A stretch of 64,000 nt of DNA, taken from NCBI GenBank assembly GCA_002011035.2, contig MTLY02000002.1:256001-320000 (forward strand), given 5' to 3'. The position numbers and the translations under genes are program-made. Origin of the DNA: Candidatus Hecatella orcuttiae. Lineage in GTDB: Archaea > Thermoproteota > Bathyarchaeia > Hecatellales > Hecatellaceae. Under the pieces are notes generated by a model. The model was given only the letters and a program-made list of their open reading frames with translations, was not told where the DNA came from and ran no database searches. This document shows positions 1-64,000 of this stretch, piece by piece; positions within the stretch are counted from its first letter, which is position 1; each line of letters opens with the position of its first letter.

Positions 1-1047
1 TTGGAAAACTCATCGGGAAGGAGCGAGGGAGACGGCTATAGGGCTGTTAGGGAAAAGATGGAGGAGATACAAAGTTGGCTTGAGGAAATTCAAAGCCATT
101 CCCGAGCTTCCATGGTGAAAATGAAGGAATTGAATTCGAAAATCTCACTCCTCCAAAAAAGTCTGAGTTCCCTAGAACAGGAGTTAGACAGTCTTCAGGA
201 AATGTACGTGGAGAAAAGGGTTAGGGAGGCTTTGCTGAATTATCAGGGGGAGGAATTAGAAGACCAGCTCCGGCAGTTGGGAAGAGAAGAGGACAGGCTT
301 AAAGAGGAACTGGAGACTTTAGCCTCCCAAGCTAGGGAAATCGGGCCTAGGGTGGAAACCCACCGGCTTCCCCAAGAAATCAGCGACGAAATCAAAACTC
401 TAACAGCCCACTTGGTCTCCTTGGCGGATGTTAATCCGGAGACTGAAAAAATCTACCGCAAATATCAGCGGGTATACGAAGAGCTGAAGCAGAAATCTGA
501 AGTATTAGCGGAAAACAGGGCTAAGATGCTGGAGGAAGTGGATGTCCGGAAAAAGGCTTGGAGAAAAGTTTTGGAAAACTTCCTCGCCGAGCTTAACCAA
601 ACCTACAGGCAGTTCCTCTCCACCATAGGCGCCCTTGGAAACGTGAAACTGGTCAACGCAGAGGATGTGGAAACCGCAGGCCTAGAGCTCTACGTAGGCT
701 TCCACGGCACAGCTCCTACCCCCTTAGACGCCTACACCCAGAGCGGAGGAGAACGGACAACAGCCATCATGGCCTTTCTGCTCGCCCTCCAAAGATACGT
801 GAAGTCTCCTATTAGGGCGGTGGATGAGTTTGATATACACATGGACCCTAGAAATAGGGAGACAGTATCGAAGCTGATAGCGCAGACCGTCGGCGAACAA
901 GAGCAAGCGCAGTATATAATTATAACGCCCTGGCATCTTCCAATCTTTGACCAAGAAGCTCACCTCATCATCGTTCAGAATGTGGCAGGAAGGTCTGAAG
1001 TTAAAACGGTGAACAGCTCTGAAGCCGGCTCGAAGGTCCAAGGATAA
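1..1047 (+). CDS. SMC-family ATPase, C-terminal part (5' truncated by window); SMC5/6-like head motifs
   Basis: Long heptad coiled coil followed by signature QSGGER and Walker B/D-loop PIRAVDEFDIHMDPRNR. Confidence 0.9.
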   Translation: MENSSGRSEGDGYRAVREKMEEIQSWLEEIQSHSRASMVKMKELNSKISLLQKSLSSLEQELDSLQEMYVEKRVREALLNYQGEELEDQLRQLGREEDRLKEELETLASQAREIGPRVETHRLPQEISDEIKTLTAHLVSLADVNPETEKIYRKYQRVYEELKQKSEVLAENRAKMLEEVDVRKKAWRKVLENFLAELNQTYRQFLSTIGALGNVKLVNAEDVETAGLELYVGFHGTAPTPLDAYTQSGGERTTAIMAFLLALQRYVKSPIRAVDEFDIHMDPRNRETVSKLIAQTVGEQEQAQYIIITPWHLPIFDQEAHLIIVQNVAGRSEVKTVNSSEAGSKVQG

Positions 1048-1825
1048 CTTAGAACACCTCCTCAGGGTGATTTCCCTCTGTGAAACGGTAGAGCGGAGGG
1101 GGATCAACCCTTTTGAGGTTGAGGTTAAAGAAGCCCTGAACTCCCTCCGACGGCTTCTCGCAAGTTGGAAGTCCTTCGAAGAGCTCTGCCTAGACGCCCA
1201 AGCCATCAACAACCTCTCCAAGGTCGTTAGGCTTCAAGGGGACTGGATTAAACGCCGATCAGCCCTCCACGGAGTGGACCCTGAGACCGTTGAAGCCCGG
1301 ATAGCGAAGCTGAAGCCCGAAGAGCTAGCCGGAGTCTTCTTAGGAGCATGGCGTCCGCTTGTTAGGCTGGAAAAGCTTTCCTTAGAAAGGTTGAAGGAAG
1401 CCTTCTGCTACTGGAAGGGGCTTCCTCCTCGAGGAGAACGTGGAGAAGATTTTCTCCTCCCTTCCTTGGAGGTTTCTACTTCCATGGATGAGGTTCTGAA
1501 AATGGTTTGGGAAGGGGAAGACTTTGATCAAACTCTTAGGAACTTCTGGGAGGAACTTCGCCTCAAGGCAAAGGAGGGGGGAGGTAAAATCTCCTACTGG
1601 AAGTTTGTGGCGGATGAAAGCTTCGCAAAGCTGGTGGTGAGAGCCTACCTGACCAGCTTTCTGCTCACCTACGGCTACGCCCGGCTGGAGGTGGAACCCT
1701 TAGAGGGGGACATAACCCTTATCCCTAACCCCGAACCGGTCACTAAGAAAAACGTCGGCTCATCGGTGGCCATATCTCTAGACCGTTTTCTCTGGGAAAA
1801 ACTGCGGGAGGAAAAGACATCGTGA
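1019..1825 (+). CDS. Kleisin (ScpA-like) subunit; probable CTG start at 1019 (ORF track start 1067)
   Basis: N-terminal LEHLLRVI...INPFEVEV resembles ScpA LDLLLxLI...IDPWDIDI; C-terminal SYWKFV...FLLTYGYARLEVEPLEGDI resembles the ScpA C-terminal winged helix; directly follows SMC. Confidence 0.75.
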   Translation: MKPARRSKDNLEHLLRVISLCETVERRGINPFEVEVKEALNSLRRLLASWKSFEELCLDAQAINNLSKVVRLQGDWIKRRSALHGVDPETVEARIAKLKPEELAGVFLGAWRPLVRLEKLSLERLKEAFCYWKGLPPRGERGEDFLLPSLEVSTSMDEVLKMVWEGEDFDQTLRNFWEELRLKAKEGGGKISYWKFVADESFAKLVVRAYLTSFLLTYGYARLEVEPLEGDITLIPNPEPVTKKNVGSSVAISLDRFLWEKLREEKTS

Positions 1826-2433
1826 CTGAGGAAGAAACCGCCGCGGCCTACGCCAGGAAGCTGAAAAGAGCAGCTCAAATGCTGTTTTTCCAGAGACACC
1901 GTGTTCCGGGCCTCCGAGGCTGGGAGCTGAGGAAATCCCTAGGCAAAGATTACATGAAAGTGGTGGAGCTTCTCAACTTCGAACTAGGGAAACTGGGCCT
2001 TCAGGTTAAAGTCATCCCGGAAACCAGTGAAACCGAGCGTCCGGAGAGGCTTACCGATGAGGAACTGGATAGGGCGAGGTTTTACATCACGCTGGGAGGC
2101 TCGCCTACGGCTACGGAAACCCAGCTGGCAGGATGGAGGATCGATGACCTAGCGGTGCTCGCGGCCTCCTTGGCCTACATCTTGGCAAGACAGGGGAAGG
2201 CTCCGAAAAGCGAGGTGGAGAAGCTTTTGAAGGAGAAGCTTCCCGAATGGAGGGTTAACCTCAGCCTCGACCGCTTCATCAAGATGAAATACTTGTCGTT
2301 GGATGAGAATGGGGTTCTCCGCTTAGACTGGAGGACGAGGGCGGAGGTGGATTTGAAAACATTGTTGGAGTTGCTTCTTACAGAGGAAACAACCTCGGCC
2401 TCCTCGGAGGGAAAAAGCCCTTCAACATCCTAA
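1822..2433 (+). CDS. Putative KITE (tandem winged-helix) subunit, Nse1/Nse3-like
   Basis: About 200 aa, two WH-sized halves, C-terminal LDRFIKMKYLSLDENGVLRLDWRTRAEV; overlaps kleisin stop by 4 nt. Confidence 0.6.
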   Translation: MTEEETAAAYARKLKRAAQMLFFQRHRVPGLRGWELRKSLGKDYMKVVELLNFELGKLGLQVKVIPETSETERPERLTDEELDRARFYITLGGSPTATETQLAGWRIDDLAVLAASLAYILARQGKAPKSEVEKLLKEKLPEWRVNLSLDRFIKMKYLSLDENGVLRLDWRTRAEVDLKTLLELLLTEETTSASSEGKSPSTS

Positions 2434-2684
2434 GATTTCAGAGACTTCTCAGCGGCGATCATGGTTAACGTGGACTTGACCTCAGGCATCCTTCGGAGCT
2501 TGCTTTCAACGAGAGCCTTAATTTCGTTTAGGTTTTCCACTTCCACCCGGAGAATGAGGTCGTAGATGCCGTAGATGCGGCTGACCTCCTTCACCGAGGG
2601 TGTACCTCGGATTTTCTCGGCTACTTCCTCGTCTGTTCCAGACTGCACATTGAGTAGCACAAAAGCCAAGGGCATTTCAAACAC
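2430..2684 (-). CDS. Stand-alone Lrp/AsnC ligand-binding (RAM) domain protein
   Basis: AFVLLNV...YGIYDLILRVE...VKSTLTMI pattern; no HTH. Confidence 0.85.
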   Translation of the reverse strand: MFEMPLAFVLLNVQSGTDEEVAEKIRGTPSVKEVSRIYGIYDLILRVEVENLNEIKALVESKLRRMPEVKSTLTMIAAEKSLKS

Positions 2685-2776
2685 GTCTGCCTTGGGGAAA
2701 TTAAATTTTTATGAATTCAACATTCAACGGTTAAAAGACTTTCGGTATCCCCCAAAAAATTTTCCTAACATGAAAC

Positions 2777-3661
2777 CTAGTTTCCTCTCCGCCAGTCAGC
2801 GGAGCTAGTCCGTCTCAGAATGGCTATGGGGCAATGTTCTGTTTCTTTGAGCATCTTCCACGTCACTTCCGTCATGGCCACGTTGAACTTTTCCGCCACA
2901 TCCCACATGGTTTTACCTGCCCCATAGCCGAGGATGTGATGGGAGGCTTCGGCCAAGTTCAAGGCTTCTTCCACTGTTAAAGCCTCCGGAGGATACACGG
3001 CTTTAGGAGTTGAACGGGGTTTAAGCTTAAACATCCTTCCAAAAAGGTAGTAGAGGAAGCCTCCTCCAGAACGAATGCCACTCACACCAGTAGGTGAAGG
3101 GGATAAGTGAAGCCTTCGAAAAGAATAGGTTTTATCCGAATCCACGATGAGAACGATGACGGATTTTTTCAGCCTCTGCTGGAAGGCAGCATAAATTTTT
3201 TCTGCCACATCCCCAGGTCTGGGGAGAGGAAGGCTGACGTAGGAATAGGGAAGGTTGGTGGCGTCGACGCCTCCCTCTGAGCTGAATCTTAAAGCTTGAA
3301 GCAAGCCGGTTTTCTCCAACACTAGCTGCTTATGCCTAGCTCCTTCAACTTGGGGGTAGTCTCTCAGCCGGAGCATAGTCAGAGGCTTCAGCCGGCATAG
3401 GAAACCCAGCAGATATCCCCAGCAAAGCCTCATCCACACTCGGACGAGAAACTGAGAGGCGAAGCCGGGTTCAACTTTGCTTTCGTCGACAATGTTCCCT
3501 TGGGCGATGGAGAGAGCTTTCTCTGAAACAGCTAAAATGTCCCCGTTTCTAACCAGCTTCCCCGCGGTTCGAAGAATTTCTTCCAAGTAGTTGGTTCCCG
3601 GAAGCCAGTAAGCTGTTCTAATTCTCTTAACCTTCAGCCCGGGAATTTTCGGAGGAGACAT
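2777..3661 (-). CDS. CofE-like (F420-0:gamma-glutamyl ligase family) protein
   Basis: GDILAVSEKALSIAQG, GGVDATN and VLIVDSD motifs. Confidence 0.75.
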   Translation of the reverse strand: MSPPKIPGLKVKRIRTAYWLPGTNYLEEILRTAGKLVRNGDILAVSEKALSIAQGNIVDESKVEPGFASQFLVRVWMRLCWGYLLGFLCRLKPLTMLRLRDYPQVEGARHKQLVLEKTGLLQALRFSSEGGVDATNLPYSYVSLPLPRPGDVAEKIYAAFQQRLKKSVIVLIVDSDKTYSFRRLHLSPSPTGVSGIRSGGGFLYYLFGRMFKLKPRSTPKAVYPPEALTVEEALNLAEASHHILGYGAGKTMWDVAEKFNVAMTEVTWKMLKETEHCPIAILRRTSSADWRRGN

Positions 3662-3759
3662 CCAAGGTTAACCGGCATGGATGACCAAAAAAACTTTCCG
3701 CAACCTGAGGCAATTAATAATAAGGGCTTTTCGAATACCTTTCCGTAGGAGTTAAGCCC

Positions 3760-5142
3760 ATGGAAGACATCCTTCTTTACGCTGTTCACGTGGGAGAAAA
3801 ACTCGGCGCCGACTTCGTGGAGGTCCGAGGCCAAGAACTCCATAAGACATCGGTAACCACTAAAGACGGAAAACCGGAGCATATCAGAGAAGGCTTCGAA
3901 GAAGGCTTAGGCATAAGAGTGCTAGCCCGTGGGGCTTGGGGTTTCCTATCCCTAAGAAAAACAGACCGGGAATCAATAAGGGAAGCGGCGGAGAAAGCCT
4001 ACAAGTTGGCCCTGACCTCCAGCCGGGAGATTAAAGAGCCTGTGAAGTTGGCGGAGGTCAAGCCTGTGCGGGATAGGGTGGTTAAGAAGCCTAAACTTTC
4101 CCCCACCGATGTCTCCTTGGAGCAAAAGGCGGAACTGGCTCTAAGCATCGACAGGGACATTTTCAGCCTAGTTCCTCAGGTGAAAAGCTGCACTGTTAAT
4201 TACCTCGACGTGGTGGGCGTGAACTACTATTTTTCCAGTGAAGGAGCCCGCATCCAACAGGACAGCCTCCACGTTTGGCTGAGAGTTTACGCCACGGCGT
4301 CTGAGGGGGAGGTATTCGCCTCCGCCAGTGAGGAGGTGGGTTCCACCAAGGGTTTTGAAACCTTTGAAAGACAGGTCCTAGAAAAAGTGAGCAGCAGGGT
4401 CTCCCGGCGGATCAGGGAGCAGTTGAAGGCGGAACTGCCCAAAGGCGGAGTCTACCCGGCTGTCTTAGGCTCCAACGTGGTAGGGGTCTTCATCCACGAA
4501 GCCTTCGGCCACCTAGCGGAAGCAGACCTAGCGTTAGCCGGCTCGGTGACATTAGACAAAATGGGAAAGAGAATAGCCTCGGAGGCAACGAGCATCTTCG
4601 ACGATGGAACGCTGCCTGGAGCCTTCGGTAGCTTCCGCTACGACGACGAAGGTGTTCCAGCTCAGCGAACCCCGTTGGTGGAGAAAGGCGTGGTAGTGGG
4701 GCTGATGCATTCCCGGGAAACAGCAGGCCGGCTGGGTGTTCAGCCTACTGGAAACGCTAGAGCGGAAAGTTTCAGGTTTACACCAATAATCCGTATGAGA
4801 AACACCTATTTGGCTCCAGGAGATCAGAGCTTAGAAGAGCTTCTAGAGCCCATTCGTTTCGGCTACTATCTGAAAACCCTCAGAGGAGGACAAGCCAACT
4901 TAGACGGCACTTTTCAGGTGGGCATTCAGGAAGGCTACAAGGTTATCAGGGGAGAAGTCTGCGAGCCGGTGAGAAATCTTTCCATGAGCGGGCACACTCT
5001 TCAGACACTCCTGAAGATAGAAGCTGTAGGGAAGGATTTCCAACTCTGGCCGGGACGGTGTGGAAAAGGCCAGACTGCCTTCATCTGCGACGGAGGCCCT
5101 TCCATCAGAGTAGGGGAGGCTCAGCTGGGAGGGAGAGGATAA
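3760..5142 (+). CDS. tldD: TldD metalloprotease
   Basis: GLGIRV, HEAFGH (HExxxH), DDEG, RMRNTY, C-terminal CGKG. Confidence 0.92.
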   Translation: MEDILLYAVHVGEKLGADFVEVRGQELHKTSVTTKDGKPEHIREGFEEGLGIRVLARGAWGFLSLRKTDRESIREAAEKAYKLALTSSREIKEPVKLAEVKPVRDRVVKKPKLSPTDVSLEQKAELALSIDRDIFSLVPQVKSCTVNYLDVVGVNYYFSSEGARIQQDSLHVWLRVYATASEGEVFASASEEVGSTKGFETFERQVLEKVSSRVSRRIREQLKAELPKGGVYPAVLGSNVVGVFIHEAFGHLAEADLALAGSVTLDKMGKRIASEATSIFDDGTLPGAFGSFRYDDEGVPAQRTPLVEKGVVVGLMHSRETAGRLGVQPTGNARAESFRFTPIIRMRNTYLAPGDQSLEELLEPIRFGYYLKTLRGGQANLDGTFQVGIQEGYKVIRGEVCEPVRNLSMSGHTLQTLLKIEAVGKDFQLWPGRCGKGQTAFICDGGPSIRVGEAQLGGRG

Positions 5143-5145
5143 GCC

Positions 5146-6513
5146 GTGAACCTTCTAGCCTACGGGGAGAAAGCTGTTCGCAGAGCTCTAGCCTCAGGGG
5201 CTCAGGAAACGGAAGCCTTTCTGGCTAAGGGTCGGTGTTTCGTGGTGGAAATAGAGCGAGGTCAGATCGCTAGGAGCTCCAGTATGGTGGATGAAGGCCT
5301 AGGTGTGAGGGCGGTAATAGGTAAAGCTTGGGGTTTCGCCTACACCAACAAGCTGACCGACGAGGAGGTGGAAAAAGCCGCCTTAGCGGCCCTGAGAGCG
5401 GCGAGGGCAGGAAAACCTGATGAGGCATGGAAAGGGTTCCCGGCTTCCCGAAAACTTCCAAAAGCGAAGGGCACCTATGACGAGGAAGTAGCCGGCCTCC
5501 CCGCGGAAGAAGCAGTGAACCTGGCTTCTAAAATGTTGAGGACGGCTCAAAGCTTTGACGGCAGAGTCTTGGCTGTCGAGGGATCGGTAGGCGTCTCCCT
5601 GGTGGAGAAGGCGGTGGTAAACTCGTTGGGGGTTCATGCCTGCGACAGAGGAACCCGGACTGAATGCTTTCTGGGGGCCATAGCCAAAGAGGTGGGGGAA
5701 ACTACTCCCCTATGCTTCGAATTCGACGCTCACTGTTCTCTTCGAATCAACCCGGAAAAGGTGGGAGAAGAGGCAGCGAGGTTGGCTGTTTCCGCCCTCG
5801 GAGCGGAAGACCTTGAAACCGGCAGCTACACCGTGGTCCTCGGCCAGTCTGCCTTGCTGGGGATTTTTTACCACAGTCTTATCCCCTCCCTTAAGGCTGA
5901 CAACGTTCAGCGGGGTAAATCCAAGCTGAAAGGGAAAATCGGAGTGAACATCGCCTCGGAGCTTCTAACCATTCACGACGACGGCCTCCGGGAAGGGGGC
6001 CTTCACACTTGGAGTTTCGACGACGAAGGTCACCCAAGCCAGAGGACGACTCTCATAGAAAAGGGCGTGTTGAAAGGCTACCTCTACGACAGCTACACGG
6101 CTGGCAAGGAGGGTGTGGAGAGCACGGGTAACGCCTGGCGGAGCCATCCGGCCCCCTACGCTTGGACTCCCATCATCGAGGCCACAAACTTCACCGTCAC
6201 CCCGTCCACCATTTCGCCTGAGAGGCTTTTGTCCGAGGTGAAGAAGGGAGTTTTCATTCCCTATGTTCAAGGCGCCCACAGCAGCAATCCTGAGAGCGGA
6301 GAGTTCTCGGTGGTGGCTGCACCTGCGTGGAAGATTGAAGAAGGCCAAGTAGGCCGACCGTTGAAGGGAGTGATGCTGACTGGAACCATTTATGAACTTC
6401 TCAGAAATATTTCAGGGTTGGCGAGCAACCTCAGACAGCTGGCCCTCTTGGTGGCGCCATGGATTAGAATCGAAGATGCGAGGCTGGTGGGCCGGAGGGG
6501 AGAGGAAGGTTAA
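5146..6513 (+). CDS. tldE: PmbA/TldE partner subunit
   Basis: GLGVRA, FDDEG, STGNA, SGEFS motifs; no HExxH; follows tldD. Confidence 0.9.
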   Translation: MNLLAYGEKAVRRALASGAQETEAFLAKGRCFVVEIERGQIARSSSMVDEGLGVRAVIGKAWGFAYTNKLTDEEVEKAALAALRAARAGKPDEAWKGFPASRKLPKAKGTYDEEVAGLPAEEAVNLASKMLRTAQSFDGRVLAVEGSVGVSLVEKAVVNSLGVHACDRGTRTECFLGAIAKEVGETTPLCFEFDAHCSLRINPEKVGEEAARLAVSALGAEDLETGSYTVVLGQSALLGIFYHSLIPSLKADNVQRGKSKLKGKIGVNIASELLTIHDDGLREGGLHTWSFDDEGHPSQRTTLIEKGVLKGYLYDSYTAGKEGVESTGNAWRSHPAPYAWTPIIEATNFTVTPSTISPERLLSEVKKGVFIPYVQGAHSSNPESGEFSVVAAPAWKIEEGQVGRPLKGVMLTGTIYELLRNISGLASNLRQLALLVAPWIRIEDARLVGRRGEEG

Positions 6514-6932
6514 AGCCTCCGCCTCAGCCTGAAAAGAGAGGCTGGAACACCGAGGATAACCGCGGCTAGGATGAAAGACTGCCAAGATGCTAGGGAGTAA
6601 AAGGCTAAGACTAGGGAGAAGTAGATGGTTAAGATAAGGGTTAACATACCGTAGAGAGCAAACTGGTGGCTTCTGAAATAAAGCTTCCTCTTCTCCTCTT
6701 GGGTGATGGGGAAACTGCGGGAGTGATGGTAGACGGGAGGTAGGAGGAAAATCAGGACAGAGATGGCGGCAAAGGAGAGGGCTAAGATGGTTAAAAACAC
6801 CTGCACTGAGGCTTCTTCTCCCCCTTTGAAAACGGCTACGTTGAGGAGAAATCCGAAGAGAATCCCCGACACAGCCACCAGAAGGCGGAATTCCCCGAGG
6901 ATGTCCCCTACATCTATGGCGTAGTCGCTCAA
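6510..6932 (-). CDS. Small integral membrane protein (about 4 TM, DUF6328-like)
   Basis: LGEFRLLVAVSGILFGFLL and PPVYHH motifs; hydrophobic segments. Confidence 0.6.
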   Translation of the reverse strand: MSDYAIDVGDILGEFRLLVAVSGILFGFLLNVAVFKGGEEASVQVFLTILALSFAAISVLIFLLPPVYHHSRSFPITQEEKRKLYFRSHQFALYGMLTLILTIYFSLVLAFYSLASWQSFILAAVILGVPASLFRLRRRL

Positions 6933-7024
6933 AGAGTATCCCCCTAGACTAAGCGTCGGCGGTCTTTAAAACTTTACAGACTCTGGTCTAAGGAGACTGG
7001 ACCTCAAAAAAATGGAGGGTTTTG

Positions 7025-7336
7025 TTACTTTACGGGGATTTTTCTTCCGCGAAGAGGCTGCTTCAACGGCACTGTAATCTTGAGAAGCCCACTTTCATAG
7101 GTGGCTTCAGCTTTATCCACATCTACGGGATGAGCGAGATAGTAGCATCCGGAATATTCTAGGTCCTCTCTGACAGCTCTGACGCAGAAAGTTTGTTCTC
7201 CAAGCTCCAATTCAATATCTTTCTTCTCAACCCCAGGGAATTCCACTTCCACGTAGTATCTTTCCCGGTCATGGTCAACACATGTAGAAGGAGCCACGGT
7301 AACCTTGGTTTTTTCTACCATAAAAATTTCCTCCAC
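7025..7336 (-). CDS. Small heat shock protein (Hsp20/alpha-crystallin)
   Basis: VEFPGVEKKDIEL and AEATYESGLLKITVP, C-terminal IPV motif. Confidence 0.88.
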   Translation of the reverse strand: MEEIFMVEKTKVTVAPSTCVDHDRERYYVEVEFPGVEKKDIELELGEQTFCVRAVREDLEYSGCYYLAHPVDVDKAEATYESGLLKITVPLKQPLRGRKIPVK

Positions 7337-7388
7337 TATGAAGAAAGAGACCGCTGAAAAATAAGCGTTTCGTGTTGCAAATGTAAAG

Positions 7389-7856
7389 TCACCGGTGTAA
7401 CCTAGGCTTCAACCGCCTTCCTAAAAAGCCGATGTAAACTATGGAAAAACCAACAAAGAGGACTACGGCCACTTTCAAAGCCAGAGAGACAGCGGTCAAG
7501 GAAAGCAATGCCACTGCCACACCTTCTAAGAAGCCTGTGGAAACTCTCCATCGGTTGGTTCCTTTCCTGAAACCCCAAGTTTGGGTTAACCAGTCGAAAG
7601 CAGCTGGGAAAAGAAGTAAGATGCAGAAGAAGACTTGATAAGGAAAAGAGAGGCCGTGGAATAGTGGAACTTCATAGAGAGCCGTCGCAGCAATTAAAGA
7701 GGAAAAGCCCATATAGACCCCCAAGCAGCGAGCGCAGATATGGATGTCCTTGCCTCCCAGCCTTAGGGTCACCCAGTGTCTGTGGGATAACAAGCTTTCC
7801 CAGTTCAAAACCTTCACCCACAAGCTTCCGTTTGGCTTTTTCCGCAATAGGGGCAC
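7389..7856 (-). CDS. DUF2085-family membrane protein
   Basis: ICARCLGVYMG and DWLTQ...TNRWRVSTG motifs. Confidence 0.8.
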   Translation of the reverse strand: MPLLRKKPNGSLWVKVLNWESLLSHRHWVTLRLGGKDIHICARCLGVYMGFSSLIAATALYEVPLFHGLSFPYQVFFCILLLFPAAFDWLTQTWGFRKGTNRWRVSTGFLEGVAVALLSLTAVSLALKVAVVLFVGFSIVYIGFLGRRLKPRLHR

Positions 7857-8359
7857 AGCTGATAGTCAGTCATGATAGGTTTACCGCAGGAGGAACACGG
7901 TTTCCCAACCGCGGGCACTTGGATGGGAAAGTTTGCCTTGAAATTACGCATGAGAGCCGCAACGCCGGAGCTGTAGGTGGTCTTTACCGAGGCGCCGCCC
8001 CCTTTCACTTCCGTTAGCTCGAAGGTAGCCTCCCCTTGACCGCCCACTCTAACCTTATAAAGTCTTGGGGGAATGGATTCCAAGACTTCGAATTTCGGCG
8101 AGGCCTTTCCTCCTAAGAAGAAACTGCGAGTGCTGGGCTGCGCTCCTTGGATTTCCCATTCCCTTGTTTTCTTGACGATGGCATCGTAGGCTTCTTGCAA
8201 AGTATAAGGAGTAAACCACACGTCGGTTATTTGAGGCCCTCTCTGAGCGGCTCCTCGAGACTGCATCAGCATCATCATAACGCAGCATAGAAGTAATGGT
8301 AGAAACAGGAGAAAACTGGAATACTCTGCCAAAGGTATAACCTTCATAAAGTAGTCCAC
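7814..8359 (-). CDS. Membrane-anchored protein with C-terminal zinc ribbon
   Basis: N-terminal hydrophobic helix; CSSCG...CPYCG. Confidence 0.7.
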   Translation of the reverse strand: MDYFMKVIPLAEYSSFLLFLPLLLCCVMMMLMQSRGAAQRGPQITDVWFTPYTLQEAYDAIVKKTREWEIQGAQPSTRSFFLGGKASPKFEVLESIPPRLYKVRVGGQGEATFELTEVKGGGASVKTTYSSGVAALMRNFKANFPIQVPAVGKPCSSCGKPIMTDYQLCPYCGKSQTEACG

Positions 8360-8518
8360 CCTAAGCTTAAATAAGTTTCTGATCAGAAAGAGAAGCTTAA
8401 CCTAGCTATCCTTTATCTTCCCTTAAAAAAAGGTCTACTCAGCCGTTTCACGCAAACTCAAATACGTCCTAGTCCTAAAACTCTATTAGGAAATCCCGCT
8501 CAGACCCGCTGGTGCATC

Positions 8519-9202
8519 ATGGTGAAGTTGAAGCCTGAAGAGGAAAGAAGACGGCTGGTAGAAGCACTCCAAGCCTATGGAGCCCTTCGCAGCCCTAAGG
8601 TTATCAGAGCTATGCTCAAGGTTCCGAGAGAGATGTTCGTTTTGGAAAGCATGAAAGACAGAGCCTACGATGATACACCCCTGCCCATCCTATCAGGCCA
8701 GACCATATCAGCCCCCCACATGGTGGCCATGATGAGTGAACTTCTGGAATTGGAGGCGGGCCACAGAGTTTTAGAGGTGGGAGCGGGAAGCGGATACCAC
8801 GCTGCCGTAGTAGCTGAGATTATAGCCCCGGAGGAAGCTGAAAACAAAGGCCACGTCTACACCGTGGAGATCCTTCCTGAACTGGTTAGGTTTGCGTCGG
8901 AAAACTTGGAGAAAACTTCCTACGCTAAGGTTGTAACGGTTATCCAAGGCGATGGCTCCCGCGGATTACCCAGTCACGCTCCCTTCGACCGCATCTTCGT
9001 CACAGCCTCAGCGCCCTCTGTGCCCCCGCCCTTGGTGGAGCAACTTAAACCAGGAGGCATTCTTGTGATCCCAGTGGGCGGCGCCTATATATCTCAAACC
9101 CTCCGAACGGTGAAGAAAAGGCAGGATGGACAGGTTGAATCTTCCGACCTGATGGGTGTGGCCTTCGTTCCTTTGAGGGGTGAGTACGGATGGAAAAGCT
9201 AA
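8519..9202 (+). CDS. pcm: Protein-L-isoaspartate O-methyltransferase
   Basis: GQTISAPHMVA, VLEVGAGSGY, APFDRI, FVPL motifs. Confidence 0.95.
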   Translation: MVKLKPEEERRRLVEALQAYGALRSPKVIRAMLKVPREMFVLESMKDRAYDDTPLPILSGQTISAPHMVAMMSELLELEAGHRVLEVGAGSGYHAAVVAEIIAPEEAENKGHVYTVEILPELVRFASENLEKTSYAKVVTVIQGDGSRGLPSHAPFDRIFVTASAPSVPPPLVEQLKPGGILVIPVGGAYISQTLRTVKKRQDGQVESSDLMGVAFVPLRGEYGWKS

Positions 9203-9217
9203 AGCTCAAAGAGGCGG

Positions 9218-9640
9218 TTGGAGATGTCTGAAGACAAGTTGGTGGGTATTGAAGCTTTCGAAGGCGGTTGGGCTCACAAAAAATTTCTGGACCGCGCCCT
9301 AAAGGAAAGAGCTAAAATTCTCGCTCGCATCAGCCGGGAGGAGGCAGGCAAGTTAGCGGAGGCTGTGGGAGGGAGGCTTACGGAGCTCCTGGAGGAGGCT
9401 GCGGAGTGGGTTATAGTCGTCAGCCCTCTGCCGAAACTGGAGGTTTATTATGTCCTCAAACGTTACGCTCCCGAGTTTGAGGATGTGCTTCAGGCTTTTT
9501 ATAGGAGAAAAGACTTGGAGCTGAGCCTTCCGGCTGAAGATATATCCGAGTTCACCGTTCTCTACGCCAATGCTCTGATCTACGCTGCTAGGCAAATTTT
9601 GGGGAAAGATGATCTGCCCCATCTTTCACGGTACCTTTAA
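9218..9640 (+). CDS. Hypothetical protein
   Basis: 140-aa ORF with host-like codon usage, SD-like GAGG upstream; no family recognised. Confidence 0.65.
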   Translation: MEMSEDKLVGIEAFEGGWAHKKFLDRALKERAKILARISREEAGKLAEAVGGRLTELLEEAAEWVIVVSPLPKLEVYYVLKRYAPEFEDVLQAFYRRKDLELSLPAEDISEFTVLYANALIYAARQILGKDDLPHLSRYL

Positions 9641-9641
9641 A

Positions 9642-10682
9642 CTATGAAAACCATGTGTCTAAGGTTTTCTTTCCTTTGAGTTCCGTGAAGCCTGCTTCCA
9701 GTTTTCCTAGGGCAGTTCTGACTCTTTCTTCGGAGAAGTCTCTTTCCCCGCAGAGAAATCTGACCGCTCCTTCCACGTCGGGGGGCTTCCATTCGATTTT
9801 AAAGTCGTCGGTAACTTCGGGTTGGAGAAATATGGCGGCGATCTCCTCCCAATTCTCCGGTAGAGCGAGGTTTCTTTCTTGGAAGTAGGAGACCGCTCTC
9901 CCCAGTTCCCCGTATTCCTTTATCAGCTTTAAGGCTGTCTTAGGGCCGATGCCCTTCACGCCTTCAGGGTTGAAGTCGGTGCCGATTAAAATTCCTATGT
10001 CCACCAGCTGCCGGCGTGTAATCCCAAGCTCGGCCAGCAGCTGGCCTAATTCGATAACCTCCGGATTTACCTCCACGTAAGTTTTCTTCCGAGGAAGTTT
10101 TCTGCGGCCTGTGATAGCTAAGTTACGGACCAGCCTAGGAGCCCCGAAAAGCAGAGAGTCGTAGTCTTGGCTTGCGGTCGCCCACACATGGCCTTTCAGG
10201 GCGAGGTAGGCAGCTTGAGCTTCTCCCTCCGAGGGAGCTTGAACCCACGGCACTCCCATGAGGGTGAGAAGAGCCTTAGCGTCCTCCACCATGTAGTCCT
10301 TAAGCTGGGAAGTCATCTGAGCGTAAATCCGCGCCTCCTCCAGCTCCCCTTTTTTCAAGGCTTCCTCATATTTTTCTTCAGCCTGAACCTTCACCAAAGC
10401 CCGCCGCTGGATTTCCCTACTCTTCAAAGAAGGGGGTGTCCCATCGAAGACATAAACCAACTTCAGCCCTTTCTCCGCCAAGTTCGAGCTTCGATACAAG
10501 ATTCCGCTGAGGTGACTGGTCACATGGCCCCGTCGGTCCGTTAAAAGCTCACCTGTGGATTGGCGGATGATGGACAGAAACTGGTATAGGGCATTGTAAG
10601 CGTCCACAGCCACACTTTTTCCGCTCAACTCCTCGAGGCTGAGGACTTTGCGGGGAACTAGGTCCTTCAAGTCTACTCCCAA
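9642..10682 (-). CDS. fen: Flap endonuclease 1
   Basis: MGVDLKDL, DAYNALYQFL, APSEGEAQAA, GIGPKTA, C-terminal PIP-like KTLDTWF. Confidence 0.97.
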   Translation of the reverse strand: MGVDLKDLVPRKVLSLEELSGKSVAVDAYNALYQFLSIIRQSTGELLTDRRGHVTSHLSGILYRSSNLAEKGLKLVYVFDGTPPSLKSREIQRRALVKVQAEEKYEEALKKGELEEARIYAQMTSQLKDYMVEDAKALLTLMGVPWVQAPSEGEAQAAYLALKGHVWATASQDYDSLLFGAPRLVRNLAITGRRKLPRKKTYVEVNPEVIELGQLLAELGITRRQLVDIGILIGTDFNPEGVKGIGPKTALKLIKEYGELGRAVSYFQERNLALPENWEEIAAIFLQPEVTDDFKIEWKPPDVEGAVRFLCGERDFSEERVRTALGKLEAGFTELKGKKTLDTWFS

Positions 10683-10711
10683 GTTTTCCTCCCCTAAGTT
10701 GCCCGCTTTAG

Positions 10712-10951
10712 CTACGTTTTTCGTAGTTCGATTTTTTTCCTGCCTCTGGGAGCTGTGGAAACGTGGATGAGGCCCCGTATTTCCAGCTGAAAGAGCGCCT
10801 TGTTAAGTGTGGAAGCTGAAAGGGTGTCGTCTCCGTCTTTTCTCAGGTTTCTTAAGAGCTCCTCATCGGTGCAGGGACCGGAGACCTTTAGGCTTTCGAT
10901 CACCCGCGCGTGGAGAGGGAGGGACCGCCAAATCTTGCTCATCTGAGACAT
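10712..10951 (-). CDS. Small winged-helix protein between cdc48 and fen
   Basis: 79 aa; LNKALFQLEIRGLIHV recognition helix/wing pattern. Confidence 0.7.
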   Translation of the reverse strand: MSQMSKIWRSLPLHARVIESLKVSGPCTDEELLRNLRKDGDDTLSASTLNKALFQLEIRGLIHVSTAPRGRKKIELRKT

Positions 10952-10996
10952 CTCTGAAGATGAGGGTTAAATTTGAAGGGTGGTGAAGCTGCTGGT

Positions 10997-13177
10997 TTAA
11001 GTTATTGGGGAAGGCGTCAGAGGCTTTTCGACTTTCTTGAAGGTTGCAGCGAAGCTTTCGTAGAATTTCTCCATTTCAGGAGTGATGCTGGGCCCTACCT
11101 TGTTGAAGGCTTCCCGGAAGTCTTCCATCTTAACCTCCTTAGTGGCGAGGTTTTTCCTGAGGGCGTTCAAGCCGGCTTCCCGGCATACAGCTTCGATGTC
11201 AGCTCCGCTGTAGCCTTTGGCCATGGAGGCCAGTTCCTCTAGGCTTACTTGTTTGCTTAAAGGCATCTTAGCGGTGTAGATACGGAAGATTTGAAGCCTA
11301 GCTTTCTCGTCGGGGGCGGGGACGTAGATGAGCCTGTCAAACCGGCCGGGTCTGAGGACAGCGGGGTCTAGGATGTCAGGTCTGTTGGAGGCAGCCAGCA
11401 CGATGATGTTTTCTAAACCGGCTACTCCGTCCATCTCCGTCAACAGCTGGCTTATCACCCGCTCGGAGACCCCTTGATCAGCGTAGCCCATACCCCTTCG
11501 CGGAACGATGGCGTCGAATTCGTCGAAGAAGACTACAGCCGGAGAGGCCATCTTTGCCTTCCGGAAAACTTCCCGAATGGCCTTCTCAGACTCTCCAACC
11601 CACTTGCTGAAGATTTCAGGCCCCTTGATGGAAATGAAGTTAGCTTCACTCTCCGTGGCCACAGCCTTGGCCAGCAGCGTCTTACCGCAACCCGGAGGCC
11701 CGTGGAGAAGGATACCTTTGGTAGGCTTGATTCCGATTTTTTCGAAAGCTTGCGGATATTTAATAGGCCACTCCACGGCCTCCCTCAACTCTGCTTTAAC
11801 CTTCTCTAAGCCCCCTATGTCCTCCCAGCGGATGTTGGGAATCTCCACGTAGACCTCTCTCATTGCCGTAGGAGTGATCTCCCGGTAGGCAGCGAGGAAA
11901 TCGTCCATCTTGATTTCCATGGATTGAAGAATATGAGGCGGAATGTGCTCCTCTTCCACGTTGATATCCGGCAGGTAGCGGCGGAGAGCTTTCATGGCGG
12001 CTTCCCGGCAAAGCGCAGCGATGTCCGCTCCCGTGTAGCCGTGACTCATATCGGCCAGCTTCTTAAGGTCCACATCTTGGGCTAGAGGCATTCCCCTCGT
12101 GTGGATGAGAAGGATCTCATACCGCCCATCCTTGTCGGGAACACCTATTTCGATCTCCCTGTCAAACCGGCCGGGTCTCCGAAGAGCAGGGTCTACGATG
12201 TTGGGAACGTTGGTGGCACCGATGACGATGACGTTACCCCGAGCTTGGAGGCCGTCGAGGAGGGCGAGCAACTGGGCTACAACTCTTTTTTCCACTTCGC
12301 CTACTACCTCCTCCCGTTTGGGGGCGATGGCGTCGATTTCGTCGATGAAAATGATGGAGGGCACGTTCTCCTGGGCTTTCTGGAAGATTTCCCTCAGCCT
12401 AGCCTCAGACTCCCCGTAAAACTTGCTCATGATCTCCGGGCCGTTGATGTTGATAAAGTAGGCGTGGGCTTCGTTGGCCACAGCCTTGGCCAGCAGCGTC
12501 TTACCGCAACCCGGAGGCCCGTGGAGAAGAACCCCTTTAGGCGGGTCGATGCCCAGTCTCTGGAAAAGCTCCGGATGTCTGAGGGGCAGCTCTACCATCT
12601 CCCTGATCCTTTGGACTTCTTCGTGAAGGCCTCCGATGTCTTCGTAGGTCACTCTGGGGATTCCTTTCTTCTCAGGGCTGGGTTCGCTGAGGACTTGGAA
12701 GTTGGAGGAGGCTGAAACCCTGACGATGCCGCTGGGCCGTGTTCTAACCACGGTGAAGGGCATGGCGTTCCCGAAAACCGAGAGAAGGACTATGTCCCCC
12801 TCCACCAGAGGCATCTCCAGCAGCCTCGACCTGACGAAGTTGGTAAAGTCAGAGTCAAACTCAATTCTCACGTCCACCGGAGCTAAGGTTACGGTGTGAG
12901 CGTTTTGAACATGGGCTTTCCTGACGGTTAGGTAATCGTTGAGGGACACGCTGGCATTCCTTCGGATGAGACCGTCGATGCGGATGATGTCCAAGCCTTG
13001 ATCTTCAGGGTAAGCCGGCCAAGCTATGGCGGCGGTGGTTTTCTTACCGCGGATTTCCAAGATGTCCCCTGCCATGACATTAAGCTGGTCCATGGTTTTC
13101 TGGCTTATCCGAGCTTTACCCCTTCCTACATCCCTTTGCTTAGCTTCCGCAACCTTCAACTGAACCTCAGCCGGCAT
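10997..13177 (-). CDS. cdc48: CDC48/VAT family AAA+ ATPase
   Basis: N-domain plus two AAA modules ([23 protein letters not shown]). Confidence 0.97.
11656..11710. repeat. 55-bp exact direct repeat, copy 1 (CDC48 D2 Walker A region)
   Basis: tggccacagcc...cgtggagaag identical to 12475-12529. Confidence 0.9.
12475..12529. repeat. 55-bp exact direct repeat, copy 2 (CDC48 D1 Walker A region)
   Basis: Identical to 11656-11710. Confidence 0.9.
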
Positions 13178-13322
13178 TTTCCTCCTTCACCAGCCTCCAT
13201 TTATCGGAGCTTATAGGCATATTTCAACTGCTGAGTGATTCAATTAACCACCTATACTATAAACTTTTATGAAAACATGGGCTAAACCCTTTCTATTGCC
13301 AGCTTTTCCGCCTTCTTCCCCA

Positions 13323-14396
13323 TCAGAAGTGCGCGAAACACCTCTCCCCCGTGAAGACCATGGCGATGCCATATTGATCGCATGCATCAACCACCTCTTG
13401 ATCCCTAACCGAACCCCCCGGCTGTATGACGGCTGAAACATCGTACTTGGCAATGAGGTCTATGGAGTCCCTGAAGGGGAGAAAACCGTCAGAGGCGAGA
13501 ACAGACCCTCTGAGACTTTCCGCATGCCATTTTAAAGCCTTATCGACGGCTATCTTGACGGCGGTAACCCTATCTTGCTGGCCGGCTCCCACCGAGACTG
13601 TACATCCGTCTTTAGCGAGGACGATGCCGTTTGACCTCACATTGGCGCAAACATACCAAGCGAAAAGCATGTCCTCAAACTCCCGTTCAGTAGGCGTTCT
13701 CCTTGTTACAGGTTGTAAGTCGTCTTTTCTCCTTATTTTTGTGGTGTAGGGATCTGAAACTACAATCGACCCGTCGCCTAAAACGGAAAGACACAGATAG
13801 CCTGTTTCTCCACCTGCAAACTTCGGCAAGCAGTCTAGGTTCGCAATTTGAACTACCCTCATGTTCCTTTTTTCTCCAAACTTCTCCACAGCTCCCTGTT
13901 CATATCTAGGGGCAACTACTCCTTCAACAAAAGTGCTTACAATTTCTCCCGCAGTATCCCCGTCAACCGGACAGTTGAAGCCTACGATGCTGCCGAAGGC
14001 TGCTTGGCTGTCGCTGTCTCTCGCTCGGAGGTAAACTTCTCGCAAGGTGTCGTTTTTCCTGGCCACCGCCACCCCGGTGGGGTTCAAATGCTTCATGACA
14101 GCGCAGGCGGGAGCGTCAAAGTATTTCAGTATGTTTAAAGCCCTGTCCATATCTTCTACATTAGTCTGGCTGAGGCCTTGTTTTCCTGTTTTCAGTTCTT
14201 TCAGGTTTCCCATAACCGCCTTTTTCCCAGCGGGACTGTAGAGAGCTGCCTGCTGATGAGGGTTAACTCCGTATCGGAGGCTTTGGCGTTTTTCGTAAAC
14301 CAACTCCTTGTCGCCTAGGAAAATTCTGAACTGCTGAGGAAGCTTCTCAGGCAAAGCCGTGTGATATATATCCCTCAACTTTGACATGTCAACCAC
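13323..14396 (-). CDS. purH: AICAR transformylase domain of PurH (stand-alone)
   Basis: LRYGVNPHQ, KHLNPTGVA, SNGIV, GQQDRV, ASDGFLPFRD, IQPGGSVRD, RCFAHF. Confidence 0.9.
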   Translation of the reverse strand: MVDMSKLRDIYHTALPEKLPQQFRIFLGDKELVYEKRQSLRYGVNPHQQAALYSPAGKKAVMGNLKELKTGKQGLSQTNVEDMDRALNILKYFDAPACAVMKHLNPTGVAVARKNDTLREVYLRARDSDSQAAFGSIVGFNCPVDGDTAGEIVSTFVEGVVAPRYEQGAVEKFGEKRNMRVVQIANLDCLPKFAGGETGYLCLSVLGDGSIVVSDPYTTKIRRKDDLQPVTRRTPTEREFEDMLFAWYVCANVRSNGIVLAKDGCTVSVGAGQQDRVTAVKIAVDKALKWHAESLRGSVLASDGFLPFRDSIDLIAKYDVSAVIQPGGSVRDQEVVDACDQYGIAMVFTGERCFAHF

Positions 14397-14983
14397 CTTT
14401 CCAGATAGTTTTTTATCGCAACCTCATAGTGGGCTGTTTTTACAAAGGCTTTCACAGCCATTTTTCTTTTGGTTTCAAGGCTAATGCTGCCGCCTGTTTT
14501 TTCCATCTCCTCCGCAATCTCCCCGTACTGTTCAGGTTCAACAACAACAGTAACCGTACCGTGTAAAAGAGAAGCTTTGGCCGCAGCCCTTATCATCGCA
14601 GGTCCACCGATGTCGATGTTTTCCACCACCTCCCGGAAAAGCGCTGTCTTTTCAGCTGCAGTTTTTTCAAAGGGATATAGGTTTACAACAAGCAGATCGA
14701 TAGGTTGAATTCCTTGTGCGGCCATGTATTCGCGGTGTTGTGATCGACTCGGGTCCAGCAACAGGCCGCCGTGGATTTTAGGGTGCAGCGTTTTCAGCAA
14801 GCCATCGGGGCTCTCAGGATAGCCTGTATACGTGGAGATTTCTGCGGCTTCATAGCCGAGTTCCCTGATTTTCCTCGCGGTTCCGCCTGAGGAGATTATT
14901 TCGAAACCATGTTTGGCCAAGGTTTCCAAAAGCATTTTCAGCCCAGTCTTGTTTGAGACACTTATCAAAGCTCGCCTTGCCAA
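14375..14983 (-). CDS. purH: IMP cyclohydrolase (MGS-like) domain of PurH (stand-alone)
   Basis: RALISVSNKTGL, SSGGTA, KTLHPKIHGGLL, NLYPF, ENIDIGGPAMIRAAAK. Confidence 0.9.
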   Translation of the reverse strand: MARRALISVSNKTGLKMLLETLAKHGFEIISSGGTARKIRELGYEAAEISTYTGYPESPDGLLKTLHPKIHGGLLLDPSRSQHREYMAAQGIQPIDLLVVNLYPFEKTAAEKTALFREVVENIDIGGPAMIRAAAKASLLHGTVTVVVEPEQYGEIAEEMEKTGGSISLETKRKMAVKAFVKTAHYEVAIKNYLERWLTCQS

Positions 14984-15099
14984 CGAATACTCACCAGAAC
15001 AGCTCCCTGTCTCATTTATTCATCCTAATTCATAAATACTTCTCAGCTGAGAGAGATCGTTTACGGAAAGCCTGCATCATAGCTTAGGTTTGGTGAAAG

Positions 15100-15753
15100 A
15101 TGGTTAAGGCTAGGGTTGTTTCCTTCGACGTGGAAGGTACAATAGTGACACCGAGCTTCAGCGACTACGTTTGGCTGGAAGCGATACCTCGTCTCTACGC
15201 TCGAAACCGCGGTATCAGTTTTCAAGAAGCCAAAGCGTTCATCACCAAAGAATATGAAAAAGTGGGAATGGATAAGCCGGAATGGTATGATATTGCTTAC
15301 TGGTTTAAGCGTTTCAATCTAGAAAACTTCCAATCCATCTTGGAAGACTCCTTTCACCGCTTGGCCTATTATCCGGAGGTGAAAGAGGTTTTGGAAGGTC
15401 TCCGCGGAGACGGATACAGGCTCATAATTATATCTAATTCCTCTAGGGAATTTCTACGCTTTCAGATAAAGGAGCTAGAAGACTATTTCGACCAAGTGTT
15501 TTCAACGACTTCCGATTTTGCTCAGACAAAACACCATGCAGAGCTCTACTCCAGAATCTACAGCCTGACAGGAGTGACTCCTCAGCAAGCGGTGCATGTG
15601 GGGGACCGTTTGGACTCTGATTTTCACCCACCTAGAAAAGCCGGCGCCATAGCCTACCACTTGGACAGAAGCGGCAGAAACCGGGGAGAATACGTGGTGC
15701 GGGATCTGGTGGAGTTTAGGGAAAAACTCAACCGGTTTGACGGTTGTAGATAA
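15100..15753 (+). CDS. HAD-superfamily hydrolase
   Basis: Motif I FDVEGT, IISNS, HVGDRLDSD. Confidence 0.88.
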   Translation: MVKARVVSFDVEGTIVTPSFSDYVWLEAIPRLYARNRGISFQEAKAFITKEYEKVGMDKPEWYDIAYWFKRFNLENFQSILEDSFHRLAYYPEVKEVLEGLRGDGYRLIIISNSSREFLRFQIKELEDYFDQVFSTTSDFAQTKHHAELYSRIYSLTGVTPQQAVHVGDRLDSDFHPPRKAGAIAYHLDRSGRNRGEYVVRDLVEFREKLNRFDGCR

Positions 15754-15754
15754 A

Positions 15755-16024
15755 TTAGATTCGCCTCACCAAGAAAACTTCAGCCTCCCCCACGCCCTCT
15801 GTCTTTTTCACGGCCTCCTCCACTTTTTCCATTTCGCCGGCTTCGTCTTCTGGGAAGACGACGTGGGCTATGAGGGAAACGAGGCCGAAGGCAATGGGCT
15901 CCTCCTCAAATCTGTGAACGTAGGCTTCTTTGGGGAGATTACTCTTGATAGCCTCCTTTAAATCGGCTAGGTTCACATCAGCGTCGGCTGGAAAAATTTT
16001 AAAAGAAGCCACAACCTTGCTCAT
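15755..16024 (-). CDS. ef1b: Elongation factor 1-beta
   Basis: EEEPIAFGLVSL signature, 89 aa. Confidence 0.95.
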   Translation of the reverse strand: MSKVVASFKIFPADADVNLADLKEAIKSNLPKEAYVHRFEEEPIAFGLVSLIAHVVFPEDEAGEMEKVEEAVKKTEGVGEAEVFLVRRI

Positions 16025-16041
16025 GGGAACCTTTCACCCTC

Positions 16042-16218
16042 CTATGGTCCTACGAAGCCGCATTTAGGGCATTTGTAGGGTCTGCCGAATTTTCTGCATC
16101 TTTCACAGCGGGTGATGGTTACTCCCCCGCAGTTGGGACATGGAAATTTGACGAAATATTCAGTGGGAATGATGGTCTTACCGCACCAGATGCAGGTGGG
16201 AACTTTCAGTTCGCTCAT
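16042..16218 (-). CDS. Small zinc-finger protein (DUF1610/HVO_2753 family), absent from ORF track
   Basis: Hand translation MSELKVPTCIWCGKTIIPTEYFVKFPCPNCGGVTITRCERCRKFGRPYKCPKCGFVGP (58 aa, four CxxC); conserved position upstream of ef1b. Confidence 0.92.
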   Translation of the reverse strand: MSELKVPTCIWCGKTIIPTEYFVKFPCPNCGGVTITRCERCRKFGRPYKCPKCGFVGP

Positions 16219-16364
16219 GACCGTTCACGGCTCTCCATCACTCTGACGAACATGGAATGAAGGAGGAAAAGAACCGACCCCCTATATATAGTTGCCTTAA
16301 CGCGAAGGAAAGACTAAAAACCCAAGATAGGCTGAGAAGATACCACCGTCTTGGAGGGTCAGCT

Positions 16365-16739
16365 GTGAGCGAGCAGCCAAGGGAGTTCAGCTACACTCAG
16401 AACATCGTTATCCGAGCAGACCTTAAAATATCCAAGGGAAAGCTCTGCGGTCAAGCAGCCCACGCAGCGGTCTCCGCGTCGGAGGAAGCCAAGAAACATC
16501 ATGGCGAATGGTGGAAGGCTTGGATGAAAGAAGGGCAGAGGAAAGTCATTCTGAAGGTTGACTCCTTGGAGGAACTCTACCGGTTGAAGGAAAAGGCAGC
16601 CCAGCTGGGTTTACCTTGGGCGCTGGTGGAGGACCGAGGGCTCACGGAGGTTCCGCCAGGCACTGTGACCTGCCTAGGAATAGGCCCTGCTCCTGTAAGC
16701 CTAGTAGACAAGGTAACACGAGAGTTAGCGCTCCTCTGA
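16365..16739 (+). CDS. pth2: Peptidyl-tRNA hydrolase type 2 (probable GTG start at 16365)
   Basis: [31 protein letters not shown]; GGAGG upstream of GTG. Confidence 0.93.
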
Positions 16740-16761
16740 GGGGGGAGGGTCGAGTTTAAGG

Positions 16762-17451
16762 CTAGGCTTGAAGCCGGGCTTCTGGAGGGACATATCGCCC
16801 TCTAGCTTCGATTTCCTTCATCTTCCTCCAAACTTTTTGAGCTTCAGCTTCCCCCACCGTGTTCCTGTAGCCTTCGAAAACAGCTTCGACGCATTTCTTA
16901 GCCCATCTCAGGTGATGGCTTTCAAAAACTTGTTTGAGGAGGTGGAGATCAACCCCTCGGTCTTCCACGCTCTCTGAATGAAAACCCAGCCCGAAGTCTA
17001 CGAAAACCAAACGGCCTTCTGGGGGAAGAATGATATTGGAGGTAGTAAGGTCGCCGTGGATGAGGCCATGACTGTGAAGACGGCCTATATAGATTCCCAA
17101 CTGGAAGCATTTTCTCTCAACCTCCTCCGCGCCCATGTTTCTTTCCAGGAAATCCTTTAACCTCAATCCTTCCACATACTGCAGAACAAGCTCCGTCCTT
17201 TGATGGTCGACAAAATAGACGAGGGGAGTAGGCACTCCTGCAACCTTGGCTTCGTGGAGAAGCTTGGCTTCATGAACAGTCCTAGATTCTCTGATCTTCC
17301 AGTCCAACTCCTTGACCCTATAGGGTTTTCTTATCCTCCGCTTGAAGACAGCCGGGGAACCCATGAACTCCCCCAAGTAAAGATTAGCCTCAGCGCCCTT
17401 CTTCAAGAGCTTCAAAGCCAGTTTCGCCCCCACCAAACTCCTTGAAGCCAA
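16762..17451 (-). CDS. bud32: KEOPS complex kinase Bud32
   Basis: KGAEA, RTVHEAKLL, HGDLTTSN, DFGLG, EDRGVDL, RGRY. Confidence 0.93.
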   Translation of the reverse strand: MASRSLVGAKLALKLLKKGAEANLYLGEFMGSPAVFKRRIRKPYRVKELDWKIRESRTVHEAKLLHEAKVAGVPTPLVYFVDHQRTELVLQYVEGLRLKDFLERNMGAEEVERKCFQLGIYIGRLHSHGLIHGDLTTSNIILPPEGRLVFVDFGLGFHSESVEDRGVDLHLLKQVFESHHLRWAKKCVEAVFEGYRNTVGEAEAQKVWRKMKEIEARGRYVPPEARLQA

Positions 17452-17793
17452 GGATTTCCCTCTCTCCTAGAGCATCTCCGACAGTCTCCATGAAGATGCT
17501 GGAACACATAAGGCCTCGGTTAAAATCTGTTCTGCAACTGGAGTTATAGGTTTTATTGATCACCATTCATTTTTAATCGCTAGGCTACGTAAGAAGCAGC
17601 CTTGCAGGGATAAAGGCGATGTTCTTTCTAAAAAGTCGGAAAACCGGCTTCCAACTTTCTTAATTCGCTGAGAATGCTTCTTCCAATGTTTTAATAAATT
17701 TAATAAAGCATAAATCCTCCCAAGACTCATAAAGAGTCAATTTCACGGGGAGCTATCTTTCCAGTTACTTGTCCTTATCCTAAGAGGGCTAAC

Positions 17794-18123
17794 ATGATGA
17801 CGTTTAAAAATTATGATGATGCAAGCAGTGAAATTCTCATGCAATGCATTCATCGAGCCCTCTCAGACCTTCTGGGAAACAGCGGCGCTAAGGCTATTTT
17901 TTACCATTTAGATATAGATGAAAAAATGGTTAATTTGAACACTTTCACGGAGAAGCTGAGGCAGATTTTCGGCATAGGAGCACGCATACTGGAAGAGCGC
18001 ATTGTAAGCACCCTCAGCCATGAACTTGGAGTTCGACCTCCTAGGCGGGATCTTGAATTTGGAGAGAAAGTTCAGAAAGTTTTAGACGCGGGGCTTAAGA
18101 AAAAGAAGAAAAGAAAATCATAA
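17794..18123 (+). CDS. Hypothetical protein in AT-rich patch
   Basis: 109-aa ORF, LGNSGAKAIFYHL...LRQIFGIGARILE pattern seen in small archaeal domains; basic C-terminus. Confidence 0.6.
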   Translation: MMTFKNYDDASSEILMQCIHRALSDLLGNSGAKAIFYHLDIDEKMVNLNTFTEKLRQIFGIGARILEERIVSTLSHELGVRPPRRDLEFGEKVQKVLDAGLKKKKKRKS

Positions 18124-18251
18124 AATGCAAATTTATTTAGTTTAATTCATCAAGCCGTAAACTTTTGTTCAAAAACATTTTAACGCATTACTAAATTTTT
18201 GGATATAAAAAATCGGTGGGAAAATTTATCTTTCTAGATCAAGGCTCTTGC

Positions 18252-18302
18252 TTATTTTTTCTTTCCTTTTTTCCCTTTCTTCCCGCTTTTCTTTTTTGCC
18301 AT
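18252..18302 (-). CDS. Putative 16-aa Lys/Gly-rich micropeptide MAKKKSGKKGKKGKKK
   Basis: ATG...TAA ORF with GAGGT SD 8 nt upstream, BRE/TATA-like CGCAAAATTTTTAAA further upstream and a T-tract downstream. Confidence 0.55.
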   Translation of the reverse strand: MAKKKSGKKGKKGKKK

Positions 18303-18367
18303 TATTTCTAACCTCGCCGTTAGATTTTTGAGTCTTCTTCTTTAAAAATTTTGCGATACAGACGTGT

Positions 18368-18697
18368 TCAAATTTCCAGCCGAGTTGTTTTCGGCCTTTC
18401 CCGGGGTTTAAGGAATTCGGATCCCTTTTCGGTTATCTCCACATCGTATTCCAAAAAGGTTTTGGCCTGGGTTCGAATTTTCTCGTTCATTTCTTTCAAC
18501 TCTTCGAGGGAGAATTTAGCCATGATCTCCGGGTTTGAAACCCACTGCAACCATCCTGCAAGGCTTCGCTGCATCACTTGAAGAGAAAAGTAAAGGCTTC
18601 TTACCAGTTCAAGGCGATCCAATTCACCGGAGGCCTTAAGCTCGTCCATCAGCTTCAAAAGCCTTCTGGTTTCCCGAGTCCATCTATCTTCACTCAG
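18368..18697 (-). CDS. DUF2153-family protein; probable CTG start at 18697
   Basis: DRLELV...SLAGWLQWVSNP...FLEYDVEIT; in-frame extension MSEDRWTRE preceded by GGTGAGGAGGG. Confidence 0.8.
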   Translation of the reverse strand: MSEDRWTRETRRLLKLMDELKASGELDRLELVRSLYFSLQVMQRSLAGWLQWVSNPEIMAKFSLEELKEMNEKIRTQAKTFLEYDVEITEKGSEFLKPRERPKTTRLEI

Positions 18698-18772
18698 CCC
18701 TCCTCACCTGTCAGAATCTCTCCCCGCCCAGCTTTTAACCTTGCGTCCTGAAGACCTGAAGCGTTGTAGCTG

Positions 18773-19666
18773 TCAAAGGAAGAACGCGACTAGATATCCA
18801 ACTCCCAGCAAGGCCTGTGTTCCCAACACCACCAGCACGTTCGCTGCTAAAGCGGGGACCACCTTTTCTTTCTCTAGGAGGCCTTTCCAAGCTTCTCGGA
18901 CGGCTTTCATCCCCCAAGGAAACGTCAGCAGCCCCAGCAAGGCTGGGATGGGCATGAACCCGGCGGCCGTACTTCCTATTATCCACAGGTACATGCCGAG
19001 ACTCAGCGCCACATAGAGCCGCCCTGCCTTCCGCTTGCCCAAGGAGAGCACTAGGTTTCTTCTCCTTCCTGCCCTATCAGGTTCCACGTCGGGGAACTCG
19101 TTGAGAAACAGGAGGTTGTGGGTGAGTATCAAGGCGGGAACAGAGGCCACCGCCGCATCCCAACTATAGAAGCCGGTTTGGACGAAGTAGGCTCCTAGGA
19201 CAGGTAGGGCTCCCAGCCCTAACCCTGCGCTTAGTTCTCCCACCAGCCAGCGGGCGAAATGGGTTGTGTAGAAGTAGACGAAGAGAGCTCCCAAAACCAG
19301 GATGGGAACCAGCAGCACACCTTTAACGGCTACGAAGTAGGCTGCTATGGGAACCGCTAAAAGTAGGCAGCCGACGCCAAACCGGTAGACGGAGACAGGT
19401 CTGAGAAGCCCCGCTGGGAGGAGGCCGCTTCCTCCGCTGAAGGGAGTCCTCTCAGCCATCAAATCTATCCCCGTCTTATAGTCCCAATAATCGTTCAGGA
19501 CGTTAACGCTTGCGTGCACCAGTAGTAACCCAGCTAGGGCCATGAGGAAATGGAGAGGATTAAAAAAACCGTGGTAGACGGCTACAGAGGTTCCGAGGAA
19601 AACCAAGACCACGGACAGGAGGAGAAAATGAGGCCTTGTTTCCATAAACCACAATCGGGCGTCCAT
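18773..19666 (-). CDS. UbiA-superfamily prenyltransferase (MenA-like)
   Basis: NDYWDYKTGID, SGGSG, NEFPDVEPD motifs; multiple TM helices. Confidence 0.88.
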   Translation of the reverse strand: MDARLWFMETRPHFLLLSVVLVFLGTSVAVYHGFFNPLHFLMALAGLLLVHASVNVLNDYWDYKTGIDLMAERTPFSGGSGLLPAGLLRPVSVYRFGVGCLLLAVPIAAYFVAVKGVLLVPILVLGALFVYFYTTHFARWLVGELSAGLGLGALPVLGAYFVQTGFYSWDAAVASVPALILTHNLLFLNEFPDVEPDRAGRRRNLVLSLGKRKAGRLYVALSLGMYLWIIGSTAAGFMPIPALLGLLTFPWGMKAVREAWKGLLEKEKVVPALAANVLVVLGTQALLGVGYLVAFFL

Positions 19667-19819
19667 AAAATGGAAACAGAGGCGGATCTACATAAGTTTT
19701 TAACCGTCTTCCATCTTTTCTCCAGCCGGCTGGCTTGGATGAATATGTTTATATGCTCAAAAGCAAAGACTCTAAATACCCTCCTGTTCCATTCGACCTA
19801 AAGGAACTAGGGAGTTCCA

Positions 19820-21031
19820 ATGCTGATAGAGACGCCAAGGTATACTGAAAGATTCGGCTCCGTCCGAATCCACGGAACCCAAAGAGTTTTGGAGTTGGAC
19901 AGTGGAGACGAAGAAGAGGCCCTCCTAGAGCCGGCTGTTCGAAAGATATCTAGACAGGCCATAGCGCAGATAGAGAAGAGAATGGCCATTGTTATTCCGA
20001 TAAAGGGGGAGGAACTCAAACTGTTTGAAGGAGTTCTCAGCGGGATTCCCCACAACTGCCTCATCATCGTCGTCTCCAACAGCCAGCGGGAGCCTGTGGA
20101 TCGCTACAGGATGGAGAGGGATGCGTTAGAGCACTTCTGCAAGTTTACCAAGCGCCCAGCCGTCATCATCCATCAGAAGGACAGAGTTATCGCTGAAGCT
20201 TTGAAAAAAGCCGGATACAGAAGCATCCTAGGCGAAGACGGCTTGGTCAAAGACGGAAAAGCTGAAGGCATGATCCTCGGCATCCTCTTGGCTAAGCTGG
20301 CTGGGAAGGACTACGTGGGCTTTGTGGACGCTGACAACTACATGCCGGGAGCTGTCCATGAGTACGTGGAAAACTTCGCCGCCGGCTTTACCATACCTGA
20401 ATCCCCCTTCGTCATGGTGAGGAACGCGTGGCTGTTCAAACCGAAGATTCTGGGAACGGATGTCTATTTTAAAAAATGGGGGAGAGTCTCAGAGCTCACA
20501 AACCAGCATGTGAACTCCATCATTTCAGCGCACACCCATTTCGAGACCGAGGTGATAAAAACCGCCAACGCCGGGGAGCATGCCCTCAGCATGCCTTTGG
20601 CTTCCATCCTCCCTTTCGCCTCAGGCTTCGCCGTGGAGCCTTACGAATTGATGTTCATTTTCGAGCAGTTTGGCGGGATAAAACCCACCGCCTATAAGGA
20701 GGTAGTGGAGAAAGGCATTGACATCTACCAAATAGAAACGAGAAACCCCCACTTCCACAAGGAGAAAGGCGACAAACATGTGGCGGAAATGCTTCTAGCC
20801 TCCCTCGCCGCCGTATACTACAGCAGCATTTGCGACGAGGAAACAAAGAAAGCCATCAGAAACGACCTAGCAAGGCATAAAGTTTCTCCAGCAAACAGAG
20901 AGCCTCCAAAACCAGTGATTTATCCCCCCATCAAAAACGTCAACATAGACGCTTTTAGAGAGGCAGTGAAAGAAATAATACCGGCAGTTGAAACCATGTT
21001 TAAGAACAGCTTAACTGCAAAACGGAAATAG
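19820..21031 (+). CDS. mpgS: Mannosyl-3-phosphoglycerate synthase
   Basis: ERFGSVRI, VLELDSG, GKAEGM, GFVDADNY, WGRVS, NAGEHA, ETRNPHFH. Confidence 0.95.
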   Translation: MLIETPRYTERFGSVRIHGTQRVLELDSGDEEEALLEPAVRKISRQAIAQIEKRMAIVIPIKGEELKLFEGVLSGIPHNCLIIVVSNSQREPVDRYRMERDALEHFCKFTKRPAVIIHQKDRVIAEALKKAGYRSILGEDGLVKDGKAEGMILGILLAKLAGKDYVGFVDADNYMPGAVHEYVENFAAGFTIPESPFVMVRNAWLFKPKILGTDVYFKKWGRVSELTNQHVNSIISAHTHFETEVIKTANAGEHALSMPLASILPFASGFAVEPYELMFIFEQFGGIKPTAYKEVVEKGIDIYQIETRNPHFHKEKGDKHVAEMLLASLAAVYYSSICDEETKKAIRNDLARHKVSPANREPPKPVIYPPIKNVNIDAFREAVKEIIPAVETMFKNSLTAKRK

Positions 21032-21125
21032 AACTCTTCCCTTCCTCCGACGTGGAAACTGAAATCCCCTAAATCCACCTTAAAGCTTGCAGTGAAATCT
21101 TTCCAAAAAGTGAAAAGGGGTAAAA

Positions 21126-21872
21126 TTGGACAAGTTACACCGAAACATTTCAGAAGCATTCAACCTTCGCAGCGGGGAAATAGTTACATTGGTGGGGGCG
21201 GGAGGGAAGACGACCTTCATGTTCACATTAGCCCAAGAACTGGCTTCTCAAGGTAAAAAAGTCATCACAACCACCACCACAAAAATCTGGGTACCTGCCA
21301 ACGGAGAAACTGAGCGCTTCATCGTAGATGTTGAAGGAAACCTTCCCTCCAACGTTTTCGAAAGACATCATCACGCAACCTGCGTAACACGAGTTTTTAG
21401 GGAAAACCTACGTGACAAAGCTGAGGGAGTTAACCCTCAAAAGATAGGGGAATGGCTGTCAGCCCTCAAACCACACTGCATCATCGTGGAGGCTGACGGA
21501 GCAAGAGGCAAACCCTTCAAAGCCCCCGCAAGCTATGAGCCGGTGATACCTCCGGATACAACCCTCTACATACCCATGGTAAGCGTAGAGGTTTTGGGGA
21601 AAAAACTGACCGCTGAGGCTGCTCACCGACCTGAAATCGTCGCCAAGCTGACAGGCATAAACCACGGGGATAAGATCACCGCTTCCACCGTGGCGAAGGT
21701 GTTGAAGCATTATCTGCAGATGACCCCGTCCCAAGCCCGCTCCATAGTTTTTGTGAACAAGCTCCTTTCTGAAGAAGACGTTAAAAAAGTCATGCCCTTG
21801 GCAGAGCATCTGAAAGGGGAAAAAATAGTCTTCGGCGACGTTCACTCCAAAAAATTCTGGAAGATAACCTGA
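21126..21872 (+). CDS. yqeC: YqeC-family protein (selenium-dependent hydroxylase accessory)
   Basis: VGAGGKTT, TTTTTKI, VEADGARGKPFKAP..EPVIP, HRPE. Confidence 0.88.
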   Translation: MDKLHRNISEAFNLRSGEIVTLVGAGGKTTFMFTLAQELASQGKKVITTTTTKIWVPANGETERFIVDVEGNLPSNVFERHHHATCVTRVFRENLRDKAEGVNPQKIGEWLSALKPHCIIVEADGARGKPFKAPASYEPVIPPDTTLYIPMVSVEVLGKKLTAEAAHRPEIVAKLTGINHGDKITASTVAKVLKHYLQMTPSQARSIVFVNKLLSEEDVKKVMPLAEHLKGEKIVFGDVHSKKFWKIT

Positions 21873-21918
21873 ACTTGTCCACTGCTTTTCTCTTCGAACG
21901 AGAAGCTTAGCCGGACGC

Positions 21919-22989
21919 CTATTCCTTAAGCCTATGCCTGTCAAGTATGGGAAGCAGCTTATCTATCTCTATTTCTCCAACACCCACCGCCGAGTCCGCA
22001 GCGCCGTAGGTGACCAGCAGCCTATTGGCTGCCTTTTGAATGCCGCAGGGGAAAACCGTGTAGGGCCTTTCTCCGTAGAGTTCATAGCTCATCTTAGGCT
22101 CCATGATATAGTGGGGAGTAACCGCCGTCAACCTAACCTCTTCCTCGCAGCTCAGTAGGACGGCGAAAACCCGGTAGCCTTCAAAGCGTCTGTCCACCCC
22201 ATGGACTAGTAGCAGGTATTCTCCGCCTCCAACCTCCACAGGAGGTGTCGCCCAGCCGAGTTTCGCCTCAAAGCTCGCTGGGTTCATGAGCACCGTGGTT
22301 TCTGTAACCACCACTTCTGACAGCCCGCTGTCGGTCTTTTCCAAAATATCTATTGGCACCTTGCTCACCGCTAAGTAGAAGTTTTCATCGGTGAGATGCG
22401 GCCTGTGGAATAGGAAGAGTTCTCTTTTCTTAGTCTTAAGCAGAAAGGCGTCTTTGTCGCTGACGACTTGTTTTCTTATTTCTTTAGTCAGCCGGAAAAC
22501 GTAGTTTTTTCTCCAATTTTTTAGATCCTTTGAAACAGCTGTAATTGGAAGGGTTCTTTCAACTCTGATTGCCGGGTTGAAGTAGTTCACCGTCCTCCCG
22601 CAGTAGGTCATCATCAACTTATCGTCTATGCGGTAGACGCGGGGGTCTTCGATTCCCCAAAAGTCGTATTCGCTGTCGGGGCAGAGGATGAGCTCCACAG
22701 GGTAATGGCTGACGCTTAGATATCCTTCGTATATGTCTGATAAACCGGCTTCCAGCATAGCCACAGCGCTGGTGTAGGTGAAATAGCCCAGCACGATGCG
22801 GAGGTAGATCCTGATGGTTTCGTTTTCAACGCTTAGGGAAGGGTTAAAAATAGTTGTAGGGTTCTCTACCGGGTAATTTTTCAAATGAACCCTGTTGGCA
22901 GTTATCACACCGAGTCTTTTAACAAGGTCTAAGGTTTTAAACTCCCTCAGATTCCCAGCCTTCGCCGCTTCTCTTGAAACCTTGAACAT
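21919..22989 (-). CDS. GH130-like beta-propeller glycosidase/phosphorylase (DUF377)
   Basis: FNPS, GIEDPRV, DKDA, HRP, VFPCG, YGAAD motifs. Confidence 0.85.
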   Translation of the reverse strand: MFKVSREAAKAGNLREFKTLDLVKRLGVITANRVHLKNYPVENPTTIFNPSLSVENETIRIYLRIVLGYFTYTSAVAMLEAGLSDIYEGYLSVSHYPVELILCPDSEYDFWGIEDPRVYRIDDKLMMTYCGRTVNYFNPAIRVERTLPITAVSKDLKNWRKNYVFRLTKEIRKQVVSDKDAFLLKTKKRELFLFHRPHLTDENFYLAVSKVPIDILEKTDSGLSEVVVTETTVLMNPASFEAKLGWATPPVEVGGGEYLLLVHGVDRRFEGYRVFAVLLSCEEEVRLTAVTPHYIMEPKMSYELYGERPYTVFPCGIQKAANRLLVTYGAADSAVGVGEIEIDKLLPILDRHRLKE

Positions 22990-23138
22990 AACCGCGCCAA
23001 CAACTCCCCGGCTGGTTGCCTTAAAATAAATTTTAGGCGATGCTCTGCCCTTTTAGTTTTTATGCACCAAATCCTAGCATAATAGAAACAGACGGAATAG
23101 AAACGGCCATTCTACGGTGAAGCTTTTGCTGTCATCTC

Positions 23139-23618
23139 TTACTTCTCCCCGGGAAGTTTGAGCTGGGCTTCTTTGCGGGTTTTAAGAACGGTTATGACTT
23201 TTGTGTCTGTGATGTTGGGGGAAGAGCGTATTTTCCCCACTACGATGTTTCTCAAGTCTTCGTTGGTTTTCACCCGTACTTTGGCGATGATGTCGTATTC
23301 CCCGTGAGTTTCATGGATCTCCAGTACTTCATCCATGCTTTCAAGACTTTTAACCACCTCTTCGATGGTGTTGGGTTTCACGTTGATCTCGATGAAGGCA
23401 GCTACAGCTTTCTCCACCCGGGTGGGCGCCAACACGGTGGTGAATTTTTCGATGACGCCAGTTTCCTGAAGTTTCTTAACCCTCGCGTGGACGGTGGGGT
23501 CGGAAACACCCAGCTCTTTGGCTATTTCTACGAAAGGCTTTCTGGAGTCTTCTTGGAGCATTCGGATGATTTTTTTGTCAAGGTCGTCTATTTCTGTATC
23601 TTGACTCATCGTTCCCAA
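23139..23618 (-). CDS. Lrp/AsnC transcriptional regulator
   Basis: DDLDKKII..LQEDSR..F.EIAKELGVS HTH plus GEYD RAM domain. Confidence 0.93.
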   Translation of the reverse strand: MGTMSQDTEIDDLDKKIIRMLQEDSRKPFVEIAKELGVSDPTVHARVKKLQETGVIEKFTTVLAPTRVEKAVAAFIEINVKPNTIEEVVKSLESMDEVLEIHETHGEYDIIAKVRVKTNEDLRNIVVGKIRSSPNITDTKVITVLKTRKEAQLKLPGEK

Positions 23619-23779
23619 ACTTCAGTTACTAGGTTTCGCATATATATAAATTTTATTAGATAATTTTGTTAAAAGGTTGTCTAAAATTAGAAAGACTAAT
23701 TATTAAGGTAAGTTTATTTAGAAGTTCTAACTTAAAGCTACTGGAAAAACTGCGAGGGAAGGCTGAGAGGTGTTCTCAG

Positions 23780-24622
23780 ATGAGCGTCGACGTTGTAATG
23801 GTGGTGAAAAACGGAAGTCCCCATCTGAGAGAATGCCTCAACAGCCTCTACGCCAACGTACCCGTAAACAAGCTTATCGTGGTGGACGGAGGCTCCGAGG
23901 ATGGCACCCTTTCTATTGTTAGGAGATATTCTCGCACCTTGATACTCAACGACGACGGTGGCACTAGAGCTACGGCTAGGCAGAAAGGGATAGAGTCTGT
24001 GGAAACCGACTGGTTCATGTTTCTTGACAGCGATGTCATCCTTTCCCCCAACTGGTTCGCGAGGGTTTCACCTTACATGTCCATCCCCAGCATCGGTGCT
24101 GTGCAGGGAGTGGACTTGCCGCTTTGCGATGAGGTTCAAATATTCAACAGGTCGGTGAGCCGCATCTGGAAGAACACTCAACCTTTCAACCTAGGCCTTC
24201 CCGTGGTGAAGGGTATCTTTACAGGCGACACCCTCATTCGAAGGGAAGCCGTGGCTGGGATACGGATTCCTCCATACCTTCACGTGTATGAGGACCGCTA
24301 TATTCGAAGCTACATAGAGAAAAGAGGATACAAGTGGGTCGTCGCTCCCGAGGCTGCTTGCATTCACTACACGCGCAGAAAAAGCCTCGACGCCTACTAC
24401 CTCGGCTTTATCGATACATCTTTAAATAATGATGGAATGAAGGGGAGCCTACCTCACCTCCTGAAAAACGCAGCTGTGTGTTTGCCGGGTATGTTGGTTA
24501 ACCCTAGGGTTACGGCAAAATGCCTTAAACTCCTCCTCTGGAATTTGGTGGGCTCACTTAAAGCCATATCCACCAAGCCTGTTTTGGATAAGGGGTTGTC
24601 CTCGGATATCGCAGGGTATTGA
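23780..24622 (+). CDS. Glycosyltransferase family 2 (probable ATG start at 23780)
   Basis: VVDGGSEDGT, FLDSD, YED motifs; GAGGTG SD upstream. Confidence 0.88.
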   Translation: MSVDVVMVVKNGSPHLRECLNSLYANVPVNKLIVVDGGSEDGTLSIVRRYSRTLILNDDGGTRATARQKGIESVETDWFMFLDSDVILSPNWFARVSPYMSIPSIGAVQGVDLPLCDEVQIFNRSVSRIWKNTQPFNLGLPVVKGIFTGDTLIRREAVAGIRIPPYLHVYEDRYIRSYIEKRGYKWVVAPEAACIHYTRRKSLDAYYLGFIDTSLNNDGMKGSLPHLLKNAAVCLPGMLVNPRVTAKCLKLLLWNLVGSLKAISTKPVLDKGLSSDIAGY

Positions 24623-24637
24623 AGGGGTGAAAAGTCC

Positions 24638-25771
24638 ATGAAAATAGGTATGATGACGTTGTGGAACTGTTCAGGAGGCCCATCTATCCACGCTGAGCTT
24701 ATCGGCAGAGAATGGGTGAGAATGGGGCATGAGCTAATTGTGTTCTCTAATTTCAAATCCGACTTTCCCCGCTACTGGCAGGTGGACGGGCAGCTCTTCC
24801 CTCACGAAATGCTTGTGCGAGAAGATGAACCCTACGTTGTGAGAAATTTTACTATCCCCAGCTGGACGTCCTACTCGCTTTTGGACACGGGTCCTATTTT
24901 AAACGCTGACTTCGACGTGTTTGTGGCCCAGAACTTGGAACTTCTTCCAATGCGGGAGTTGCTTAAAGTTTTCCCCAAGATTAAGGCGAAAGCTAAAACT
25001 GTTCTCATTCTCCATGAAGGCCGACTGCCTCAGGATCCGGATTTTTACAGGTTTTCGTGGGACAGTGTGGTATGCTTCGATGAACGTTATTTAAGCCTGT
25101 TTAGGAACGTATTCCCCCACCTTAAGATAATCCGTTTTCCATGCCACCCGTGGAAGAGGGGAGACAAAGAGGCTGCCCGAAAGAAGCTAGGCCTCCCCTT
25201 GGACAGAAAGATAGTCTTGATCTTCGGTTTCAGGGTTGAAGACTACAGCCCCATCATCCCGCCTCTGGCAGAGGTGAACAGCAAGTTTCCCCTGACGGTT
25301 TTGGTTCTGAGCAGCAACCACGTTGGAATAAACAAACTTCTAAGCCTGCCCAAAGGAAAACTGGACATGAGAGTTCGAAAAGGTTTACTGAAGGTGGAAG
25401 ATCTCTACGAGTACCTCCACGCAGCCGACGCTCTCTGCATCTACAGGAAATCCGAACCCGACGCCGTGGTGCTGTCCAGCACCGCTTACTTGGCTCTAGG
25501 TTCAGGATGCCCTCTGGTGGTAAGTGACTGCAACTATTTTGAGGACCTAGACCAAGAGGTTATGAAGTACTCGAAGCCGGAAGAACTCAAGGACCGGCTT
25601 CTCGAAGTTTTTGAGGGCCAACCTAGTTTTAAGCGAAGCCAGCATGCGGCGAAAGAATTCGTCCGCTTGCACTCTTCTGAAAAAATTGCCCAAGAGTACA
25701 TTCAACTCTTCGAATCCCTAAGCCTCGAAGCCCGCTTGGTGGCGAAGACCCCGATGCCTACGACGGCATGA
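24638..25771 (+). CDS. GT-B fold glycosyltransferase (GT4-like)
   Basis: MKIGMM start, GHELIV, ARKKLGLP, AADAL, ALGSGCPLVVSD. Confidence 0.8.
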   Translation: MKIGMMTLWNCSGGPSIHAELIGREWVRMGHELIVFSNFKSDFPRYWQVDGQLFPHEMLVREDEPYVVRNFTIPSWTSYSLLDTGPILNADFDVFVAQNLELLPMRELLKVFPKIKAKAKTVLILHEGRLPQDPDFYRFSWDSVVCFDERYLSLFRNVFPHLKIIRFPCHPWKRGDKEAARKKLGLPLDRKIVLIFGFRVEDYSPIIPPLAEVNSKFPLTVLVLSSNHVGINKLLSLPKGKLDMRVRKGLLKVEDLYEYLHAADALCIYRKSEPDAVVLSSTAYLALGSGCPLVVSDCNYFEDLDQEVMKYSKPEELKDRLLEVFEGQPSFKRSQHAAKEFVRLHSSEKIAQEYIQLFESLSLEARLVAKTPMPTTA

Positions 25772-25900
25772 ACCAAAAAGAACAGACACCCCCCTTTTAC
25801 CTGACTTTTTAATTTTTTAACACCCTACTGTAGTGTCAGGGCAGAGCTTTCGCCCCTGCTAGGTGTCTTCAGAATTCATCTAACATGGGAAGAAATGGGA

Positions 25901-26017
25901 TGGTGGACCGGCCGGGACTTGAACCCGGGACCTTACGGGGCATCCAGCCGCCTTTCCGCATATTGGGGAAACCGTCCATGCCAAGCGGACGATCATTCCA
26001 CGCTGATCTACCGGCCC
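25901..26017 (-). tRNA. tRNA-Ala(GGC) with two introns (37/38: 25961-25978; 44/45: 25933-25953), CCA encoded
   Basis: Acceptor GGGCCGG/CCGGTCC with G3:U70, D stem GATC/GATC, anticodon stem TCCGC/GCGGA, T arm CCGGG-TTCAAGT-CCCGG; removing both introns gives a 78-nt cloverleaf. Confidence 0.93.
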
Positions 26018-26108
26018 ATGAGGGGCGGATTAGCCAAGTTTCTGATAGGATGCGGAGCTTATTATTGTTTCTGCACGTTTATTGCTTCGGAACCCTCGAA
26101 AGCCGCCG

Positions 26109-26246
26109 TTAACAAGGCGTGAAAGTTTTCTTGAATTTTTTTGTTTCACCGTATCCGCAAGCAGCGCAGCGTTTTTTGATTATATGGTAGGCTCGGCGGC
26201 CGCAGCGTCTGCACCGCGTATGGACTGGTTTGTTGAATTTGCCCAT
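26109..26246 (-). CDS. rpl37e: 50S ribosomal protein L37e, absent from ORF track
   Basis: Hand translation [45 protein letters not shown]; downstream of Sm gene as usual in archaea. Confidence 0.93.
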
Positions 26247-26282
26247 GGAGATTGCCAGAGTGCTTGCCCCCTTCTGAAGATC

Positions 26283-26513
26283 TTAGGTTTTAGGCGGAGA
26301 GATCATGATGACGTTGTCGCCTCGGAGGATGATGGTTCCCAGCCCGCTGGCTTTGTCAGCCTCCGAAACATCTTCCGCTTCTCCCAACAGTAAATTCATA
26401 TGCTGGTCGAAGCCTTGAAGCCTACCTCGAATGCTTTTCCCGCCTCTCAATTTTACCAAGACAACTTTTCCGACGCTTTCCTCGAGAAGTTTTACCGCCA
26501 TATCATCAGGCAT
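26283..26513 (-). CDS. Sm/LSm protein (SmAP1-type)
   Basis: GRLQGFDQHMNLLL and IILRGDNVIMISP Sm1/Sm2 motifs. Confidence 0.95.
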   Translation of the reverse strand: MPDDMAVKLLEESVGKVVLVKLRGGKSIRGRLQGFDQHMNLLLGEAEDVSEADKASGLGTIILRGDNVIMISPPKT

Positions 26514-26615
26514 CAGGGTTCAACGCTCCTCAGTTTCTAGAATGGAGAGACATGGAATTATAAAAGTATCGCTGAAAAAATATTATGAGCATGGAAAGCC
26601 GCTGAGGTAAAAGCT

Positions 26616-27128
26616 GTGAAAAGACATTTCATAAAAGATAAAGAGTTCAAGGAACTGCTCCACCGGTTGCAGTCAAACTTGAAGTTGGAGATAAATTTGG
26701 AGGTTTTTCAAAAAGTTAAAGCTGAGAAGGTTGAATCCGACGGCTTAACTGTTTACCTTCTGGATAAGCAGCCTTTCATGGCTGAAACTAAACAGGGCTT
26801 ACTTCTTCCCACTCTTCTCTTTCATGAGGTTTTAAAAGCTCTGCCCATGCTGGTCATCGACCAAGGTGCTGTCCCTCACATATGCGCCGGAGCCGACGTG
26901 ATGAGGCCGGGGATGGTAAGCGTGGAGGGAGACTTCTCCGAGGGCGCCTTGCTTTCGGTGGTGGAGGAGAAACATCGGAAAACTGTCGCTTTGGCGCTGA
27001 GTTTGGCTTCCTCAACCGAAATAAGGGAGACTGCCCGTGGGAAGGTGGCTGAGAACCTTCACTATATAGGGGACAAGATTTGGAGGCTTTGCCAAAGTCT
27101 TAGGGCTGGGAAAGAAAGTCTTAAGTAA
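26616..27128 (+). CDS. PUA-domain RNA-binding protein (DUF1947/MCT-1-like)
   Basis: LPTL, IDQGAVPHICAGADVMRPG, LHYIGDKIW. Confidence 0.9.
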   Translation: MKRHFIKDKEFKELLHRLQSNLKLEINLEVFQKVKAEKVESDGLTVYLLDKQPFMAETKQGLLLPTLLFHEVLKALPMLVIDQGAVPHICAGADVMRPGMVSVEGDFSEGALLSVVEEKHRKTVALALSLASSTEIRETARGKVAENLHYIGDKIWRLCQSLRAGKESLK

Positions 27129-27180
27129 CAAAGAGCACCTATTTTATTAAATATACCCGCCGGTTAAGGTAAATTTAAAA

Positions 27181-27486
27181 ATGTCAACTTCAAGCCAAAC
27201 CGCGGAAGTTGAAGCTAAAACCCCTCCTACCTACGTGAAAGCCTTACCGTTGAGAGAATATTCAGACATAGAAAAAATCAAAAGCGACCTAGACTCGGGG
27301 AACATCCTCATCGTCAAGTTGACGCCTCTCGCCTCCAAAAACATCGAAGAAGTTAAGAGGGTGATAGACGAGCTTAAAGTCTACGCTGAAACCATCGGAG
27401 GAGACATCGCTAGGCTGGGTGAAGAGCGGATAGTCATCACCCCTCCACCCGTCAAAATCTGGCGCAAGGGGAAAAAGACGGATTAG
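27181..27486 (+). CDS. SepF-like protein (DUF552)
   Basis: GNILIV...GGDIARLG...IVITP..VKI. Confidence 0.82.
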   Translation: MSTSSQTAEVEAKTPPTYVKALPLREYSDIEKIKSDLDSGNILIVKLTPLASKNIEEVKRVIDELKVYAETIGGDIARLGEERIVITPPPVKIWRKGKKTD

Positions 27487-29396
27487 CAAAGCCTGAGGGT
27501 TTCCAGGTTTTCCGGGGCTAAGCTTTCTATTTTAAACATTCGCTCGATGGAGTTGGAGAGGCTTAGGCATTTGGATTTCTCGCCGTGGCAGATTATAATT
27601 CTCTGAGGCTTAGGACTGACTCTTTTGATAAAATTCAGAAGCTGGTTTCTGTCGCTGTGCCCTGAAAAGCCTTCGATGGATTCCACCCTCAACCTCACAT
27701 TGACCATTTCCACCTTGCCCTCAGCGTTCATCATGGCTACGTCCTTTAAGCCGTTCTGGATACGTCGGCCTAAGGTGCCGTCGATCTGGTAGCAGACGAA
27801 TATGAGGGTGTTCTTTTCGTCGGAGGCGAGCTGTTTGAAATACTCTAGGATAGGGCCGCCTTCCAGCATGCCTGAGGTGGCCAGAATCACGCAGGGCGGG
27901 CCTTCCATGGCTTCGCTTCTGGAGCTGGCGTGTTTTATGGTTACAAAGTAATCTGACTGGAAGGGGTTAACGTCCTCGTAGAGGATTTTACTCTGCAGTT
28001 CTTTGGAAAGATATTCAGGATAGGCGGTGTGGATGGCTGTAACCTCGTTTATCATGCCGTCGACAAAGATGGGAACCTCAGGGATCATTCCCGCACGCAA
28101 GTACTCGTTTAAAACCAGCATGATTTCCTGAGCCCTTCCCACGGCCAACACAGGTATCAGCACTTTCCCTCCTCTTCGCAGGGTTTCATCCACCACGTTG
28201 GCAAGCTTGCTTTCCACCTCGCCCCGATAGGGCATCACGTCTCCGGGGGCCCCGTAGGTGGACTCCATGATGAGGGTTTCAATCCTGGGGAAAGTCGTCG
28301 CGCTGGCTTCGAGGAGCATGGTGCGTAGAAACTTGAAGTCGCCTGTGTACACGATGTTATGGAGGCCTTCTCCTACGTGAATGTGGATGACCGAGGACCC
28401 CAGTATGTGGCCGGCGTTGTGGAGGGTTAATTTCACATCAGGAGCCACATCGGTGACTACGCCGTATTTGAGGGGAATAGCGTGGAGAACTGTCTCCCGC
28501 ACATCTTTTTGACTGTAGGGCAAGAGGGCGCCTTCCCTCGACAGGACATCCAGATAATCCAGCTGAAGCAGGGACATTAAGCTGAGGGTGGGTTCGGAGC
28601 AGTAAACCGGGCCGTCGTATCCGTACTTGTAGAGGAGGGGAAGCAACCCGCAGTGGTCGAGGTGAGCGTGAGAGATGACCACAGCGTCTAAATTTTCTAG
28701 GTCGAATTCGTTGATGTCAAGCCGGGGGAAGGCATCTTCAGGGTTGGTGGAGGCGGGATTTATTCCGCAGTCTATGAGGATGCTGCTCTCCCGGGTTCTC
28801 AGTATGTAAGCGGATCTGCCCACCTGCCTGCAGCCGCCCAAGGGAGTTAGGAGGACTTCTTGGGTTTTGGAGAAAGTCGGCCTGAAGATTCTTTCCCCCA
28901 CAGACCTCAGGATTCTTTCCCTATCTTTCACCTCTTTGTGCATGTAGTGGCGGATGTGGGCTATGATCTTCGAGGGAATAGGCGGAGTCCTCAGAACCCT
29001 CGGCCTCCATTTGGTAGCTTTGATTATTTCGTGGAGCATGTAGCCGTTTTTGGATATCACAAGGCCTGGTTTCTTGGCTTCGATGATAACTTCGCCCAGC
29101 GAATGGTCGAAGGTTATGCTGGTGATTTCCGCCTCCGGAGGCACGGCGGAGAGGATGAAGCGTTCAGCCTCCTTCTCAGGCATTCGGATGGAGGGGTCTG
29201 AGCGGAGGGTAATCCTCTTTCTGATGAGGTTTACGATGTCCGTTACAATGTAGCTCTGATCTAGAAGGATTTCAGGTTTTTTGGTGTAGATAGCCAGCCG
29301 AGGCCCTTCAAACTCTATTCTGGAAACTTCCGCCTCTTTGGGCACATGCTGTAAGATGACTTGGCGTATCTTAGATTGGATTTCTTCTCTGTTCAA
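27483..29396 (-). CDS. fttA: beta-CASP ribonuclease aCPSF1 (FttA transcription termination factor)
   Basis: N-terminal KH domains, SHAHLDH, AGHILGS, ESTYG, GFSGHSD, HGE. Confidence 0.96.
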   Translation of the reverse strand: MNREEIQSKIRQVILQHVPKEAEVSRIEFEGPRLAIYTKKPEILLDQSYIVTDIVNLIRKRITLRSDPSIRMPEKEAERFILSAVPPEAEITSITFDHSLGEVIIEAKKPGLVISKNGYMLHEIIKATKWRPRVLRTPPIPSKIIAHIRHYMHKEVKDRERILRSVGERIFRPTFSKTQEVLLTPLGGCRQVGRSAYILRTRESSILIDCGINPASTNPEDAFPRLDINEFDLENLDAVVISHAHLDHCGLLPLLYKYGYDGPVYCSEPTLSLMSLLQLDYLDVLSREGALLPYSQKDVRETVLHAIPLKYGVVTDVAPDVKLTLHNAGHILGSSVIHIHVGEGLHNIVYTGDFKFLRTMLLEASATTFPRIETLIMESTYGAPGDVMPYRGEVESKLANVVDETLRRGGKVLIPVLAVGRAQEIMLVLNEYLRAGMIPEVPIFVDGMINEVTAIHTAYPEYLSKELQSKILYEDVNPFQSDYFVTIKHASSRSEAMEGPPCVILATSGMLEGGPILEYFKQLASDEKNTLIFVCYQIDGTLGRRIQNGLKDVAMMNAEGKVEMVNVRLRVESIEGFSGHSDRNQLLNFIKRVSPKPQRIIICHGEKSKCLSLSNSIERMFKIESLAPENLETLRLC

Positions 29397-29429
29397 AACG
29401 CTTCACGGCTTGAGAAAGCTTTGCTCAAA

Positions 29430-30065
29430 CTAAGTGGCAACATATTTGGCCTTTTCTTCTTCGGTGAGCTCCCTATAGCCTGCCTTGTCGATGATGGCCA
29501 CGTCGAAACTGTCTCCGCTGGCGGCATCCCTCTTCATGGCCGCCTTCACAGCCCTCACCACCAGAGGGACGGCTTCCTCCGTGGTTAGGTTCTCCTTGAA
29601 GCCGTCTTCTAATATTCCTAAAGCCACAGGGGAACCTGAACCTGTGGAAAAAAACTTCTCCTCCTCCGTCACACTTCCAAAGGGGTCGAGGGAGAAAATG
29701 TGAGCTCCCTCTGTATCCACACCTGCGACGATGGCTTGGAGGAGTAAGGGGATGTACCTGTTGTAGAACAGGAGGTTGGCAGCCAGCCTTGTGGCTGAGG
29801 CAACAGGCATAGGCCGTTTATGGGTTAGTTTGAAGAGGGCTGCGTTGGCTTTGAGGATGTCGACCACGTTTTGAGCGTCGGCGACAGCTCCTGCAATGGT
29901 CATGGCTAGGTGGTCGTCTATTTTATGGATTTTCTTCCCTTTCTTGTGGGCGATGAAGTATCCTGTGGTAACCCTAGTGTCGGTGGCTAAGGCAACTCCG
30001 TCCTTGCACACTACTCCGACGGTGGTAGTACCCTTGTGAATGCCGGCCCCATACAATCCCTGCAT
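29430..30065 (-). CDS. psmB: Proteasome beta subunit
   Basis: KG/TTTVG autocleavage site, TGSGSP, RDAASG. Confidence 0.96.
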   Translation of the reverse strand: MQGLYGAGIHKGTTTVGVVCKDGVALATDTRVTTGYFIAHKKGKKIHKIDDHLAMTIAGAVADAQNVVDILKANAALFKLTHKRPMPVASATRLAANLLFYNRYIPLLLQAIVAGVDTEGAHIFSLDPFGSVTEEEKFFSTGSGSPVALGILEDGFKENLTTEEAVPLVVRAVKAAMKRDAASGDSFDVAIIDKAGYRELTEEEKAKYVAT

Positions 30066-30201
30066 AGATGAAGCAGCCCCTAAAAGGTGGCAAAAAGGCT
30101 TCTGAAAATCGGTTAACGATACTCTCGCCTAACTTAAAAATGTTTCTGAATAACGGTTAAAGAACACGCAAGATAGTTTGTAAAAAACAACACCGAAAAA
30201 T

Positions 30202-30714
30202 ATGATGTCCTCTTTGATCACCTTATCACCTTCCAGGATGAAGGAGACGAATTCAACGGTGAAGAAAATTTTCACGTTTCTTTCCCTCAACAACGCCAAA
30301 GAGGGGTACACCTTCCTCTACGAAGGAAAACCTAAAGTCTGTGAAGACTGCGAGTACGTCAAAGTCTGCCATGAAAACTTAACCCCCCATACCGCCTACA
30401 CCGTCGCAAGTGTGAAGGAAAAACAGGTAAGCTGCCAGGTTTTCGAAGGAGACGCTCGCCTGGTGGAGGTTCAGCCGGCAGAGGTGGAGGGCGCTGTGGA
30501 AGTTCATCTTGCCATTCCCGGCGCGCTCATAAGGTTTAATCCTCAACCTTGCAGCCGGCTTCACTGCGAAAAATTCAACCTCTGCGTCCCCAACGCCTTG
30601 GTGGAGGGAGCCGCCTGCAGGGTGATGGAGCTCCGTGAGAGATTCGTCTGCCCTAGGACGGGGGTGCAGCTTCAGGTTTCTCTTCTTTCCCAGCGGGTTG
30701 AGGAGGAGCCTTAG
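30202..30714 (+). CDS. UPF0179-family protein (start possibly GTG 30259)
   Basis: AKEGYTF.Y.G...CEDC...C and C-terminal Cys cluster. Confidence 0.8.
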   Translation: MMSSLITLSPSRMKETNSTVKKIFTFLSLNNAKEGYTFLYEGKPKVCEDCEYVKVCHENLTPHTAYTVASVKEKQVSCQVFEGDARLVEVQPAEVEGAVEVHLAIPGALIRFNPQPCSRLHCEKFNLCVPNALVEGAACRVMELRERFVCPRTGVQLQVSLLSQRVEEEP

Positions 30715-31402
30715 CCTCTTTCCGCCGGTGTCTTTCGATGAACGTCACCGTCTCCACCGAGGGCAGAAACTTCATGAAGTCGGCGGCGAGTCCTCTCTTT
30801 GCCAGCTGGAGGCCTTCCAGGGCGAAGCTTTCCTCGGGAAGAGTGACGGTGACAGCTTTCTCGGAAATCTCCAGTTCAAACAGGTCTACGTTCACGGGGG
30901 GAATTCTCCGGTGGAGAAGGGCCTTCGCCTTTTCCAGAGGAGACTGGAGAACCTGTTTGACCTCCACTTCGTAGATGAGGGTTCGGCCGGCCAGGGGGGG
31001 ATTGAAATCCACCTGCACTCTCCCCGCGCCTACGCTTCGAATGGTCGCTAGTTTTCCGTCTACTTCGACTTCCATCCCGGGGGAGGGGGAAATATTTTGG
31101 TCTTTAAACTTCTTGAGGGGTATCAGCTTGATTTTCCCCGGGTCCCTGAGCCCGAAGGCTCTTTCCGGGGGGATTTCCACTACGGTCTTTTGCCCCACTT
31201 CCAAGCCGGGAAGTTTTTCGTCCAGCCCCCTCAGAACCCAGCCTTCCCCGACGACCACCAGCATGGGCTCGTAGAGGGTGTTTTCCCTGTAGATTTTCGC
31301 CTCTTTGGCCACTTCTTGGAGGCTGGTGTCGAAGACCGTGTCGGTTTCTTTCACTTTAGCCGTGTAGTCGAGAAGGATGAAATCTCCTTTTTCGATAGGC
31401 AT
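30653..31402 (-). CDS. FKBP-type peptidyl-prolyl isomerase (long archaeal type); probable ATG start at 31402
   Basis: GDFILLDYT, FDTS, PPERAFG, VDFNPPLAGRTL. Confidence 0.9.
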   Translation of the reverse strand: MPIEKGDFILLDYTAKVKETDTVFDTSLQEVAKEAKIYRENTLYEPMLVVVGEGWVLRGLDEKLPGLEVGQKTVVEIPPERAFGLRDPGKIKLIPLKKFKDQNISPSPGMEVEVDGKLATIRSVGAGRVQVDFNPPLAGRTLIYEVEVKQVLQSPLEKAKALLHRRIPPVNVDLFELEISEKAVTVTLPEESFALEGLQLAKRGLAADFMKFLPSVETVTFIERHRRKEAKAPPQPAGKEEKPEAAPPS

Positions 31403-31537
31403 GGCAGCTCCCTTTTGAAACTTACCAATATGGGGGGTGGAGGTCTTTAACTTTTTTCCTTCATAGTCAATAAAGGTCTTTATAGTCTTCATAGATAACT
31501 TTAATTTCACACATCCTCATCCTAAATCCGAACAGCC

Positions 31538-32443
31538 ATGAAAACCGCTACAGCCTTCGCCCCAGCCCACATCACAGGACTCTTCACAGTGGAAGGACAT
31601 CGCTGCCCGGAGATGAGAGGGTCCAGAGGCGTAGGCGTCAGCCTAGGAAAAGGCGTTCACACCACGGTGTACGCGGAGAAAAGCCCCCGGTGGAAGACAC
31701 AGTTTAGGCTCAACGGCAGACCGGCTGAAGCTGAGGTTTCTAAGGCAACGGTGGAAGAGTTCAAACCGTTTGCCCCGCCCCACGAGGTCACCGTAGACCA
31801 CCGGGTGGAGGTTCCCATAGGAGCGGGCTATGGGTCCAGCGGTGCAGGCGCCCTGAGCTTAGCCTTAGCTTTGAACGAAGCCTTGAATGCAGGGCTTTCC
31901 TCCGCCGAGGCCGCGCAGCTCGCCCACGTGGCGGAAGTGAAGTGCGGAACCGGGTTGGGAACGGTGCTCGCGGAAACTTGCGGCGGCTTGGGGTTGAGGG
32001 TGAGGGCGGGAGCCCCGGGAATAGGGCTATGCAGGAGGCTGCCTGCCTCCCGCGGAAAAGTTGTTTCCATCTACTGGAAGCCTCTTTCCACCCGGAGTTT
32101 TCTGAAAGACCCTCTGGTTCTAAAAAAGATTAGTAGGGAAGGAAACAGGCTTCTTCACCGCTTTATGGAAAAACCTACCGTGGAGGGTTTTCTAAGCTGC
32201 TCCAGAGAATTTGCGGACAGGATTTCCCTTTTCACCGGAACCCCCATGCAGGAGTTCATGAAAAAACTGGAGGGGGAAGGTTTTCCCCTTTTCACCGTGA
32301 ACATGTTCGGCTGGGCTCTTTTCACACTGGTGACTCCTGAGCAGCTTCCTGAGCTTCTGAGCTGCCTTCACAGCCCGAAATTCTTAGGTGGGCGTGTGCT
32401 CGTAGCCGACATCGACGGAGAGGGGGCTCGGCTGCTTGGTTGA
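31538..32443 (+). CDS. pok: Pantoate kinase (GHMP family)
   Basis: AFAPAHITG, GSRGVG, PIGAGYGSSGAGAL, AHVAEV..GTGLGTV. Confidence 0.92.
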   Translation: MKTATAFAPAHITGLFTVEGHRCPEMRGSRGVGVSLGKGVHTTVYAEKSPRWKTQFRLNGRPAEAEVSKATVEEFKPFAPPHEVTVDHRVEVPIGAGYGSSGAGALSLALALNEALNAGLSSAEAAQLAHVAEVKCGTGLGTVLAETCGGLGLRVRAGAPGIGLCRRLPASRGKVVSIYWKPLSTRSFLKDPLVLKKISREGNRLLHRFMEKPTVEGFLSCSREFADRISLFTGTPMQEFMKKLEGEGFPLFTVNMFGWALFTLVTPEQLPELLSCLHSPKFLGGRVLVADIDGEGARLLG

Positions 32444-33242
32444 AGGTTTCATTCCCCCCAGCCACCCCCGAGCTGAATCTTTGAGAGTTAGAGAAAAACT
32501 CGTCTCCGCTTACAGGCAGGGAATCGTCGTGGAGGAAGGCCTCATCGCCCACGGCCGGGGGGAATGCTTCGACTACATTTTGGGCGAAAAAACTCAGCCT
32601 TTCGCCTTGGAGGCTGAGAAGACAGCGGCGGCAGCGTTGCTTCTGGCTCAGCATCCGGTCATCTCTGTCAACGGAAACGCCGCCGCCCTCTGCGCCGGGG
32701 GGCTGGTGGAGTTGGCGAAGCTGGTGGGAGCGAAGATCGAGGTGAACCTTTTCCACTGGTCTGAGAAGAGGGAGAGACTCATCGTGCAGCTCCTCAAGGC
32801 TGAGGGAGCGGAGGAAGTTTTGGGCTTAGGCTCAGAGGGGGAAGCAGTCATCCCAGAGCTTCAAAGCTGGAGGGGGAAAGTTAACCCCCGAGGCATCTTC
32901 AAGGCGGACACCGTGTTTTTGGCTGTCGAAGACGGAGACAGGACCGCGGCTTTGAGGAACATGGGTAAGAGGGTTATTGCCGTGGATTTGAATCCCTTCT
33001 CGAGAACAGCCCTTGCAGCTTCCATCACCATCGTCGACAACCTCCTCCGCGCCGTGCCTAACTTGAGGGCGGCGGCTGAAGCCTTGAAGCACGAGGGGCG
33101 AGAGAAGCTTGAAAAAATCGTGGAGAACTACAGCAACCCTGAAAACCTGCGGGAGGCTGTTGATTTCATCAACACCAGGCTTCGCTCCCTCGAATTTGGA
33201 AAGTTTGAACATCAACCCCAAACCGGAGAAGGGACGCCTTGA
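32436..33242 (+). CDS. pps: 4-phosphopantoate--beta-alanine ligase
   Basis: HPRAESL, GLIAHGRGECFDY, SVNGN, EDGDR, DLNPFSRT. Confidence 0.95.
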   Translation: MVEGFIPPSHPRAESLRVREKLVSAYRQGIVVEEGLIAHGRGECFDYILGEKTQPFALEAEKTAAAALLLAQHPVISVNGNAAALCAGGLVELAKLVGAKIEVNLFHWSEKRERLIVQLLKAEGAEEVLGLGSEGEAVIPELQSWRGKVNPRGIFKADTVFLAVEDGDRTAALRNMGKRVIAVDLNPFSRTALAASITIVDNLLRAVPNLRAAAEALKHEGREKLEKIVENYSNPENLREAVDFINTRLRSLEFGKFEHQPQTGEGTP

Positions 33243-34546
33243 AGACTGGAGAAGCCCCTAAGCTTCAACTGGCCTTGGACTTCACCGACCTCCACCGCGC
33301 TCTCCCAGTGGCTGAGGAGGCGGTTGAGGCAGGGGTGGACTGGATAGAGGTGGGCACCCCTCTTATCAAGGGTGAAGGCCTCGATGCTGTGAGAGAGATC
33401 AGGCGGAGGTTTCCCGGCCGCGTTGTTTTGGCTGACATGAAGACGGTGGACACAGGGGCCGTGGAGGTGGAGATGGCGGCGAAGGCGGGGGCCGACGTGG
33501 TGATTCTTCTCGGCCTCGCCGACGACAGCACGGTGAGGGAGGCAGTAGAGGCTGGGAGAAGGTATGGAGCTCGAATCATGGTCGACCTTCTGGGGGTTGA
33601 CGCCATGGCGTCCCGGGCGGTGGAGTTGGAGAAACTGGGAGTCGCCTACGTCTGCGTCCACGTGGGCATCGACCAGCAGATGCGGGGGTTAAAGCCCCTA
33701 GAAGCCCTCAGGGAAGTGGTGAAAGCGGTGAGGGTTCCTGTGGCCGTGGCCGGCGGGATCAACAGCGAAACCGCGGGTTTAGCCGTAAAAGCCGGGGCCA
33801 GCATCGTCGTGATAGGCGGAGCCATCACTAAGGCTGAAGATGTCAAGGCTGCGGTAAAGACCATCAAGAAAGCCATGGGTTTGAGGAAATCCATAGCCAC
33901 GAGGCTTTACAAGAAATACGAGAGGGAGGAAGAACTTCAGAAAGTTTTCGCTGAGATTTCAACCCCAAACCTCTCCGACGCCCTGCAGAGGATGGAGGAA
34001 ATGAGGGGAATCAAGCCTGTCACCTCCGGAGTTAAGGCGGTGGGGAAGGCTTTGACGGTGAGAACTTACCCGGGAGACTGGGCGAAGCCGGTGGAGGCTG
34101 TAGACCTCGCCTCCCCAGGGGAAGTGTTGGTCATCGACGCGGGGGGCGGAGAGAAAGCCGTGTGGGGAGAGCTGGCCACTTGGAGCAGCATTCAGAGAAA
34201 GCTCGGCGGGGTGGTCATCGACGGCGGGATAAGAGACGTGGAAGTCGTTCGGAAGCTCAGGTTTCCCGCCTTCGCCAGGCATGTGACCCCCACCGCCGGG
34301 GAGCCCAAAGGATTCGGGGAAATCAACGTGGAAATCCGCTGCGGTGGAGTGAAGGTGCGGCCTGGGGATTGGATTGTGGCCGATGACAATGGGGTTCTGG
34401 TCGTCCCGAGGGAGATGGCTGTGGAGGCCGCCAACAGGGGGAAAGATATTTTCGAAAAAGAGCAGAGGGTGAGGGCTGAAATCAGAAGAGGAAGCACTCT
34501 CTCCAAGGTTTTGAAGCTGAGAAAGTGGGAGAAAATTCTAGGCTAG
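33239..34546 (+). CDS. Fusion of 3-hexulose-6-phosphate synthase and RraA/HMG-aldolase domain
   Basis: HPS motifs LQLALD, EVGTPLIK, ADMKTVDTG, HVGIDQQ, AVAGGI; RraA motifs STPNLSDA, WGEL, DGGIRD, PGDWIVADDNGV. Confidence 0.92.
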   Translation: MKTGEAPKLQLALDFTDLHRALPVAEEAVEAGVDWIEVGTPLIKGEGLDAVREIRRRFPGRVVLADMKTVDTGAVEVEMAAKAGADVVILLGLADDSTVREAVEAGRRYGARIMVDLLGVDAMASRAVELEKLGVAYVCVHVGIDQQMRGLKPLEALREVVKAVRVPVAVAGGINSETAGLAVKAGASIVVIGGAITKAEDVKAAVKTIKKAMGLRKSIATRLYKKYEREEELQKVFAEISTPNLSDALQRMEEMRGIKPVTSGVKAVGKALTVRTYPGDWAKPVEAVDLASPGEVLVIDAGGGEKAVWGELATWSSIQRKLGGVVIDGGIRDVEVVRKLRFPAFARHVTPTAGEPKGFGEINVEIRCGGVKVRPGDWIVADDNGVLVVPREMAVEAANRGKDIFEKEQRVRAEIRRGSTLSKVLKLRKWEKILG

Positions 34547-35503
34547 GTGGGAGAGGGGATTAAAACGAGGGTCGCCATCATGGGAGCTGGAGCCATAGGC
34601 AGCCTCTTCGGCAGCTTGCTGGCGGAGGCGGGAAACGAGGTTTACCTCATCGGCAGAGCCAGCCTCATGGAAGCTGTCAGACAGAGGGGGCTGTGGCTGA
34701 GGGGAATAACGGCGAAACATGTTCTAAGCCTTCACGCAGAAGATTCCCCCCAAAACCTGAGAAGCCAAGCTTTCGACGTGGTTTTTCTGACGGTGAAAGC
34801 CTACGACACCCAGGAGGCATGCTCCCAGCTTAAACCCATCCTAGATGGAGGAACGCCTGTGCTATGCCTCCAAAATGGAATAGGAGTGGAGGAGAAGGCT
34901 GCGAAGGCTTTGGGGAGAAGAAGCCTGTTGAGGGGTGTGACCTTCTGCGGAGCCTTCTTGGAGGCCCCCGGCTCCGTCCGGTTTACAGGCCGGGGGGAAA
35001 CAGTCTTAGGGCTGCCTTTCAAGGAAACCGACGGTCGTCTCCTAGAGAAAGCTTGGCTGGCGGCAGAAGCCCTCAACGCAGCTGGGCTGCCTGCGAGGGT
35101 GGAGAAAAAAATCGAGGGCGCTGTGTGGATGAAGACCCTGATAAACGCTGGAATAAACCCCTACGGAGCTCTGACGGGTTTAAGAAACGGGGAGCTTCTG
35201 GAGGTGGGAGAAATGGGAGAGCTCATGGCTGAAACCGTGGAGGAAGGAACTCGCGTCGCCTGCCGGCTGGGGGTGGCCCTCCCCGGCGACCCGGTGGAGG
35301 AGATGTTTAGGACTGTGAAGGCCACGGCTGGGAACTTCAACTCCATGCTTCAGGACGTTAGGAGGGGGAAGCCCACGGAGATCGACTACCTCAACGGGGC
35401 GGTGGCCAAGCTGGGTTTCAAGGCTTCGGTTCCCGCTCCCTTAAACAGGCTGCTGACTGTGCTGGTGAAAAGCTTGGAAAGAAGGGGGAAGCCTACTTGT
35501 TAA
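34547..35503 (+). CDS. panE: Ketopantoate reductase
   Basis: GAGAIGS, VKAYD, LQNGIG, W.KTLINAGIN, SMLQD, TEIDYLNG. Confidence 0.94.
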   Translation: MGEGIKTRVAIMGAGAIGSLFGSLLAEAGNEVYLIGRASLMEAVRQRGLWLRGITAKHVLSLHAEDSPQNLRSQAFDVVFLTVKAYDTQEACSQLKPILDGGTPVLCLQNGIGVEEKAAKALGRRSLLRGVTFCGAFLEAPGSVRFTGRGETVLGLPFKETDGRLLEKAWLAAEALNAAGLPARVEKKIEGAVWMKTLINAGINPYGALTGLRNGELLEVGEMGELMAETVEEGTRVACRLGVALPGDPVEEMFRTVKATAGNFNSMLQDVRRGKPTEIDYLNGAVAKLGFKASVPAPLNRLLTVLVKSLERRGKPTC

Positions 35504-36762
35504 CCGGCCATCCGTCCAAAGCCATCATAGGAACCGCCGGCAGGCAGCTGGAGGGAAAGCGGATAGTCTTAGGCGTCACCGGGAGCATCGCCGCCCTCCG
35601 TGCCCCCGAGGTTGCCCGAGAGCTCATGAGGAGGGGGGCGGAGGTCTACGCAGTCATGACTTCTGACGCTCAGAAGATCATTCATCCCTATGCCTTGGAA
35701 TGGGCCACGGGAAACCCTGTGGTAACCGAGATCACCGGGAAAATCGAATACGTGGCCGCGGCTGGGGGGGAGGGCATGGCTCCCGTGGACCTGGTGCTCG
35801 TCGCCCCTGTCACAGCTAACACCCTAGCCAAGATAGCCTGGGGCATCAGCGACACCCCGGTCACCGCCTATGTTTCCGCAGCCCTAGGGGCCCATATCCC
35901 CGTCGTCCTCGCCCCCGCCATGCACCGCTGCCTATGGGACAGTCCCGCTGCCTCTGAAAACCTCAGTCGACTTAGGGCCTTAGGCCTCACCATCGTGGAA
36001 CCTGAGCTGACGGAGGGGAAAGCCAAACTGGTGGAGGTGGAAGAACTGGTGGAGGCGGTGATTCGAAGGCTAACTCTGCCTACCATGGCTGAGATGAACG
36101 TCCTAGTAACAGCCGGGCCGACGGTGGAGTATCTTGACCCCATCCGGGTTCTGACCAACCGAAGCTCGGGAAGAATGGGCGTGGCCCTAGCCCGGGAAGC
36201 CCTCCGGCGGGGTGCTCAGGTTACCTTGGTCTACGGTCCCGGCACCGCCAAGCCTCCCTCAGGAGCGAAGGTGATCCGGGTTGAGACTTCCGACCAAATG
36301 CGGGAGACGGTGGTTTCCCAGCTTCGGAGAGGAAACTGCCATGTCTTCTTTGCAGCGGCAGCGGTCTCCGACTTCACCCCCCTCCAGCCTTCAAGCCGGA
36401 AGCTTTCCACCGCCCAAACCCCTGAGCTCACGGTGAGGCTGAGGGCGACGGAGAAGCTTGTGGAGGAAGTCAAAAGGCTCAGCCCCCAAACTTTTTTGGT
36501 GATCTTCAAAGCCGAATACCAAGTGCCTGAAGAGGAGCTGGCGGCTAAGGCTGAGGAGCGGATGAAGCAAACGGAAGCCGACCTGGTGGTGGCCAACGAC
36601 GTGGGGAGGAAGGGCGCTGAGTTCGGCTCCAAAACCACCGAAGCCCTCATCCTGGATAAAGCCGGAGAAAGGGTAAAGGTTCCCCTCTCTCGGAAAGAAG
36701 ATGTGGCAGCGAAAATCTTAGACTTGGTACAGGAAAAACTGAAAACCCGGAAGCCCGAATAG
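35497..36762 (+). CDS. coaBC: Bifunctional phosphopantothenoylcysteine synthetase/decarboxylase
   Basis: GVTGSIAA, PVTANTLAK, PAMH, TAGPT.E..DPIR..TNRSSGRMG, AAVSDF, VVAND. Confidence 0.95.
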   Translation: MLTGHPSKAIIGTAGRQLEGKRIVLGVTGSIAALRAPEVARELMRRGAEVYAVMTSDAQKIIHPYALEWATGNPVVTEITGKIEYVAAAGGEGMAPVDLVLVAPVTANTLAKIAWGISDTPVTAYVSAALGAHIPVVLAPAMHRCLWDSPAASENLSRLRALGLTIVEPELTEGKAKLVEVEELVEAVIRRLTLPTMAEMNVLVTAGPTVEYLDPIRVLTNRSSGRMGVALAREALRRGAQVTLVYGPGTAKPPSGAKVIRVETSDQMRETVVSQLRRGNCHVFFAAAAVSDFTPLQPSSRKLSTAQTPELTVRLRATEKLVEEVKRLSPQTFLVIFKAEYQVPEEELAAKAEERMKQTEADLVVANDVGRKGAEFGSKTTEALILDKAGERVKVPLSRKEDVAAKILDLVQEKLKTRKPE

Positions 36763-36769
36763 CGCAGCC

Positions 36770-37642
36770 GTGGGGATGGAAAGCTTGGTGGCGAAGGCCA
36801 GAAGGCCTGTGGTGACATTGACCACCGACTTCGGCACCGCGGATTCCTATGTGGCGGAGATGAAGGCGGTTATTCTCTCCCTCTGCCCTGAGGCGGTCCT
36901 CGTCGACATCACCCACGAGGTTGAAAGATTCAACATCAGAATGGGCGCCTACCTCTTGGCCCGCTCAGCTTGGCTGTTCCCCAGAGGAACCGTGCACCTG
37001 GCCGTGGTGGACCCGGGAGTCGGAGGCGGGCGGAAGCCCCTCATCTTGGAGACGCCCTCAGCCTTCTTCGTCGGCCCTGACAACGGCCTCCTGACCGCGG
37101 CGGCCAAAAGACAGGGCATAAGCCACGCCTACCAGATAAGGAAAGAATACTGCTGGCCGTCGAAGGTTTCCGAAACCTTCCACGGGAGGGACCTCTTCGC
37201 CCCTGCAGCCGGCCACTTGGCAGCGGGGAAGCCTCCGTCCTCCTTGGGCGTAGAGGTCTCCACCTACGTGGAGTCCGCCTTCCCATCTCCTAAAATCTCC
37301 GGCAGGATAGTGGAGGGGGAGGTCATCCACGTAGACCGTTTCGGTAACCTAGTAACCAACATAGACCGAAAGCTTCCCGAAACTCGAGGGCTGCGGTTTG
37401 GCTCCGCCATCCGAATTCAAGCGGGGAAAATCCAGCACCCCCGAAAGGTTAGGTTTGCTGAAACCTACTCCCAAGCGGCGAGGGGAGAACTCCTACTCAC
37501 CGTGGGAAGCGGAGGCTTCTTGGAAGTCTCCGTCAACCAGGGGGACGCCTCCAAGCGGCTGGGCTTGAAAGCTGGAGGGAAAATCAAACTGCTCCTCCCA
37601 GCCTCCGGGGGGAGAAAACTAGAGCCTATCCGTTCGAGCTAA
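36770..37642 (+). CDS. SAM hydroxide adenosyltransferase (DUF62, chlorinase/fluorinase family)
   Basis: LTTDFG, VVDPGVG, GPDNG, TFHGRDLFAP, DRFGN. Confidence 0.93.
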   Translation: MGMESLVAKARRPVVTLTTDFGTADSYVAEMKAVILSLCPEAVLVDITHEVERFNIRMGAYLLARSAWLFPRGTVHLAVVDPGVGGGRKPLILETPSAFFVGPDNGLLTAAAKRQGISHAYQIRKEYCWPSKVSETFHGRDLFAPAAGHLAAGKPPSSLGVEVSTYVESAFPSPKISGRIVEGEVIHVDRFGNLVTNIDRKLPETRGLRFGSAIRIQAGKIQHPRKVRFAETYSQAARGELLLTVGSGGFLEVSVNQGDASKRLGLKAGGKIKLLLPASGGRKLEPIRSS

Positions 37643-38155
37643 GTTTCGTATGCGGTCTATGCCGCCGATTTGGACGATGTACTTTGCAACGGAGGCGGGG
37701 ACGAGGGCTTCCCAGCTTTCGCCGTTGAGAATCTTGTTGCGGACGTTGGTGGCGTAAAGTTTTCTCCTATCCAAGTAGGGAATGCCCTCCACCTTGAAGC
37801 CGGCTTCCTGGAAGAGTTGACGGCAGAGGGCGTCGTTGGTGAAAACTACTTCGAACTTGGGCGTGTAGGCCACTACCTGAGCGACCCAGATGCTGTGAAC
37901 TTGGGTGTCGGGCACGGGGATGATGGAGTAGGAGGCTCTGTCCACTCCCACCTCATCCAAGGCCAGCCTCAGCATGGTGAATCTTTCCCCCGCGGTGAAG
38001 GGGTTTTGAGGGTCATGGCTGAACTGGGCGCTTCCAATCCCTATTATCAGCTCCTTAACCTGCCGGAGGGCTTGGGTGACAGCGTGAACGTGTCCCCGGT
38101 GAACAGGCTGAAACCTCCCCACGTAGAAGCCTGAATTCCACTTCACCAGCTTCAC
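37619..38155 (-). CDS. nadM: Nicotinamide-nucleotide adenylyltransferase
   Basis: GRFQPVHRGH, GSAQ.SH...NPFTAGER. Confidence 0.93.
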   Translation of the reverse strand: MKLVKWNSGFYVGRFQPVHRGHVHAVTQALRQVKELIIGIGSAQFSHDPQNPFTAGERFTMLRLALDEVGVDRASYSIIPVPDTQVHSIWVAQVVAYTPKFEVVFTNDALCRQLFQEAGFKVEGIPYLDRRKLYATNVRNKILNGESWEALVPASVAKYIVQIGGIDRIRNLARTDRL

Positions 38156-38323
38156 CCATGGCGTTGCTTAACTCGCTTGACCCAATTCGCTTATCAGGTT
38201 TAAGCTTATCTCCAAGTTCGGCTGGAAAATAGGTGTGAAAAAGTGGCATATATGAGCATAGGTTTTTTGGGCGAGGCTTCCCGCTGGGTTGGTGGGGTAT
38301 TTCCCACTCTTTTTTGTTTAGGC

Positions 38324-39541
38324 TTACTCGATGAGTTCTAGATGGATTTTCAAATAGTCTTTAAGATGGCGGGTGATGAGGAAATTTCTTCTCACATGGT
38401 CTCTCCCGTTGGTCCCCAGCATCCTCCCCAGATAAGGGCGCTTGATGATGAGGGTGACCTTTTCCGCTGCAGCCTCCACGGTGTCCACTAGGAAACCTGT
38501 CACGCCGTCTAGGACCTGCAGAGGGATGCCGCCTGTGCGAGTGGCCACCACAGGGGTTCCCTTCCACAAGGCTTCAGTTACCGAGAGACCGAAGCCTTCT
38601 CTGAGGGATTTTTGTATCACCACCGTGGAGGCTCTTTGGAAGGCGTTAACCTCCAAGTCTCCCACCCCCTCTCTGTCGGTTAGTATGTGGATGTCTTTGT
38701 CGCCTCCCGCCTTTTCCACGGTTTTCTTCAGCCATTCATCTCCCTCGGGGTCGTCTGCAGCCATGGAGCCTACCAGCAACAGCTGGGTTTGGGGAATTTC
38801 CCTTTTCACCAGGCGGTAGACGTCGATAACGCCTAAAGGGTCCTTCCAAGGGTCAAACCTAGCTACCTGGGTCAGGATAGGCTTTTCAGGGCTGACTTCG
38901 TATTTCTCCAGCATCTTCAAAATTTGGCTTTCTGAAATAGGCTTGTTTTTTTCTGAGAGGGGGTTGATGGAGGGAGGCATAAGGAAGATGTGCTTGTTTC
39001 GAAGGTCTTCTTTGATGTAGCTTTGGAGGGAGAACACGAGACCGTCATATTCCAGCACGAAGGGTTTCAGAAAATCCCAGTAAACCGGGTTGGCTTTTGT
39101 TAGGTCTATGTGGCATCGCCACACCCATTTCTCAGGTCCCCGGTTTCTAAACCTTAGAAGGGCCGCCGGCTGGGGATCGTGGACCATGATGAGGTCGCCC
39201 TTGAAATCAAGCTTTTCCGCGTTCAGCCGATTATATTCCAAGTAGACTTTCTTCATGGCCTCTGTGAGCTTAAGAGGCATTCCTTGGAGGGCGTTGTGGA
39301 ATTTTTTAGTGACATTGAAAAACTCACTGGAAGCCTCCATAACCTGCCATGAGACGTTTAACCCCACGGTCCTAGCCAGCGGAACCATGTTTTTAAGAAG
39401 CTCCGCCACTCCCCCGCCAAAACGGGTTGAATTGATGTGGACGATGGAGGCGCCTTTCACCCAAGAAGCCAGTTTCTCAATTTCAGCTATTTCCTGTTCT
39501 CCCACGATAGCCTTGTAGTCGTCTAAGCTGAAAGTAGCCAT
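38324..39541 (-). CDS. treT: Trehalose synthase TreT-type glycosyltransferase
   Basis: HINST.FGGGVAE, HNALQG, HDPQP, WRCHID, RFDPWKD, DDPEG, EGFGL. Confidence 0.88.
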   Translation of the reverse strand: MATFSLDDYKAIVGEQEIAEIEKLASWVKGASIVHINSTRFGGGVAELLKNMVPLARTVGLNVSWQVMEASSEFFNVTKKFHNALQGMPLKLTEAMKKVYLEYNRLNAEKLDFKGDLIMVHDPQPAALLRFRNRGPEKWVWRCHIDLTKANPVYWDFLKPFVLEYDGLVFSLQSYIKEDLRNKHIFLMPPSINPLSEKNKPISESQILKMLEKYEVSPEKPILTQVARFDPWKDPLGVIDVYRLVKREIPQTQLLLVGSMAADDPEGDEWLKKTVEKAGGDKDIHILTDREGVGDLEVNAFQRASTVVIQKSLREGFGLSVTEALWKGTPVVATRTGGIPLQVLDGVTGFLVDTVEAAAEKVTLIIKRPYLGRMLGTNGRDHVRRNFLITRHLKDYLKIHLELIE

Positions 39542-39646
39542 AAGTCAACCCCTCGGGAGGCGTCGGAGCGTCTTGGAAATATTCATTAAGGTTGATTTTG
39601 AATTAGATCATGAAGAGAGACATATAAGCTAAACGGAGGATGAGGG

Positions 39647-40522
39647 TTGGCCAAGGCTATGGACGTAGCCTATAAGGAGAACCTTTACATCATCGAAAGC
39701 TTCGCCCCCCTCATCAAAGCCTTGAAGCTGATGGGTGAAAGAGGCGGCATCTACCGCCTTTCCGTAGTAGACGACCAAAAAAGGGCTAAAGGAGTTATCT
39801 CCTCTCTCAGAATCCTCGAATACATCGCCGGCCACAAAGGGAAAATTTTGAAGAAGAAAGCCGGAGGTTTAGAGGCTCTCCTCCAAGAACCCGTCCTCCT
39901 CTTTATGGAGGAATATCTTCACAAGCTTCCCTACAGTTTCGCCTTCGAGTGCATCGTCCAGTATATGGTGGAGAACAAGGTCGGCCATGTGATTTTGGTG
40001 GATGAAAAGGACTGCATAAAAGGCGTGATCACCGAGCGCCCAGCCATTGAGAGAATTCCCCCCCGCCATTATGGAATAAACCTTTCCGCCATAATGACGC
40101 GGAAGGTCCATACCATCAAGCCTGAAAGCAGCATTTTCGAAGCCCTCAACCTTATGGCCGCCCACCATGTGAGAAGACTCCCCCTCCTGTCCGAAGGCGA
40201 AGTAGTGGGGGTCCTATCAGCTTCAGACCTTTTTCGCTATCTTGTCAAAACAGAAGGGCCTGAAGAGGCTTTGAAGGAGAAAGAGAATCTGGAGAACCGC
40301 CTTTCCGAGGAAGTCGTCACCCTCAGCCTCCCCAAACCGGTGCTCATAGGGGAGCACGAGGATGTGGGAGAACTCTTAAAAAGAGTCCAAGAACGTTGGA
40401 TACCCTATCACCCCGTTGTTTCTGAGGAGGGAAAACTCGCCGGAGTGGTCAGTGAAAGAGACCTCATCACCCGGTTCTCCCGGGTGCTGGGCATGGAGCG
40501 GTTTTTGAAGCTTATCGCTTAG
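39647..40522 (+). CDS. CBS-domain protein (four CBS repeats)
   Basis: Repeated h-h-V-D/S..G.h.GVIS/T..D motifs. Confidence 0.88.
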   Translation: MAKAMDVAYKENLYIIESFAPLIKALKLMGERGGIYRLSVVDDQKRAKGVISSLRILEYIAGHKGKILKKKAGGLEALLQEPVLLFMEEYLHKLPYSFAFECIVQYMVENKVGHVILVDEKDCIKGVITERPAIERIPPRHYGINLSAIMTRKVHTIKPESSIFEALNLMAAHHVRRLPLLSEGEVVGVLSASDLFRYLVKTEGPEEALKEKENLENRLSEEVVTLSLPKPVLIGEHEDVGELLKRVQERWIPYHPVVSEEGKLAGVVSERDLITRFSRVLGMERFLKLIA

Positions 40523-40617
40523 AAAACAAGGGGCAAGGAAGATTTCTTCTTCCCACCTATTTTACTTTCTTTCGAGCGGAATGGTAAAAAGGAGGTTAAA
40601 TATCATTTAAAAGGTAA

Positions 40618-40896
40618 GTGGGGCCTGTGTGCAGCTACATCCTCAAGCTTATGTTCGTGAACATGAGAACTGGGCACACGGAAGTGTTTGAGGTAGCCTT
40701 GCTCGCCCCCCAAGGTGAAGAGAAATGCTACAAGGCGGTTCTACCCCACCGTCTCTACCACAGGGTTAAAGCCCACTTTGGGGAAGGTCCCTTCACCACG
40801 GCTTTCACCCTATCCCATGGGCCCTACCTTCTCCACGGCTCTGTCAAGGCGGATATGGAAGTCCGCATACCGGTAAGTTTCGAGGAGGCAAAATAA
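40618..40896 (+). CDS. Hypothetical protein
   Basis: 92-aa ORF filling the gap on the same strand as its neighbours. Confidence 0.55.
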   Translation: MGPVCSYILKLMFVNMRTGHTEVFEVALLAPQGEEKCYKAVLPHRLYHRVKAHFGEGPFTTAFTLSHGPYLLHGSVKADMEVRIPVSFEEAK

Positions 40897-40956
40897 TTCA
40901 CCCTAGCTGAGAGGGCGGCTTGAACCTTATATGCTTTAGACTCCAAACATACCCCT

Positions 40957-41580
40957 ATGAACTCGCCCTCAGCCCCTGAATCTTCCGAAACCCTGTGGAA
41001 GCTGGTTTTAAAGGTGGGGCGGCTTAAACTGTTTCCCCGCACCGGATGGCTGACTCGCGGCGTGGAAAAGGCCCGCGTAGAATCTGTAGCGGAGCACAGT
41101 TTCCGAACAGCCGTCCTAGCCATGATGCTCGCGGACATGCTCTCCCCCCAGCGGAGGGTAAACTTCGCCCTCGTCCTGCGAATGGCTTTACTCCACGATT
41201 TCCCTGAAATCCTGCTCAAGGACCTGGATAAAGAGGCTTGGAACTGCCTAACCCCCAGCCTCAAAGCAAAACCCAAGGTTGAAAAAGAAGCCCTGAGAAG
41301 ACTTCTGGCAGAAGTTTCTCCGCCTCTGAGGAAAAAATACGAGGCTGTTTGGAGAAACTACCGGAGGGGCAGCTCCTTGGAAGCCCAGATAGTGGAGGCG
41401 GCTGACAGGCTGGAGACCGCCTTCCAAGCTTACGAGTACGTGGAGGGAGGCTGTCCTCTGAGGTTGGTGGAGGAAATCTGGGAGGACGCTCAAAAGAAAG
41501 TCTACCAAACCGGTCTAGCTCCCGCCTGTGCTCTCATGGACAGGCTTAAGGAAAACCTCAGACTTCAGGCGAAAACCTGA
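40957..41580 (+). CDS. HD-domain phosphohydrolase (YfbR/HDDC2-like)
   Basis: PRTGW, ESVAEHSF, LLHD, ADRLE. Confidence 0.88.
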   Translation: MNSPSAPESSETLWKLVLKVGRLKLFPRTGWLTRGVEKARVESVAEHSFRTAVLAMMLADMLSPQRRVNFALVLRMALLHDFPEILLKDLDKEAWNCLTPSLKAKPKVEKEALRRLLAEVSPPLRKKYEAVWRNYRRGSSLEAQIVEAADRLETAFQAYEYVEGGCPLRLVEEIWEDAQKKVYQTGLAPACALMDRLKENLRLQAKT

Positions 41581-41604
41581 AGGCGGAGACCCGCCCCCGC
41601 AAGC

Positions 41605-42093
41605 CTACAGCTTGTAGCCCAAGGTCCTCAGAAATTTTTTCCTAGCCTCCGCGTCCTCCTTCTGCTCTATTCCCTTGGACTTGTAGCCGTCGACGACGCC
41701 TAGAATGCCCCTTCCCTGCTCGGTTTCGGCGACGATGACCTCCACGGGGTTGGCGGTGGCGCAGAAGATGGAGCAGACTTCAGACACTCCCTTGATGGCG
41801 TTGAGCACGTTGATGGGGTAGGCCTCCTTCAGGAAGATGAGAAAACTGTGGCCGGCTGCCAGCTTGAAGGCGTTTTCCGCCGCCGCCTTCTTCAGGGAAG
41901 CGTCGTTGCCTTCGCTTCTCACCAAGCAGGGGCCGGAGCTTTCGCAGAAGCCCACTCCGAACTTGGCTTTGGGAGCGGAGTTCACCACAGCCTCGTAGAG
42001 GTCTTCCACGGTTTTGATGAAGTGGGCCATTCCCAAGATGAGGTTGCAGCCTTCTGGGGTTTCGATTTTGACGATTTCAGTTTTCACACCCAA
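41605..42093 (-). CDS. DUF355 family (adenosine-specific kinase/AMP-binding protein)
   Basis: [39 protein letters not shown]. Confidence 0.9.
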
Positions 42094-42211
42094 CCCTCCA
42101 AGGGGATGTTTCCTCTACCTGAGCTAAAAAATTATCCCGCCCTTTTTTTGCTTGATAAAAAACCGTGGACGCGGGGTAAGGGCGGATTTTCCCCTGGTTT
42201 CTTCAAGGGTG

Positions 42212-42580
42212 TTAGAAGTATAGTACCGCGTCGGCGTCTAGGACTAGGTCGTTTAGGGTTGCTGCTCCCACTATTTTGGCGTAGTCCACCACGTTTCCGG
42301 GGGTAAGCCCCAGAAGCTGGCAGCTTTGGTCGCAGACCATCAGCTTCACTCCCGCCTTCACAGCCTGGTCCATGACCTCCTTCAACGAAGGGAAGCTTCC
42401 CAGCTTCACCTTTTCAGCTTCTCCTCTCTGAACCACGGTCACGCCTTTTATGAGGAAGTATACAGTGGCATCCAAGCCCATGGCCACAGCGGTGGTGGCT
42501 AGGATGAAGGGGGCGTAGGTTCTTTCAGGAGTATCCAAACCGCTGGTTTGAACGTAGAGCACCTTTTTCTTTTCCGCCAA
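42212..42580 (-). CDS. DsrE/DsrF-family protein
   Basis: YAPFILA, YFLIKGV, VCDQSC. Confidence 0.85.
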   Translation of the reverse strand: MAEKKKVLYVQTSGLDTPERTYAPFILATTAVAMGLDATVYFLIKGVTVVQRGEAEKVKLGSFPSLKEVMDQAVKAGVKLMVCDQSCQLLGLTPGNVVDYAKIVGAATLNDLVLDADAVLYF

Positions 42581-42598
42581 ACTTTTTCACCTCCCTTT

Positions 42599-42853
42599 TT
42601 ATGTCTGCTTCGTCTTTTTTATCAAAAAATGGATCTCCCGCCCTGTCTTCCACAGTCGAAGAAGCTGATGGCCTAGTCTTCGCAGGAGACTTTGGATGTC
42701 TTCCTCGCTGGCCGGGTCGTCGGCTATCACCTCCAAGGTTTCTCCCACCGCCATCGAGTCCAGTTCTTTTCGGGTTCGGAAGACGGGTTCAGGGCAGTAG
42801 AGGCCTACGAGGTCTAGAATTCTCCGCGGGGAGTTTTGGGTTGACTCAGTCAA
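42599..42853 (-). CDS. tusA: TusA/SirA sulfur carrier
   Basis: LDLVGLYCPEP, GETLEVIADDP. Confidence 0.9.
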   Translation of the reverse strand: MTESTQNSPRRILDLVGLYCPEPVFRTRKELDSMAVGETLEVIADDPASEEDIQSLLRRLGHQLLRLWKTGREIHFLIKKTKQT

Positions 42854-43013
42854 GCCGATGACCTATGATAAAAATTATAACACCGTTATTTATGACTTCT
42901 TTCCAAACCTCCGAAACCCCCTTCTTTCCAAATTCGCCTAGGGGGAGTCCTTTCCCTGAAAGAGAGGAGGAAAAAAATATATTGAAGGTTTTCGTTATAT
43001 AAACACGTCTATG

Positions 43014-43027
43014 TTAGGTGAGCCTAA
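43014..43027. promoter_or_regulatory. Putative DtxR-family operator TTAGG-TGAG-CCTAA just downstream of TATA box (42995-43003)
   Basis: Perfect 5-bp inverted arms resembling DtxR/IdeR-type boxes; upstream of the feoB-dtxR operon. Confidence 0.7.
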
Positions 43028-43082
43028 GTCCTTTGAACGCCCACCTCAAAACCAGTAACCCCCAGAGGAAAGGTTCCCCCTG

Positions 43083-45089
43083 ATGCACCGCCATACCTGT
43101 CACGGCAGCGCCCCTCCCCCCTCTTCGAGAAAAGGCTTGAAGAAAATAGCCTTGGTGGGCAATCCCAACGTGGGGAAGAGTGTGGTCTTCCACAGCCTCA
43201 CCGGCGCCTACGTCACCGTCTCCAACTACCCGGGGACAACCGTTGAGATAGCTCGGGGGAAAATTCGCATCGGCAGAACGGAATACGAGGTCATAGACAC
43301 CCCGGGCATGTATTCGTTCATTCCCCTCACCGAGGAGGAGCGGGTTGCCAGGACGGTTCTCCTCCGGGAAAAACCCGACCTAGTTCTGCAGATAGCGGAC
43401 GCCAAAAACCTGGTGAGGATGCTTCCTCTGACCTTCCAGTTGATGGAGGTAGGTCTCCCCGTCATCCTCGTCCTCAACATGATGGACGAGGCTGAAAAGA
43501 TAGGGGTCAAAGTCGACCCCCAGCGCTTAGAGGAGCTGCTGGGCATTCCCGTGGTGGCCACCGTGGCCACAACCGGACGGGGCATCGAGGAGCTGAAGGA
43601 AAGAATAAGAGTCTTCCGCGGAGGCGGGAAAGAGGGAGCTTCCTCCATTCTCGACTACAGTGAGCCTGTAGAATCTGCTTTAGGCGACATATGCGCCTTG
43701 CTGAAGGCGGAGTACGGCTTTCCCAAGCGAGCTGTAGGTCTTTTGCTTTTGCAGGGAGATAAAGAAATAAGGGAGCAAGTCAGGAAGGAAGAGCCCCGAG
43801 ACGGTTACAGCCGAATTGAAGAGCTGGTGGGGAAGACTCAGGCTCACTTCGTTCACCCTTTGGGCTACCATATAGCCTTGAGAAGATTCGACGAAGCCAC
43901 TTGGATGGTGGCCCAAGCGTCTATGCCACCTTCCCGGGAGATGAGGCTGACCTTGTCGGAGCACCTGAGCCGGTTGACGATGAATCCTTGGACCGGCAGC
44001 CTCATTCTCTTGGCTGTTCTGTATTTCGGCATCTACCAGTTTGTAGGCGTCTTCGGAGCGGGGGTGCTTGTGGACTTTCTCGAAGGCCGCATCTTCGAAG
44101 GCGTCGTCAACCCCCGCATTACCGCTTGGGTTGTGAGGAGCATCCCCTATGCTACGGTTCAGGATCTGCTGGTGGGCGAGTACGGGGTCATAACCCTAGG
44201 TGTGAGGTATGCGGTGGCCTTGATTTTACCCATCGTAGGCACCTTTTTCATCGTTTTTTCGGTCATCGAGGATGTGGGCTATCTCCCCCGCTTGGCCATG
44301 CTCATCGACAGGGTTCTCAAAAGGATAGGCCTCACCGGGAGGGCGGTGATCCCCTTGGTTTTGGGCTTGGGCTGCGACACCATGGCCACCATCGTGACGA
44401 GAACCCAGGAGACTCGGAGGGAGAGGGTGATAGCCACCTTGCTGATGGCTTTGGCCATCCCCTGCTCCGCTCAGCTGGGGGTTATCTTGGCGATTTTATC
44501 CGGGAAGCCTACGGCTTTAGTCCTCTGGGCCGGGACAATTCTCCTAATATTTGTTTTAGTCGGGTATTTGGCTTCAAAGCTTATACCGGGGGAGAAGCCC
44601 AGTTTCTTCTTGGAGATCCCCCCGCTGAGAATGCCGAGGCTGGGTAACATTTTGACCAAAACCCTCGCCCGGATGGAATGGTATTTCATGGAGGTCTTCC
44701 CCTACTTCCTCCTAGCCAGCGTCCTCCTCTGGGCAGGTCAACTCACAGGGGTTTTCCAAGCGGTGATCGCCGCCCTGCAGCCGCTGGTGCAAGCCATAGG
44801 ACTGCCTCCAGAGGCGGCGGTGGTGTTTCTCTTCGGCTTTTTCCGGAGGGACTACGGAGCAGCCGGCCTTTTCGACCTGCAGCAGGCAGGTCTGCTGTCC
44901 GGGGTTCAGCTGGCGGTCTCCGCCATCACCCTCACTCTCTTCGTACCCTGCATCGCCCAGTTTCTGGTGATGACTAGGGAACGAGGGTTGAAGACGGCGT
45001 TTCTCATAGCTCTCTTTATTTTCCCCTTCGCCTTCACCGTGGGTTTCACCGTGAACTTCGCCTTAACGGCCTTGGGGGTTCAAATATGA
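43083..45089 (+). CDS. feoB: Ferrous iron transporter FeoB
   Basis: GNPNVGKS, NYPGTTVE, DTPG, NMMD G motifs; GLGC and IPCSAQL gate motifs; FVPC. Confidence 0.96.
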   Translation: MHRHTCHGSAPPPSSRKGLKKIALVGNPNVGKSVVFHSLTGAYVTVSNYPGTTVEIARGKIRIGRTEYEVIDTPGMYSFIPLTEEERVARTVLLREKPDLVLQIADAKNLVRMLPLTFQLMEVGLPVILVLNMMDEAEKIGVKVDPQRLEELLGIPVVATVATTGRGIEELKERIRVFRGGGKEGASSILDYSEPVESALGDICALLKAEYGFPKRAVGLLLLQGDKEIREQVRKEEPRDGYSRIEELVGKTQAHFVHPLGYHIALRRFDEATWMVAQASMPPSREMRLTLSEHLSRLTMNPWTGSLILLAVLYFGIYQFVGVFGAGVLVDFLEGRIFEGVVNPRITAWVVRSIPYATVQDLLVGEYGVITLGVRYAVALILPIVGTFFIVFSVIEDVGYLPRLAMLIDRVLKRIGLTGRAVIPLVLGLGCDTMATIVTRTQETRRERVIATLLMALAIPCSAQLGVILAILSGKPTALVLWAGTILLIFVLVGYLASKLIPGEKPSFFLEIPPLRMPRLGNILTKTLARMEWYFMEVFPYFLLASVLLWAGQLTGVFQAVIAALQPLVQAIGLPPEAAVVFLFGFFRRDYGAAGLFDLQQAGLLSGVQLAVSAITLTLFVPCIAQFLVMTRERGLKTAFLIALFIFPFAFTVGFTVNFALTALGVQI

Positions 45090-45268
45090 AGTGTCCTCTC
45101 TGCGGCTGCGAATGCGGAGAAAGGGAAGAAGCCGCGGCGTGTAAGGGTTGCCCCTTAGCCCTCGGGGATGCTTGCAGCTTGGCCAGGTGTCCGCGGTGCG
45201 GCTACAGCTTCCCTAGGGAGTCAAGGCTTTTGAAAAAACTCAGGGGTTGGAAAAGCGGATGGAAATAA
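45086..45268 (+). CDS. Small Cys-rich protein in feo operon
   Basis: 60 aa with 9 Cys (CPLC, CKGC, CPRC); ATGA overlap with feoB stop. Confidence 0.75.
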   Translation: MKCPLCGCECGEREEAAACKGCPLALGDACSLARCPRCGYSFPRESRLLKKLRGWKSGWK

Positions 45269-45981
45269 GTGAGCCAGCGGAAGAGGTTTTGGAAGCCCTT
45301 TGGACGGTGCTGGAAAAGAAGAACGCCTCCTCCACAGCCCTCCAAGACATCGGATTTAAGAGGGGGGACAGAGAAGTGGAGGAGCTCTTTAAGCTAAATC
45401 TGATACGCTCGGTTGACGGGGAAGTGGAGTTCACCGAGGAAGGCCGGAAGCTGGCGGAGGACATCGTTAGACGGCATCGGCTGGCGGAGCGGCTTCTCGT
45501 CGACGTCTTGGACCTTAAGGGAAAGCTTGTTGAGGAAACTGCCTGCAAGTTTGAGCACCTCCTCCGAGACGGTGTGGACGAACATATCTGCATCCTCCTC
45601 GGCCATCCGAAGATATGCCCCCACGGCCTGCCTATTCCTCCCGGGAGATGCTGCGAGAAGGAGGAGGAGGCCACGGGGAGAATCATCTGCCCTCTCTCCG
45701 ACCTCAAACCTGGGGAAGGGGGGAAAATAGCCTACATCTACACCTCAGACCGGAGGAAGCTGGAGAGACTGATGGTCATGGGGCTTCTGCCGGGAAGCCC
45801 GGTTACCCTCATCCAGCGTAGTCCCTCCTACGTTTTCCAAGCAGGCCAAACCCAGATAGCAGTGGATGAGGAGATAGCCAACAGCATCTACGTGCGCATC
45901 GTGGAAGGGGAAACCAGTCCGGAAAAACCTCCCACGCGGGGCCGGCGGAGGTTCCGATTCGGCCTTCGCAAAGGCTGGTAA
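45247..45981 (+). CDS. DtxR/MntR metal-dependent repressor with C-terminal FeoA domain
   Basis: RRHRLAERLL, ACKFEH, CPHGLPIP, L..MGLLPG FeoA motif. Confidence 0.92.
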   Translation: MEKRMEISEPAEEVLEALWTVLEKKNASSTALQDIGFKRGDREVEELFKLNLIRSVDGEVEFTEEGRKLAEDIVRRHRLAERLLVDVLDLKGKLVEETACKFEHLLRDGVDEHICILLGHPKICPHGLPIPPGRCCEKEEEATGRIICPLSDLKPGEGGKIAYIYTSDRRKLERLMVMGLLPGSPVTLIQRSPSYVFQAGQTQIAVDEEIANSIYVRIVEGETSPEKPPTRGRRRFRFGLRKGW

Positions 45982-46025
45982 AACTTTTTACTTCAAACCC
46001 CCTAGTAAAAAGGGGGGGCAGCGGT

Positions 46026-48230
46026 TTGAGCAAGACTCTAGGCTGGCTGGCTTCCAGTTTCCTAGTCTTCACCTTCGGTTACACCTATCTTTTACCCCAG
46101 TCTTTCGAGATGCTGGCCGCTTGGTTGGCGCCTCTCCTAGGGCTGGGTTTGAGAACAACCCTGGTTAGCCTTTACCTTCTCTACGGAGACCCCTTCCGCG
46201 ACGTTTCCCTACTGGCCGCCTGGCTTTCCGCTGCCTTTGTAGGGGGGCTCATAGCCCGAAGAGGCCTGCGGGGAATAGGCGTCGCTGTTTCCACCTACTC
46301 CGCCATCCACGCCATCCTAGGCCTCAGCGTTTTAGCTGTTCTCCAAACCCTCCAACCCGCCTTGGAAGCGGGACCCGAAGGTCTGAGGCTGCCACCTGTG
46401 CCCCCCGGTTTCTCTTTCCCAGCTTTGTTCAACGCCCCCGTGGTCGGCCCGGGGCTTCGCTTAGCTTTGGACATGCTCGCGGCAACCCAGCCTTTCGACC
46501 CCAAGCTAATCTTGGAGGCTGTGGGTGAAATGGTGGTGGTAAACGCTGTGAAGGTCCTCGCATTGGCCTGCGTTGCTGGGTTGGCAGGCGGACTGCTGGG
46601 CGGCTTCCTAGCCAAAAAAGCCTCTGGCCGTGGCGGGTCGGAGGCCGCTGGCTTCCCTGCCTCCAAGGCGTTGGCGTTGATTCTACTTTTGACCTTGACG
46701 GCTTCAACCTCCCTCATTCCTTTGGGTTCAGCGCAGGCTTCTCCCTTCAAACTGGAGGCCTTGGGCGGGCTAATTTCTTCCGACGGCTCCGTGGCCGTGG
46801 CCTCCGCCCTGGTGGCTTCGGAGCTTAACCTAGGCGTTCAAACCCCGAACCCGCAGTTGGACGGTCTCATCCTAGCCATACTGCTCACCCAGTCGTTTCC
46901 CCCAGATAAGCTGCCTTCCCTGCCTTTAGAAGGACCTCTACCTCTCTCCGGCGGGTGGCAAAGCCTTTACGCCGCGGCGCCTCCGACTGTGCTCGTCGTT
47001 GTGGAGGAAGCTTTGGGGGAGGGCGGAGAAGCCGGGGCTGCCCCCGCGCTCAGCTCTCAGCTTTCCGCCTACTTCAACCTCCCTCTAACCTATTTGACCG
47101 CGGTTCCCTTGGATTGGGCAGACCGAGCCTATCGGGTCGCTGTCTACTGGAGCGAAGCCTCTTACACGGTTTCCGAGGAGAAACTAATGGGGGTTCTCGC
47201 CCAAAACCCAGAAGGCTTCGCCTCCTATGTTTACGATGTCTACCGAAACGGAACCTTCACCCCCGGCTCTCAGCCTTGGAGCGCCGACGGCAGCCTGGTT
47301 GCCGTGGGATTGGTCAACGCCCCCAAGGCCTTGCAGCTTCTAGAGGAAGGAGGCTTCCTCGGTCAGGCGGTGGTAGGTTTAACGTCGGAACAGGAGCCTT
47401 TAGGCAGTTTAATCCGCTCCTTCACCCAAGCTTCTCAGCCTGTTCCTTTCTTCTTTCACGTTTCCTTCTGGGAGCGCAGCCTTCATTCATCCCCCCAGCA
47501 GCACACTTTCAACCTCTTCAGCTTCCTGAGAAACTCCAAGCCTCCCACCGCCGCATCCGACTCCCATGCCTCTTTCTTCTTCATAGCCGCGCCCTCCGCC
47601 GTTGAGCCTGCCCCGGGTTGGCTGGTTTTGGAGGAGGGGGCGGTTTTGAAACTTCTCAGGCCGGGGGAGCCTCTCTCCGAAGCGACGGTGAGTTTCGAGC
47701 GAGTCTTCCCCGCCGACTTGAAGGTTTCAAAACAGGTGGAGCCGGTTTCCTTGGAAGAGGGAGACTTCGTCCAAGTTCGGATTGAAATCCGCAACGAGGG
47801 CTTAACTCCCGTCTTCAACCTTCAACTCGACGACTCTGAAGCCTTGGAAAACTACGGCTCCGCGGTCAGGCTGGTGGACGGCTCCCTGAAAGCGGAGTGG
47901 GCTCAGCTGGAGGGAGGCACCGCGGTGGTTCACACTTACACCCTGACCCTGCGAAACCTAGGCGTCTACACCTTCCAACCCGCGGAGGTAAGCTATGTTT
48001 ACCGGGGAGAAAACTTTGAAGCCGCCTCCAACGCAGCCTCCGTCGAGGTTGAACCGCCGGGGGTCTTCCAAGTCTGGGGAACAGGCATTCTCTTCTCTTG
48101 GAAATTAGCCGGGAAGACGATAGACGCTTTCCTACCCGGCTACGGAAGCATCCTCGCCACCCTAGCATCCGCCGCCGTCGCCGCGGCCATCGTCTACTCT
48201 GTCTTCCGCAGCTTTAGAAGGAAAAAATGA
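46026..48230 (+). CDS. Large multi-pass membrane protein with external domain and C-terminal Ig-like (DUF11/BatD-like) domain
   Basis: Several N-terminal TM helices, DLKVSKQV...V.V.IEIRNEG...YTFQPAEVSY, C-terminal TM plus basic tail. Confidence 0.7.
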   Translation: MSKTLGWLASSFLVFTFGYTYLLPQSFEMLAAWLAPLLGLGLRTTLVSLYLLYGDPFRDVSLLAAWLSAAFVGGLIARRGLRGIGVAVSTYSAIHAILGLSVLAVLQTLQPALEAGPEGLRLPPVPPGFSFPALFNAPVVGPGLRLALDMLAATQPFDPKLILEAVGEMVVVNAVKVLALACVAGLAGGLLGGFLAKKASGRGGSEAAGFPASKALALILLLTLTASTSLIPLGSAQASPFKLEALGGLISSDGSVAVASALVASELNLGVQTPNPQLDGLILAILLTQSFPPDKLPSLPLEGPLPLSGGWQSLYAAAPPTVLVVVEEALGEGGEAGAAPALSSQLSAYFNLPLTYLTAVPLDWADRAYRVAVYWSEASYTVSEEKLMGVLAQNPEGFASYVYDVYRNGTFTPGSQPWSADGSLVAVGLVNAPKALQLLEEGGFLGQAVVGLTSEQEPLGSLIRSFTQASQPVPFFFHVSFWERSLHSSPQQHTFNLFSFLRNSKPPTAASDSHASFFFIAAPSAVEPAPGWLVLEEGAVLKLLRPGEPLSEATVSFERVFPADLKVSKQVEPVSLEEGDFVQVRIEIRNEGLTPVFNLQLDDSEALENYGSAVRLVDGSLKAEWAQLEGGTAVVHTYTLTLRNLGVYTFQPAEVSYVYRGENFEAASNAASVEVEPPGVFQVWGTGILFSWKLAGKTIDAFLPGYGSILATLASAAVAAAIVYSVFRSFRRKK

Positions 48231-48257
48231 CGGCTCAAGGCTGATTTCCCCCCGACT

Positions 48258-49325
48258 TTAATGGGGAAGCTGGCCTGTTGCCTCAGTTTTCTCCTTGGTC
48301 CACTGGAAAAAGGCATAGACAGTGAGAGTTGCCCAGCCGCCTAGGCCGAAAAGAAAGATGGCTAGGTTCGCTGATGTCGCCCAGCTGTGGAAGGCTTGGC
48401 CGAAATGCTGGTAGCCAAGCCAGAGGAGGACGAGATGGTAGTTGTGAAACCAGTGGACCAGAATGGCGGCCGCCAGCCCATAGATAAGGTAGACGGCGGC
48501 GAAGACGAGGCCGAGGATGAAGGTTAAGCTGACTTTTCCAACCTCCCACTCCGAGCCTGAGAGAATGTGGGCTAGGGCAAAGACGGAGGCGGAGGCCAAA
48601 ACCATGAGCCACTCAGCTCTGCCTATGCCCTTCTGCCAGCCGTAGGCTTCCACATTCCTCAGCCCCACCCTCTTCTTGACGCCTTCAGGATAGAGAAAGG
48701 CGAGGAGCAGCAACCACAATCGGTGGGGAAAAGATGTTTGCCAAAATTTCCGCCATCCCTCCCACAAAACCAAAGCCGCCACCACAGCGCCCAGAGGAAC
48801 CAGCCTGAATCCTATTTCCTCGAAGACAGCGGCATAGGATGCGGAGAAGAACAGCAGGTAGGGGTTGGCTACCTCCAAGCCTCCCGTGGGGACTCCGTGG
48901 GCTTCCTGAATGCTTTCTATGAAATTTTCCGCCACCAGCAGCATGCTGGTCAAGATGGGAAACAGGTAGAGGTAGTTTTTGAAAGACCGGGTTAAGGGGT
49001 GGGAAAAACTGAGCTTCACCGCCTGGGGAAAGCTTAAGCCGGGGCCCTTCCACGCGACGATGAAGCAGAGGATGAAAACAATCCAGAGGGCTAAGAAAAC
49101 GAAGCCCACGGGAAGAGGGCTGGGAACCAGCACTTTGAAAAAGAGCAAGTCCACCTTAGGGACAACCCGCCGGGCAACGTCTAAACCGGCTGGGGTGAAG
49201 AAAAAGAGGAAGAACCCCAACCCCAAGGACCACAGGTAGGTGGAAAGATGGAAAAGAATCCCCGCTGCCACCGTTCCAGCGCAGAGTTTTTTCAGAAATC
49301 TTTCAGGATTGAAGCCTAAACCCAA
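48258..49325 (-). CDS. CPBP (CAAX/Abi) intramembrane metalloprotease
   Basis: EEIGFR, FALAH, HWFHN motifs. Confidence 0.88.
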   Translation of the reverse strand: MGLGFNPERFLKKLCAGTVAAGILFHLSTYLWSLGLGFFLFFFTPAGLDVARRVVPKVDLLFFKVLVPSPLPVGFVFLALWIVFILCFIVAWKGPGLSFPQAVKLSFSHPLTRSFKNYLYLFPILTSMLLVAENFIESIQEAHGVPTGGLEVANPYLLFFSASYAAVFEEIGFRLVPLGAVVAALVLWEGWRKFWQTSFPHRLWLLLLAFLYPEGVKKRVGLRNVEAYGWQKGIGRAEWLMVLASASVFALAHILSGSEWEVGKVSLTFILGLVFAAVYLIYGLAAAILVHWFHNYHLVLLWLGYQHFGQAFHSWATSANLAIFLFGLGGWATLTVYAFFQWTKEKTEATGQLPH

Positions 49326-49460
49326 GATGTTCCACCTAATCTTAGCGGAAAACCATTATAGGCATTTCGCTGTGAAATGAAAGATTTGAAAGAAGCCTCT
49401 TTAGGGCATCTTTCAGCCTTAGAAAAGTTTATTACCTAAAATCTCCATGAAACTCCAAAA

Positions 49461-49679
49461 TTGGCAGGTGAACTAAAAGTGGTTGAAGTCAAAGTTGACT
49501 GGAGCAAATGCAACGGCGACTCCATCTGCGTGGATGTTTGTCCGGTTTCGGTTTTTGAGATGCAAGATGTGGAAGGCTACGAAGGGAAAAAATCCGTTGT
49601 AGTCAACAACGACGCCTGCATCGTGTGCAGAGCCTGCGAGGTTCAATGCCCCACCCAAGCCATTGTGGTCACAGAATAA
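49461..49679 (+). CDS. Dicluster ferredoxin
   Basis: [12 protein letters not shown] and [12 protein letters not shown]. Confidence 0.92.
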
Positions 49680-49824
49680 GCTGGGCTATCTTTTCCAAGA
49701 CAGCCCTCAAACCAGAGGTTGGGAGGAGGCTGAGGGAAACAGCTGGTTTTCCAGCTTTAAGGCAGGTTTCTCCGCCCTCTATCCCGCCTATTTTACATAA
49801 ACAATTTTAACCGGTTTTCTTGGG

Positions 49825-51285
49825 TTAAACCTGTTTGCGGCTTAGAATCTCCACGAATTTCTCCGCACCCTTCGGAGGCTTCGTCAGGAAGCTCACCGCG
49901 AGGAAGACTATTGAGCTGCAGAGGATCCCCCAAACTCCAGGCCAATGCCCAAGAGGAAAGGTGCGGGTAAAGTAGAGGAAGCCTACCACGGCGATTCCGG
50001 CTAGGATGCTGGACACAGCTCCCGCGGCTGTGGCCCTCTTCCAGAAGAACCCTCCTAAAACCGCGGGGACAAACTGTAGCAGGCCTGCGGAAGACATGAC
50101 TGAAAGCTCTACAAGTAATCCCGCGGGGCGAATGGAGAAAGCTACGATGACCGCTGCCATGATCAGAATGGTAGCTCGACCTACTCTCAAGCCTCCCAGC
50201 TCACTAGCTTTCGGCCTCAGACCCTTGTATAGGTCAACAGCTGTCATGGAGCTCAAGGACAGGAGAATGGAGTCCACTGTTGAAACCGCTGCGGCCAAGA
50301 TTCCCACCATGACCAGCAGGGCTAAGGGAGCGGGCACGAGGGTGAGAAGCGACGGCATGGCCAAATCCGGGTTAGCCAAATCGGGCAGCAGGATTTTAGC
50401 CGCCAACCCCAGCATGGTTACGATGATGGTGTAGGTGAAGCCGAAGACGAGGAAGCCTCTGAACATGTTCTTCAGGGACCAAACCGAGTTGGGGACGAAA
50501 AACCTCTGAACAACTTGGGGGTTGGTGATAGAGAAGAAAAACCAGGGGAGAGTCAAGCCTAGAAACTTGGGGAAGTTAAAAAACTTCCCGGGCCCCGGCA
50601 CCACCAGCAACTCAGGATGCTCTGTTTCGAGGGCGGAGAAGAAGCTTCCGAAGCCTCCTAGGCCTATCTGGATGACAAAGAAGAGGAGAATAAGGGCTAG
50701 GGTGATCATCATGGAAGCCTGCAAGGCATCCGTCCAAGCTACAGCCCTCATGCCACCCCACCAGGTGTAAGCGGCGATGACGAAGCCCATGAAGAGCACC
50801 CCGGCGATGAAAGGTATCTGACCGCCAGAGAGGGTGCTTATCAGGTAGGCGGGGCCGACCAACTGCACCGACATGTAGGGAACGAGGAAAACCAAGCAGG
50901 CGGCAGCCATCACCACCGCGGCGAATCTGTTCTCATACCGGTCCCCCAAAAACTGGGCGGGGGTTACGTAGCTTCTCAGCCTGCCGGCGGCGTAAAATCG
51001 AAGGCCCACCATCACCGCTACCATCAAACCCATGAGGTAGATGAGCTCAAAACCCAGAGCTCCTACGCCTCCCACGTAGGTGAACCCCACGAGGCCCACC
51101 ATCATGAAAGCGCTGTAGGTTGTGGCGCTGTAGGTGAGGGCGGAAACCGTGCCCCCCAGCCTCCTACCCGCTATGAAATACTCCTCTAGGCCTTTGCCCG
51201 TTCTCATGCGGCCGTAATGGGCGATGAGGAAACTGGCGGTGAAGAAAACGCCTATGGTGAGGTAAATCCACCCTGCGGAGACCAA
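49825..51285 (-). CDS. Sodium:solute symporter family protein
   Basis: EYFIAGR, SATTYSAF, GGMRAVAWTD, AAAVSTVDS; about 13 TM. Confidence 0.92.
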   Translation of the reverse strand: MVSAGWIYLTIGVFFTASFLIAHYGRMRTGKGLEEYFIAGRRLGGTVSALTYSATTYSAFMMVGLVGFTYVGGVGALGFELIYLMGLMVAVMVGLRFYAAGRLRSYVTPAQFLGDRYENRFAAVVMAAACLVFLVPYMSVQLVGPAYLISTLSGGQIPFIAGVLFMGFVIAAYTWWGGMRAVAWTDALQASMMITLALILLFFVIQIGLGGFGSFFSALETEHPELLVVPGPGKFFNFPKFLGLTLPWFFFSITNPQVVQRFFVPNSVWSLKNMFRGFLVFGFTYTIIVTMLGLAAKILLPDLANPDLAMPSLLTLVPAPLALLVMVGILAAAVSTVDSILLSLSSMTAVDLYKGLRPKASELGGLRVGRATILIMAAVIVAFSIRPAGLLVELSVMSSAGLLQFVPAVLGGFFWKRATAAGAVSSILAGIAVVGFLYFTRTFPLGHWPGVWGILCSSIVFLAVSFLTKPPKGAEKFVEILSRKQV

Positions 51286-51286
51286 G

Positions 51287-51478
51287 CTAATCTTCCCACC
51301 TTGAAATCAGAGAAAACATGGAGACTATGGCGACCAGCGCCAAAACCGCCCAGAACAAGTAGGCTCCGTAGATGCGGGGGAAATCCGCCAAAACCGTATA
51401 GGGTACAACGTAGGCCAAGGCTAAAAGGGCGACGAACCAGCCGAGCCACAGAAGCCGGGCTCCCGGCAAAGGGGTCAC
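51287..51478 (-). CDS. Small two-TM protein upstream of SSS transporter
   Basis: 63 aa hydrophobic ORF abutting the symporter start, typical SSS companion. Confidence 0.75.
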   Translation of the reverse strand: MTPLPGARLLWLGWFVALLALAYVVPYTVLADFPRIYGAYLFWAVLALVAIVSMFSLISRWED

Positions 51479-51563
51479 AACCTTTCAAAAGTATTTTCAT
51501 TACTAAAAGTGGAGCCAGATATTAAATATTTCGACATCCAAAATATAGGATGAGCTGAAGCCT

Positions 51564-52403
51564 ATGGCTGAAAAAATACTGCTAGGCCCCGCAGGAATCC
51601 CCACGGTAACCAAGCCTCGGTCTTCGGTGGAAGGTGTTAAAACCGTGGCCGGCCTAGGCCTCCAGGCCATAGAAATCCAGTTTGTGCGGGGAGTGAACAT
51701 GAGCCTTGAAGCGGCTGAAGAAGTGGGAAGAGTGGCGAAAAAATTAAACGTGGAACTCTCCATTCACGCTCCCTACTACATCAACCTCTGCTCTGAGAAG
51801 AAGAAGACCGTCGAAGAGTCCAAGCAGAGGATCCTCGACTCTGCTACTCGAGGAGAGAAGATGGGCGCACACATCGTGGTCATTCACCCCGGGTACTACG
51901 GTCAACTGACTTCGGAGAAAGCCTTCAAGATGGTGGAGGAAAGCTTTCAAGACCTCCTAGGCAGGCTGAGGGACGAAGGCGTCGGAAAGGTTAAACTCGG
52001 GCTTGAAACCATGGGGAAGCAAAGCCAGTTTGGAACCCTCGACGAAATCATCCAGCTATGCCGGGAAGTGGACTGCGTGCCCAACGTGGACTTTGCCCAC
52101 ATCTTCGCTAGGCAGGGGGGCAAGATAGACTACGGAGAAATCCTCGACCGGGTGGCTGAGCTGAAGCTGCCGCATCTCCACGTGCACTTTTCAGGAATAA
52201 ACTGGACTCCTGTTAAGGGAACGGATAAAGGCAACGAAAAAAACCACTTGGAGATAAAAGCCAACCAGCCTCCCTTCGAGCCTTTGGCAAGAGAAATTTT
52301 GAGGAGAAAAGTCAGCGCCACCATCATTTCCGAATCCCCCATTCTAGAACAGGACAGTTTAGCCATGAAGAGGATCTTTGAAAAACTCGGCTACAAGTTT
52401 TAA
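51564..52403 (+). CDS. Endonuclease IV-like TIM-barrel protein
   Basis: HAPYYINL, HPG, ETMG, DFAH, HFSG, SESP. Confidence 0.9.
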   Translation: MAEKILLGPAGIPTVTKPRSSVEGVKTVAGLGLQAIEIQFVRGVNMSLEAAEEVGRVAKKLNVELSIHAPYYINLCSEKKKTVEESKQRILDSATRGEKMGAHIVVIHPGYYGQLTSEKAFKMVEESFQDLLGRLRDEGVGKVKLGLETMGKQSQFGTLDEIIQLCREVDCVPNVDFAHIFARQGGKIDYGEILDRVAELKLPHLHVHFSGINWTPVKGTDKGNEKNHLEIKANQPPFEPLAREILRRKVSATIISESPILEQDSLAMKRIFEKLGYKF

Positions 52404-52441
52404 CCCAACGATTAAGACTGCTTTTTAAAGGAAACAAATTT

Positions 52442-53401
52442 ATGCGATTCCGAAGATCAGTCTTGGGGAACAGTGAACAAAAAGTGTACGACCTCGTTAT
52501 TGTGGGAAGCGGCTGCGCCGGGTTGACGGCGGCTCTCTACGCGGCCAGAGCTGGACTGAAGACCGTGGTTTTGGAGAAAGAGGTCATAGGAGGGCAGATT
52601 TCCCTCACGGCCACGGTGGAAAATTACCCCGGCTTCAAGGAAATCAGCGGCCCGGAGTTGATGAGGCTTTTCCAAGAGCAGGCTGAAGCGGCGGGAGCTG
52701 AAATTCAAACAGCGGAAGTTTCAGCCATAGAAGACCTAGGAGACAGGAAGCTGGTTAAGACAAGCTCAGGGGACCTTGAAGCCAGAGCCGTCATCATAGC
52801 CACCGGCTCCTCTCCTAGACAACTGGGCGTCAAAGGGGAAAAGGAGCTCATCGGGAAAGGGGTTGCCTTCTGCGCACTCTGCGACGGGCCTATTTTCACC
52901 GGCAAAGACGTGGCGGTGGTGGGAGGGGGAAACTCAGCCACGAAAGAAGCCATCTACTTGACCAAGATGGTGAACAAAGTGTATCTCATTCACCGAAGAG
53001 ATAAGTTGAGGGCTGAGAAGTCATGGCAGGAAAAAGCCTTCCGAAACGAGAAAATAGAATTCATCTTCGACACCGTGGTGGAAGAAGTAGTGGGAAGAGA
53101 CCGGCTGGAAAAACTCGTGCTCAAAAACCTTAAAACAGGGAAGCTTTCCGAGCTTCGCGTAGACGGTGTTTTCATCTACATCGGCCTGAAGCCCAACACG
53201 GATTTCGTCAACGTTAAGAAAAATCCGAATGGAACTATCCTAACCGACGAATGCATGCGAACCTCGGTTCCCGGAATCTTCGCAGCGGGAGACTGCAGAG
53301 ACAAGTGCATGCGGCAGATTGTAACTTGCGTAGGCGAAGGAGCCACCGCCGCTATCCAAGCTTACGAGTACGTAGAAGAACTGAGGGGAAAGAAAACCTG
53401 A
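52442..53401 (+). CDS. trxB: Thioredoxin reductase
   Basis: GSGCAGLTAA, ENYPG, CALCDG, GGGNSA, FAAGD. Confidence 0.93.
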   Translation: MRFRRSVLGNSEQKVYDLVIVGSGCAGLTAALYAARAGLKTVVLEKEVIGGQISLTATVENYPGFKEISGPELMRLFQEQAEAAGAEIQTAEVSAIEDLGDRKLVKTSSGDLEARAVIIATGSSPRQLGVKGEKELIGKGVAFCALCDGPIFTGKDVAVVGGGNSATKEAIYLTKMVNKVYLIHRRDKLRAEKSWQEKAFRNEKIEFIFDTVVEEVVGRDRLEKLVLKNLKTGKLSELRVDGVFIYIGLKPNTDFVNVKKNPNGTILTDECMRTSVPGIFAAGDCRDKCMRQIVTCVGEGATAAIQAYEYVEELRGKKT

Positions 53402-53420
53402 ACACCAACTTGAGCGAAGA

Positions 53421-54443
53421 CTACAGCTCCTGAGGTGAACTTTGAAGCGCCTTCCAAAGCTCATCTTGGAGAGGTGCGGGCAGTCTTCTTGCCAAGCCGT
53501 TTTTTCCCACCATTACTCTGACTTTGGGGTCTTTCAGAATCTTCCCTATGACAGCGGCTTCGGAGCCCTCGCGAGTAAGGCTTTCTACGATGTCATCCGT
53601 CCTCTGCGGCTCCGCTACTATGAGGAGCGCCCCAGAGCTCACCAGCCTCAGGGGATTGACGGCGAAGACCCGGCAGATTTCCCGGGTTTCAGGCCTGATG
53701 GGAATTTTGTCCTCGTAGACCCTGAACCCCGTCCCCGAGGCGTCAGCCAGCTCGTGGAGGCCTGCAGCTAGGCCTCCTTCTGTGGGGTCGTGCATGGCTT
53801 GAACTCCGCCCGTTTCGAAGGCGGTTAAGGCTTCTTGAACCACGCTGATTTCCCGGTAAAACTTCTCCGCCCTTTCCACGGTTTTCTTCCCCAGCCTTTC
53901 AACCAACAAACTTTTCCTGTCAGATGCTAGGATGGCGGTGCCTTCGATGCCCACTCCCTTGGTCAGAATTATCTTAGCTCCCGCCTTAGCATTCCTGCAA
54001 GCCGCATACCGGCCCCTCTCAGCCAAGCCTGCTGAAAAACCCACGACCAAGGGGTGGCTTAGGCCCGGAGTAACCTCGCTGTGGCCGCCTACCACAGCAA
54101 CCCCCAACCGGAGGGCGGCTGAGCCTATTTGGGCGGAGATTTCCTTCAAGGTTTTTTCTCCAGACCCCGGGGGAAGCATGATGCAGGAGAGAAGCCACTG
54201 AGGCCTGATCCCTCGCGTGGCTACATCGTTGCAGGCGATGTGAGCTGCCGCCCAGCCGATTTTTCTCACCGCGCCGCTGATGGGGTCACAGGATAGGGCT
54301 AGGAGGCTTCTCCCCGCCTTGACGATGGCGGCGTCCTCCCCTTTGGCAGGTCCGAGGACCACGTCGCCACGTTTTAAGCCTAAATATCGGAAGACCTGGG
54401 CCTTCAAAACCTTCGGGGGTGTTTTTCCCAACGGCAGCTTCAT
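53421..54443 (-). CDS. AIR synthase-related (PurM/HypE/ThiL superfamily) protein
   Basis: GEDAA, NDVAT.G, VGGHSE, MHDPTEGGL, SSGALL. Confidence 0.88.
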   Translation of the reverse strand: MKLPLGKTPPKVLKAQVFRYLGLKRGDVVLGPAKGEDAAIVKAGRSLLALSCDPISGAVRKIGWAAAHIACNDVATRGIRPQWLLSCIMLPPGSGEKTLKEISAQIGSAALRLGVAVVGGHSEVTPGLSHPLVVGFSAGLAERGRYAACRNAKAGAKIILTKGVGIEGTAILASDRKSLLVERLGKKTVERAEKFYREISVVQEALTAFETGGVQAMHDPTEGGLAAGLHELADASGTGFRVYEDKIPIRPETREICRVFAVNPLRLVSSGALLIVAEPQRTDDIVESLTREGSEAAVIGKILKDPKVRVMVGKNGLARRLPAPLQDELWKALQSSPQEL

Positions 54444-54451
54444 GCGCTATT

Positions 54452-55717
54452 TTAACCTCTAGCCTTCTCATCTGAAAACAGTCTGGTGGAGGGTTTGGAC
54501 TCCGACTCAGAAGGCTGAGAAATTAGCTCCACGACGGTGAAGCTTCCTGTGGAAAGCTCCGTTTCCCCCTGAAGACCCGGCTTAGCCGTCACGTTTTTCA
54601 GCCTGATCTGAACGCCCGGTGGAAACTTGGCCAAGATCTCCGCCTGCTTTCTCCAAGCGGAAACCCTGAGGACGCCGGTTTCATCCCTCAGCCTAAAGCT
54701 GGCCACCTGGGTTTGGGTTCCGTCCTTCAGGGTCACTTCCCTCACAGCCGGAGCGTCGACCATCACGCCTTCCACGGTGAGGTTCCTCATGCCGGGGTTG
54801 ATCCTGCCTAGGGGTGTAGGCTTGTCTTCCACTGGAGCGGCGGGTGTGGGTGTAGGCGTCAGCTTCAGGTAGGTGTTTCTGTTGACGTGGGCTTCCAGTT
54901 CACCCAGCCTGTTCTCCCGGGTTTTCCCCCTGATTACCTCTATTCTGTCTCCCACCCGGGCTTTTTCCACGGCCTCCACCCAGTCGTTCCATACTACGAG
55001 GTTTATCTCCCCGGAGTCATCCCTCAGCCTCAGCCGCATCACCGTCCCCTCCCCTCCGTCGCTTCTGAGAAATTTTCTGGCAGGGTAGGCCTGGATGATT
55101 TCCCCTGAGAGGTTGACTTCTTCCCCCGGTTTCTTCAGGCTTCGGATTTCTTGGAAAAACTCCCCGAGGGCGGGAACTTGGACTTCCCCGCCGACTTGGC
55201 TTGGGGGGATAAGCGCTATCCTTCCGCTGTCAGCCACATGGAGCTCGGTTTTTCCCGCGAGGGAGGTTCGGGTGTAGCCGTGTTCTATCTTCACAACGGC
55301 ATCGGGCTGGATTTTCAGCCGCTCCGCTTCTTCAGCCTTCTGATTCCACAGGTAAACCTCCAGCACTCCTGTCTTGTCCCCTAAAAGCAGCCTCTTGAGT
55401 TTTCCTTCCTGACCGTCCGGTCTCTTGAAGAGTTTTACCGGGTAGACTCCCAGAACCCTCCCTGTGAGGGATACGTCCCTCAAACCTGAGATGACATCTT
55501 CGATTTCAGTGTCAACAGCCAGACTGCTGTCCCAAAGAGAAACTCCAAGGTCTAGAGCCACGAGGAAAGCGGCACCTTCAGGGTTGAGGAGGCTTTTAGC
55601 TTCAGCCCTCTTACTTTCCACCATCTCCAGCAGTTTTTCTCTGGTCAAATCCGGCTTCTCAGCCATAATTTTGACGAGGATAGCTTCAAGCCTGCTGGAA
55701 GGCTGCGGCTCCGTCAT
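54452..55717 (-). CDS. Replication protein A-like ssDNA-binding protein (three OB folds)
   Basis: Repeated L.D.TG/SG....hW OB motifs. Confidence 0.88.
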   Translation of the reverse strand: MTEPQPSSRLEAILVKIMAEKPDLTREKLLEMVESKRAEAKSLLNPEGAAFLVALDLGVSLWDSSLAVDTEIEDVISGLRDVSLTGRVLGVYPVKLFKRPDGQEGKLKRLLLGDKTGVLEVYLWNQKAEEAERLKIQPDAVVKIEHGYTRTSLAGKTELHVADSGRIALIPPSQVGGEVQVPALGEFFQEIRSLKKPGEEVNLSGEIIQAYPARKFLRSDGGEGTVMRLRLRDDSGEINLVVWNDWVEAVEKARVGDRIEVIRGKTRENRLGELEAHVNRNTYLKLTPTPTPAAPVEDKPTPLGRINPGMRNLTVEGVMVDAPAVREVTLKDGTQTQVASFRLRDETGVLRVSAWRKQAEILAKFPPGVQIRLKNVTAKPGLQGETELSTGSFTVVELISQPSESESKPSTRLFSDEKARG

Positions 55718-55887
55718 TTTTTTCCAAGCCCTAAAGAGAAGAGCGGTGGGAGGCGGCTCTTCATCGATCCCTTCATGGTAAGCCGTTACCTAAAATAGAT
55801 TTTGCTCCAAGCGAACTCCCTCAATCTTTAAATAAAGGAGGCCTTCACAATTCTAACGGTTTTTGAGAGAGGTTCTGACCGTGGACG

Positions 55888-57156
55888 GTGGTCGAGTTCC
55901 ATCGGAAAAAGCAGGAGGACTCCTTTCTCCACACTAGAGACGTGGAGGTGGAAGGCCACCTAATCGACTCCATGATCCTCTCCAGGATCTGGGACAGGAT
56001 TATGGAGTTGGGCGGAGATTTTGAAGTTTCCGAATTCCGAGTTGGCAAGCGGAAAACCGACTACAGCTACGCCCGAATGCTAGTCAAGGGAAAAAGCGAA
56101 AGCCACCTGGAAAGGATCCTCCAAGAAATCTACCGGTTGGGGGCTATTCCCCACGAGGTTCAAGAGGCTGTCTGCGAACCCGCCCCCGCGGACATGGTTC
56201 TCCCTGAGAACTTCTACTCCACCACCAACAACCCTACTTTCATCTACTTTAAAGGAAGGTGGGTGGAGGTGGAAAATCCCATGATGGATAAGGTGGTGGT
56301 AGTGGAACCCGACGGCAGCAAGGCCTACTGCAAACCTCTCCGAGAGGTGAGAAAAGGGGAACTGGTGGTCGTCGGCGAGACAGGGGTTAAAGTCAAACCC
56401 CCTGAAAGGCCCCGGGAAAGCATCGGGGTTTTCAAGTTTATGGGAAGTGACGCCTCATCGGAAAAACCCTCCGGCTCCCTGATGAAGCAGATCGCCAAAG
56501 ACCTCTATGACACCAAGAAGGCGGGGGGCAAAATCGTGGCTGTGGCAGGCCCGGCTGTGGTTCACACAGGAGCTGCTGAGGCTCTGGCCAGCATCATCCG
56601 GGAGGGTTTCATCGACGTGTTTCTCTCCGGTAACGCCTTGGCGGTGCACGACGTGGAGGCCGCCCTGCTGGGGACGTCCCTCGGGGTTTCCTTGGAGGAA
56701 GGCGTCCCCTCCGTCCGGGGGCATAGGAACCACATGGCCGCCATCAACGAAATTTACAAGGCCGGCTCCTTGAAGGAGGCAGTGAGGAAGGGTGTCCTCC
56801 GAAAGGGCATCATGTACGAGTGCATCGTTAAAGGTGTGCCTTTTGTCCTCGCAGGGTCCATCAGGGACGACGGGCCTCTTCCCGAGGTTGTCACCGACAT
56901 GGTGGAGGCTCAGAGACTGTACAGGGAGGCTCTCGCCGGAACCAGCATGGTTTTGATGTTCGCCTCCACCCTTCACTCCATAGCCGTGGGAAACATGCTG
57001 CCTTCCACGGTGAAGATCGTCTGTGTCGACATCAATCCCGCCACCGTTACCAAGCTTCTCGACCGCGGCTCCATGCAAGCCATCGGGGTGGTCTCTGACA
57101 TCGGAACCTTTCTCCCCCTCCTCGACCAAGAGCTGAAGCGGCTAAAAGGGGCTTAA
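55888..57156 (+). CDS. TIGR00300/LOR-SDH family protein (non-canonical ornithine cyclodeaminase)
   Basis: EGHLIDS, FYSTTN, GPAVVHTG, GNALAVHD, GSIRDDGPLP, LHSIAVGN, DRGS. Confidence 0.9.
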   Translation: MVEFHRKKQEDSFLHTRDVEVEGHLIDSMILSRIWDRIMELGGDFEVSEFRVGKRKTDYSYARMLVKGKSESHLERILQEIYRLGAIPHEVQEAVCEPAPADMVLPENFYSTTNNPTFIYFKGRWVEVENPMMDKVVVVEPDGSKAYCKPLREVRKGELVVVGETGVKVKPPERPRESIGVFKFMGSDASSEKPSGSLMKQIAKDLYDTKKAGGKIVAVAGPAVVHTGAAEALASIIREGFIDVFLSGNALAVHDVEAALLGTSLGVSLEEGVPSVRGHRNHMAAINEIYKAGSLKEAVRKGVLRKGIMYECIVKGVPFVLAGSIRDDGPLPEVVTDMVEAQRLYREALAGTSMVLMFASTLHSIAVGNMLPSTVKIVCVDINPATVTKLLDRGSMQAIGVVSDIGTFLPLLDQELKRLKGA

Positions 57157-57205
57157 ACCCTAAGCCTCCACGAATCTTCCTCCCTAATTTGGAAGGCGAG
57201 AAAAA

Positions 57206-57643
57206 TTGTCAGCGGGAAAAGGAAGTCTGGAAAACATGCTGGCTGAAGCCTTGAAGGGGGAAGAGAAATCTGTCGAAGAAATATTCTCCGAGAGGAATCT
57301 AGCCGGCTTAGGAGACACTTACATCAACTTCCTCTACTCCCTAGCCTTCAGCCTTAAAAAGAAAAAGCCATGCGGAATGAAAGTCAGCAACAAGGTTCTA
57401 GCCGAAGCCGTCAGGCAGGCGGGAGTCCGAAGGAGGCTTCCCTCCCGGCTTTCAAGGAGAGATATAGGCAGCTCCGCGGAAGCCCTGATAGTCTACGCCG
57501 CCGCCAAAAACCTGATCTCAAGCCGGGAGCTCGTCGACCTGCTCCGAGAGGCAGAAGACCCCGTCTCAGCTTTCAGCCAAGCCCTCACAAACATATGGAC
57601 TAGAGCTGGGCTTCACCTTCCCAGAAGGAAGGCCGAGGGTTAA
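57206..57643 (+). CDS. Archaeal RNase III-like family protein
   Basis: LAGLGD..IN..YSLA, V.NKVLAEA, G..AEAL. Confidence 0.75.
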   Translation: MSAGKGSLENMLAEALKGEEKSVEEIFSERNLAGLGDTYINFLYSLAFSLKKKKPCGMKVSNKVLAEAVRQAGVRRRLPSRLSRRDIGSSAEALIVYAAAKNLISSRELVDLLREAEDPVSAFSQALTNIWTRAGLHLPRRKAEG

Positions 57644-57690
57644 GAAAACAGCCATTCAGCCGGATAAAGCAAAATATAGGGTGAATACCC

Positions 57691-58269
57691 CTGAAACTGC
57701 GGAGCGTAAAACGGGAGATCAGAGTCCTAGGCATCGTAAACGGCAACATGCCCCTCCCTCAAAAACGTTGCCCCTTTTTCGGCGTTGTTTTCAGGGGGAA
57801 GGAATGGCTGGAAGGGCTGCTGAAAGGCTCCGCAGAGTGGAACGGGCTGGATGCAACCCGGAAGATAACTCAAGCAGTGAAAGGATCCAGCCATTATGGG
57901 CAGATCCGCGTCGTCATGCTGATGGGTTTATGCTTCGCCGGCTTCAACGTAGTGGATGTAGCTCAGCTGGCGGAAAACCTCCAAAGGCCTGTGATGGTTT
58001 TCTGGGAAAAAGCGCCTGACCTAGGAAAGCTTAAACGCCAACTCGAATCCCTGCCTTTTGGAGAGAAAAGGGTGAGCATGGTTGAGAAAGCTGGGAACCC
58101 TACTCCATTAAAGCTGGAGGGGGGAAAAACTTTTTGGATTCAGTCCTTTGGGCTGAGTGTGGAAGAAGCTGGGAGAGTGGTGAAGGCAACCTGCAAGCCG
58201 GGGTTCATTCCTGAACCTCTCAGAATAGCCCGCATGGTAGGTTCCGCTTTCACTTCCCTGAAGTCTTAG
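57691..58269 (+). CDS. DUF99-family (endonuclease V-like) protein; probable CTG start at 57691
   Basis: KREIRVLGI, GLDAT, FAGFNVVD, IPEPLRIA. Confidence 0.82.
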   Translation: MKLRSVKREIRVLGIVNGNMPLPQKRCPFFGVVFRGKEWLEGLLKGSAEWNGLDATRKITQAVKGSSHYGQIRVVMLMGLCFAGFNVVDVAQLAENLQRPVMVFWEKAPDLGKLKRQLESLPFGEKRVSMVEKAGNPTPLKLEGGKTFWIQSFGLSVEEAGRVVKATCKPGFIPEPLRIARMVGSAFTSLKS

Positions 58270-58320
58270 GGCTATTTGAAAAGAAGCTTTATTAAAGAAA
58301 ATAAAATTAAGCATTAACCG

Positions 58321-59433
58321 ATGAAATTGAAACAGAAGTATGTGTTTACCGGATTTTTAGCATTTACGGTAACGGTGATCGTGGGGTTTGCCCTTGTAGG
58401 AGGCTATATCTTTCAAGAACCGCCAGCAGAGGCGCCAACAGAAACACCGGCGGGCGTTCAACCGACAGCTTCTCCGTCAAAGGAAGCGCCGCTGCAGGTT
58501 CAGCCCCAGCAAACTGAGCCATCAATAGAGGAGCAGCCAGAAGATGGTAAGCCATCGGAGCAAGAAGTGTCGGCGGAACAAGCGGAGCAACTGCAAGACG
58601 TAGCTGTCCAAGAATACCGAAGGCAAAATGTTACTTTTTTGAAGATGGTTTCAAGTGAAAACGGTTTGTATGTTTTAAACGATGAGGAAATAGAAGAACT
58701 TAGAACACTGCGCATAAACACCCTCAGAATATGCCCTCTTTACAGCATAGATTCAAACGGCGACATCAGACAGGATGTGCCAAACTTTCTCATCATCGAT
58801 TTGATCAGAAGGGCTCACAGTGCCGGGTTTGCGGTTTTTCTGGAGCCAAATCTCGCCAGCCGCGGCGGCTTCCCCCATTTGACCGACCCGCAATATGTTG
58901 AAGCCGTGATGGAGATATCCTCAAAATGGGCTGAAATAGCTGAAGAAGAAAACGTGGAGTTTTATTCTCCGTTAAACGAGCCGAATCTCGTTTTTTCGGA
59001 AGAACATCTGGTGGAAGAATGGATGGTTGAGTCTCAAAATCTACGGTCCATGTTTTCAGGCGGGTTGGTGTTAAAGCTGGCCGGCATGGGCCCGGAGGAA
59101 ATTGAAAGTTTAGGAGGATATGACTACTTGGCTTTCGACATCATGTGGGGAGACTCGAATTACGATGAGCTTAGAAACTATTTAAACGCAGCCGTAGCGA
59201 AAGGGAACTCTCTGAAGCAAAAATACGGCCTCAAAGGCTTCTTCTTCGGAGAACTGGGGGCTGAGAAAGCAAGGGTTGATGAAGATACCCAAGCAGAAAT
59301 TTTCAGGACGATTTTGGATGAAACATGGGAAGAAGTTGACGGCTACTGTTTTCTAGGCTGGTCGGAGCTGGAGTTCAGCTTTAAAGACAATGAAAAGGCG
59401 AAAGACGTGATAAGAGAGTGGTTTTCCCGCTAA
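58321..59433 (+). CDS. Membrane-anchored extracellular TIM-barrel glycoside hydrolase-like protein (clan GH-A)
   Basis: N-terminal TM, Pro/Glu/Gln linker, PLNEP acid/base-like and FFGELG nucleophile-like motifs. Confidence 0.65.
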   Translation: MKLKQKYVFTGFLAFTVTVIVGFALVGGYIFQEPPAEAPTETPAGVQPTASPSKEAPLQVQPQQTEPSIEEQPEDGKPSEQEVSAEQAEQLQDVAVQEYRRQNVTFLKMVSSENGLYVLNDEEIEELRTLRINTLRICPLYSIDSNGDIRQDVPNFLIIDLIRRAHSAGFAVFLEPNLASRGGFPHLTDPQYVEAVMEISSKWAEIAEEENVEFYSPLNEPNLVFSEEHLVEEWMVESQNLRSMFSGGLVLKLAGMGPEEIESLGGYDYLAFDIMWGDSNYDELRNYLNAAVAKGNSLKQKYGLKGFFFGELGAEKARVDEDTQAEIFRTILDETWEEVDGYCFLGWSELEFSFKDNEKAKDVIREWFSR

Positions 59434-59638
59434 GCCGTAAATAAACAGTTTTCCGTCGCGCCATAACAAGACGCTTAAACCTGAAAATACAGGAGAGCCC
59501 TTCAACAGGTCAGAAGTGGCTGTTTTAAAGTCTTTCAGCTTTAGAGGCCTCATTATGGCGGTGTTAAACCTTCGGGGGAAACCTTTAAATCGGAGTGTCC
59601 CTTGCTTTTGAAGCGCTGAAGCGGTCCAGTGATGCCAG

Positions 59639-59986
59639 ATGGAATTCTGTCCTAAATGCGGAATGAGGCTGGTGCTTTCGGTTAAGGAGAAAAAGTCTTC
59701 CCGGGTTTCCCTGAAATGCCCCAACTGCAACTACGTCTTACGAGGCAAAAAGACCAGTCAGCCGGCTTTGGTTAAACCCACCGAGAAACCTTCCAAGGAA
59801 TCCATCATCATCATCGGGGAGAAAGAAGCTAAGCTTAAGACCCTTCCCACCCAGAAGGCTCAATGCCCCAAATGCGGTAACATGGAAGCCTACGTATGGA
59901 TGGTTCAGACCCGGGGAGCTGACGAGTCTTCAACTCAGTTCTTCCGATGTACCAAATGCGGAATGACTTGGCGGGAATATTCTTAG
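59639..59986 (+). CDS. tfs: Transcription factor S
   Basis: FCPKCG...CPNC N-terminal ribbon; QTRGADE acidic hairpin in C-terminal ribbon. Confidence 0.95.
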   Translation: MEFCPKCGMRLVLSVKEKKSSRVSLKCPNCNYVLRGKKTSQPALVKPTEKPSKESIIIIGEKEAKLKTLPTQKAQCPKCGNMEAYVWMVQTRGADESSTQFFRCTKCGMTWREYS

Positions 59987-60008
59987 CACCCTTCACCCGT
60001 CGGAACAC

Positions 60009-61208
60009 TTATTCCCGCAGTTTTTCCAGCTGCTGGAGCAGATATTTTCTAATTTCTTCGGAAGCAGGTAACGGCTGCGTTAGCTTTCCGTTTTTAAGCA
60101 CGGGCTTCAGCATAGACTCTGTTTTTCCTCCGCAAGCCGGGCATGGAGGCTGGGAAGCTTGAGCTGGGAGCACGGTGTCGGTGAGGCATCGGGGGCATCT
60201 CCAAAGCTTCTTGCTTCCCCCCAGTTTTCCTTTTTTAGCCACAGGTTTTCCTTCTTTTTCCACGATGTCTAAGGCGAAGTCTACGATGGGAGCGGCGCTA
60301 ATGGAGGAGCCTATGCCGAAACCCTCCACCCCCGCGTCGATAAGTGGGGGGAGGTCCTTCTCGTCGATGCCTCCTGAAACTAGAATTTTAACGTGGCTGA
60401 AGCCTCTGAGAGACAGCTCCCACCGAACCTCCCGAACTATCTGAGGCAAGTTTCCTCTCCTCGACTTGGGAGTATCCAGCCTCACACCGTAGAGCTTCTC
60501 CCCCAAGGCCTCCGCCGCCTTGATGGCCTCGGTTTTCTCATCGCTGTAGGTGTCCACCAAGGCTATCCGAGGCACCCCTGCCTCCACCACCTCGTCGAAA
60601 GCTTTCCAGGCTTTAGCCTGATCCCCGAAGAGAATGATGAGCGCATGCGGCATGGTTCCCGTGGGCTTTCGTCCGATGAGCTTCGCCCCCGAAAGACTGG
60701 ACACGCTGTCAAAGCCCCCTATGTAGGCCGCCCTGTCCACCATGGGGGAAATGACGGGGTGAATCCGGCGGATTCCGAAAGAAATCAGAAGACTCTTAGG
60801 AGCGAGTTTCCGCATTCTCGCCGCCTTGGTGGCGATGCCCGTAGCTTGGCATAGCAGCCCCAAAAGAGGTGTTTCCAGAAGGCCGAAGGCGCCGTAGGGC
60901 CCCTCCACGACCATTACGGGCGCTCGAACCCCGAAGCTGTCGGTTGGATGGAAGATACTCCCCTCAGGGAGGCTGTAGACGTCGACGGGGTAACCTTCCA
61001 GCAGCCGCAAGGCCTCCTCCAAACCGCAGTACACAGCCCAAGGCCAGCCTTGAGGTAGGCCGGTGGGGGTGATTTCAGCCACCACCTTTACCTTGTTCAG
61101 CCCCTTGGCTTCCAACACTTTTTTCGTGTGGACAAAGTAGATGTCGGTGGTTTCCCCTTTCTTAACTTCTTCTTCAGAAGCTATGTGAAGCCACTTCACC
61201 GTTTCCAC
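60009..61208 (-). CDS. pncB: Nicotinate phosphoribosyltransferase
   Basis: TDIYF, ET..LG, FGIRR, GTMPH, LVDT, GVRLDT, SGGI. Confidence 0.93.
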   Translation of the reverse strand: METVKWLHIASEEEVKKGETTDIYFVHTKKVLEAKGLNKVKVVAEITPTGLPQGWPWAVYCGLEEALRLLEGYPVDVYSLPEGSIFHPTDSFGVRAPVMVVEGPYGAFGLLETPLLGLLCQATGIATKAARMRKLAPKSLLISFGIRRIHPVISPMVDRAAYIGGFDSVSSLSGAKLIGRKPTGTMPHALIILFGDQAKAWKAFDEVVEAGVPRIALVDTYSDEKTEAIKAAEALGEKLYGVRLDTPKSRRGNLPQIVREVRWELSLRGFSHVKILVSGGIDEKDLPPLIDAGVEGFGIGSSISAAPIVDFALDIVEKEGKPVAKKGKLGGSKKLWRCPRCLTDTVLPAQASQPPCPACGGKTESMLKPVLKNGKLTQPLPASEEIRKYLLQQLEKLRE

Positions 61209-61272
61209 CTTTTCTGAGCTTGGGTTAATTATTAAAACTGTTTAATTTAAGCCACTCAGCCCTTTTATATTT

Positions 61273-61816
61273 TCAAACAGGCTTGGAAACGTTTCGCTCC
61301 CTTGGGGTAAAGGGGTCGTCCCCCAACATGAGGCTTGGCTGGGGGTTCACTCGCCCAGATGGGCTTGGGGAAACTGGGAGAAACCCCACAAGCCTTTCCA
61401 AGTGTCCATGGTCGCTCTTCGCAGAGAATGACTCCACAAGCTTGTCCAGTAGCTGATGGTGTTTTTCCTCATCCTTCAATATGCCTTCAAGGCTGGCGCG
61501 GAGGACTGAATCCTTGATCTTCTTCTTAAGCTGCTTAAGTTCCTCCATCATGTCTTTTTCAGCCTTCAGATGTCCTCGGAGGGCGTTGGCTATTTTCTCC
61601 TTGTCCGCATCTTCCATAACCTCGCCGACTGCTAGGTCGGACATGGCTTGAAACATCAGAGCGTGTTTCCTAGAATCAAACATCAACATGCCCAGCACAG
61701 CCTTTGCCACGGAGTTTCTAGTCTTCTCCACGGTAGGCTAAGTTGTCAGCTAGTCTCAGCTCGTTGGCCCTATGCTTTTTGAAGATTTCCACTAACTCTC
61801 TTTCTTCTGTCTTCAA
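61273..61816 (-). pseudogene. Ferritin-like four-helix protein with apparent frameshift near 61732-61741
   Basis: GGTGA SD then TTG at 61816 gives MKTEERELVEIFKKHRANELRLADNL; the rest (PTVEKTRN...DSRKH...HLKAE...DEEKHH) is in the +1 frame. Confidence 0.65.
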
Positions 61817-61920
61817 AATTTTCACCGAGCAATTTTCCGTTTTAAAGGCAGCCGCCTGAGTTAAGTTTTCCCAGCCTTATCCTCTGACGCGGGGATGGAA
61901 AGGTCTCGATGGGAAGGCGG

Positions 61921-62223
61921 CTACCTCTGGATTTTCCGATTATCTTTCGTTAAATCCTTTTCAAATTTTTTGCAACTGCTTATGATGGCCTTGAACACGT
62001 TGACGGCGTACTTGCTTTCAAGCTTTTTCTTTTCCGCCATTACCGCCACTCTCGACAAAACTTGAGCTTCCCTAGGGCGGTCGATGGTTGGGATTCCCAG
62101 CTTCTGCTTCGCTTTCGAAATTTTTTTGACGAGTTTAAACCTTTCCGCCAGCAGAGCCACAATTCTCGAGTCAACTCTGTCGATCTTTTTCCTAAGCTCT
62201 GCCAGTTCCTTGGCTTTGGGCAT
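61921..62223 (-). CDS. Chorismate mutase (AroQ type)
   Basis: LAELRKKIDRVD.RIV.LLAER...K.....D..RE. Confidence 0.9.
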   Translation of the reverse strand: MPKAKELAELRKKIDRVDSRIVALLAERFKLVKKISKAKQKLGIPTIDRPREAQVLSRVAVMAEKKKLESKYAVNVFKAIISSCKKFEKDLTKDNRKIQR

Positions 62224-62278
62224 AAAAAAAGGTCGACGTTTTCCAATTAAAGTTTTAACAGGCTTCCATGGTCTTCCC

Positions 62279-63040
62279 TCAGTCTAGGGGAAGCTTGAAG
62301 AAGCGCAGCGTGTTTTCAAAAGTCTCCTCAGCTATTTTCTCCCTAGACATGTTCTTCACACTCGCTACTCCCTCCAAGGTTTTAAGAATGTCCGCTGGCT
62401 CTGAAGGTTTACCTCCATAGCTGACGGGGGAATCTGTTTCTAGGAGAAGACGACTCAGAGGCGTGCTCAGGACGGCTTTCCTGTGTTCTCTGCTGTAGGC
62501 TACAGCGGGGGTTGCTGAAACATAGTAGCCGTGGCTTAGCAGGTTTTCTAGAACCTCTTGGGGGCCGCTGAACCAGTGGAAGACAGCTTCTTCAACCCCG
62601 AGTTCTATGGCCATCTTCAAGCTGTCGCCCCACGCTCCTCGGCTGTGAATGATCACCGGCTTCCCGTTGCTCTCCGCCATTTTCAAAAACTCTTCGAAGA
62701 CTTTTCTCTGCAAAGCCTGCTTTTCCCGGTCTCTTCTCGTTTCCTTGTACCAGTAGTCTAGACCTACCTCTCCGACGGCTACAGCTTTCCCGAGATTTCG
62801 GCGGATAAATTCCATGGTGGAATCTAAGGTTGAAGGATTCAGACTCCAAGGGTGGATGCCTAGGGCAGCGTAGACTTTCGGGCGCAGCGGCTTCTCCGCC
62901 AGTTCTAGGGCGAACTTGCTGGAGTGGTAGTCGGAGCCCACGGCGATGATCGCTTTCACGCCCGCCTCCCACGCTCTTCTCAAGGCTTGTTCCAGTTCTT
63001 CCACTTCTTCCAGGTGGGCGTGAGCGTCCACCAGCCTCAA
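62279..63040 (-). CDS. tatD: TatD-family nuclease
   Basis: DAHAH, GIHP, GEVGLD, HSR, HWF, LETDSP. Confidence 0.93.
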   Translation of the reverse strand: MRLVDAHAHLEEVEELEQALRRAWEAGVKAIIAVGSDYHSSKFALELAEKPLRPKVYAALGIHPWSLNPSTLDSTMEFIRRNLGKAVAVGEVGLDYWYKETRRDREKQALQRKVFEEFLKMAESNGKPVIIHSRGAWGDSLKMAIELGVEEAVFHWFSGPQEVLENLLSHGYYVSATPAVAYSREHRKAVLSTPLSRLLLETDSPVSYGGKPSEPADILKTLEGVASVKNMSREKIAEETFENTLRFFKLPLD

Positions 63041-63100
63041 CGTTTGAAACCTTCTCCATGCCTAGATTTCTGCCGAAAAAATTCTACTCTGCTTTTAGGC

Positions 63101-64000
63101 TTAGGCTTCGAAATCCTGTGAAAGTAACGCAGCAGCTTCGGTTCTGCTGAAGAGGATAACTTCCACTTCCTCCCCCTGTTTGAGGATGGTTCCAGCTTGG
63201 ATGATGATGAATCCGTGAGCCTTGGTCAGCGAACTTATGGGGTGCGGCCCTCTGAAGGTAGACTTGACTGTAAACGTTGCGCCCTCCCTCTCCAAGCGGA
63301 CGGGCATGAAGAAGCTTCTTCCCGGCCCTGCCTTGGCATCATGTCCCATCTTGGCTTTGACAACCGGCAGCAGGGATGCGGAAACCCCGCTGAGCATCTG
63401 AAGCACGGGAACAGCGAAATAGTAGAAGGTTCCGATCAAAGGCACATATCTCCCCGGCAGGCACACCACGGGTTTACCTCCTGCCACCGCCAACGTGGTG
63501 AGCCAAGGCGGAATCAAGGCAACTCCCCGGACGATGACCCCGGGAGGGTCTAGAGCGTTCAAGGCTTGGGGGACAAAGTCTTCCTTCCCCACTGAAAGTC
63601 CTCCGATGGTGAGGATGAGGTCGGCTTTCTCAGCCGCTGAGAGCAACGCCTCCCTGATGCTGGCGACTTCGTCTCCCACCACCTCCGGCATGGGAAGGGC
63701 TCCGAGGTCGAAGAGCAGCTTCGAGATAAGCATGGAAAATCCGCCTACGGCTTCCGCAGAGGTCTTCTCAGCCAGCTTCACCAGTTCATTTCCCACGGAG
63801 ATGACAGCCACCTTAGGCTTTTTGACCACCGGGACTTCCCACTTGTCCAAGGCTAAAAGCAAAGCCAAATCCTGCGGCCTCAGAAGGCAGCCTTTCCTAA
63901 GGACGGGCGTCCCTTCCCTTATATCGTCTCCTTTGGGGAGAATGCCCAACCCGGCTCTGAAAGGGCGGTTGACGATGATTTCCCCGTCTCCCACCTCCAA
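63101..64000 (-). CDS. MoeA-like molybdopterin molybdotransferase, divergent (5' truncated by window)
   Basis: GDDI..G..VL..G..L.PQD, VAVISVGNEL, GGLSVG..D, SL..AHGFIII. Confidence 0.85.
   Translation of the reverse strand: MEVGDGEIIVNRPFRAGLGILPKGDDIREGTPVLRKGCLLRPQDLALLLALDKWEVPVVKKPKVAVISVGNELVKLAEKTSAEAVGGFSMLISKLLFDLGALPMPEVVGDEVASIREALLSAAEKADLILTIGGLSVGKEDFVPQALNALDPPGVIVRGVALIPPWLTTLAVAGGKPVVCLPGRYVPLIGTFYYFAVPVLQMLSGVSASLLPVVKAKMGHDAKAGPGRSFFMPVRLEREGATFTVKSTFRGPHPISSLTKAHGFIIIQAGTILKQGEEVEVILFSRTEAAALLSQDFEA

Follow-up and report, generated by a model that had tools for sequence, protein, structure and literature searches.

The first 2,433 nucleotides of the window, by which we mean the whole stretch of 64,000 nucleotides that was analyzed, host three genes that we interpret as one operon. 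With a probability of about 0.85, these genes encode an archaeal SMC5/6-related SMC-kleisin-KITE complex, which would be the second SMC complex of this genome beside Smc-ScpAB. The operon very probably belongs to a family that has been described before. Yoshinaga & Inagaki (2021; PMC8665677) reported an 'SMC5/6-related aSMC', and the searched text of van Hooff, Raas, Tromer & Eme (bioRxiv 10.1101/2024.01.07.573240) describes complete operons with a Nse4-related kleisin and a Nse1/3-like kite in TACK and Asgard archaea. Since complete operons of this kind are already in print, the present one adds nothing new to the catalog, and the novelty that the initial annotation had seen in the complete operon falls away.

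As in the published complexes, a single operon encodes this set of three subunits, it occurs in the same taxa, and a separate canonical Smc-ScpAB operon is present alongside. The SMC heads, the kleisin and the kite are each nearest to their SMC5/6 counterparts, as published, and no feature sets the operon apart from that family. What looks under-described is the build of the SMC itself, which has neither a hinge nor a zinc hook and arms of about half the usual length. Neither the protein length of about 650 amino acids nor the missing hinge is commented on in the searched text of the two papers (PMC8665677; 10.1101/2024.01.07.573240), whose supplements may cover them.

Layout and conservation of the operon

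All three genes lie on the forward strand. The SMC gene is truncated by the edge of the window and only its C-terminal half is inside it (348 codons, positions 1..1047, open at the 5' end, stop TAA at 1045-1047). The full gene encodes 690 amino acids and starts at an ATG at L002:10975, which lies 1025 nt before the first position of the window. After a spacer of 19 nt, a GTG opens the gene for a Nse4-like kleisin of 252 amino acids (1067..1825). The stop of this gene overlaps the start of the gene for a Nse1/Nse3-like KITE protein, a tandem winged helix of 203 amino acids (1822..2433, stop TAA at 2431-2433); the overlap reads GTGA at 1822-1825 and is preceded about 10 nt upstream by GGGAGG. 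The strings on which the initial annotation had relied (LDAYTQSGGERT, SPIRAVDEFDIHMDPRNR and LDRFIKMKYL) are present in the translations of the three ORFs.

To the same genome belongs a canonical operon of Smc (1183 amino acids), ScpA and ScpB, which lies about 3 kb upstream (L002 3155-8017). Its products match the Pfam families SMC_hinge (2.8e-24), SMC_ScpA/Rad21_Rec8 and SMC_ScpB (4.1e-33). A genome-wide scan for coiled-coil ATPases with SMC_N returned only the short SMC, the canonical Smc and two Rad50-like genes, and two separate Mre11-Rad50-like pairs are found elsewhere in the genome.

We measured how often the three genes occur together by considering only the related loci in which the SMC is complete at its C-terminus and is followed by 1500 nt or more of sequence, which left 67 testable loci. 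Both partner genes lie downstream on the same strand in 62 of them, and are directly adjacent in 60. In the remaining five, the kleisin and the kite are paired elsewhere in the same genome. The synteny in 62 out of 67 loci indicates that the arrangement of the trio is more than chance. Together with the same-strand ORFs and the verified junctions, it bears out the tight linkage of the three genes that had been proposed from the sequence alone.

The operon shares with Smc-ScpAB the logic of an SMC, a kleisin and a KITE encoded together, and in both cases the complex presumably comprises a homodimeric SMC, one kleisin and a kite dimer. In contrast to the products of the canonical operon, those of the short-SMC operon have no match to SMC_hinge, SMC_ScpA/Rad21_Rec8 or SMC_ScpB, and the two SMCs fall into separate clades in the tree described below.

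Relationship of the three subunits to SMC5/6

The initial annotation had placed the SMC head nearer to SMC5 and SMC6 than to condensin-type Smc, and profile searches, a tree of the heads and a negative control sustain this placement. As a single sequence, the SMC matches SMC5 (2.4e-31) better than SMC6 (3.3e-27), archaeal Smc (1.1e-26) and Rad50 (approximately 4e-7). When the profile of the family is compared to PDB sequences, the top ten matches are all SMC6 or SMC5, at 185-149 bits, and Smc comes next with 139 bits. The same trend is detectable when the two halves of the head are analyzed separately. With the C-terminal half, the top ten matches are all SMC5/6 (78-56 bits), compared to 53.5 bits for archaeal Smc. 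With the N-terminal half, the top eight are yeast SMC5/6 (82-80 bits), compared to 75 bits for SMC2, 58 for archaeal Smc and 39 for Rad50, and the margin over SMC2 (82 versus 75 bits) is small. As a control, the canonical Smc of the genome returned 54 PDB matches at E<=1e-10, and none of them is SMC5/6.

The ATPase motifs of the short SMC are intact. The QSGGER signature, the Walker B/D-loop DEFDIHMD and the ITP motif align to solved SMC5 and SMC6 chains, so that the motif likeness noted at first glance stands at the level of full alignments. The features shared with eukaryotic SMC5/6 are the head motifs QSGGER, DEFD.xMD..NR and I/LTP at the H-loop position, a Nse4/EID3-like kleisin and the Nse1/Nse3-like fold of the kite.

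We built a maximum likelihood tree of the heads only (56 rows, 293 columns, Rad50 root); SMC1-4, bacterial Smc and proteins named SMC6 by their sources are not among the rows. The canonical Smc proteins form one clade (support 99/98) and everything else another (98/91), within which the short family is united at 100/95 with a eukaryote-only branch holding all five rows that their sources name SMC5. The two Rad50s split from all SMC rows at 100/99. The sampling of this tree is biased because its eukaryotic rows were chosen by similarity to the C-terminal half of the head in the family. In an approximately unbiased (AU) test, a tree forcing the family together with canonical Smc was 12.0 lnL units worse, a difference that does not reject it (p-AU 0.237 on the 56 rows). 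The head phylogeny therefore sets the SMC apart from canonical Smc and Rad50 by its topology and its supports, but leaves the grouping with canonical Smc unrejected. Two published phylogenies, as far as their searched text goes, agree with the SMC5/6-related placement (PMC8665677; 10.1101/2024.01.07.573240).

The second gene had been proposed to encode a kleisin of the ScpA type. That it is a kleisin holds, whereas the assignment to ScpA does not. The protein in the window matches Pfam Nse4_C at 4.2e-4 (20.9 bits, under the cutoff of 26 bits), and 17 of 24 members of its family match Nse4_C as well (best 5.4e-6), while none of the 24 matches SMC_ScpA or Rad21_Rec8. A search of PDB sequences at E<=10 with the kleisin profile returned five matches. 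Four of them, to Nse4 (3.7e-4) and EID3 (8.6e-4), have E<=0.001, and the fifth is to a designed minibinder (0.13). An alignment to the ScpA of the same genome gave a probability of 21% (hhalign, E 0.001) and covered the C-terminal winged helix.

The third gene was expected to encode a tandem winged-helix protein closer to Nse1/Nse3 than to ScpB, and its predicted structure agrees. The kite in the window has no Pfam or NCBIfam match; among 23 members of its family, three show weak matches to MAGE, one matches SMC_Nse1 and none matches SMC_ScpB. The profile of the family retrieved only two weak and irrelevant matches from PDB sequences, and its alignment to the ScpB of the genome has a probability of 0.3% (hhalign). 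The AlphaFold2 model (pLDDT 79.2, pTM 0.62) consists of two winged-helix domains and no more, with no RING. When this model is searched with Foldseek, each of the top five matches (E<=0.001) is a chain from an entry of the Nse1/Nse3(MAGE-G1) complex, with ScpB in 10th, JetB in 11th and MukE in 17th place. With VIA-align, the top six two-domain matches are again all chains of Nse1/Nse3 complexes (Z 12.3-10.3), above JetB (Z 9.0 and 8.6) and ScpB (8.6). The tie to Nse1/Nse3 is thus a match of predicted folds at 14-16% identity, with no significant sequence match beside it.

These data bear on a different reading of the locus, according to which the three genes are a fast-evolving second copy of a condensin-type Smc-ScpAB and the likeness to SMC5/6 derives from convergence or long-branch effects. 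We consider it improbable, as each of the three subunits leads to SMC5/6 partners on evidence of its own. Besides the AU test, it can draw on the NCBIfam models, of which the best for the short SMC is TIGR02169 (SMC_prok_A) at 208.9 bits; the cutoff of this model is 729.4 bits, the canonical Smc reaches 690.3, and the second model, TIGR02168, gives 143.7 bits against a cutoff of 567.35. It can also draw on Foldseek with the whole SMC model, in which an archaeal Smc head ranks first; this search does not discriminate between the subfamilies, since chains of Smc5/6 and Rad50 are near the top too. The weak alignment of the kleisin to ScpA through the C-terminal winged helix goes in the same direction, but is set against a kleisin that matches only Nse4 and EID3, and never ScpA or Rad21, in Pfam or in the PDB at E<=0.001. 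The kite is nearest to Nse1/Nse3 by two aligners and, by profile comparison, barely alignable to the ScpB of the genome. The AU tests of van Hooff et al., as reported in their searched text, left the monophyly of the two clusters of eukaryotic SMCs unrejected as well (p-AU 0.317). Against this, the canonical control is devoid of SMC5/6 matches, the branch supports are 98/91 and 100/95, and the two published phylogenies concur.

Distribution and putative role

Relatives of the operon occur in Bathyarchaeota/Bathyarchaeia, Thaumarchaeota/Nitrososphaeria and Verstraetearchaeota/Methanomethylicia. Within the class, the kite gene was found in 120 of 151 sampled genomes (77 of the 95 of high quality), nearly always as a single copy. 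This near-core distribution argues against a mobile defence island.

By clustering the neighbors of 80 loci, we found no conserved fourth gene. In particular, there is neither a JetD-like nuclease, for which the initial annotation had left room at this locus, nor a Nse2-, Nse5- or Nse6-like gene conserved beside the operon. The next commonest neighbor is an ORF on the opposite strand that overlaps the start of the SMC gene (34 loci), which we took as spurious. Other frequent neighbors are a protein of 244 amino acids with no Pfam match (34 loci) and a block of RpoA, NusA-KH and L7Ae (23 loci). These three clusters are absent from the locus of the genome studied here.

The most likely putative role of the complex would be housekeeping genome maintenance, in the form of clamping or bridging of DNA linked to replication or repair. 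Such a role could be complementary to those of the canonical condensin and of the two Mre11-Rad50 pairs of the genome. We lean towards housekeeping rather than defence, if by a limited degree.

The opposite possibility is that this SMC5/6-like complex serves to recognize or restrain extrachromosomal DNA, such as plasmids and viruses, instead of maintaining the chromosome. This would resemble the activity of Wadjet in prokaryotes and the one proposed for human SMC5/6. A review casts human Smc5/6, prokaryotic Wadjet and Lamassu as SMC-based immunity (PMC10586767), and, speculatively, small DNA circles could be sensed well by an SMC with short arms. We give this possibility a slim chance. The operon encodes neither a nuclease nor any further effector, it is flanked by housekeeping genes, and a nearly always single-copy kite in most sampled genomes of the class is unlike the patchy occurrence of defence islands. 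Searches with PADLOC did return matches for the SMC, but these are generic matches of the head to mad3 (98.8 bits) and LmuB (80.4 bits), and JetC reaches just 38 bits, on the coiled coil only. Neither the kleisin nor the kite has any PADLOC match, and so there is no JetA or JetB. The comparison to known prokaryotic systems goes in the same direction. The architecture of kleisin and kite is common to Wadjet (JetABCD) and MukBEF/MksBEF, and the kite model aligns JetB and, less well, MukE. In contrast to Wadjet, the archaeal operon has no JetD/Toprim nuclease, is near-core rather than patchy, and encodes heads that are nearest to SMC5/6.

A short SMC without a hinge and its long-armed relatives

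The short SMC matches Pfam SMC_N (7.2e-34) and has no match to SMC_hinge. Only 364 residues separate the two halves of its head. The corresponding distance is 847-883 residues in canonical Smc, and in the three fungal rows named SMC5 it is 733-744. When aligned to SMC6, the protein matches in two stretches that skip approximately residues 490-660 of the SMC6 chain. The AlphaFold2 model (pLDDT 82.7) is a helical hairpin of continuous helices closed by an apex loop of 10 residues, where pLDDT is below 60. Judging from the sequence, 364 residues between the heads leave no room for a hinge, whatever the quality of the modeled apex. There is also no sign of a zinc hook, as no apex cysteine is conserved in 20 aligned members and the only invariant cysteine (C50) is in the Walker A region. 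Model and sequence together make it highly probable that the hinge-less build is real.

The size of 690 amino acids and the lack of a hinge are shared with Rad50 and with ASRP (ClsN/Sph), which are coiled-coil ABC ATPases too, but the idea of a Rad50- or ASRP/ClsN-type protein merely lying beside two unrelated small genes has a negligible probability: its weak NCBIfam matches (ASRP 53.5 bits, Rad50 up to 64.8 bits) are far under the curated cutoffs (300 and 700-1087 bits), the protein has no apex CxxC, unlike the vast majority of ASRPs, which are reported to carry a zinc hook (PMC9389158), the small genes encode a kleisin and a kite and are syntenic with it at 62 of 67 loci, the Rad50s branch apart in the tree at 100/99 and the two Mre11-Rad50-like pairs of the genome lie elsewhere. 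Hinge-less SMC homologs have been described in actinobacteria (PMC12153180); they form an oceanic clade, and the word 'kleisin' is absent from the main text of that paper. In the literature searched, the hinge-less build is nowhere described for the archaeal family; a mention in the supplement of van Hooff et al. is possible.

Eukaryotic SMC5/6 comprises Smc5, Smc6 and Nse1-Nse6, whereas the archaeal operon has one SMC gene, no hinge and one RING-less kite. Since the operon has a single SMC gene, the archaeal SMC is presumably a homodimer and not the equivalent of the Smc5-Smc6 heterodimer. An Asgard relative that keeps the hinge branches outside the short family in the head-only tree, which makes the hinge-less build look like a derived and not an ancestral state. 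The initial description of the locus as an intact proto-SMC5/6 was therefore overstated, given one SMC instead of two, no hinge, arms of about half length, a kite with no RING and a build that is apparently secondary.

The SMC, the kleisin and the kite are likely to form one predicted complex. By analogy with the solved structures of Smc5/6, Smc-ScpAB and MukBEF/JetABC, two copies of the short SMC would engage their heads on ATP, one kleisin would connect one SMC, at its neck, to the other, at its cap, and a homodimer of the kite would sit on the kleisin. Heads, kleisin and kite may then clamp double-stranded DNA atop the engaged heads. Each arm, a single helix of 157 residues, spans about 23 nm and stops at a short loop that is not conserved. 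Therefore, the two SMCs are probably joined only at the end of the heads, kleisin and kite, or by weak contacts between the arms, and if DNA is entrapped at all, this would happen in the kleisin compartment. It is doubtful that such an SMC extrudes loops over a long range in the canonical way.

The operon is of interest as a clean and compact model, probably a tractable one, of the SMC complex that is least well understood. It is composed of one SMC of 690 amino acids, one kleisin and one kite, which amounts to approximately 1150 residues for each set of protomers. Such a model could reveal which activities of SMC5/6, such as DNA clamping and the regulation of the ATPase by kleisin and kite, need no hinge, no long arms and no Nse2/5/6. 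A further question that it poses is how an SMC can work with no domain for dimerization at the arm tip.

Some Bathyarchaeia members of the same family have long arms and a CxxC in the middle of the protein, and in the head-only tree they are nested inside the short forms. A central CxxC was detected in one of 120 family proteins, the long P0044. At the single flanked locus of a long CxxC form (L099), no kleisin, kite or nuclease was found within 3.5 kb. We searched for the origin of the extra arm with phmmer, and the middle of the long protein P0132 has no match to the Rad50s, the Smc or the short SMC of the genome studied here, nor to the Asgard relative or the eukaryotic SMC5 rows. We tentatively propose, as a scenario that has less than even odds, that the form of about 650 amino acids is a natural 'mini' version of a SMC5/6-type clamp of DNA by head, kleisin and kite. 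It would not be a closed tripartite ring and would have no module for dimerization at the arm tip, and one subclade of Bathyarchaeia would have secondarily doubled its arms and gained a Rad50-like CxxC zinc hook. If this is true, the arm-tip module of SMC5/6-type proteins would be exchangeable in evolution: eukaryotes and the Asgard relative would have a hinge there, the long forms a hook, and the short forms no module at all.

Gene layout and genome setting

The three tightly linked genes reported at the start of the window by the initial annotation are present as open reading frames (ORFs) on the same strand, at exactly the coordinates claimed and with the quoted protein strings, and their junctions could be read. 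The 3' part of the SMC gene spans positions 1-1047 (forward strand, 348 amino acids within the window), in an ORF that runs in from the window edge and ends with a TAA stop codon at 1045-1047. After a 19-nt spacer, the kleisin gene (1067-1825, forward strand, 252 amino acids) starts with GTG at 1067. The kite gene (1822-2433, forward strand, 203 amino acids) ends with TAA at 2431-2433. Reading the sequence directly, we found that kleisin and kite are joined by a GTGA stop/start overlap at 1822-1825, with GGGAGG just 5' of it. The upstream genome sequence places the ATG of the SMC gene 1025 nt before the window start, which gives a full-length product of only 690 amino acids.

The genome consists of 1.75 Mb in three contigs, and the window corresponds to C2:256001-320000. 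On the same contig, approximately 3 kb upstream of the trio, lies a canonical Smc-ScpAB operon (C2:247155-252017, or 3155-8017 of locus L002, approximately 4-9 kb before the window begins), which encodes an Smc of 1183 amino acids, a ScpA of 231 and a ScpB of 215. The trio is therefore the second SMC system of this organism. From their translations, we take the ORFs between the two systems to be MoaA-, MoaC-, MoaB- and TruA-like. Among the loci that we compared, the canonical operon is found near the trio in only one further case (L037).

Downstream, an 84-amino-acid stand-alone AsnC/Lrp ligand-binding domain protein (2430-2684, reverse strand) is convergent with the kite gene and overlaps its stop codon. 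It is followed by a divergent F420-0:gamma-glutamyl ligase-like protein (2777-3661, reverse strand), which scores well under the NCBIfam cutoffs, and by two ORFs of 460 and 455 amino acids (3760-6513, forward strand) that, judging from their translations, are presumably a TldD/PmbA-type pair.

Relationship of the three proteins to SMC5/6

The full-length short SMC matches Pfam SMC_N (7.2e-34) and remains under every NCBIfam equivalog cutoff, including SMC_prok_A (208.9 versus 729.4 bits), ASRP (53.5 versus 300), Rad50 (at most 64.8 versus 700-1087) and arcadin-4 (42.8 versus 860). When compared to PDB sequences, it is closest to SMC5 (2.4e-31) and SMC6 (3.3e-27), followed by archaeal Smc (1.1e-26) and Rad50 (approximately 4e-7). 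A profile of 20 family members returned SMC6 and SMC5 as its first ten matches (185-149 bits), then archaeal Smc (139 bits). Because coiled-coil composition could inflate full-length scores, we repeated the search with the heads only. The first ten matches of the C-head profile are again SMC5/6 (78-56 bits), with archaeal Smc next (53.5). The first eight of the N-head profile are yeast SMC5/6 (82-80 bits), with a thin margin over SMC2 (75) and with human SMC6 (60), archaeal Smc (58) and Rad50 (39) at lower ranks. As a control, the canonical Smc of the same genome returned 54 PDB matches at E ≤ 1e-10, none of which was SMC5/6. The SMC5 and SMC6 head motifs named by the initial annotation are borne out by the alignments: the family consensus tqsGGeRs / RavDefdvhmDPrnr / itPsql aligns to lSGGERS / RCLDEFDVYMDMVNR / LTPQSM in SMC6 and to TQSGGERA / RVVDEINQGMDSRNE / ITPKLL in SMC5.

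The kleisin had been described as ScpA-type, which the profiles contradict. Pfam SMC_ScpA and Rad21_Rec8 match none of the 24 syntenic kleisin homologues, and Nse4_C matches 17 of them (best 5.4e-6); the window protein itself matches Nse4_C at 4.2e-4, under the cutoff. Searched against the PDB, the family profile retrieved Nse4 (3.7e-4) and human EID3 (8.6e-4), the sole other match being a designed minibinder (E 0.13). The canonical ScpA of the same genome matches both Rad21_Rec8 and SMC_ScpA, and hhalign aligned it to the trio kleisin with 21% probability, confined to the C-terminal winged helix.

The kite of the window matches nothing in Pfam or NCBIfam. Among 23 homologues, three touch MAGE in Pfam (best 0.022), one touches SMC_Nse1 (0.061) and none matches ScpB. 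The tandem winged-helix fold proposed initially is seen in the AF2 model (23-row alignment, pLDDT 79.2, pTM 0.62). All five Foldseek matches of this model at E ≤ 0.001 are chains of Nse1-Nse3(-Nse4) or MAGE-G1/NSE1 entries, and ScpB, JetB and MukE rank 10, 11 and 17. VIA-align likewise gives the first six places among two-domain matches to chains of complexes containing Nse1/Nse3 (Z 12.3-10.3, 156-178 residues aligned), as compared to Z scores of 9.0 and 8.6 for JetB and 8.6 for ScpB.

To place the SMC, we searched representative proteins exhaustively with the C-head profile, which returned named eukaryotic SMC5 and other eukaryotic proteins, and built a head-only maximum likelihood tree (56 rows, 293 columns, LG+C20+F+G4) rooted on the two Rad50s of the genome. 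P0221, P0235 and P0263 were omitted owing to poor N-head matches. Canonical archaeal Smc forms a single clade of nine rows (99/98*), separate from a clade of the remaining 45 (98/91*), whose first branch unites an Asgard protein with two proteins of approximately 630 amino acids (96/81*). The archaeal family (27 rows, 93/83) is sister to a 15-row branch (99/86*; union 100/95*) in which all rows with a named organism are eukaryotic and five are named SMC5. The tree independently reproduces the published placement of the family, with the caveat that it was sampled without SMC1-4, bacterial Smc or any source-named SMC6, and that its eukaryotic rows were picked by similarity to the family. Holding the family together with canonical Smc was 12.0 lnL units worse and was not rejected by the AU test (p-AU 0.237). 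The Asgard protein (P0223, Candidatus Freyarchaeum deiterrae, 835 amino acids) matches Pfam SMC_hinge (4.6e-11). It groups with the metagenomic short proteins P0210 and P0215 (approximately 630 amino acids), outside both the short family and the branch that holds eukaryotic SMC5.

The SMC5/6 relationship put forward by the initial annotation is right in substance and not novel, as this type of trio is already in print. 'SMC5/6-related aSMC' was defined from Crenarchaeota, Verstraetearchaeota, Thaumarchaeota, Bathyarchaeota and Korarchaeota; 80 of these proteins were found, and for 44 the organism carries a canonical aSMC as well (Yoshinaga & Inagaki 2021, PMC8665677). Van Hooff et al. (bioRxiv 10.1101/2024.01.07.573240) described one complex whose kleisin is Nse4-related and whose kite is Nse1/3-like, with operons in their Figure 4D.

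Short arms and apex of the SMC

Pfam SMC_hinge is absent from the full-length short SMC; in the same scan, canonical Smc matches it at 2.8e-24. In the AF2 model (20-row alignment, pLDDT 82.7), the outgoing arm is one helix from the head (residues 187-343), the apex a 10-residue loop (344-353, pLDDT < 50 at 347-352), and the return to the head is made of helices 354-456, 466-482 and 490-550. The 157-residue helix gives a calculated arm length of about 23 nm, roughly half the 49 nm of the Smc arm (PMC5526789). The apex is the least conserved region of the family and its length varies by tens of residues. The aligned members have no conserved cysteine there, and C50, within the Walker A region, is the one cysteine that they all share. 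The alignment to SMC6 skips approximately residues 490-660 of the SMC6 chain. The heads are separated by 364 residues in this protein and by 307-388 in 21 other short forms, as compared to 531 in the Asgard relative, 733-744 in three named fungal SMC5 rows and 847-883 in canonical Smc. Moreover, 118 of 120 family proteins are 600-700 amino acids long. The modelled apex loop, the variable apex with no conserved cysteine, the short inter-head spans and the uniform lengths together indicate a family that is naturally hinge-less, hook-less and short-armed. Rather than the 'intact proto-SMC5/6' first suggested, the trio is a hinge-less, short-armed SMC5/6 relative with a single SMC gene product. 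The literature searched, which covered the main text of papers and preprints, yielded no statement that archaeal SMC5/6-related SMCs lack a hinge. A 'hinge-less SMC' clade is known from marine Actinobacteria, in a paper whose main text does not contain the word 'kleisin' (PMC12153180), and ASRPs (ClsN/Sph) are a different family in which a zinc hook is present (PMC9389158, PMC11344861).

Four long forms, with Bathyarchaeota or Bathyarchaeia as source names, also belong to the family: P0044 (1042 amino acids), P0132 (1047, cluster of 18), P0139 (1028, cluster of 8) and P0162 (1016, cluster of 2). All four carry the motif C-[DE]-[KR]-C-G-S at 0.51-0.53 of their length, a midpoint CxxC that, in our reading, resembles the Rad50/ASRP zinc hook. 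Pfam detects a hinge in none of them, and likewise misses it in most eukaryotic SMC5-size proteins tested; for long proteins, a Pfam negative by itself therefore carries little weight. In the head-only tree the four are monophyletic (100/98*) and fall within the short forms, which suggests that long arms are a secondary extension rather than the ancestral state. At L099, the single long-form locus with flanks (gene at 3468-6644), no kleisin, kite or nuclease lies within 3.5 kb. Further along this locus (6930-8549), a gamma-glutamyltranspeptidase is split over two consecutive ORFs (228 and 304 amino acids), each covering one half of the Pfam model, which may reflect a frameshift or a natural two-subunit split.

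Distribution and proposed role

We recovered 79 loci from species-representative genomes of Bathyarchaeia/Bathyarchaeota, Hecatellales, Nitrososphaeria, Methanomethylicia and Hadarchaeota, 67 of which were testable, with the SMC C-terminus complete and the downstream sequence 1500 nt or longer. Both partners lie downstream on the same strand in 62 of the 67, and are directly adjacent in 60, mostly with 4-nt overlaps. In the other five, the short SMC stands alone and the kleisin-kite pair is found together elsewhere in the same genome (L004, L034, L046, L072, L075; L082-L086); kleisin and kite are therefore linked more tightly than SMC and kleisin. Comparing neighbours across loci, we found no further gene conserved alongside the trio. 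Of 151 genomes sampled from the organism's class, 120 have the kite gene, almost always in single copy; the count is 77 of 95 for genomes of high quality and 68 of 79 for genera.

Elsewhere in the genome, on contig C3, are two separate pairs of Mre11-like and Rad50-like genes (L087, 352-3634, 410 and 689 amino acids; L088, 1399-5209, 429 and 852 amino acids), all of them under the NCBIfam equivalog cutoffs. PADLOC returned no match for kleisin and kite and only generic ABC-head matches for the short SMC. Synteny, near-core distribution and single copy, together with these two results, favour a vertically inherited housekeeping complex over a defence island or a substitute for Rad50. By analogy with homologous solved complexes, heads, kleisin and kite of such a housekeeping complex would form an ATP-driven DNA clamp, open at the arm tips; a housekeeping role would fit both these complexes and the gene distribution. 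In 34 loci, all from other genomes, the short SMC is preceded by an oppositely oriented, conserved gene for a 244-amino-acid protein with no Pfam match (for example, L007, 3436-4167, reverse strand).

What the first reader, a model, noticed from the sequence alone, without database searches (positions are those of the whole stretch)
31538..36762. CoA operon lacks panB but carries an HPS-RraA fusion in its place: candidate folate-independent ketopantoate synthase
Seen: pok, pps, HPS-RraA, panE and coaBC are chained by overlaps or abutting stop/start codons (8-nt overlap, 4-nt overlap, 0-nt gap, 7-nt overlap). The operon covers ketopantoate to phosphopantetheine, but no panB (ketopantoate hydroxymethyltransferase) occurs in the window. 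Known: archaeal HPS runs the reverse RuMP pathway and releases formaldehyde from hexulose-6-phosphate. Fae-HPS fusions pair HPS with a formaldehyde-consuming domain. Several RraA-family proteins are metal-dependent HMG/CHA 2-oxoacid aldolases, and this one keeps an acidic-X20-R-D arrangement (WGE...IRD). Ketopantoate is the aldol product of 2-ketoisovalerate plus formaldehyde. Inference: the fusion may channel HPS-derived formaldehyde into an RraA-catalysed aldol reaction, coupling pentose-phosphate supply, formaldehyde disposal and CoA synthesis without folate. The fusion family itself is known, usually labelled HPS/ribonuclease regulator; I am not aware of this function having been shown.
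Basis: partly seen in the sequence, partly recalled or inferred. Interest (0 to 1): 0.9.

Follow-up and report, generated by a model that had tools for sequence, protein, structure and literature searches.

The report
Candidate folate-free ketopantoate synthase fusion
An archaeal coenzyme A operon lacks the usual first enzyme of pantoate synthesis (PanB) and carries a two-domain fusion in its place, and comparisons across hundreds of genomes suggest the fusion does that step using formaldehyde released from a sugar phosphate.

Summary
The 97%-complete genome has no panB.

- **Displacement in place:** a class-mate with panB has the operon pok-pps-panE-panB-decarboxylase-coaBC. Fusion-bearing relatives have the same operon with the fusion and no panB.
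- **Conserved linkage:** in 17 of 18 loci of the Thermoproteota-type clade the fusion touches a CoA gene, usually panE, in four different gene orders. The 18th runs off its contig, with pok and pps upstream.
- **Complementary distribution:** both genes occur together in 1 of 251 Halobacteriota (179 fusion, 49 panB), 1 of 201 Thermoplasmatota (137, 50) and 0 of 251 Thermoproteota (12, 116).
- **A bacterial class:** 79 of 81 genomes have panC, 76 the fusion and only 9 panB.
- **Catalytic residues:** the RraA domain keeps the catalytic motif of class II 2-oxoacid aldolases, and its best RraA-type structural match is HMG/CHA aldolase.
- **Other HPS fusions:** related genomes also fuse HPS to Fae or to an aldehyde:ferredoxin oxidoreductase, both formaldehyde consumers.

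Weaknesses: no biochemistry exists, kinship confounds the distribution, nine genomes carry both genes, and most other phyla show no CoA neighbours. I found no paper proposing this function.

The parts
31538..32443 (+). pok, pantoate kinase (GHMP kinase family)
   Evidence: One search gives the ORF. Searches give PF00288 and NF041122/NF040725 pantoate kinase as the best hits, below the equivalog cut-offs.
32436..33242 (+). pps, 4-phosphopantoate--beta-alanine ligase (phosphopantothenate synthetase)
   Evidence: PF02006 at 231 bits; NF010324 at 344 bits, over its cut-off of 227.
33239..34546 (+). HPS-RraA fusion (435 aa), the candidate ketopantoate-forming enzyme
   Evidence: NF005442 at 619.3 bits, over its cut-off of 593. 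AlphaFold2 model with pLDDT 91.7; the two halves match HPS 3AJX and HMG/CHA aldolase 3NOJ.
33257..33877 (+). N-terminal 3-hexulose-6-phosphate synthase domain (about residues 7-213)
   Evidence: TIGR03128 at 225.5 bits, over its cut-off of 200. TM 0.92 to 3AJX. D14, E37, K44, D66, K68, D71, H141 and D145 are invariant in 30 fusions.
33962..34543 (+). C-terminal RraA-like class II aldolase domain with its C-terminal helix (about residues 242-435)
   Evidence: PF03737 at 159 bits; the best PDB sequence match is 3NOJ (E 6e-22), with G101/D102/R123/D124 aligned to G310/E311/R332/D333; these positions are invariant or nearly so.
34547..35503 (+). panE, 2-dehydropantoate 2-reductase; starts at the base after the fusion's stop codon
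   Evidence: PF02558 plus PF08546; TIGR00745 at 266 bits, over its cut-off of 141.
35497..36762 (+). coaBC, phosphopantothenoylcysteine synthetase/decarboxylase
   Evidence: TIGR00521 at 374 bits, over its cut-off of 220.

Best explanation
The 435-aa HPS-RraA fusion is the functional replacement of PanB in this organism. It supplies 2-dehydropantoate (ketopantoate) to the PanE encoded immediately downstream.

Proposed mechanism, all inferred:
1. The N-terminal HPS domain cleaves D-arabino-3-hexulose 6-phosphate into ribulose 5-phosphate and formaldehyde. The substrate comes from fructose 6-phosphate through the PHI encoded elsewhere in the genome.
2. The C-terminal RraA-like domain is a divalent-metal class II 2-oxoacid aldolase. 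It enolises 3-methyl-2-oxobutanoate, supplied through IlvD, and adds it to that formaldehyde.
3. In net terms a hydroxymethyl group moves from a sugar phosphate to ketoisovalerate. Hexulose phosphate plays the part that methylene-tetrahydrofolate plays for PanB.
4. PanE, PoK, PPS and CoaBC then carry the product on to phosphopantetheine.

Shown here: gene order, absence of panB, conservation of catalytic residues, fold, synteny and distribution. Inferred: both activities, the substrate of the aldolase domain, and any channelling between the domains.
For: **1. Operon and substrates.** pok-pps-fusion-panE-coaBC are chained by overlaps. The genome has no panB. It does have PHI, IlvD and a separate Fae-HPS, so both proposed substrates are available and this HPS is a second copy.

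**2. Displacement in place.** G020, of the same class, has pok-pps-panE-panB-PLP decarboxylase-coaBC. G001 and G724 have pok-pps-PLP decarboxylase-fusion-panE-coaBC and no panB.

**3. Linkage survives rearrangement.**
- In family f43, 3 of 4 loci read coaBC-pok-fusion-panE-pps-decarboxylase. The fourth ends just past the fusion, with an unlabelled ORF there.
- f48 has the fusion-panE pair alone.
- f2 has coaBC-fusion.
- f26 has pok-pps-fusion up to the contig end.
- panE lies directly downstream in 16 of 18 distinct loci of this clade (window).
- In a bacterial-labelled bin, L035, a panE (TIGR00745, 286 bits) lies 0.85 kb downstream.

**4. Complementary distribution.**

| Sample | n | fusion | panB | both |
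|---|---|---|---|---|
| Bathyarchaeia relatives | 41 | 12 (+1 split) | 5 | 0 |
| Thermoproteota | 251 | 12 (+1 partial) | 116 | 0 |
| Halobacteriota | 251 | 179 | 49 | 1 |
| Thermoplasmatota | 201 | 137 (100 over cut-off) | 50 | 1 |

Ten hand-picked diverse fusion genomes have no panB (0 of 10).

**5. Need for pantoate.** Among the 41 relatives, pps occurs in 15: the 13 fusion genomes, G020 (panB beside the operon) and G038. In G038 pps is followed by a protein resembling an ECF transporter S component (the last is a lead only).

**6. Bacteria.** In the class of G044, 79 of 81 genomes have panC, 76 the fusion and 9 panB. All 9 control bacteria with panC have panB.

**7. Not simply a marker of HPS.** Three of 3 panB-bearing small Halobacteriota genomes that I examined have an HPS gene of about 400 aa but no fusion.

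**8. Chemistry.** The RraA domain is nearer to HMG/CHA aldolase than to RNase E regulators by sequence and fold. It keeps G-E...R-D. Other HPS fusions carry formaldehyde consumers: Fae and aldehyde:ferredoxin oxidoreductase. Where the fusion is missing in four methanogen-type genomes, a stand-alone RraA-like gene lies 0.8-2.6 kb from Fae-HPS.
Against: - **No biochemistry.** No biochemical or genetic test exists.
- **Substrate precedent (recalled, not tested).** As far as I recall, the characterised RraA-type aldolases use pyruvate as the nucleophile. None is known to accept ketoisovalerate, whose C3 is tertiary.
- **No CoA neighbours elsewhere.** 70 of 80 fetched loci, mostly Halobacteriota and Thermoplasmatota, show no CoA gene beside the fusion. 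Their neighbours are unrelated housekeeping genes.
- **Sugar-phosphate context.** In G050 the stand-alone RraA-like gene sits with Fae-HPS and triosephosphate isomerase.
- **Phylogeny and lifestyle confound the pattern.** The complementarity follows large clades. Only a handful of independent switches are visible, and the tree of the fusion mostly follows taxonomy (a quick tree).
- **Nine genomes carry both genes.** They are G248, G313 and seven of the bacterial class. One of the seven, G548, has a small contig carrying a panB fragment and a second panC, which may be contamination.
- **Some genomes have neither gene.** The counts are 24 Halobacteriota (by the cut-off), 15 Thermoplasmatota and 3 of the bacterial class.
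- **A gap in Methanocaldococcus.** The M. jannaschii control has pps and no panB but not the full fusion, only an RraA-like domain. The fusion therefore cannot be the only solution.
- **One residue is uncertain.** The Glu aligned with Glu199 of 3NOJ (E406) is not conserved; an invariant Glu lies two residues later (E408).
Confidence: 0.58

Rival explanations
1. The aldolase domain does make ketopantoate, but the two domains are not coupled. HPS works only in the reverse ribulose monophosphate pathway for pentose supply. The aldolase takes free formaldehyde or another C1 source, and the fusion reflects co-regulation rather than channelling.
For: In four genomes without the fusion the RraA-like protein stands alone 0.8-2.6 kb from Fae-HPS, so physical fusion is dispensable. 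The M. jannaschii control has an RraA-like domain but no full fusion.
Against: The fusion is kept in hundreds of genomes of five groups. Genomes that already own Fae-HPS keep this second HPS. HPS is fused again and again to formaldehyde users.
Confidence: 0.14
2. The fusion disposes of formaldehyde or serves central carbon metabolism and does not make ketopantoate. The RraA domain would condense formaldehyde with pyruvate or another 2-oxoacid (for example to 4-hydroxy-2-oxobutanoate), or act as an oxaloacetate decarboxylase. An unidentified enzyme or uptake would supply pantoate, and the link to CoA genes in Thermoproteota would be secondary.
For: 70 of 80 loci have no CoA neighbours. In G050 the stand-alone RraA-like gene lies with Fae-HPS and triosephosphate isomerase. 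Known relatives use pyruvate or oxaloacetate (names of 3NOJ and NF006731). PanE-family reductases are promiscuous (recalled). Nine genomes carry both panB and the fusion.
Against: panB and the fusion occupy the same operon alternately. The fusion-panE adjacency survives four gene orders. The two genes are complementary in four samples. A bacterial class has panC and the fusion but mostly lacks panB. HPS-bearing genomes with panB lack the fusion.
Confidence: 0.2
3. The RraA part is a non-catalytic regulator, as the database name 'ribonuclease regulator' implies, and modulates HPS or an RNase.
For: Only the family name (NF005442) and the shared fold with E. coli RraA.
Against: The RraA regulator models score below their cut-offs (NF006875: 71 bits against 136; TIGR02998: 42 against 241). 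The catalytic G-E...R-D positions are invariant in 81 fusions. The nearest solved relative is an aldolase. RNase E, the target of RraA, is a bacterial protein (recalled).
Confidence: 0.03

Closest known systems
PanB, ketopantoate hydroxymethyltransferase (PF02548)
   Same: PanB is the proposed functional counterpart. It is a metal-dependent enzyme that adds a C1 unit to the enolate of 3-methyl-2-oxobutanoate to give 2-dehydropantoate. In a related genome it occupies the same CoA operon.
   Different: There is no sequence or fold relationship. PanB takes the C1 unit from methylene-tetrahydrofolate, whereas the fusion would take it from hexulose 6-phosphate. The function of the fusion is untested.
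HMG/CHA aldolase of Pseudomonas putida (PDB 3NOJ) and other catalytic RraA-like proteins
   Same: This is the best sequence and structure match for the C-terminal domain. The G-(D/E) ... R-D catalytic positions are shared, and the domain is long (about 200 aa) with a C-terminal helix.
   Different: The domain scores below the CHA-aldolase equivalog cut-offs (112 bits against 179; 96 against 304). It is fused to HPS, and it occurs in anaerobes without aromatic-degradation context. The proposed nucleophile is ketoisovalerate rather than pyruvate.
Fae-HPS and HPS-PHI fusions of the archaeal reverse ribulose monophosphate pathway
   Same: They share the HPS domain (TIGR03128 over its cut-off; 9LJ9 and 3AJX) and the logic of fusing HPS to the enzyme before or after it. 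The genome also encodes Fae-HPS.
   Different: Here the partner is an aldolase-type domain. The gene is a second HPS copy and in Thermoproteota lies in the CoA operon.
Ketopantoaldolase, EC 4.1.2.12 (recalled: an activity described in the 1950s with no gene assigned)
   Same: The reaction is the one proposed for the C-terminal domain: formaldehyde plus 3-methyl-2-oxobutanoate gives 2-dehydropantoate without folate.
   Different: It is known only as an activity in bacterial extracts. No link to this family has been made, and I recall this entry from memory rather than from any call.

Membership tests
NF005442 / PRK07028, 'bifunctional hexulose-6-phosphate synthase/ribonuclease regulator' | Full-length match above the curated cut-off, with both domains in one polypeptide | tested here: met
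   619.3 bits against 593, residues 6-432 on model positions 3-428. PF00215 plus PF03737.
3-hexulose-6-phosphate synthase (TIGR03128 RuMP_HxlA) | Domain match above the cut-off and the HPS fold | tested here: met
   225.5 bits against 200. TM 0.92, rmsd 1.6 and 43% identity to 3AJX.
3-hexulose-6-phosphate synthase (TIGR03128 RuMP_HxlA) | Conserved metal-binding and catalytic residues of the HPS/KGPDC group (the D-x-K-x-x-D motif is recalled) | tested here: met
   D66, K68, D71, E37, K44, H141 and D145 are invariant in 30 fusions and at 97% or more in 81. That these are the catalytic residues is recalled, not tested.
3-hexulose-6-phosphate synthase (TIGR03128 RuMP_HxlA) | Cleaves or forms hexulose 6-phosphate | not testable with these tools
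   Needs an enzyme assay.
Catalytic RraA-like class II aldolases (HMG/CHA aldolase type) | G-(D/E)-x20-R-D metal and 2-oxoacid binding motif | tested here: met
   G310/E311 and R332/D333 align with G101/D102 and R123/D124 of 3NOJ; they are invariant or nearly so.
Catalytic RraA-like class II aldolases (HMG/CHA aldolase type) | Glutamate on the C-terminal helix that completes the neighbouring active site (Glu199 of 3NOJ; role recalled) | tested here: inconclusive
   E406 aligns with Glu199 but is not conserved. E408, two residues on, is invariant. The alignment has a gap just before this point.
Catalytic RraA-like class II aldolases (HMG/CHA aldolase type) | Membership of the CHA aldolase/oxaloacetate decarboxylase equivalogs (NF006731, TIGR02798) | tested here: not met
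   111.6 bits against a cut-off of 179, and 96.1 against 304.5. It belongs to the same superfamily but is not an ortholog.
RraA, regulator of RNase E | Match above the cut-off of the RraA regulator models | tested here: not met
   NF006875 at 71.4 bits against 136; TIGR02998 at 41.8 against 241.
PanB (PF02548) | Sequence membership | tested here: not met
   No PF02548 match anywhere in the genome. The fusion shows no such hit. The claim is one of analogy only.
Functional class 'ketopantoate-forming enzyme' | Forms 2-dehydropantoate from 3-methyl-2-oxobutanoate and a C1 donor | not testable with these tools
   Only genomic context and distribution bear on it (57/58).

The most novel reading that the evidence does not exclude
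HPS-RraA is the missing folate-independent ketopantoate synthase of methanogens, Archaeoglobi, anaerobic Thermoplasmatota, part of the Thermoproteota and a class of Planctomycetes-labelled bacteria. It would be a two-domain enzyme that moves a hydroxymethyl group from hexulose 6-phosphate to ketoisovalerate, so that a sugar phosphate replaces a pterin cofactor as C1 donor. Stand-alone RraA-like proteins next to Fae-HPS would do the same job in lineages without the fusion.
Probability: 0.5. Interest if true: 0.9.

Novelty: new variant of a known kind. Interest (0 to 1): 0.85.

Why it matters
Coenzyme A is universal, yet how methanogens and many other anaerobic archaea make pantoate has, as far as I recall (Genschel's comparative study of 2004, not seen here), never been settled, because they lack panB.

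If the assignment is right, several things follow.
- It closes that gap with one widely conserved gene.
- It gives a function to a family labelled 'ribonuclease regulator'.
- It corrects metabolic reconstructions that score these organisms as pantothenate auxotrophs.
- It adds a new way of donating a C1 unit: formaldehyde carried on a sugar phosphate and handed to a class II aldolase.
- It offers a folate-independent route to ketopantoate for engineering.

The claim can be tested directly with ordinary enzymology and with genetics in Methanosarcina.

Tried and rejected
**Literature.** Ten full-text searches found no paper linking HPS-RraA or RraA-like proteins to pantoate. I saw only listings and abstracts. 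The exception is PMC6650551, where I read three passages. It states that PoK/PPS are missing from Bathyarchaeota among others, and it does not discuss panB in methanogens. The library lacks most subscription journals, and supplements were not consulted, so prior work may exist.

**Expression.** No RNA holder was listed for the operon. I did not lay reads.

**Neighbours elsewhere.** Neighbours of the fusion in Archaeoglobaceae, Thermoplasmata, Geoglobus-type archaea, Aciduliprofundum and the Planctomycetes-labelled bins gave no shared theme and no CoA link. They include an HTH protein, HMG-CoA synthase/thiolase/DUF35, PAC2, Nudix, D-aminoacyl-tRNA deacylase, TctA, thymidylate kinase, rubrerythrin, PTPS and McsB-like kinase. 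The pps 4.5 kb from the fusion in L040 is probably chance.

**panC loci of the bacterial class.** They showed no match to the fusion, panE or the other CoA-operon queries nearby.

**Beta-alanine.** tblastn with the decarboxylase of G001 found only weak hits (27% identity or less) in the window's genome, so the source of beta-alanine here is open.

**Tree.** The careful tree search did not finish in time, so the tree cited is the quick one.

**Not run.** I sent no complex-prediction job, because I claim no binding between separate proteins.

**Counts to read with care.**
- For genomes reached through loci of other tools, no completeness or taxonomy was shown.
- Searches set no completeness floor.
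- L006 and L116 are the same contig, and other loci may duplicate genomes.

Full report
**1. The observation**

One search lists five consecutive plus-strand ORFs:

| Coordinates | Length | Assignment | Main evidence |
|---|---|---|---|
| 31538-32443 | 301 aa | pantoate kinase | GHMP kinase; best NCBIfam hits are the two pantoate kinase models, below their equivalog cut-offs |
| 32436-33242 | 268 aa | phosphopantothenate synthetase | PF02006, 231 bits |
| 33239-34546 | 435 aa | HPS-RraA fusion | NF005442, 619.3 bits against a cut-off of 593 |
| 34547-35503 | 318 aa | 2-dehydropantoate reductase | TIGR00745, 266 bits |
| 35497-36762 | 421 aa | CoaBC | TIGR00521, 374 bits |

- The fusion has an OMP-decarboxylase/HPS domain at residues 7-209 and an RraA-like domain at 242-388.
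- A SAM hydrolase gene follows 7 nt after coaBC.

The window lies in a genome of 1.75 Mb in three contigs, 97% complete. The names of the nearest public contigs place it among Bathyarchaeia/Hecatellales. PF02548 (PanB) has no match anywhere in it. tblastn with the PanB of a class-mate also finds nothing.

**2. What else the genome holds**

- The only other HPS copy found in the genome is a 395-aa Fae-HPS fusion on another contig. This organism therefore has the usual archaeal reverse ribulose monophosphate enzyme, and the HPS in the CoA operon is an extra copy.
- PHI (TIGR03127, 184 bits against a cut-off of 160) can supply hexulose 6-phosphate.
- Dihydroxy-acid dehydratase can supply ketoisovalerate.
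- The fusion holds the only RraA-like domain in the genome.

**3. The protein**

- **Model:** an AlphaFold2 model built on 30 fusions is confident (pLDDT 91.7).
- **N-terminal half:** Foldseek matches it to HPS 3AJX (TM 0.92).
- **C-terminal half:** the best match is HMG/CHA aldolase 3NOJ, ahead of the RNase E regulators. By sequence the C-terminal part also hits 3NOJ first (E 6e-22). In that alignment G101, D102, R123 and D124 of the aldolase fall on G310, E311, R332 and D333.
- **Conservation:** in 81 fusions from 80 public loci plus the window, WGELA, RD and several HPS residues (D14, E37, K44, D66, K68, D71, H141, D145) are kept at 97% or more (for 30 sequences).
- **One uncertain residue:** the glutamate aligned with Glu199 of 3NOJ is not conserved, but an invariant one lies two residues later.
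- **Model scores:** the RraA regulator models and the CHA-aldolase equivalogs all score below their cut-offs.

The domain is therefore a catalytic-type RraA-like protein of its own subfamily.

**4. Synteny**

Of 80 public loci found with the fusion, CoA genes lie nearby in ten:
- L003-L009: pok, pps, panE and coaBC in various combinations.
- L035: a panE (TIGR00745, 286 bits) lies 0.85 kb downstream.
- L040: pps lies 4.5 kb away.
- The seventy others have unrelated neighbours.

I then fetched the fusion's surroundings in further Thermoproteota genomes (read):

| Genomes | Family code | Gene order |
|---|---|---|
| G001, G724 | f1, f21 | pok-pps-PLP decarboxylase-fusion-panE-coaBC |
| G658, G687, G807 (G801 ends just past the fusion, with an unlabelled ORF there) | f43 | coaBC-pok-fusion-panE-pps-decarboxylase |
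| G720, G743, G813 | f48 | fusion-panE only |
| G014 | f2 | coaBC-fusion, with pok and pps elsewhere |
| G584 | f26 | pok-pps-fusion, up to the contig end |

Counting the window, L003-L009 and these loci gives 18 distinct loci (L006 and L116 are one contig). panE lies directly downstream of the fusion in 16 of them. Linkage that persists through four gene orders points to function rather than to mere inheritance.

**5. Displacement in place**

G020, a member of the same class, has panB. Its operon reads pok, pps, panE, panB (PF02548, 322 bits), PLP-dependent decarboxylase, coaBC. The same operon thus carries either panB or the fusion.

**6. Who needs pantoate**

Among 41 relatives, pps occurs in 15:
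- The 12 genomes with the full fusion, plus G006, where the fusion appears in two pieces on separate contigs, the HPS piece lying 134 nt downstream of pps.
- G020, which has panB.
- G038, which has neither. There pps is followed by a 203-aa protein with no family hit. The protein atlas likens it to S components of ECF transporters (score 0.91, a lead only), which would fit uptake of pantoate.
- None of the 26 genomes without pps has the fusion.

These counts are not independent, because most fusion genomes belong to one family and the genes are linked.

**7. Distribution against panB**

| Sample | n | fusion | panB | both | neither |
|---|---|---|---|---|---|
| Relatives | 41 | 12 (+1 split) | 5 | 0 | 23-24 |
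| Thermoproteota | 251 | 12 over cut-off (+1 partial) | 116 | 0 | about 122 |
| Halobacteriota | 251 | 179 over cut-off | 49 | 1 (G248) | 24 |
| Thermoplasmatota | 201 | 137 spanning both domains (100 over cut-off) | 50 | 1 (G313) | 15 |

- The Thermoproteota fusions fall in families f1, f21, f43, f48 and f26.
- Of the 24 Halobacteriota with neither gene by the cut-off, at least five have near-full matches just under it.
- Four that I examined have a stand-alone RraA-like gene of about 230 aa lying 0.8-2.6 kb from Fae-HPS. In G050 the order is Fae-HPS, triosephosphate isomerase, RraA-like. Its best family hit is the fusion model.
- Ten diverse fusion genomes chosen by hand, five of them labelled bacterial, have no panB.

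**8. Bacteria**

Four of five bacterial-labelled fusion genomes have panC. In the class that holds G044, labelled Planctomycetes, the counts over 81 genomes are:
- 79 have panC.
- 76 have a full-length fusion. All score just under the archaeal-trained cut-off, and one is frameshifted.
- 9 have panB. Seven of these also have the fusion, and two are among the five without it.
- About 69 genomes thus have panC and the fusion but no panB.
- All nine control bacteria with panC have panB.

**9. Is the pattern only a marker of the ribulose monophosphate pathway?**

Three of three small panB-bearing Halobacteriota genomes that I looked at have an HPS gene of about 400 aa and no fusion. Two large ones have a stand-alone RraA-like protein, panB and no HPS. 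The fusion therefore tracks the absence of panB more closely than it tracks the presence of HPS. The sample is small, and kinship was not shown for these genomes.

**10. A parallel**

Many Thermoproteota carry a protein of about 700-900 aa with an aldehyde:ferredoxin oxidoreductase N-terminal part and HPS at the C-terminus. Together with Fae-HPS, this makes three fusions of HPS. In two of them the partner is expected to consume formaldehyde, which supports the reading that the RraA-like partner does so too.

**11. Reading**

The best-supported explanation is that the fusion replaces PanB. HPS would release formaldehyde from hexulose 6-phosphate, and the class II aldolase domain would add it to the enolate of ketoisovalerate. 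PanE then reduces the product. I put this at about 0.58, with a further 0.14 on the same product without coupling of the domains. The main rival, another 2-oxoacid acceptor or a role in central carbon metabolism only, keeps about 0.2.

The rival draws on these points:
- The lack of CoA neighbours in most phyla.
- The sugar-phosphate context of the stand-alone genes.
- The known pyruvate specificity of relatives.
- The nine genomes with both genes.

The tree of the fusion (quick method) largely follows taxonomy, with a separate bacterial clade. The big counts therefore reflect few independent events. The independent signals are the alternation within Bathyarchaeia, the rearranged operons, the L035 pairing and the bacterial class.

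**12. Novelty**

The family is known and named. The function is not assigned in any paper I could search. The library omits most subscription journals, and I read no supplements. I recall that the absence of panB from methanogens was noted in Genschel's comparative study of 2004, and that a folate-independent 'ketopantoaldolase' activity (EC 4.1.2.12) has no gene. Neither was seen here.

Noticed in passing
L112:3364-5454 (-), L110:179-1855 (+); many genomes: A fusion of aldehyde:ferredoxin oxidoreductase (PF02730/PF01314) with a C-terminal HPS domain, in open frames of about 700-900 aa. It is widespread in Thermoproteota families f28, f43 and f48 and in some Bathyarchaeia. It looks like HPS coupled to oxidation of its formaldehyde; I know of no description of it.
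   Followed up: partly
L085:6992-7603 (+), genome G038: In the one Bathyarchaeon with pok and pps but neither panB nor the fusion, pps is followed (4-nt overlap) by a 203-aa protein. It has no Pfam or NCBIfam hit, and the protein atlas likens it to ECF transporter S components (0.91). It is a possible pantoate or pantothenate importer.
   Followed up: partly
41 Bathyarchaeia genomes: 26 of 41 have no PPS gene. This agrees with the statement in PMC6650551 that PoK/PPS are missing from Bathyarchaeota. Four of these 26 nevertheless have panB (G021, G032, G036, G037), which implies another route from pantoate onward.
   Followed up: no
L099 (G050) 1480-3667 (-); also G072, G100, G131: The gene row is Fae-HPS, triosephosphate isomerase, stand-alone RraA-like protein (234 aa), in Halobacteriota genomes that lack both the fusion and panB.
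   Followed up: partly
window 36770-37642 (+): An (R)-S-adenosyl-L-methionine hydrolase (PF01887/PF20257) starts 7 nt after coaBC. It also lies 0.7-1.4 kb downstream of coaBC in five related loci (L003, L004, L005, L008, L088).
   Followed up: no
Whole genome G000; L088:5895-7055, L084:8628-9797: Related CoA operons include a PLP-dependent decarboxylase (PF00282), presumably the beta-alanine source. The window's operon lacks it, and the genome has only weak matches (27% identity or less).
   Followed up: partly
window 30653-31510 (-) and 37619-38155 (-): The operon is flanked by an FKBP26-type peptidyl-prolyl isomerase, whose start lies 27 nt from the start of pok on the other strand, and by an archaeal nicotinamide-nucleotide adenylyltransferase.
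   Followed up: no
G248 (L089, L090) and G313 (L091, L092): These are the two archaeal genomes with both the fusion and panB. Both genes lie on long contigs (187-459 kb), so contamination by a small contig is unlikely.
   Followed up: partly
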